From Eledone cirrhosa (lineage: Eukaryota): a stretch of DNA of 64,000 bases. Below, in pieces: positions 1 through 64,000 of the stretch. A model generated the notes under the pieces. It had not been told where the DNA came from and made no database searches. It saw nothing but the letters and a program-made list of their open reading frames with translations. The translations under genes were made by a program, and so were the position numbers. The DNA is taken from positions 22,134,001 through 22,198,000 of the forward strand of contig OZ024766.1 in assembly GCA_964016885.1 (NCBI GenBank), written 5' to 3'. The stretch's first letter is position 1. The number at the start of each line of letters is the position of its first letter.

Positions 1-20
1 CTGGACGAAAATTCCTCCCA

Positions 21-571
21 TAGATAGATATATTTCTTTATTAGCCACAGGGGCACAAAAGAAGGGGACAAATACAAAGGGGGAAGTTTACATACAATAA
101 AAACGTGTAAAATGTTATCACAAATGGAATTTAAAAAGTTAGTCGATTCTCCCCAATAGGGGGAGACAGTTCATATGGGTAACACATACCCCCGAAAAAA
201 AAGGTGCAACCCTCATCTCCAGGAGTACGAAGAGCTTGTACTCCTTTCCTCTCCTCCTCCTTTTCCTCAACCTACAGGCTGATATTGAGAGAAGGCCCAT
301 TCACTGGGGCCATTCTCGCCACTTTCACCCACCTTTCATAAAACTTGCTGGGGTACAGCACCCCTCTCTCCATCCTGATTCTTCTTCCAAAGTGGTATTT
401 GAAAAAAAGAATCAGTTGTTGGCCGGAGAGAAAGGTGTCTGACCTCAGCCCTTTCAACCTTGTCCACCATACAACCTCTTTCGCCATAGCTATCACACAA
501 AGGAAAACCGCCTCTCCTTCGTTTTTGAAGGAGGGTGGCGGTTTGATCATGACAATGTACTCGGTGGTCAT
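21..571 (-). mobile_element. 5'-truncated Tx1/L1-like LINE (ORF2 C-terminus + 3' UTR + AATAAA + (TATC)n tail)
   Basis: ORF 272-571 (TTEYIVMIKPPPSFKNEGEAVFLCVIAMAKEVVWWTR...) is nearly identical to the copy at 47977-48690, which carries a CPRC...HAFIHC zinc knuckle. AATAAA on - at 37-42 is followed by a TATC tail. The 5' junction lies in a TATC/TGTC microsatellite. Confidence 0.8.
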
Positions 572-626
572 AGATAGATAGACAGATAGACAGACAAACA
601 GACAGACAGCTGGTCATGTGACTTAC

Positions 627-683
627 CTGGTAGTTCAATGTAGCGTCCTTGCCTTTCTTTCATGCTATGTTGTGGGAATATGT
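627..683 (-). CDS. Internal 57-nt coding exon (phase 1-1) of an unidentified minus-strand gene: (D)IFPQHSMKERQGRYIELP
   Basis: Minus-strand polypyrimidine tract + CAG acceptor at 684-686 and GTAAGT donor at 626-621. Only one frame is open, and it matches the phase-1 end of the exon at 17518-17608. Confidence 0.6.
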
Positions 684-819
684 CTGGCGGAAGAGAACAA
701 AGATATAAAGAGTTAGTTGGCTCCTACAGGACTAGTACTGTTTCAGTGTAAGAGGGAATCATATGGTTAGATTGCTGGTGAATTTTATCACTAAATTGTA
801 TTACTAAATACTAACATAC

Positions 820-3980
<3,161 letters not shown>

Positions 3981-4289
3981 GGATGATGGCTGTCCCCCTC
4001 GTTATCGAGTATGGCCATTGCACAATATACCATTATTAATAATAATTAATTAATTCCATCGTGCAATGGCTGTGAGTAAAGATATGTTTTAAAGTGAGGA
4101 AAGACTGTGCACTGAGCCAGTCCCACTCTCTGAGAGACAGTAGCTATAACCCGAGAATAAGAAAAGATCAACATCATCGGTAACTACTGAGCCGCGGGTT
4201 TTATATCAGAGTTATCCCAGTTTCCTGAGCTGCCTTCTCCTAGAAGAATGCTCTGACAAAAGCGGGTTAAACCACTGGAGTGAAGGACA

Positions 4290-4328
<39 letters not shown>

Positions 4329-4332
<4 letters not shown>

Positions 4333-5000
4333 TCATCATCATCATCGTTTAACGTCCATCTTCCACGCATGCATGGGTTTGGACGGGAGTTTTCCCACTT
4401 GAGGCAAGAGTGGTTGTCTTGCTCGTATAGGACTGTCTGGCGGGTTTTTCTACGGCTGGATGCCCTTCCTAACACCAACCACGTTTACAGTGTGGGACTG
4501 GGAGGTTTTTACCGTGTTACCTACACGGCCACATTACAGCGTGGACTGTGTGTTTTATTGTCGTGACACCTACACGTCTAGCGGGTTTTCTACAGCTGGG
4601 TGCCCTTCCCAACACCAACCACGTTTACAGTGTGGGACTGGGAGGTTTTTACCGTGTTACCTACACGGCCACATTACAGCGTGGACTGTGTGTTTTTTTT
4701 TGTCGTGACACCTACACGTCTGGCGGGTTTTCTACGGCTAGGTGCCCTTCCTAACACCAACCATGTTTACAGTGTGAACTGGGAGGTTTTTACCGTGTTA
4801 CGTACACGGCCACATTACAGCGTGGACTGTGTGTTATTTTTGTCGTGACACCTACACGACCTCATTTGTTTCGGACTGGATTTTGTGACACCAACATAAC
4901 TTTACAGAGAAAGGGGGGTGGTGTGGATGGGTGGGGGTAGTGGGACGGGGGGTGTATTTTTGTTAGAGGTGCCTACTGACTGTAGTAGGTTCACTTTGTA
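4329..5000 (-). mobile_element. RTE-family 3' UTR / SINE-like fragment with ~3 copies of a 140-bp unit
   Basis: Reverse complement of 25090-26465, sharing the cctacta/cagtcagtaggcacctctaaca block, the 140-bp unit and the (ATG)n tail. Confidence 0.75.
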
Positions 5001-5154
5001 CTTAGGTAAGGCAAGTCTTCTGTATTACTGTATATATGTATATATATGAGCAAGGCATGGTCAGCCGACCAGACACTGCCCAAACAGGACAACCCGTCTA
5101 ACCCATGCTAGCGTGGAAGATAGACGTTAAACGATGATGATGATGATGATGATG

Positions 5155-5199
<45 letters not shown>

Positions 5200-5287
5200 A
5201 TATATATATATATATTATATATATATGTATATATATTTTACATGTGTGACTTGCTGTCAATGAAGTTATTCCTCTAAGTAGGTGTAG

Positions 5288-5685
5288 ATGGTGGTGGTGG
5301 TGGTAGTGGTGTGGTGTAGTGTTGGTGGTGGTGGCGGTGGTGATGTGGTGTAGTGTTGGTGGTGGTGGTGTGGTGTGGTGTAGTGTTGGTGGTGGTGGGG
5401 TAGGTGGTGATTAATGCAGGAAGTTAGAGTTAATTACTAGGTGTGTTGTGGTGGTAGTAGTAGTGGTAGTAGTAGCAGTAGTAGTAGTAGTGGTGGTAGT
5501 AGTGGTGGTAGTGGTAGTAGTAGTAGTGGTAGTAGTAGTAGTAGTGGTAGTAGTGGTGGTAGTAGTGGTGGTAGTGGTAGTAGTAGTAGTAGTGGTAGTA
5601 GTGGTAGTAGTAGTGGTGTGGTAGTGGTAGTGGTAGTAGCAGTAGCAGTAGTAGTAGTGGTGGTAGTAGTGGTGGTAGTAGTAGT

Positions 5686-5737
<52 letters not shown>

Positions 5738-5793
5738 TAGTAGTAGTGGTAGTAGTAGTAGTGGTAGTAGTAGTAGTGGTAGTAGTAGTAGTG

Positions 5794-5824
<31 letters not shown>

Positions 5825-5828
5825 GGTG

Positions 5829-5876
<48 letters not shown>

Positions 5877-5914
5877 TAGTAGTAGTAGTGGTAGTGGTGG
5901 TGGTAGTAGTAGTG

Positions 5915-5948
<34 letters not shown>

Positions 5949-5974
5949 CGGTGGTGGTTGGTAGTAGTAGTAGC

Positions 5975-6037
<63 letters not shown>

Positions 6038-6172
6038 AGTAGTAGTGGTAGTAGTAGTAGTAGTACTAGTAGTAGTAGTAGCAGTAGTAGTAGTAATAGT
6101 AGTAGTAGTGGTAGTAGTAGTAGTAGTTGTAGTAATAGTAGTAGTAGTGGTAGTAGTAGTGTTGGTGGTGGT
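5288..6172. repeat. (GGT)n/(GTA)n trinucleotide microsatellite
   Basis: Directly visible. Confidence 0.95.
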
Positions 6173-6661
6173 AATTAATTGTCTGCGGGGGTGGGTGGGT
6201 GGGCAGTAATGTTGCTAATTGTGTGGTATCAAGGTGTGGTGGTGGGGTTGGGGGAGGCAGTGGTAGTGTAGGGGGTGGTGAGTGTGGAGAGAGAGGTACT
6301 GTATAGTGGTGGTCCCCCTAGTAATTATGTTGAGGAAGTGGACAAGGATGGGCGTAAATGTATTTAGGGGTTTCCTGTATTATGTGTATATATATTATGT
6401 ACACACTCTCTGAGTATACTATATCACTAAATATATCCATATTAGTATACACACACACATATCTATATATATACACACCATATACCCCTCACTATACACA
6501 CATACTATATATATACACACTTATATATACACACACACACATATAGATTTATTATACACACACATATATATATATACACACACACATATATATCTATATA
6601 TACACATATATACACATATATATACACACACACATATATATATATATATACACATATATAT

Positions 6662-6692
<31 letters not shown>

Positions 6693-6785
6693 CACACACA
6701 CATATATATACACACACACATATATATATATATATACACATATATACACATATATATATACACACACACACATATATATATATAT

Positions 6786-6826
<41 letters not shown>

Positions 6827-7012
6827 TATATATATATAATATATATACACACACATATATATATATACACACACACACACATATATATATACACACATAT
6901 ATATACACACACACACATATATATATATATATACACACATATATATATATATACACACACATATATATATATACACACACATATATATATATACACACAC
7001 ATATATACACAC

Positions 7013-7049
<37 letters not shown>

Positions 7050-7235
7050 CATACACACGCACATATATATATAACAAAGGAAATGTGGTAAGGAACCAGA
7101 TGGACCATAACGCACCAAAGTACTCAATACTTAGGGTAGTAGAGTGGGTAATAGGAACAAGTATGACCCCCGATGGCAGAGCTCAAGCCGTTGAAACAGC
7201 TTGAGCTCTGGCGTCGGGGGTCATACTTGTTCCAA

Positions 7236-7274
<39 letters not shown>

Positions 7275-7431
7275 GTATGCAAAAGTTCTATTTAAAATTG
7301 TTGGGATACAGCAAGTAAATATTTTTATAACTGATATAAAGCACTCAACAAGATGACTTCCGGATGACTTCCAAAAACAATGGTTGCATTTTTAATAGGG
7401 TACGTCAAAGCTTATTTGTAAAACTGTTATA

Positions 7432-7505
7432 TATTGTATTTTGTCTGATGAAGGCATACCATAATTTAATTTGGTATCCCTGAAATATGTATAATGAAAT
7501 AAATA
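7432..7505 (+). ncRNA. Minimal type I hammerhead ribozyme motif (AT-rich family A)
   Basis: Stem I tattttgt/atgaaata; CTGATGA 7445-7451; stem II agg..atacca/tggtat..cct; GAAA 7482-7485; short stem III (ATA-TG-TAT); predicted AUA cleavage after 7493. Confidence 0.65.
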
Positions 7506-7569
7506 TGGTTTTATAAATATAGTTTCCATTTATTAATATCTTATATATATATATGTATATATATATATA

Positions 7570-8887
7570 AAAGCACCCAGTCCATACTGTAAATGTGGTA
7601 CCACAACATCCAATCCTAAATAAATGAGGTCGTGTAGGTGTCACGACAAAAAAACACCCAGTCCACACAGTAAAGTGGTCATGTAGGTGTCACGACAAAA
7701 AACACACAGTCCACACTGTAAAGTGGTCATGTAGGTGTCACGACAAAAAGCACCCAGTCCACACTGTAAATTGGTCATGTAGGTGTCACGACAAAAAACA
7801 CCCAGTCCACACTGTAAATTGGTCATGTAGGTGTCACGACAAAAAACACCCAGTCCACACTGTAAATTGGTCATGTAGGTGTCACGACAAAAAAACACCC
7901 AGTCCACACTGTAAAGTGGTCATGTAGGTGTCACGACAAAAAACACACAGTCCACACTGTAAAGTGGTCATGTAGGTGTCACGACAAAAAGCACCCAGTC
8001 CACACTGTAAATTGGTCATGTAGGTGTCACGACAAAAAACACACAGTCCACACTGTAAAGTGGTCATGTAGGTGTCACGACAAAAAACACACAGTCCACA
8101 CTGTAAAGTGGTCGTGTAGGTGTCACAACAAAAAGGTACCCAGTCCACACTGTAAAGTGGTCATGTAGGTGTCACAACAAAAAGTACCCAGTCCACACTG
8201 TAAAGTGGTCATGTAGGTGTCACAACAAAAAGGTACCCAGTCCACACTGTAAAGTGGTCATGTAGGTGTCACAACAAACAGTACCCAGTCCACACTGTAA
8301 AGTGGTCATGTAGGTGTCACAACAAAAAGTACCCAGTCCACACTGTAAAGTGGTCATGTAGGTGTCACGACAAAAAACACACAGTTCACACTGTAAAGTG
8401 GTCATGTATGTGTCACGACAAAAAACACACAGTTCACACTGTAAAGTGGTCATGTAGGTGTCACAACAAATAGTACCCAGTCCACACTGTAAAGTGGTCA
8501 TGTAGGTGTGACGACAAAAAGTACCCAGTCCACACTGTAAAGTGGTCATGTAGGTGTCACAACAAAAGACACCCAGTCCACACTGTAAAGTGGTCATGTC
8601 AGTGTCACAACAAAAGACACCCAGCCCACACTGTAAAGTGGTCATGTAGGTGTCACGACAAAAAACACACAGTCCACACTGTAAAGTGGTCATGTTGGTG
8701 TCACAACAAAAAACACACAGTCCACACTGTAAATGTGGTTGGTGTTAGGAAGGGCATCCAGCCGTAGAAAACCTGCCAAATAGTCCTATACGAGCGAGAC
8801 ACGGTCACCCGACCAACCTTGCCTCAAGTGGGACATTTCCTCGTTTAACCCATGCTGGCGTGGAAGATAGATGTTAAACGATGATGA
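7570..8887 (+). mobile_element. SINE/RTE 3'-end derivative with ~23 tandem copies of a 48-bp unit
   Basis: Unit cactgtaaagtggtcatgtaggtgtcacgacaaaaaacacacagtcca at ~7630-8730, then the family 3' end ggttggtgttaggaagggcatccagccgtagaaa...aacccatgc...gttaaacgatgatg. Confidence 0.8.
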
Positions 8888-8904
8888 AATATACCCTAGT
8901 TAGT

Positions 8905-9075
8905 TGAGTGGTTAGAGAAGTGGATTCGCAATGGTCAGGTTGTGAGTTCGATTCCCGGACCGGGCGATGTGTTATGTCCTTGAGCAAGACACTTTATTTC
9001 AGGTTGCTCCTTCTACCTGGAGTTGCGACCGATAGATAGTATTAGCAATTGGAAAGACCAATGGAAACGTTGATT
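8905..9075 (+). mobile_element. tRNA-derived SINE head (A/B boxes + ccttgagcaagacacttt core)
   Basis: agtggttagag A-box, gagttcgattccc B-box; the homologous reverse copy is at 34600-34740. Confidence 0.75.
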
Positions 9076-9080
9076 CCTCG

Positions 9081-10475
9081 GACATGGGCAGCAACTGCAG
9101 AGGATATGCGATGGCTGGAGAGAAATAAAACAAGCATGCTCTGTTGGATGTGCAGTGTAAATGTGTGTGAACGACCAAGCATGGATGTGTTGAGAGAGAA
9201 ACTGTGTCTGAGAGGGATAAGTTGTGGTGTGTGGGAGAGAAGACTGAGGTGGTATGGACATGTGATGTGTTGAGAGAGAAACTGGGTATAAGAGGGATAA
9301 GTTGTGGTGTGTGGGAGAGGAGACTGAGGTGGTATGGACATGTGATGTGTTGAGAGAGAAACTGTGTATAAGAGGGATAAGTTGTGGTGTGTGGGAGAGA
9401 AGACTGAGGTGGTATGGACATGTGATGTGTTGAGAGAGAAACTGGGTATAAGAGGGATAAGTTGTGGTGTGTGGGAGAGAAGACTGAGGTGGTATGGACA
9501 TGTGATGTGTTGAGAGAGAAACTGGGTATAAGAGGGATAAGTTGTGGTGTGTGGGAGAGAAGACTGAGATGGTATGGACATGTGATGTGTTGAGAGAGAA
9601 ACTGGGTATAAGAGGGATAAGTTGTAGTGTGTGGGAGAGGAGACTGGGATGGTATGGACATGTGATGTGTTGAGAGAGAAACTGTGTATAAGAGGGATAA
9701 GTTGTAGTGTGTGGGAGAGAAGACTGAGATGGTATGGACATGTGATGTGTTGAGAGAGAAACTGGGTATAAGAGGGATAAGTTGTGGTGTGTGGGAGAGA
9801 AGACTGAGGTGGTATGGACATGTGATGTGTTGAGAGAGAAACTGGGTATAAGAGGGATAAGTTGTGGTGTGTGGGAGAGAAGACTGAGGTGGTATGGACA
9901 TGTGATGTGTTGAGAGAGAAACTGGGTATAAGAGGGATAAGTTGTGGTGTGTGGGAGAGAAGACTGAGGTGGTATGGACATGTGATGTGTTGAGAGAGAA
10001 ACTGGGTATAAGAGGGATAAGTTGTGGTGTGTGGGAGAGAAGACTGAGGTGGTATGGACATGTGATGTGTTGAGAGAGAAACTGGGTATAAGAGGGATAA
10101 GTTGTGGTGTGTGGGAGAGAAGACTGAGATGGCATGGACATGTGATGAGTTGAGAGAGAAACTGTGTATAAGATGGATAAGTTGTAGTGTGTGGGAGAGA
10201 AGACTGAGGTGGTATGGACATGTGATGCACATGGAGGAAGACTGCTGGGTAAAGAAGTGCCAAGAAATGCCAGTAGAAGGAAGACGTGGTAGAGGTAGAC
10301 CACGAAAAACATGGGCGGAGGTGGTGAGAGCAGACCTCAGATCGCTGAAGCTCACGGAGGAGATGACGAAGGACCGTGACAAGTGGAGAGATGCTGTGCT
10401 GAATAGGACCCATCCCACCCTTGCAAGCAGGGAAAAGCGGATGTAAAATTATGATGATGATGATGATGATGATGA
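9081..10475 (+). mobile_element. RTE-clade LINE 3' fragment with an internal 80-bp tandem array (~13 copies, 9186-10225)
   Basis: TWAATAEDMR.LERN...MLCWMC...RRLRWYGHVM...GRRGRGRPRKTW is the RTE ORF C-terminus; (ATG)n tail. Confidence 0.9.
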
Positions 10476-10659
10476 TATATATATATATATACCCTATGTA
10501 GGTGTATAGGAATTTCATTATAGGATTTTATACACATGCTTCTTTGAAAAAATCTTTCAAGGAAGTATTAAACAGTCTTTTGTACTGCGTTTATTATAAT
10601 AAATTACTGTATTTTGACCTTTTTAACTTCTTTTAACTTCTTTGTGAAAAATATAACTT

Positions 10660-10702
<43 letters not shown>

Positions 10703-10775
10703 CATACACATATATACATATATATATATAAAGTGATATATATATATATATATATACATACATACATATATATAT

Positions 10776-10897
<122 letters not shown>

Positions 10898-11003
10898 ATA
10901 TATATATATATACATAATATACACAATTCTCTCCTAGTTTGGATGTCATTGCAGGAAGCTAAGCACCGCATGCTTGAGAATCAATGTATTTATATATATA
11001 TAT

Positions 11004-11036
<33 letters not shown>

Positions 11037-11299
11037 CATACATAAATACATACCTACATACATACAAATATATATATATATATATATATAAATATATACA
11101 TATATATACACATACAAAGATACAAATATATATATAGAGACATATAAATATATATACATACAAATATATAAATATATATACATATGTATATATATATATT
11201 TATATACACCACTTATTGTGTTTACACTTAGTTAAGTTTGGTGGTTTAGCGCTAGGTACTTGACTGTTTTTGTTTATTCCCTGGTGACTGATATAATAA

Positions 11300-11418
11300 T
11301 TGTTTCTACTTTAGGCACAAGGCCAGCAATTACCCCCAATGTATTACTGGTACTTTATTTTATCGACCCTGTAAGGAAGAAAGGCAAAGTTAACCTCGAC
11401 GGGATTTGAACTCAGATT
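11300..11418 (-). mobile_element. tRNA-derived SINE (second family)
   Basis: Reverse complement of 36085-36200 (ctgagttcaaatccc.ccgaggtt.actttgc...ggtcgataaaataaagtaccagt). Confidence 0.75.
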
Positions 11419-11429
11419 ATATTTATAAT

Positions 11430-13411
11430 TATAATTATAATAAAAATGATAATAATTAAATTATTGTGTACAGTGCTCAGGTGCACTACAACTCAACAAA
11501 GGTGCATGTATAGTACGTAGAATAATGTACAAATGTCAGGAAAGTGAACAGTGTATGAGTCATGGTATACATGTGTGTGTGTATAGAGGATATCAGGTGT
11601 AGTGTTGGCGAATCTCAGGAAGCATGGAGGTTTTAAAGGATGCAGTGTCTCGACAGCTAACAACTGATGCAGGTAGTTTGTTCCATGGAGGTTTTAAAGG
11701 ATGCAGTGTCCCGACAGCTAACAACTGATGCAGGTAGTTTGTTCCATGGAGGTTTGAAAGGATGTAGTGTTTCGACAGCTAACAACTGATGCAGGTAGTT
11801 TGTTCCATGGAGGTTTTAAAGGATGCAGTGTCCCGACAGCTAACAACTGATGCAGGTAGTTTGTTCCATGGAGGTTTGAAAGGATGTAGTGTTTCGACAG
11901 CTAACAACTGATGCAGGTAGTTTGTTCCAAGGAGGTTTTAAAGGATACAGTGTCTCGACAGCTAACAACTGATGCAGGTAGTTTGTTCCATGGAGGTTTT
12001 AAAGGATGCAGTGTCTCGACAGCTAACAACTGATGCAGGCAGTTTGTTCCAAGGAGGTTTTAAAGGATGCAGTGTCTCGACAGCTAACAACTGATGCAGG
12101 GAGTTTGTTCCATGGAGGTTTTAAAGGATGCAGTGTCTCGACAGCTAACAACTGATGCAGGCAGTTTGTTCCATGGAGGTTTTAAAGGATGCAGTGTCTC
12201 GGCAGCTAACAACTGATCCAGGTAGTTTGTTCCAAGGAGGTTTTAAAGGATGCAGTGTCTCGACAGCTAACAACTGATGCAGGTAGTTTGTTCCAAGGAG
12301 GTTTTAAAGGATGCAGTGTCTCAACAGCTAACAACTGATGCAGGTAGTTTGTTCCATGGAGGTTTTAAAGGATGCAGTGTCTCGACAGCTAACAACTGAT
12401 GCAGGTAGTTTGTTCCATGGAGGTTTTAAAGGATGCAGTGACTCGACAGCTAACAACTGATGCAGGCAGTTTGTTCCATGGAGGTTTTAAAGGATGCAGT
12501 GTCTCGACAGCTGACAACTGATGCAGGTAGTTTGTTCCATGGAGGTTTTAAAGGATGCAGTGTCTCGACAGCTAACAACTGATGCAGGTAGTTTGTTCCA
12601 TGGAGGTTTTAAAGGATGCAGTGTCTCGACAGCTAACAACTGATGCAGGTAGTTTGTTCCATGGAGGTTTTAAAGGATGCAGTGTCTCGACAGCTGACAA
12701 CTGATGCAGGTAGTTTGTTCCATGGAGGTTTTAAAGGATGCAGTGTCTCGACAGCTGACAACTGATGCAGGTAGTTTGTTCCATGGAGGTTTTAAAGGAT
12801 GCAGTGTCTCGACAGCTAACAACTGATGCTGGTAGTTTGTTCCATGGAGGTTTTAAAGGATGCAGTGTCTCGACAGCTGACAACTGATGCAGGTAGTTTG
12901 TTCCATGGAGGTTTTAAAGGATGCAGTGTCTCGACAGCTAACAACTGATGCTGGTAGTTTGTTCCATGGAGGTTTTAAAGGATGCAGTGTCTCGACAGCT
13001 AACAACTGATGCAGGTAGTTTGTTCCATGGAGGTTTTAAAGGATGCAGTGTCTCGACAGCTAACAACTGATGCAGGCAGTTTGTTCCATGGAGGTTTTAA
13101 AGGATGCAGTGTCTCGACAGCTGACAACTGATGCAGGTAGTTTGTTCCATGGAGGTTTTAAAGGATGCAGTGTCTCGACAGCTAACAACTGATGCAGGTA
13201 GTTTGTTCCATGGAGGTTTTAAAGGATGCAGTGTCTCGACAGCTAACAACTGATGCAGGTAGTTTGTTCCATGGAGGTTTTAAAGGATGCAGTGTCTCGA
13301 CAGCTGACAACTGATGCAGGTAGTTTGTTCCATGGAGGTTTTAAAGGATGCAGTGTCTCGACAGCTAACAACTGATGCAGGGAGTTTGTTCCATGGAGGT
13401 TTTAAAGGATG
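11430..13411 (-). mobile_element. CR1/L2-like LINE 3' end with a 61-bp tandem array (~29 copies, 11623-13411)
   Basis: The unit on - encodes WNKLPASVVSCRDTASFKTS (the WNxLP...FK C-terminal motif of CR1/L2-type ORF2), followed by MLPEIRQHYT*, a 3' UTR and an (ATT)n-like tail. Confidence 0.8.
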
Positions 13412-13575
13412 CCGCTAAGTCCTGCATCTCCAAGAGACCAGTGTCTGTTCTTAGGGCATCAACATATGTCAACCTTGGTATCCCTCTTCCAGTGTGTCCA
13501 TGTAGGGGCTCCCACAGGAGCATTGAGTGCAGTGTCAACTTGGAATGTCGGTGAGCATGTCCAGGTGACCTCTTA
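13412..13575 (-). mobile_element. RTE-like LINE C-terminal fragment (third family)
   Basis: LLWEPLHGHTGRGIPRLTYVDALRTDTG; homologous to 34795-34992. Confidence 0.7.
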
Positions 13576-13921
13576 AAGTGTATATATATATATATGCACA
13601 CACTCATACATATATATATATACATATATATATATACATATACACACACGCACACACACATATATATATATGCACTTACTCATACATATATGTACACATA
13701 TATGTATATATATACATATACACATACATATATATATATATGCACATACTAATACATATATGTACACACATATATACATATACACACACATATATATATA
13801 TACATATACACATATATATATATATATATAAATATATATATGCACATACACATACATAGATACTTACACATGCATATATACTTATACATATACACATACA
13901 TGCATATATATATACACATGA

Positions 13922-13952
<31 letters not shown>

Positions 13953-14157
13953 TGAATATATATATATATACATACACACACATGAATATACATATATATA
14001 TATACACACACATGAATATATATATATATACATATATATACACACATGAATATATATATATATACACACACATGAATATATATATATATACACACACATG
14101 AATATATATACATATACACACACACATGAATATATATATATATATACACACACATGA

Positions 14158-14188
<31 letters not shown>

Positions 14189-14504
14189 CACATGAATATA
14201 TATATATATATATATATATACATACACATGAATATATATATATACATACACACACGTGCCTAGTAGTCTAGTTGCACTTTATGTTATATAAATAAATATA
14301 GAGTAAGCGATGTGAAACAAACCCCCCATGTTAGAAATAACTGCTACACCCTTCTCAAATTACACCTTATTCCCTTATACAGGGAAGGACACACAGAAAA
14401 TTGGAGCACAAGAAAAAGAGAGGAAGATACTCTACTATCCTAGCATTGAGTACTTTGTTTAATAATTACCTTACTAGTTTAATGGAGGTCCTATCTTGAT
14501 ATAT

Positions 14505-15454
14505 AATAATTATAATAGTAGTGAAATTATTGTGTATAGTGCTCAGGTGCACTACAACTCATCAAAGGTGCATGTATAGTACATAGAATAATGTACAAAT
14601 ATCAGGGAAGGGAACAGTGTATGAGTCATGGTATACATGTGTGTGTGTGTGTGTGTGTATGGAAGAGGAATATCTGGTGTAGTGTTGGTGAATTTCAGGA
14701 AGCATGGAGGTTTTAAAGGATGCAGTGTCTCGACAGCTATCAACTGATGCAGGTAGTTTGTTCCATGGAGGTTTTAAAGGATGCAGTGTCTCGACAGCTG
14801 ACAACTGATGCAGGTAGTTTGTTCCATGGAGGTTTTAAAGGATGCAGTGTCTCGACAGCTAACAACTGATGCAGGTAGTTTGTTCCATGGAGGTTTTAAA
14901 GGATGCAGTGTCTCGACAGCTGACAACTGATGCAGGTAGTTTGTTCCATGGAGGTTTTAAAGGATGCAGTGTCTCGACAGCTAACAACTGATGCAGGTAG
15001 TTTGTTCCATGGAGGTTTTAAAGGATGCAGTGTCTCGACAGCTAACAACTGATGCAGGTAGTTTGTTCCATGGAGGTTTTAAAGGATGCAGTGTCTCGAC
15101 AGCTGACAACTGATGCAGGTAGTTTGTTCCATGGAGGTTTTAAAGGATGCAGTGTCTCGACAGCTAACAACTGATGCAGGTAGTTTGTTCCATGGAGGTT
15201 TTAAAGGATGCAGTGTCTCGACAGCTAACAACTGATGCAGGTAGTTTGTTCCATGGAGGTTTTAAAGGATGCAGTGTCTCGACAGCTAACAACTGATGCA
15301 GGTAGTTTGTTCCATGGAGGCCTTAAAGGATGCAGTGTCTCGACAGCTAACAACTGATGCAGGGAGTTTGTTCCATGGAGGTGTTAAAGGATGCAGTGTC
15401 TCGACAGCTAACAACTGATGCAGGGAGTTTGTTCCATGGAGGTTTTAAAGGATG
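14505..15454 (-). mobile_element. Second CR1/L2-like 3' end with a 61-bp array (~12 copies)
   Basis: Same 3' UTR and same unit as 11430-13411. Confidence 0.8.
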
Positions 15455-16204
15455 ACCAAAAGACAGATAGACAGATAGATAGATAGATAGATAGATAGGT
15501 ACAACAAAAGACTGGAGGGCACCTTAGGTAAGGTAGTCCTAGATACACTATGACTGAATAAAAGACAGGATGGCCACAGTTGGAACAGCTTTGATCATAG
15601 ATCTATCTACTAGACCAGGACTGACCTAGGGCTAAACAACAACAGCAACAACAATTACTCGGAAACAACGATAATATTCCAACCCACGTGAGAATATCTT
15701 ATCTAGTTCTCGTACCTACATGGTAAAGTCTTAGTCCCCTCCTCTGCGCCATTACACCATAGCGAGTACCACATCTATTACAAATTTCGAGAGAGCATCC
15801 CAGTCTTTTGAACTACACATTTAAAACTGATTTTTCTAATTAAATAAACTTCTAATTGATTAATTTATAAAGAATTTTAAGGGATTTATTAAAATTATTA
15901 ATTGTTTCATTACTAAGAAAGTAACTTAAAGTAGGTTCTTGTATAAAATTATGTTGGAAGATTTAAATTTAAATAGGAACCCTTTAAAATGTGGGGTTTT
16001 ATTTCATAGAACCAGGGGAGGTTTTGGCTGGGTTGGTTTCAAAAGGGTTAATGAAGAATTTTGAGGGTTTTTACAAAAATATTAATTATTTCATTACTAA
16101 GATAATAATTTGGAAGATTTTAATTTAAATAGGAACTCTGTATTTCAATTAATTAATGAAGAATTTTGAAAGATTGACCACAGAACGACCATTAAAGAAT
16201 ATTA

Positions 16205-17498
16205 GACCACACTACACCACACCACTTGACCACCACACTACACCACACCACTTGACCACCACACTACACTACTTGACCACCACACTACACCACACTACAC
16301 CACACCACGAGGCCACCACACTACACCACACTACACCACACCACGAGGCCACCACACTACACCACACTACACCACACCACCACACTACACCACACAACAA
16401 CAACACCACACCACTATCACACCACACCACACCACTATCACACCACACCACGAGGCCACCACACCACACTACACCACACCACGAGGCCACCACACCACAC
16501 TACACCACACCACGAGGCCACCACACCACACTACACCACACCACGAGGCCACCACACCACACTACACCACACCACGAGGCCACAATTTAAATACCTTTCT
16601 CACTATCACACCACCACAGAACTGGACCACCACACCACCACAACAACACCACAAGACCACAAGACACCACACCACTATCACACCACACCACACCACTAGG
16701 CCACCACAAGACACCACAACACCACCACAAGACACCACACCACTATCACACCACAAGACACCACTAGGCCACCACAAGACACCACACTACTATCACACCA
16801 CACCACATTACTACGACGACACCAGGCCACCACACCACCACAGAACTGGACCACCACACCACCACACCACCACACCACCACAACAACAACACCACAAGAC
16901 ACCACACCACTATCACACCACACCACGAGGCCACCACACTACACCACACCACGAGGCCACAATTTAAATATCTTTCTCACAATCACACCACCACATTATT
17001 ACGACGACACCAGACCACCACACCACCACACCACCACACCACACCACCACCACAAGACACCACACCACTATCACACCACACCACTAGGCCACCACTAGGC
17101 CACCACAAGACACCACACCACTATCACACCACACCACGAGGCCACCACACAACGCCACACCACGAGGCCACAATTTAAATATCTTTCTCACTATCACACC
17201 ACCACATTATTACGACGACACCAGACCACCACAACACCACAACACCACCACAAAAACACCACACCACTATCACACCACACCACACCACACCACTAGGCCA
17301 CCACACCACACCACACTACTATCACACCACACCACTAGGCCACCACAAGACACCACACCACTATCACACCACACCACATTACTACGACGACACCAGACCA
17401 CCACACCACCACACCACCACCACCAGACCACCACCACAACAACACCACAGCACACCACACCACACCACTAGGCCACCACACCACTAGGCCACCACCAT
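16205..17498. repeat. (CAC/CACAC)-based complex minisatellite
   Basis: Recurrent caccacaccacgaggccac and aatttaaatatctttctcac subunits. Confidence 0.85.
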
Positions 17499-17517
17499 CC
17501 AAAATATCTCTACTTAC

Positions 17518-17608
17518 CTGTAAAGGGAAGGATAAGTTTTTGAAGCAGGCCCAAGTAGTGTGTGTTGTAGCGTTCCAACAGTAAAGACTGTATGAGGAGC
17601 TCATTCAT
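17518..17608 (-). CDS. Probable first coding exon of the unidentified minus-strand gene: MNELLIQSLLLERYNTHYLGLLQKLILPFT(G/D)
   Basis: accATG at 17608; 30 codons + 1 nt; CAG|GTAAGT donor at 17517. It is a unique-sequence island between repeats, with CpG-rich sequence upstream (17650-18550), and is phase-compatible with exon 627-683. Confidence 0.55.
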
Positions 17609-18654
17609 GGTAGTGGTGGTGGTGGTGGTGGTGGTGGTGGTGGTGGTGGTGGTGGGGCAGGGCCGGGGGGCGCGGGCGGGAGGGGGGGGGGGTAGGAGCG
17701 GCGGCGTGGTGGCGCCGGCGGGGCTGGAGCGGCTGCGTGGTGGTGGCCTGTGTGGTGGGTAAGTGATGTAAAGTGCTGTGGGTGGTGGTGGTGGTGGCGG
17801 TGGCGGTGGTGGCGGTGGTGTGGTGGAGACAGGAGACAGTGGTAGTGGCGGCGTGTTGGGTGCTGGGTGAGTGATGTAAAGCGGTGGTGGCGGTGGTGGT
17901 GGTGGTGGTGGGGTGTAAGGTTATGTGGTAGCAACCATAGTTTTGATGATGGAGATGGTGGTGGTGGTAGTGATGGAGATGGTGGTGGTGGTGGTGGTAG
18001 TGGTAGTGATGGAGATGGTGGTGGTGGTGGTGGTAGTGGTAGTGATGGAGATGGTGGTGGTGGTGGTGGTGGAGATGGTGGTGGTGGTGGTGGTGGAGAT
18101 GGTGGTGGTGGTGGTGGTAGTGATGGAAATGGTGGTGGTGTAAGGGGGTGGTGGTGGTGGAGATGGTGGTGGTGGGGTGGGGGTGGAGAGGCGGCGTGGC
18201 GGTGGTGTAAGGGGGTGGAGGGTGCAGTGGTGGTGGTGGAGTCTTGCTTTCTTAGTTTTGATGGAGATAATGATGGTGGTGGTGGTGGAGATGGTGGGTA
18301 GGGATGGTGTTGGAGCGGCGGCGTGGCGGGTGGAGGTGGGATGGGGGTGGGGGATAGTATAGGGTGGGTGGGCGTGGGGGCTGTGGTGGAGGCGGCGGCG
18401 GCGGCGGCGTGGTGGTGGTGGTGGTGAAGTCTCTCTAAGTGATGAAAAGTTTGGTAGCTTTCACAGTTTTGTTGGAGGTGGCGGCGGCGGTGGTGTTAGT
18501 GGCGGCGGCGGTGATGGAGCGCCGGCGCGGCGGTGCGGGGTGGGGGATAGAGTAAGGGGTTGTGGTGGTGGTGGTGGTGGTGGTAACAGCAGCGAGCCCT
18601 TACTTAACACCTAACACCACCGCCACTACCACCACACCCTCTTCCATCTAGTAC

Positions 18655-19705
18655 CACCACCGTCACCACCATCTCTACTACACCACCACCGCCACCACCA
18701 CCATCATCTCTACTACACCACCACCATCTCTACTACATCACCACCACCACCATCACCATCTCTACACCACCACCATCATCTCTACTACACCACCACCACC
18801 ATCTCTACTACATCACCACCACCACCATCATCTCTACTACATCACCACCACCACCACCATCATCTCTACTACATCACCACCACCACCACCACCACCACCA
18901 CCATCTCTACACCACCACCACCACCATCATCTCTACTACATCACCACCACAACCACCACCACCACCATCTCTACTACACCACCACCACCATCACCATCTC
19001 TACTACACCACCACCACCACCACCATCTCTACTACACCACCACCACCATCACCATCTCTACTACACCACCACCACCACCACCATCTCTACTACACCACCA
19101 CCACCATCACCATCTCTACTACACCACCACCACCATCACCATCTCTACTACACCACCACCACCACCACCATCTCTACTACACCACCACCACCATCACCAT
19201 CTCTACTACACCACCACCACCACCACCATCTCTACTACACCACCACCACCATCACCATCTCTACTACACCACCACCACCACCACCATCTCTACTACACCA
19301 CCACCACCATCACCATCTCTACTACACCACCACCACCATCACCATCTCTACTACACCACCACCACCATCACCATCTCTACTACACCACCACCACCATCAC
19401 CATCTCTACTACACCACCACCACCACATCATCTCTATTACACCACCACCACCATCACCATCTCTACTACACCACCACCACCATCACCATCTCTACTACAC
19501 CACCACCACCATCACCATCTCTACTACACCACCACCACCATCACCATCTCTACTACACCACCACCACCACCATCATCTCTACTACATCACAACCACCACC
19601 ACCACCATCTCTACTACATCACAACCACCACCATCACCATCTCTACTACACCACCACCACCACATCATCTCTATTACACCACCACCACACCACCACCACC
19701 ACCAC
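18655..19705. repeat. ~27-bp minisatellite (accaccaccaccatcaccatctctactac)
   Basis: Directly visible tandem units. Confidence 0.9.
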
Positions 19706-19779
19706 TGTCATCACTACACTACCAGCATCTCTGTGTCAGCAGGCACAACTTCATCACTGTATATATATATATATATAAA

Positions 19780-19823
<44 letters not shown>

Positions 19824-19826
19824 TAT

Positions 19827-19859
<33 letters not shown>

Positions 19860-20043
19860 AATATGTGTGTGTGTGTATATATATATATACACACACACAC
19901 ACACATATAATTATATATATATATATATGTGTGTGTATATATGTGTATATATATATATATATACACACATATATATATATATATGGCTGTATGAGATAGA
20001 AATATGTTGGTATGCGTGTATAAATATGTATGGGTGGGAGTGC

Positions 20044-20086
<43 letters not shown>

Positions 20087-20457
20087 CATGTATGTATATA
20101 TATATATATACACACATGTATGTTTATATATATATATATACACACACATACATATATATATACATACATGTATATATATATATATATATACACATATATA
20201 TATATATATATACACATATATATACACATATATACATATATATATACATATATATATACATATATATACACATATATATATATATATATATACACCTATA
20301 TACACATATATACACATATATACACATATATACACATATATACAGCGATCTAGACTAGGTGAGGCTTCCTTTACTATAAACCAATGACTTTCTACTTGGT
20401 AAAAGTTTGGTAATAGGATCTGGGTTTGCCTGGATGGCGGGGGGGGGGGGGGGGGAA

Positions 20458-23400
20458 GATGGTTGGATGGTGGAATGGTAAGATGGTGGAATGGTAAGAT
20501 GGTTGTATAATAGTGTGGTGGGGTGGTATGATGGTTGGATGGTTAAATGGTAGTGTGGTGGGGGGTGATGGAATGGTTAGATGGTGAGGCAATGTGTTGG
20601 ATGATGGTATGGTAAGATGGTGGAATGGTAAGATGGTGGAATGGTAAGATGGTGGAATGGTAAGATGGTTGTATAATAGTGTGGTGGGGTGGTATGATGG
20701 TTGGATGGTTAAATGGTAGTGTGGTGGGGGGTGATGGAATGGTTAGATGGTGAGGCAATGTGTTGGATGATGGTATGGTAAGATGGTGGAATGGTAAGAT
20801 GGTGGAATGGTAAGATGGTGGAATGGTAAGATGGTGGAATGGTAAGATGGTGGAATGGTAAGATGGTTGTATAATAGTGTGGTGGGGTGGTATGATGGTT
20901 GGATGGTTAAATGGTAGTGTGGTGGGGGGTGATGGAATGGTTAGATGGTGAGGCAATGTGTTGGATGGTGGAATGGTAAGATGGTGGGATGGTAAGATGG
21001 TTGTATAATAGTGTGGTGGGGTGGTATGATGGTGGAGTGGCAGGATGGTTGGATGGTTGGATGGTGAAATGGTAGTGTGGTGGGGGTGATGGAATGGTTA
21101 GATGGTGGAATGGTAAGATGGTGGAATGGTAAGATGGTGAGGCAATGTGTTGGCTGGTGGAGTGGTAAAATGGTTGTATAATAGTGTGGTGGGGTGGTAT
21201 GATGGTGGGGTGGCTGGATGGTTGGATGGTGAAATGGTAGTGTGGTGGGGGTGAGGCAATGGTTAGATGGTGAGGCAATGTGTTGGATGGTGGAATGGTA
21301 AGATGGTTGTATAATAGTGTGGTGGGGTGGTATGATGGTGGAATGGCAGGATGGTTGGATGGTTGGATGGTTGGATGGTAGTGTGGTGGGGGGTGATGGA
21401 ATGGTTAGATGGTGAGGCAATGTGTTGGATGATGGTATGGTAAGATGGTGGAATGGTAAGATGGTTGTATAATAGTGTGGTGGGGTGGTATGATGGTTGG
21501 ATGGTTAAATGGTAGTGTGGTGGGGGGTGATGGAATGGTTAGATGGTGAGGCAATGTGTTGGATGGTGGAATGGTAAGATGGTGGAATGGTAAGATGGTG
21601 GAATGGTAAGATGGTTGTATAATAGTGTGGTGGGGTGGTATGATGGTTGGATGGTTGGATGGTGAAATGGTAGTGTGGTGGGGGTGATGGAATGGTTAGA
21701 TGGTGAGGCAATGTGTTGGATGGTGGAATGGTAAGATGGTGGAATGGTAAGATGGTTGTATAATAGTGTGGTGGGGTGGTATGATGGTTGGATGGTTAAA
21801 TGGTAGTGTGGTGGGGGGTGATGGAATGGTTAGATGGTGAGGCAATGTGTTGGATGGTGGAATGGTAAGATGGTGGAATGGTAAGATGGTTGTATAATAG
21901 TGTGGTGGGGTGGTATGATGGTGGAATGGCAGGATGGTTGGATGGTTGGATGGTGAAATGGTAGTGTGGTGGGGGTGAGGCAATGGTTAGATGGTGAGGC
22001 AATGTGTTGGATGGTAGAATGGTATGATGGTGGAATGGTAAGATGGTTGTATAATAGTGTGGTGGGGTGGTATGATGGTGGAATGGCAGGATGGTTGGAT
22101 GGTTGGATGGTTGGATGGTAGTGTGGTGGGGGGTGATGGAATGGTTAGATGGTGAGGCAATGTGTTGGATGGTGTAATGGTAAGATGGTGGAATGGTAAG
22201 ATGGTTGTATAATAGTGTGGTGGGGTGGTATGATGGTTGGATGGTTAAATGGTAGTGTGGTGGGGGGTGATGGAATGGTTAGATGGTGAGGCAATGTGTT
22301 GGATGGTGGTATGGTAAGATGGTGGAATGGTAAGATGGTTGTATAATAGTGTGGTGGGGTGGTATGATGGTTGGATGGTTAAATGGTAGTGTGGTGGGGG
22401 GTGATGGAATGGTTAGATGGTGAGGCAATGTGTTGGATGGTGGAATGGTAAGATGGTGGGATGGTAAGATGGTTGTATAATAGTGTGGTGGGGTGGTATG
22501 ATGGTTGGATGGTTGGATGGTGAAATGGTAGTGTGGTGGGGGTGATGGAATGGTTAGATGGTGAGGCAATGTGTTGGATGGTGGAATGGTAAGATGGTGG
22601 GATGGTAAGATGGTTGTATAATAGTGTGGTGGGGTGGTATGATGGTTGGATGGTTGGATGGTGAAATGGTAGTGTGGTGGGGGTGATGGAATGGTTAGAT
22701 GGTGAGGCAATGTGTTGGATGGTGTAATGGTAAGATGGTGGAATGGTAAGATGGTTGTATAATAGTGTGGTGGGGTGGTATGATGGTTGGATGGTTAAAT
22801 GGTAGTGTGGTGGGGGGTGATGGAATGGTTAGATGGTGAGGCAATGTGTTGGATGGTGGAATGGTATGATGGTGGGATGGTAAGATGGTTGTATAATAGT
22901 GTGGTGGGGTGGTATGATGGTTGGATGGTTGGATGGTGAAATGGTAAGATGGTGGAATGGTAAGATGGTTGTATAATAGTGTGGTGGGGTGGTATGATGG
23001 TTGGATGGTTAAATGGTAGTGTGGTGGGGGTGATGGAATGGTTAGATGGTGAGGCAATGTGTTGGATGGTGTAATGGTAAGATGGTTGTATAATAGTGTG
23101 GTGGGGTGGTATGATGGTGGAATGGTAAGATGGTGGAATGGTATGATGGTGGAATGGTAAGATGGTGGAATGGTATGATGGTTGGATGGTTGGATGGTAG
23201 TGTGGTGGGGGGTGATGGAATGGTTAGATGGTGAGGCAATGTGTTGGATGGTAGAATGGTATGATGGTGGAATGGTAAGATGGTTGTATAATAGTGTGGT
23301 GGGGTGGTATGATGGTGGGGTGGCAGGATGGTTGGATGGTTGGATGGTAGTGTGGTGGGGGGTGATGGAATGGTTAGATGGTGAGGCAATGTGTTGGATG

Positions 23401-24318
23401 GTGGAATGGTATGATGGTGGAATGGTAAGATGGTTGTATAATAGTGTGGTGGGGTGGTATGATGGTGGAATGGCAGGATGGTTGGATGGTTGGATGGTAG
23501 TGTGGTGGGGGGTGATGGAATGGTTAGATGGTGAGGCAATGTGTTGGATGGTGGAATGGTAAGATGGTGGAATGGTAAGATGGTTGTATAATAGTGTGGT
23601 GGGGTGGTATGATGGTGGAATGGCAGGATGGTTGGATGATTGGATGGTAGTGTGGTGGGGGTGATGGAATGGTTAGATGGTGGAATGGTAAGATGGTGGA
23701 ATGGTAAGATGGTGAGGCAATGTGTTGGCTGGTGGAGTGGTAAAATGGTTGTATAATAGTGTGGTGGGGTGGTATGATGGTGGGGTGGCTGGATGGTTGG
23801 ATGGTGAAATGGTAGTGTGGTGGGGGTGAGGCAATGGTTAGATGGTGAGGCAATGTGTTGGATGGTGGAATGGTAAGATGGTTGTATAATAGTGTGGTGG
23901 GGTGGTATGATGGTGGAATGGCAGGATGGTTGGATGGTTGGATGGTTGGATGGTAGTGTGGTGGGGGGTGATGGAATGGTTAGATGGTGAGGCAATGTGT
24001 TGGATGGTGGTATGGTAAGATGGTGGAATGGTAAGATGGTTGTATAATAGTGTGGTGGGGTGGTAAGATGGTTGGATGGTTGGATGGTTAAATGGTAGTG
24101 TGGTGGGGGGTGATGGAATGGTTAGATGGTGAGGCAATGTGTTGGATGGTGGAATGGTAAGATGGTGGGATGGTAAGATGGTGGAATGGTAAGATGGTTG
24201 TATAATAGTGTGGTGGGGTGGTATGATGGTTGGATGGTTAAATGGTAGTGTGGTGGGGGGTGATGGAATGGTTAGATGGTGAGGCAATGTGTTGGATGGT
24301 GGAATGGTATGATGGTTA
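20458..24318. repeat. GG-rich higher-order satellite (ATGGT/GGAAT subunits, ~140-180 bp variable macro-unit)
   Basis: Recurrent landmarks gttgtataatagtgtggtgggg and gatggtgaggcaatgtgttggatg throughout ~3.9 kb. Confidence 0.9.
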
Positions 24319-24433
24319 GTTGATGATCAGTGAAATAAAAACAAATGTACCATCTCCAACCATCCAGGAAGATCCAACCGTTAAGGTTGTCCCTTTTCAG
24401 GGTATGTCAATATTTATTTATAAAACTAATCTG

Positions 24434-24508
24434 TATTGTATTTTATCTGATGAAAGCGCACCATAATTTGCCTTGGTGGCCCTTGAAATATGTATAATAA
24501 AATAAATA
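24434..24508 (+). ncRNA. Minimal type I hammerhead ribozyme motif (family A)
   Basis: Stem I tattttat/ataaaata is perfect; CTGATGA 24447-24453; stem II aag..cacca/tggtg..ctt (covaries with agg/cct at 7452); GAAA 24485-24488; AUA cleavage predicted after 24496. Confidence 0.7.
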
Positions 24509-24887
24509 TAGTTTTATAAATACAGGTTTCCATTTGTTAATATATTGTATATATATATATTGTATATATATATATATATTGTATATATATATATATATAG
24601 TATATATATATATTGTATATATATATATTGTATATATATATATATATATATATAGTATATATATATATTGTATATATATATATATTGTATATATATATAT
24701 TGTATATATATATAGTATATATATTGTATATATATATATAGTATATATATATATTGTATATATATATATATTGTATATATATATATTGTATATATATATA
24801 GTATATATATATATATTGTATATATATATATTGTATATATATATAGTATATATATTGTATATATATATATAGTATATATATATATAG

Positions 24888-26466
24888 TATATGCGCATGA
24901 AAGATGACAGCTGTATAAAAAAGTGCAGGGCAATAAAGATAGACGGTAGCCACGGGGTAGGCAGACCCAGAAAAACCTGGGATGACTTGATAAATTCCGA
25001 CCTCACACACTTACACCTCTCCAAGACAATGTCACTGGACCGAGACCTTTGGCGCTACACAGTAATAGAGAAGACCCGCCTTGCCTAAGTACAAAGTGAA
25101 ACCTACTACAGTCAGTAGGCACCTCTAACAGAAATACACCCCTGTCCCACTACCCCCACCCCATCCACACCACCCCTTTAAATGTAAAGTTATGTTGGTA
25201 CCACAACATCCAGCCCGAAACAAATGAGATCGTGTAGGTGTCACGACAAAAAAAACACGCAGTCCACGCTGTAATGTGGCCATGTAGGTAACACGGTAAA
25301 AACCTCCCAGTCCACACTGTAAACGTGGTTGGTGTTAGGAAGGGCATCCAGCCGTAGAAAACCCGCCAGACGTGTAGGTGTCACGACAAAAAAAACACGC
25401 AGTCCACGCTGTAATGTGGCCGTGTAGGTAACACGGTAAAAACCTCCCAGTCCACACTGTAAACGTGGTTGGTGTTAGGAAGGGCATCCAGCCGTAGAAA
25501 ACCCGCCAGACGTGTAGGTGTCACGACAAAAAAACACGCAGTCCACGCTGTAATGTGGCCGTGTAGGTAACACGGTAAAAACCTCCCAGTCCCACACTGT
25601 AAACGTGGTTGGTGTTAGGAAGGGCATCCAGCCGTAGAAAACCCGCCAGACGTGTAGGTGTCACGACAAAAAAACACGCAGTCCACGCTGTAATGTGGCC
25701 GTGTAGGTAACACGGTAAAAACCTCCCAGTTCCACACTGTAAATGAGGTTGGTGTTAGGAAGGGCATCCAGCCGTAGAAAACCCGCCAGACGTGTAGGTG
25801 TCACGACAAAAAAACACGCAGTCCACGCTGTAATGTGGCCGTGTAGGTAACACGGTAAAAACCTCCCAGTTCCACACTGTAAATGAGGTTGGTGTTAGGA
25901 AGGGCATCCAGCCGTAGAAAACCCGCCAGACGTGTAGGTGTCACGACAAAAAAACACGCAGTCCACGCTGTAATGTGGCCGTGTAGGTAACACGGTAAAA
26001 ACCTCCCAGACGCACACACTGTAAACGTGGTTGGTGTTAGGAAGGGCATCCAGCCGTAGAAAACCCGCCAGACGTGTAGGTGTCACGACAAAAAAACACG
26101 CAGTCCACGCTGTAATGTGGCCGTGTAGGTAACACGGTAAAAATCTCCCAGTCCCACACTGTAAACGTGGTTGGTGTTAGGAAGGGCATCCAGCCGTAGA
26201 AAACCCACCAGACATGTAGGTGTCACGACAAAATCACACAGTCCACGCTGTAATGTGGCCGTGTAGGTAACACGGTAAAAACCTCCCAGACCCACACTGT
26301 AAACGAGGTTGGTGTTAGGAAGGGCATCCAGCCGTAGAAATCAAGCCAGAATCAGTTCCCGTATGAGCAAGACAAGGCCAGCCGACCGGACACTGCCCAC
26401 AACAGGACAACCCGTCTAACCCATGCTAGCGTGGAAGAACGGACGTAAAACGGTGATGATGATGAT
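24888..26466 (+). mobile_element. RTE-like LINE (second family): ORF C-terminus + long 3' UTR with ~8 copies of a 140-bp unit + (ATG)n tail
   Basis: MRMKDDSCIKKCRAIKIDGSHGVGRPRKTWDDLINSDL...DRDLWR (24891-25088); the 140-bp period is visible at 25231, 25371, 25511, 25651, 25791 and 25931. Confidence 0.8.
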
Positions 26467-26497
26467 ATATATATATATATAGTAATAATACTAAATT

Positions 26498-26547
<50 letters not shown>

Positions 26548-26871
26548 CACATACATACATATATATATAGTGTAATGTGTGTATATAAGGAAAATAAAGA
26601 ACTCCCTCCAAAACTTTAACGGGAACCGAAAGTATGTTAAGTGTATGGGGGTTGGGGTTAAAACTCTTGGAGGACAGCAGACATATGTGTGGGTGTATAT
26701 ATATATATGCATGTGTGTATATATATATATATATACGTGTGTGTATATAATTACACTTAGAGAGAAACAGTGTCCCATTATTTTCAATTCCGCGCCAAAA
26801 ATATTAGTCATAGTAATTGTAACTACATGGGTGTGTATATATGTGTGTATATATATATATATATATACATG

Positions 26872-26947
<76 letters not shown>

Positions 26948-26995
26948 CAATGGTCCTTTTTATCCTTTCCATATATATATATATATATATGTATG

Positions 26996-27032
<37 letters not shown>

Positions 27033-27073
27033 GATATATGTATATATATATATATATATACACATTTATATAC

Positions 27074-27108
<35 letters not shown>

Positions 27109-27147
27109 CATTTATATACATATATATATATATATATACATTTATAT

Positions 27148-27178
<31 letters not shown>

Positions 27179-27187
27179 AATTTATAT

Positions 27188-27225
<38 letters not shown>

Positions 27226-27288
27226 TTATATACATATATATATATAAATATATATATATGTATATAAATGTATATACTTATATGTGCT

Positions 27289-27325
<37 letters not shown>

Positions 27326-27574
27326 CCATTATATATATATATATATATACACCCATTATATATATATATATACACCCATTATATATATATATATACACCC
27401 ATTATATACATATATATACACCCATTATATACATATATATACACCCATTATATACATATATACACACACAGTCCAGAGATGACATCAGTGAAGCTGTGCT
27501 GTTAAGGGTGGGGGGAGGTGTGAATATATCTTCTGTTGTCTTAAACTGGAATACCGGATGTGACCTCCTAGATG

Positions 27575-28425
27575 GCGCTGGTGGTGGTGTGGTGGTGGTG
27601 TGGTGGTGGTGGTGTGGTGGTGTGGTGGTGGTGGTGGTGGTGTGGTGGTGGTGGTGGTGGTGGTGTGGTGGTGGTGGTGGTGGTGGTGGTGTGGTGGTGT
27701 GGGTGGTGTGGTGTTGTGGTGTAGTGTGGTGTGTGGTGGTGTGGTGTGGTGTGGTGCTGTGTGGTGGGTGGTGGTGGTGTGGTTGTGGCGGTGGTGGTGT
27801 GGTGTGGCGCTGGTGGTGGTGTGGTGGTGGTGGTGGTGTGGTGGTGGTGGCGCTGGTGGTGGTGTAGTGGTGGTGGTGGTGTGGTGGTGTGGTGGTGGCG
27901 GTGGTGGTGTGGTGGTGGTGTGGTGGTGGTGGTGTGGTGGTGGTGGTGTGGTGGTGGTGTGGTGGTGGTGGTGTGGTGGTGGTGTAGTGGTAGTGTGGTG
28001 GTGGTGGTGGTGGTGGTGTGGTGGTGGTGGTGTAGTGGTGGTGGTGGTGGTGGTGGTGTAGTGGTGGCGGTGGTGGTGGTGTAGTGGTGGTGGTGGTGGT
28101 GGTGGTGGTGGCGGTGGTGGTGGTGGTGGTGGTGGTGGTGGTGGTGTGGTGGTGGTGGTGGTGGTGGTGGTGGTGGTGGTGGTGGTGTGTGGTTGTGGTG
28201 GTGTGGTGGTGGTGTGGTGGTGGTGGTGGTGTGGTGGTGGTGGTGTGGTGGTGGTGGTGTGGTGGCGTGGTGGTGTGGTGGTGTGGTGGTGGTGGTGGTG
28301 GTGATGGTATGGTGGTGGCGGTGGTGGTGTGGTGGTGGCGGTGTGGTGGTGTAGTAATGGTGGGGTGGTAGTGGTGGTGGTGGTGGTAGTGGTTATAGTG
28401 ATGGCGGTTGTGTAATGGTGGTGGT
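27575..28425. repeat. (GGT)n/(GGTGT) microsatellite
   Basis: Directly visible. Confidence 0.95.
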
Positions 28426-28473
28426 GTTTAGCTATTTCTAATTCAGCGCCAAAAAGACACTCATTATATATAC

Positions 28474-28514
<41 letters not shown>

Positions 28515-28633
28515 CATGGATGTATATATATATATATATATATACATCCATGTATATATATATATAAATATATATAACGGCGATGAATTAGTTTTGCAAG
28601 GTTTTTGATATGAAATCGTGTGTCTAAACAAAT

Positions 28634-28807
28634 ATAGTTATACTTGGGGAGGGTCATATTGTTATACTTGGGGAGGGTCATATTGTTATACTTGGGGAGG
28701 GTCATATTGTTATACTTGGGGAGGGTCATATTGTTATACTTGGGGAGGGTCATATTGTTATACTTGGGGAGGGTCATATTGTTATACTTGGGGAGGGTCA
28801 TATTGTT
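28634..28807. repeat. 24-bp minisatellite x7 (tattgttatacttggggagggtca)
   Basis: Tandem copies; single-copy versions of the unit occur at ~32410 and ~33572. Confidence 0.9.
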
Positions 28808-29042
28808 GTAATAATATTGCCAGAATTAACAACAGAACACACTCACTGTTTGGTTGGTTTTCGCTTCTGTGTCTTTTATATCAGTTAATTTAATTTATTC
28901 GGTCCTCAATGTTGCCATTGGCTGACCAACGGTCAAAAATACAGATACAATATAGACACAAACACATATATAGTCTAACAAAGTTCTTTCGTTGCACATC
29001 TGCAACATCGTCAGTTGTGTTATTGTTTCCTCCCGTTGCATT

Positions 29043-29802
29043 GGAGGACGACAAGGTCTCTTCAGAAGCCCTCTACATTCCAGAACCACATCATGTGACT
29101 TATGACTGGCCAGTGGCTCAGTGAGCAGGTCTTGACTGTGTTAATAGGACGAGGACAAGGTCACTTCAGAAGCTCTCTACATCCCAGAACCACATCATGT
29201 GACTTATGACTGGCCAGTGGCTCAGTGAGCAGGTCTTGACTGTGTTAATTGGACGAGGACAAGGTCACTTCAGAAGCCCTCTACATTCCAGAACCACATC
29301 ATGTGACTTATGACTGGCCAGTGGCTCAGTGAGCAGGTTTTGACTGTGTTAATTGGACGAGGACAAGGTCACTTCAGAAGCCCTCTACATTCCAGAACCA
29401 CATCATGTGACTTATGACTGGCCAGTGGCTCAGTGAGCAGGTTTTGACTGTGTTAATTGGACGAGGACAAGGTCACTTCAGAAGCCCTCTACATCCCAGA
29501 ACCACATCATGTGACTTATGACTGGCCAGTGGCTCAGTGAGCAGGTCTTGACTGTGTTAATTGGACGAGGACAAGGTCACTTCAGAAGCCCTCTACATCC
29601 CAGAACCACATCATGTGACTTATGACTGGCCAGTGGCTCAGTGAGCAGGTTTTGACTGTGTTAATTGGACGAGGACAAGGTCACTTCAGAAGCTCTCTAT
29701 ATCCCAGAATCACATCATGAGACTTATGACTGGCCAGCAGCTCAGTGGGCAGGTCTTGACTGTGTTAATAGGACGAGGACAAGGTCACTTCAGAAGCTCT
29801 CT
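29043..29802. repeat. 104-bp tandem repeat, ~7.3 copies
   Basis: ggacgaggacaaggtcacttcagaagc recurs at 29147, 29251, 29355, 29459, 29563, 29667 and 29771. Confidence 0.9.
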
Positions 29803-30212
29803 CTGCAGATGATCAATGCAAATTGACAATGGAAAGGAGTTCCCGCTCGAGTTAGAAGAGAACTATTGACCTTCAGGAGAAGCAGGGACCCCTGATTGTA
29901 TTCAGCAACTGAAACAATTATGAAGTAGACCAAGTCCAACGCTCCTAGGGGCGGCCATGTTTCTTTTTATTTGCGAGTATAAACTCAGCCAGATTAGATT
30001 AGATTCTCGACAAGATGAACAGAACTTTGCAGCACTTCATTTCAAATCTTTAATTTTTAATTCTTATTAAATCTTTTCATCCTTGCAAGCAGGGAAAAGC
30101 AGACGTAAAATGATGATGATGATATATATGTATATATGTATACATATATACACATATATATATATGTATGTACATATATATGTATGGATACTCAATAACG
30201 AGGGGGCAGCTA

Positions 30213-30282
<70 letters not shown>

Positions 30283-30692
30283 ATATATATATATATATAC
30301 ATATATATATGTATACATGTATGTATATATATGTACATATATGTATATATGTATTTATATATGTATCCATATGTCTGTATATATATACAAACAAACACAC
30401 ACACACAGAAAAGTTTTAATGCCTTCTCTCTATTGTTCAACTCAAGAACTTACTCAGAGTTCATAGCAGATGTCACCAGATGTCACCAGATGTGTTTAGA
30501 TGTCCTCAGTAAATATATTTTTTATGGTTTCAATTGAACGATAAACTAACCTTATTAAATGTACTACATATATACATATATATATTTATTAAAATAACAG
30601 ATTAAAGTTTAAGCAAAGAATCGCTGCTTTCACCCTTAACGGGATCTTCTGAAACTCTGAGTTGCCAGTTTAGTCGCCAACAACCCGACCAT

Positions 30693-31266
30693 GAGAGATG
30701 ACCCCTTAGCCTTTGTCAAGGCAGAATTCTAGGAGAAGGAAAACTCTGATATAACACCTGCAACCCTGATGGTATCCAATGATGTTGACTTGTTCTTCTT
30801 TTTGGTAAATATCATCTTGGTTAAGAGAGTGGGACTGGCTTTGTGCAGTGCCTTTGCTCACTATAAAAGCTTCACGGCACAGGCATTGCTGTATATCTGG
30901 AGATCTCTCTGCACTTGTCATCATATGGTACCATGGGCCCAGCACTATGTGTCAGTAATTGTCACAAGTGTAGTGTTTGTACCAGAGTATATATATATAT
31001 ATATATATATTGGGAGAGATGACCCCTTAGCCTTTGTCAAGGCAGAATTCTAGGAGAAGGAAAACTCTGATATAACACCTGCAACCCTGATGGTATCCAA
31101 TGATGTTGACTTGTTCTTCTTTTTGGTAAATATCATCTTGGTTAAGAGAGTGGGACTGGCTTTGTGCAGTGCCTTTGCTCACTATAAAAGCTTCACGGCA
31201 CAGGCATTGCTTTATGTCTGGAGATCTCTCTGCACTTGTCGTCACATGGTACCATGGGCCCAGCAC
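30693..31266. repeat. Direct duplication of ~253 bp (offset 321) of a dispersed repeat fragment
   Basis: 30693-30945 ~ 31014-31266; a diverged reverse-complement relative lies at ~4060-4220. Confidence 0.85.
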
Positions 31267-31548
31267 GAGTTTTCAAGTCACTGGCTGGACTAAAAAGTCG
31301 CACTCGTTCAGCGCATCGGTAGGGGTTCTCCTACATGGATATAAAGTAGTGGCCGTACTCGAAAACGAGTTGGCAGCCACCATATATATATATATATATA
31401 TATATACGTATATGTATGTATGTATATGTACATACATACATATATACACATACAATAGATCAATATAAACATTGACAAGAAATTTAGGTGAAGGATATTA
31501 AATGGAACAATATATTGATGTATATACGTGTGTATATACATACATATG

Positions 31549-31592
<44 letters not shown>

Positions 31593-31905
31593 CATATTAA
31601 GACAACGCCCGTTCTAGCATCTGTTGTTGTTGTTGCAATTAATTGATGGCTGTGGATTATGTGGGATGTTATGGGACAAATATCGATATATATACGTGTT
31701 TGGATGTGTGCGTGTATATATATATATACATACATGCTTTGATAGAAAGTATAAATATATTTAAATATATATTATGGCGTCAAGTATGAAATTTGTAGAA
31801 ATTTTTTATTTTTTCAACAAATGTCTACAAATTTCATACTTGACGATCTAATATATATATATATATATACATATATGTATGTATGTATATGTATATATAC
31901 ACACA

Positions 31906-31955
<50 letters not shown>

Positions 31956-32257
31956 GGCGTCAAGTATGAAATTTGTAGAAATTTGTTATTTTTTCAACAA
32001 ATGTCTACAAATTTCATACTTGACGCCATAATATATATATATATATATATAAGTTCTATCAAAGCATGTATGTATATATATATATACACGCACACATACA
32101 AACACGTATATATATCGATATATATATGTGTCCCAGGTTCAATCGATGGTAATCACAGTAAAGTACTCAATACATTAGTAGAGTGTAAACATCAAGTCTA
32201 TTATAGAAATGGCTTCTACAGGACTAGAGCTGTTTCATTCAAAGGATATTTTGTATG

Positions 32258-32373
<116 letters not shown>

Positions 32374-32375
32374 TG

Positions 32376-32408
<33 letters not shown>

Positions 32409-32464
32409 AGTTATATTTGGGGAGGGTCATATTTGCGTAATATTGCCAGAATTAATAAATTCTG

Positions 32465-32505
<41 letters not shown>

Positions 32506-32755
32506 CATAATATATATATATATAATATATATATAATATACATAATATATATATATATATATAATATATATATAATATACATAATATATATATATATATA
32601 TATAATATATATATAATATACATAATATATATATATATATATAATATATATATAATATACATAATATATATATATATAATATACCAAATCAACTTTTTAA
32701 AAGGAAGTTGCATTATCACAAGGTATGTCACTAATTATTTATAAAACAGCTTATG

Positions 32756-32830
32756 TATTGTATTTTGTCTGAGGAAGGCATAACATATTTTTAATATGAT
32801 ATCCCAGAAATATATATAACGAAATAAATA
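32756..32830 (+). ncRNA. Hammerhead ribozyme motif (family A, CTGAGGA core variant)
   Basis: Stem I tattttgt/acgaaata; CTGAGGA 32769-32775; GAAA 32807-32810; palindromic ATATATAT stem III; the first stem II pair is mismatched. Confidence 0.5.
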
Positions 32831-32875
32831 TGGTTTTATAAATATAAATCTAGTTTCCATTTGTTTAATATCGTA

Positions 32876-32935
<60 letters not shown>

Positions 32936-33089
32936 TATATATAATCTTGGTACCAGATCTACCATTTTACTGGGTGATTTCTTATTGCGATAATTCACGA
33001 ATTTCTGAAGTGTAAGGGGGATAACCCTGTCTAGTCTAGTTTATAGAATATAGTTTATAGAATATCTGAACTGAATTTACAGAAAAATA

Positions 33090-33195
<106 letters not shown>

Positions 33196-33345
33196 GGATG
33201 TGAGTTTTATTGTAGTACAATAAAGCAATGCAGATATCGGATAAGAAGCACTCTACAGTTTGTAGGACTGGAGTATACATAATATATAAGAACAAAAGAA
33301 CTGCACTATCCACAAGTGTTTTTTAACCTTCATATCATGTCTTCC

Positions 33346-33416
33346 TATTTAATCTGATGAAAACACAAATGTTATTGCATGATGATATTTGTTTTTGAAA
33401 TGCGCATAATAAAATA
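33346..33416 (+). ncRNA. Hammerhead ribozyme motif (family B)
   Basis: CTGATGA 33354-33360; stem II aaa.acaaat/atttgt.ttt; GAAA 33397-33400; palindromic ATGCGCAT stem III; AUA cleavage after 33408. Confidence 0.6.
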
Positions 33417-33446
33417 CATGGAACTCTTTTAACCATCTTTTGTTCT

Positions 33447-33516
<70 letters not shown>

Positions 33517-33570
33517 CGTTTCTGAATTTGTTTAGCAAGATTCTTTATCTGAAAACGTGTGTTGAAACCT

Positions 33571-33853
33571 ATATTGTTATACTTTGGGAGGGTCATGTTG
33601 CCAATAAGAAACACACGCACCAGTTGCTTTCTCTTCAACTTATTATAATAAATTTATAAATTTAGGAATTTATAAATTTCCGGTTGGTTGGTTGGTTCCA
33701 ATGTGTGACAAAAGAACTTTCACAATATATAAACAACCATCTGGTTGTGGAACCAACCAACCAACCGGAAATTTAGAAATTTATTATAATAAATTGAATT
33801 TAAAGCAACTGGTGCGTGTGTTTCTTATTGGCAATATGACCCTCCCAAAGTAT

Positions 33854-33861
<8 letters not shown>
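33571..33861. repeat. Foldback / inverted repeat (~290 bp)
   Basis: atattgttatactttgggagggtcat...ccggttggttggttggttcca is mirrored by tggaaccaaccaaccaaccgg...atgaccctcccaaagtataacaatat. Confidence 0.85.
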
Positions 33862-33888
<27 letters not shown>

Positions 33889-33922
33889 ATATTAATAAAT
33901 GGAAACTATATTTATAAAACCA

Positions 33923-33997
33923 TATTTATTTCATTATACATATTTCAAGGACACCAAGTTAAATTATGGTGTGCTTTCATCAGATAAAATATAATAT
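33923..33997 (-). ncRNA. Hammerhead ribozyme motif (family A)
   Basis: On -: tattttat CTGATGA (33983-33977) aag cacacca...tggtgtc ctt GAAA (33946-33943) tatgta TA atgaaata. Confidence 0.65.
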
Positions 33998-34281
33998 AGA
34001 TCAGTTTTATAAACAAATATTGACATACCGTTAAAAGATTGCGACCACGGATAGTGATAAAAGCACACCACAACTTGCTTTGGTGTCCTTGAAATATGTA
34101 TAATGAAATAAATATGGTTTTATAAATATAGTTTCCATTTGTTAAAAAATTTGTTGAGTGCTTTATATCAGTTATACAAATATTTGCTTGTTGTATCCCA
34201 ACAAATTAAATATAACTTCTACATATATATATATATATATATACGATATATTAACAAATGGAAACTATATTTATAAAACCA

Positions 34282-34356
34282 TATTTATTTCATTATACAT
34301 ATTTCAAGGACACCAAGTTAAATTATGGTGTGCTTTCATCAGATAAAATATAATAT
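34282..34356 (-). ncRNA. Hammerhead ribozyme motif (family A), tandem partner of 33923-33997
   Basis: Identical core; CTGATGA at 34342-34336, 359 nt from the previous copy. Confidence 0.65.
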
Positions 34357-34599
34357 AGAGCAGTTTTATAAATAAATATTGACATACCCTTAAAGAATGC
34401 GACCATTTCTGTTGGAAGCTCCCGTATAGTATATCCTCAATATAGTTTCCATTTGTTAATATATCGTATTTTTACTCCAATTATTTGTTGAGTGCTTTAT
34501 ATCAGTTATAAAAATATTTGCTTCTTGTATCCCAACAATTTAAATAAAACTTCTACATATATATATATATATGAAGAGGGCTTTCGTTTAATCGGACCG

Positions 34600-34742
34600 A
34601 GGAAACGATGTTTCCATTGGTCTTTCCAATTGCTAATACTATCTATCGGTCGCAACTCCAGGTAGAAGGAGCAACGTGAAATAAAGTGTCTTGCTCAAGG
34701 ACATAACGCATCGCCTGGTCCGGGAATCGAACTCACAACCAC
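34600..34742 (-). mobile_element. tRNA-derived SINE head
   Basis: Reverse complement of 8935-9070. Confidence 0.75.
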
Positions 34743-34794
34743 ACGCCTTCCACACATACACACACGTATATATATATATATATATATATATTCT

Positions 34795-34992
34795 ATTCTA
34801 AGGCGGGTAAAATTCCCGAGATCCATGGACGAGTTCTCTCCAGCGGTCTCCGTCCCTCATTATCGCTGCCATGTCCTGCATCTACAACAGACCAGTGTCT
34901 GTCCTTAGGGCATCAACATACGTTAACCTTGGTCTTCCTCTTCTAGTGTGTCCATGTAGGGGCTCCTACAGGAGCACTGAATGCAATGTCAA
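34795..34992 (-). mobile_element. RTE-like LINE C-terminal fragment
   Basis: EPLHGHTRRGRPRLTYVDALRTDTG...MRDGDRWRELV on -, with in-frame stops. Confidence 0.7.
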
Positions 34993-35141
34993 CACGTATA
35001 TATATATATATATATATGTAGGAGGTGAGTTTTATTGTAGTACAATAAAGCAATGCAGATATCGGATAAGAAGCACTCTACAGTTTGTGGGACTGGAGTA
35101 TGCATAATATAAGATCAAAAGATGGTTAAAGGAGTTCCATA

Positions 35142-35212
35142 TATTTTATTATGCGCATTTCAAAAACAAACATCATCAAGCAATAATATTTGTGTTTTCA
35201 TCAGATAAAACA
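35142..35212 (-). ncRNA. Hammerhead ribozyme motif (family B), minus strand
   Basis: TCATCAG at 35198-35204; mirror image of 35338-35408. Confidence 0.7.
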
Positions 35213-35337
35213 GGAGAACATGATATGAAGGCTAAAAAACATTTGTTGATAGTGCAGTTTTAAATCAACATATCAGATATGTTGATTTAAAACTGCACTA
35301 TCCACAAGTGTTTTTTAGCCTTCATATCATGCTCTCC

Positions 35338-35408
35338 TGTTTTATCTGATGAAAACACAAATATTATTGCTTGATGATGTTTGTTTTTGAAATGCGCATA
35401 ATAAAATA
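35338..35408 (+). ncRNA. Hammerhead ribozyme motif (family B), plus strand
   Basis: Stem I ttttat/ataaaa; CTGATGA 35346-35352; long stem II; GAAA 35389-35392; ATGCGCAT palindromic stem III; cleavage predicted after 35400. Confidence 0.7.
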
Positions 35409-35460
35409 TATGGAACTCCTTTAACCATCTTTTGATCTTATATATATATATATATATAGG

Positions 35461-35545
35461 GGTCTGATGAGCCGCGGTTTACAGAGTCAGGTCAGATCGA
35501 TACAGATCGAACCTTGAGCTGATGAGCGGCGAAACGCACGTCACC
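35461..35545 (+). ncRNA. Hammerhead ribozyme motif (family C, GC-rich, canonical GUC site)
   Basis: ggt CTGATGA (35464-35470) gccgc...gcggc GAAA (35531-35534) cg-ca-cg TC acc; cleavage predicted after C35542; AATAAA shortly downstream. Confidence 0.7.
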
Positions 35546-35620
35546 AACCAATAAACGTAATGAAGGAGTAACCAATCGTCCCTGACATCTTATTTCACTA
35601 TATATATATATATATATATA

Positions 35621-36002
35621 TAGGAAAATGTATGACCCCGACGGCAGAGCTCAAGCCGTTTCGACGGCTAATTCTGGACTAAAAAAAAAAAAAATTTTTT
35701 TTAAAAATCCGGAATTAGCCGTCGAAACGGCTTGAGCTCTGCCGTCGGGGTCCTACTCGTTCCTATTACCCACTCTACTACCCTAAGTATTGAGTACTTT
35801 GGTGCGTTATGGTCCACCTGGTTCCTTACCCCATTTCCTTCGTTATATATATACATATATATATATAGGAAAATGTATGACCCCGACGGCAGAGCTCAAG
35901 CCGTTTCGACGGCTATTTCCTATTACCCACTCTACTACTCTAAGTATTGAGTACTCTGGTGTGTTATGGTACTCAATACTTAGTGTAGTAGAGTGGGTAA
36001 TA
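35621..36002. repeat. Foldback repeat family (gtatgaccccgacggcagagctcaagccg...), several rearranged copies
   Basis: Hairpins at 35621-35765 and 35921-36002; same family as 7075-7233. Confidence 0.8.
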
Positions 36003-36059
36003 TTTTAATATATATATATATATTAAAATAACAGATTAAAGTTTAAGCAAAGAATCGCT

Positions 36060-36205
36060 AGCAGAGTTACGGCCCTTGCTATTCTGAGTTCAAATCCCGC
36101 CGAGGTTGACTTTGCTTTTCATCCTTACGGGGTCGATAAAATAAAGTACCAGTAATGCACTGGGGTAATTGCTGGCCTTGTGCCTAAAGTAGAAACAATT
36201 ATTAT
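36060..36205 (+). mobile_element. tRNA-derived SINE (second family)
   Basis: gagttcaaatccc B-box and shared body with 11300-11418. Confidence 0.75.
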
Positions 36206-36208
36206 TTT

Positions 36209-36275
<67 letters not shown>

Positions 36276-36321
36276 TATATGTGTGTGTGTGTATATATAT
36301 ATATGTGTGTATATATATATA

Positions 36322-36352
<31 letters not shown>

Positions 36353-36494
36353 GTGTGTGTATATATATATATATGTGTGTGTATATATATATATATGTGT
36401 GTGTATATATATATATATGTGTATATATATATATATATTATATGTGTGTGTATATATACATATATATATATATTATATGTGTGTATATATATTA

Positions 36495-36525
<31 letters not shown>

Positions 36526-36694
36526 GTGCGTATATATATATATATTATATGTGTATATATATATATATATATTATATGTGTGTGTATATATATATATTTG
36601 CGTATGTGTGTCTTTATGGGAGTGCCAGGCCACACTCCACTCACTGAATCACTCACTCACTCAATCAATTAGAAGCCTGCTCTCCTGCAATTGA

Positions 36695-36800
36695 GTGGCG
36701 GAAGCGGAAATGGAGTGAGAGTCGAACCGGAAGTTGTCGACAACCACACTATTATGGGATGGCGCAGAGAATGGCGGTGCGCGCGTGATTTTGAAAGGGG
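36695..36800 (+). promoter_or_regulatory. lin-54 promoter: ETS-like GGAA motifs, YY1-like AATGGCGG, CDE/CHR-like element
   Basis: gcggaag 36698, gcggaaat 36704, accggaagt 36726-36734, aatggcgg 36770-36777, GCGCG-tgat-TTTGAA 36781-36795; a CpG-rich island directly before the ATG exon. Confidence 0.6.
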
Positions 36801-36813
36801 AACACTTTAAGGA

Positions 36814-62412
<25,599 letters not shown>

Positions 62413-62875
62413 AGACCAACAACAACAACAACAACAACAACGGGATGTGATGTGAAATCCTTCATCCATTTCTGCCCTCCTCAACACACACACACACACA
62501 CACGCATGTGTGTGACTGGTCTGTTGTCATGGTGAGAGTGTGTGTATATATATATATATATGGTGTGTGTGTTTATATATGTATATACGTGCGTGTGTTT
62601 AGATATGTATATACGTGTGTGTGTGTATGTGTGTGTATATATATGTGTGTGTCTGTTTATATATATATATTTGTGTGTGTATGTGTGTATATATATATAT
62701 GTCTTTATATATGAATATACTTGTGTGTGTTTATATATATATGTGCGTGTTTATATATGAATATATATGTGCGTGTGTATATATATATATGTGTGTCTGT
62801 TTATATATGAATATGTGTGCGTGTGTGTGTGTTTATATATGTATATACTTCTATATGTGTGTGTGTATATATATA

Positions 62876-62922
<47 letters not shown>

Positions 62923-63029
62923 ATTTATATATGTTTGTGTATATATATATATACACATATGTGTGTATTTATATATGTTTGTGTATATATATATATATAC
63001 ACATATATATATATATACACATATAAAAG

Positions 63030-63540
63030 AAGGAACAAAAAGAACTGAACCTCTACTCCTTGGAGCGAAGACGGGAGAGATACGCAGTGATCTACACGTG
63101 GGAAATCCTGGAGGGGGGGGGGGGGGGACCAGCCCCAAAATTTGGCATTGGGAGCTGGACCAACCCCCGAACTGGACGTCACTGTGTGGTGCCAAAGGTC
63201 CCGTCTTCCACATCTAGAATAGGGAGCAGATATTGCAATAGCCTGAGGGGGGGGTTCAAGGGCCCTCAACTCTTCAACAAGCTGCCAAGGGATCTGAGAG
63301 ATCTGCACGGTGTGTGTGTGGGGGGGGGGGGATGCCTTCAAGAAACATCTCGGCTCCCTGCTATCCAGGATATTGGGGAGAGCCCACAGCACAGCAAGGC
63401 ACGAGGGGGAACCTAAGGGCAGCAGCACCAGTGGTCAACCAATACAGGCTGGAGACAGAATGTGTAGAAAACAAGGGCGGTGCCCCAGCATGGCCTCAGC
63501 CGGATGGCTGGAACATGTAAAAGACTAAAAAAAAAAAATG
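63030..63540 (+). mobile_element. CR1/L2-like LINE ORF2 C-terminal fragment, frameshifted
   Basis: LYSLERRRERYAVIYTWEILEG...RTGRHC...GPQLFNKLPRDLR...FKKHL; A-rich end. Confidence 0.75.
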
Positions 63541-63680
63541 TAAATGTATGTGTGTGTGTGTGTGTATATATATATAAATGTTTATATGTGTGTGTGTATA
63601 TATATATGTGTGTGTATATATGTTTATATGTGTATATATATATATTTATATGTGTATATATATATATATATTTATATGTG

Positions 63681-63714
<34 letters not shown>

Positions 63715-63728
63715 TATATATATATATT

Positions 63729-63782
<54 letters not shown>

Positions 63783-63877
63783 TATATATATATTTATATG
63801 TGTATATATATATATATATTTATATGTGTATATATATATATATATATTTATATGTGTATATATATATATATATTATT

Positions 63878-63926
<49 letters not shown>

Positions 63927-64000
63927 GTTTATATATATATATACACACACATATATATATATATACACACATATATATATATATATACACACATATATAT

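Follow-up and report, generated by a model that had tools for sequence, protein, structure and literature searches.

How does a near-perfect palindrome with a hammerhead ribozyme motif on each strand come to stand in chromosomal DNA, and is such an arrangement a functional unit or a by-product of retrotransposition? The question is raised by a locus near the middle of a 64,000-nucleotide stretch of the Eledone cirrhosa genome (assembly GCA_964016885.1, contig OZ024766.1; hereafter the window), an animal-type, microsatellite-rich sequence with 563 TA runs. An earlier interpretation, made from the letters alone and here called the sequence-only reading, had proposed either an inverted pLTR made by fold-back priming of a Penelope-type reverse transcriptase (RT) or a ribozyme unit of viroid style. 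The evidence presented here points with considerable confidence to a 5'-truncated or non-autonomous pLTR insertion of a Penelope-like element (PLE) into (TA)n, probably made in trans by a PLE RT/GIY-YIG protein.

Structure of the palindrome and its hammerheads

The palindrome, first described at 35108..35442 with arms of about 167 nt, is real and slightly longer than claimed. It is a mirror repeat of 337 bases, in which two arms of 168 nt each (35107-35274 and 35276-35443, one base longer than in the first description) are arranged around A35275. The arms are mismatched at three positions (35218/35332, 35242/35308 and 35247/35303), and BLAST gave an E value of 1e-164, so the palindrome is not a product of chance.

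A motif scan located one hammerhead per strand, in agreement with the coordinates of the sequence-only reading. On the plus strand the motif occupies 35338-35408 (core at 35346, predicted cut after 35400) and on the minus strand 35142-35212 (core at 35204, predicted cut after 35150). The two hammerheads are identical in sequence, and in both arms the sequence is intact through the predicted cut site. According to motif scan, fold and alignment, they belong to the minimal type I class and lie inside a terminal-repeat-like arm. In each, the core is intact, stem I is 8 bp long, stem II is long and made up of a 12-bp helix and a 3-bp base, and stem III is minimal, its palindromic loop being predicted to self-pair as a duplex at -10.5 kcal/mol. 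At gathering score, Rfam gave 0 matches across the whole window, and the 50 weak hits in 32700-36100 included no hammerhead family, being mostly miRNA hairpin models that matched palindromes by shape. The isolated hammerhead motif also folded no better than shuffled sequences (z -1.27), and the hammerhead call therefore rests on the motif scan and on pairing.

Directly after the palindrome, at 35459-35598 on the plus strand, lies a hammerhead-like motif of type I that differs from those in the arms (core at 35464), with a long stem II containing a second core-like heptamer at 35519. It folds with a z of -3.24 and is present as a single copy in the window.

Anatomy of the element and its sister copy

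On the minus strand, alignment shows one continuous element: an arm between about 35275 and 35107 that includes the hammerhead, followed by an 89-nt 3' tail (35018-35106) and then (TA)n. The tail is continuous with the left arm on the minus strand and belongs to one arm only, which makes 35107-35274 the tailed (direct) pLTR-like arm; the tail abuts the left (TA)n target tract at 34997-35017. The inverted arm on the plus strand (35276-35443) has no tail and stops at an internal 3' site, its last 5 nt overlapping the right (TA)n target tract at 35439-35458; a target-site duplication is unreadable in (TA)n. Between the arms, 35275 is the unpaired centre of a head-to-head junction, and arm starts across the family cluster around it, at 35272-35287. 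The tail contains a 32-codon open frame on the minus strand (35019-35114) that runs to the 3' end of the element, as would be expected if the tail is the start of a parent ORF; no Pfam match was obtained for this frame.

The sequence-only reading had pointed out that a related element about 2 kb upstream, at 33192-33450, has the same upstream flank. The similarity is there (4 mismatches and 2 gap columns in 106), and the shared sequence is not a flank: it is the element's own 89-nt 3' tail. This sister insertion occupies 33193-33453 and consists of a tail and arm stub on the minus strand (33193-33298) joined to a 153-nt tail-less arm on the plus strand (33299-33451), with a hammerhead (core at 33354) that has one mismatch in stem I. 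Its left arm is mostly missing, as had been noted, leaving a short stub with a 21-nt inverted match that is partly TA. In the right arm, 153 nt are common to the sister copy and the palindrome, with 12 mismatches. Over these 153 positions the two palindrome arms differ from each other at 3, and from the sister copy at 12-13. Beyond the TA tracts nothing longer than 12 nt is common to the two loci. Since the sister copy has its own variants on both arm ends and unrelated outer flanks, it is read as a separate truncated insertion, which it probably is. The same observations, together with a junction like many others, speak against the earlier suggestion that it arose by cruciform deletion.

The same layout elsewhere in the window

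A tail and an inverted tail-less arm set between TA tracts were found in ten units of five families within the 64 kb, nine of them besides the palindrome. The units start at 33193 and 35018 for the family of the palindrome, at 7275, 33885 and 34244 for a second hammerhead family, at 7074, 35620 and 35865 for a third family, and at 33515 and 46077 for a fourth and a fifth. Five units are strongly asymmetric (33193, 7275, 33885, 34244 and 35865), and in all five the tail-less arm is the longer one; in the unit at 33515 the tailed arm is slightly longer (131 vs 115 nt).

The second hammerhead family is present at 7275-7541, 24395-24545, 32722-32873, 33885-34222 and 34244-34556 (cores at 7445, 24447, 32769, 33983 and 34342). 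It aligns to the palindrome family in the core and stem I and has a tail of about 71 nt, and three of its copies combine the tail with a longer inverted arm. The third family (7074-7236, 35620-35843 and 35865-36002) has a 77-nt tail and is truncated within what appears to be the 3' half of a hammerhead. Its copy at 35620 has an A-run/T-run spacer and its copy at 35865 an extra inversion within the tail; a quasi-palindrome template switch was considered for the 35620 unit and dropped, as the tail-plus-inverted-arm layout explains that unit. At 33515-33862 lies a tail-plus-inverted-arm unit of the same family as 28584-28805, in which no hammerhead core was found and which may be Naiad-like; a piece of this family forms a 24-nt tandem array near 28.7 kb. 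The fifth family is represented at 46077-46527 by a 412-nt palindrome between TA tracts, having 197-nt arms that are 99% alike, a short spacer, a 39-nt tail and, in each arm near the centre, a degenerate hammerhead-like stretch that fails the motif scans. Two related 78-nt imperfect palindromes (31773-31850 and 31953-32030) also lie between TA tracts, within a larger inverted structure at 31680-32121.

The family in sequencing runs

The stretch was partly present in 20 of the 24 sequencing runs listed, three of which contain half or more of its words. None of the matching runs listed is an RNA run, which bears on expression in neither direction. Four runs were aligned to 35018-35310 at 85% likeness, the reference ending at 35310; runs with small shares (X13-X21) were left out. 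Matches comprised 4,008 contigs in X1, 402 in X5 and 26 in X4, the last under a different organism label; X22, a RAD-seq DNA library from another study with the same species label as X1, contributed 4,932 raw reads. In X1 the summed contig depth reached about 2 million on the arm, compared with 9-44 for the single records listed; this depth is not a copy number, and we read from it no more than that the family is very abundant. The same measure gives the tail about half the depth of the adjoining arm. At the tail-less ends 35104 and 35107, the mirror of the right-arm end, 295 and 197 raw reads of X22, respectively, pass into (AT)n, and the family thus has two 3' ends about 89 nt apart, at 35018 and at 35104-35107.

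The inner junctions are also informative. In all 15 of the joints listed, out of 36, one arm starts at 35272-35287, no more than 12 nt from the centre. Breaks on the opposite side range from 35047 to 35226, and in 7/15 the break lies inside the tail; the remaining 8 are in-arm joints on contigs too short to tell which side has the tail. The joint 35199-to-35272, with its 8 nt of microhomology, may have arisen by later deletion. In X1, the centre lacks 2, 5 or 7 nt in 9, 7 and 2 contigs, respectively, and X4 adds one contig with such a variant; depth at the central base 35275 is 50,100 in X1 and 3 in X22. Palindromic copies are therefore neither unique nor the majority, and many family copies in the runs are without the palindrome. 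Among the pieces listed for the four aligned runs, no single contig or read spans the whole palindrome locus.

Minority letters of the family are found in both arms, at 35179 (where the other letter makes up 93% of X1 depth) and at 35141 (75%). Together with the 3/153 differences between the arms, these shared letters indicate that the arms came from one template or subfamily. At 35247 the right-arm letter accounts for only 67% of X1 depth and the left-arm letter may be a common family variant, so that not all three arm mismatches need be decay after insertion.

Beyond 35273-35277 the sequence runs on in 274 reads of X22, and in contigs of X1 and X4, into a continuation that is absent from the 64-kb window and may be the body of a longer parent element. 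The centre is thus a frequent arm start, and not a proven 5' end of the RNA. A subfamily with a variant stem II is visible in each of the four runs, where loose ends fall at 35169-35178. A pile of read ends at 35159 in X22 was considered as a sign of cleavage and discarded, as a RAD-seq DNA library says nothing on cleavage. Exact-pattern scans of viral contigs, metagenome contigs and prokaryote genomes gave no match.

Relation to Penelope-like elements

The proposal that the palindrome is an inverted pLTR made by a Penelope-type RT finds support in its architecture, in the other units of the window, in the joints and in the published layout of PLEs. PLE insertions often include an inverted 5'-truncated copy and a tail of 30-40 bp at one end, and the origin of the inverted repeats and tails is called open in the same text (PMC8557442). 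At the present locus there is an inverted 5'-truncated copy, head to head, adjoining the 5' end; a tail on one end only (89 nt, 35018-35106); and variable 5' truncation (joints from 35047 to 35226) with TA tracts on both sides. Among 143 peptides from the window (3 in addition to 140 of the 216 candidate frames), Pfam found no PLE RT or GIY-YIG domain; the hits were weak ones to zf-RVT and TCR and two that are noise. PLE membership is accordingly likely, not proven, with four structural features that fit and the defining ORF unlinked.

Published EN+ PLEs resemble the locus in having a head-to-head truncated copy, a junction palindrome, a one-sided tail, a pLTR hammerhead and a microsatellite target (PMC3846280, PMC8557442), but the palindrome insertion differs in being without an ORF, in its 89-nt rather than 30-40-nt tail and in arm starts clustered at one position. 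For the head-to-head PLE junction palindromes themselves, self-priming has been proposed (PMC3846280). Minimal hammerheads 100-700 bp apart on opposite strands have been ascribed to truncated PLEs, and such pairs within 100-700 bp in Schistosoma mansoni are alike to the arrangement seen here (PMC4209133). According to the same source, metazoan PLE hammerheads share with ours the intact core, the long helix II and a short palindromic helix III suited to dimers, whereas those of the palindrome have an 8-bp stem I, a longer stem II and A-U instead of G10.1-C11.1 at the base of stem II. A bias towards (TA)n is described for Naiad and, by hypothesis, Neptune elements, and Naiads are described as being without canonical hammerheads (PMC8557442). 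Because the present element combines a hammerhead with a (TA)n target, the partner RT most likely belongs to a Neptune-type clade.

A biochemical parallel is provided by the Poseidon element PAc of Anolis carolinensis, as reported for work in vitro (PMC11167929). [quoted passage not shown] Two 3' ends delimiting a tail, an AT-rich target and a hammerhead carried uncut into DNA are therefore common to both systems, but PAc is of another clade and has another tail length, and formation of the inverted arm was not reconstituted in the portion of that study available. In the literature search on cephalopods no description of the palindrome family was found; it may already be deposited in Repbase or Dfam.

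Formation of the inverted arm

Within the PLE reading, the observations fit two-ended priming better than fold-back, and we regard two-ended priming as the reasonably probable route and fold-back as a tentative second. In the former, an endonuclease would cut both strands of a TA tract, after which one target end would prime reverse transcription at the tail end of the RNA while the other would prime at an internal site, in a short TA-like stretch matching the target. Both cDNAs would then run toward the 5' end of the RNA (at about 35275) on a template that is uncut at the hammerhead, and their far ends would be joined with a loss of 0-7 nt. Two complete cDNAs would give a near-perfect palindrome, and an early stop on the tailed side would give copies like that at 33193. 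The hammerhead on each strand would be a by-product of the duplication, predicted to be trapped in a hairpin in read-through RNA; the intact hammerheads in both arms fit an uncut template.

The sequence-only reading had named fold-back priming as the route to an inverted pLTR, and here its PLE origin holds up while the fold-back step does less well. In this alternative, the cDNA reaches the 5' end, snaps back and is copied to the internal site, and asymmetric copies follow by later one-sided deletion of the tip. It accounts for the palindrome locus equally well, and the 1-nt spacer with small deletions at the centre, the minority alleles common to both arms, the one joint with 8-nt microhomology and the published proposal of self-priming for head-to-head PLE palindromes (PMC3846280) all agree with it. 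The family at large agrees less. In 7 of the 15 listed joints (of 36) the break on the tailed side falls within the tail, with the opposite arm beginning at the centre, and all 5 strongly asymmetric units of the window have the longer tail-less arm, although tip deletion should strike either side; these features disfavour fold-back because the inverted arm cannot exceed the first cDNA, barring later one-sided deletion. Moreover, a 1-nt loop would probably be hard to form by snap-back, and head-to-head self-priming requires an antisense template according to PMC3846280. As a complete account that includes the later tip deletions, fold-back is in our judgement somewhat unlikely. Besides work on L1, the literature search for twin priming in PLEs gave only PMC3846280.

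Other explanations of the locus

The second proposal of the sequence-only reading, a kinetically controlled or self-silencing ribozyme unit of ambisense, viroid-like design, is considered here as a functional unit selected for its rod-like RNA or dsRNA. Several features are in its favour: the two strands bear one hammerhead each, folding predicts 86-90% of a read-through RNA to be paired, and forms that cross the centre are found in more than one contig and under more than one organism label. The viroid-like circular RNAs of PMC10162972 are alike in having one ribozyme motif per polarity and a rod-like predicted fold. The ambisense RNAs of that paper, however, are circles without a DNA counterpart that replicate by symmetric rolling circle, whereas the palindrome is chromosomal DNA, its complementary arms are predicted to block the ribozyme and no unit-length RNA would be released. 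It lies in a repeat-rich window, and the family has 4,932 reads in the genomic DNA run X22. Each strand carries one family motif, with no tandem unit in 33000-36100 that two same-strand cuts could release, and the palindrome is missing from many copies of the family. On either strand, the hammerhead falls in the second arm of a 426-nt read-through RNA (index 239 and 328), so an antisense arm precedes the ribozyme on both, and the active fold is predicted to cost about 105.5 kcal/mol, compared with 7.0 for a single arm with its tail. With the ribozyme predicted to be buried to that extent, and with near-exact complementary arms that are just what duplication gives, we consider selection for such a unit highly improbable and do not uphold this proposal. 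A dsRNA hairpin from read-through is nevertheless physically predicted by the folding model.

An assembly or chimeric-read artefact is rated equally improbable. Such structures trouble assemblers (PMC8557442), no listed piece spans the whole stretch, and the runs that match best may be the source sample itself. Against this stand the three substitutions between the arms, an inverted arm that stops exactly at the family's internal end, as do 295 and 197 raw reads from an independent study, the centre-crossing contigs in X1 and X4 and the depth of 3 at 35275 in X22, and the same layout in four other families of the window. Slightly less improbable, while still very unlikely, is a locally inverted monomer of a non-LTR retrozyme, that is, of a circRNA-based tandem family. 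Non-LTR retrozymes are related to PLE pLTRs and consist of short units that have a type I hammerhead and no coding sequence (PMC7229834; bioRxiv 10.64898/2026.07.22.740005), and descent from such pLTRs has been argued (bioRxiv 10.64898/2026.07.22.740005), and the present element shares their short non-coding unit, type I hammerhead and low GC. Retrozymes form head-to-tail tandem arrays that yield circRNA, unlike the head-to-head pair with a tail seen here. No head-to-tail array was found in 33000-36100, BLAST gave two window copies, 2 kb apart, go-back joins number 0 among the 15 listed joints (with a single such row in another table of the run alignments), and the one-sided tail and variable truncation are marks of PLEs. 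The least credible explanation is a miniature inverted-repeat or foldback DNA transposon inserted at TA, to which the long inverted arms and TA flanks would correspond; against it, 89 nt of the element lie outside one arm and none outside the other, the inner junctions are variable, copies without symmetric ends are seen, and the hammerhead is kept, with pair-preserving changes in stem II.

Significance

Hammerheads on opposite strands are a layout that, by comparison with the published cases, is already described for PLEs, and the single locus accordingly matters little. By the same comparison, the element differs from those cases in its 89-nt tail and in how tightly its arm starts cluster. 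The value lies in the family, or rather in several families, whose very short insertions have countable junctions: a complete tail-less arm beside a tailed side that is cut short favours two independently primed cDNAs over fold-back. Scans that label a rod with two ambisense ribozymes as viroid-like should moreover be read with care, as PLE debris gives the same signature in chromosomal DNA.

A more far-reaching picture, which we regard as unlikely and put forward as speculation, is that of a non-autonomous, PLE-driven hammerhead element of about 260 nt with a fixed 5' start, in which two-ended priming always builds a full inverted arm. Such an element would have seeded hundreds to thousands of near-perfect hairpins of 150-200 bp, which on read-through would be dsRNA substrates for editing or small-RNA pathways. 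If this is true, thousands of tiny junctions amount to a natural experiment that would settle how PLE inverted repeats and tails arise.

Genomic context

A scan for sigma-70 promoters, which has no bearing on a eukaryote, gave 4 against 4.1 expected by chance. On the plus strand, 42300-60604 contains exons of a host gene whose N-terminal region is of very low complexity. A protein search with a host exon gave 2 hits among 8,000 candidates, one of which has PF03638, and there is a weak TCR hit at 60362-60604; on the basis of this homologue and the weak TCR hit the gene is likely lin-54/tesmin-like. C-terminal fragments of non-LTR retrotransposons are present at 10066-10446, 47903-48448, 59866-60345 and 63027-63416, and we take the classes represented to be RTE-like, L1/Tx1-like (with a weak zf-RVT hit from Pfam) and CR1/L2-like. 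Evenly repeated short frames point to tandem arrays at about 11600-15500, with a period near 61 nt, and at 25150-26180.
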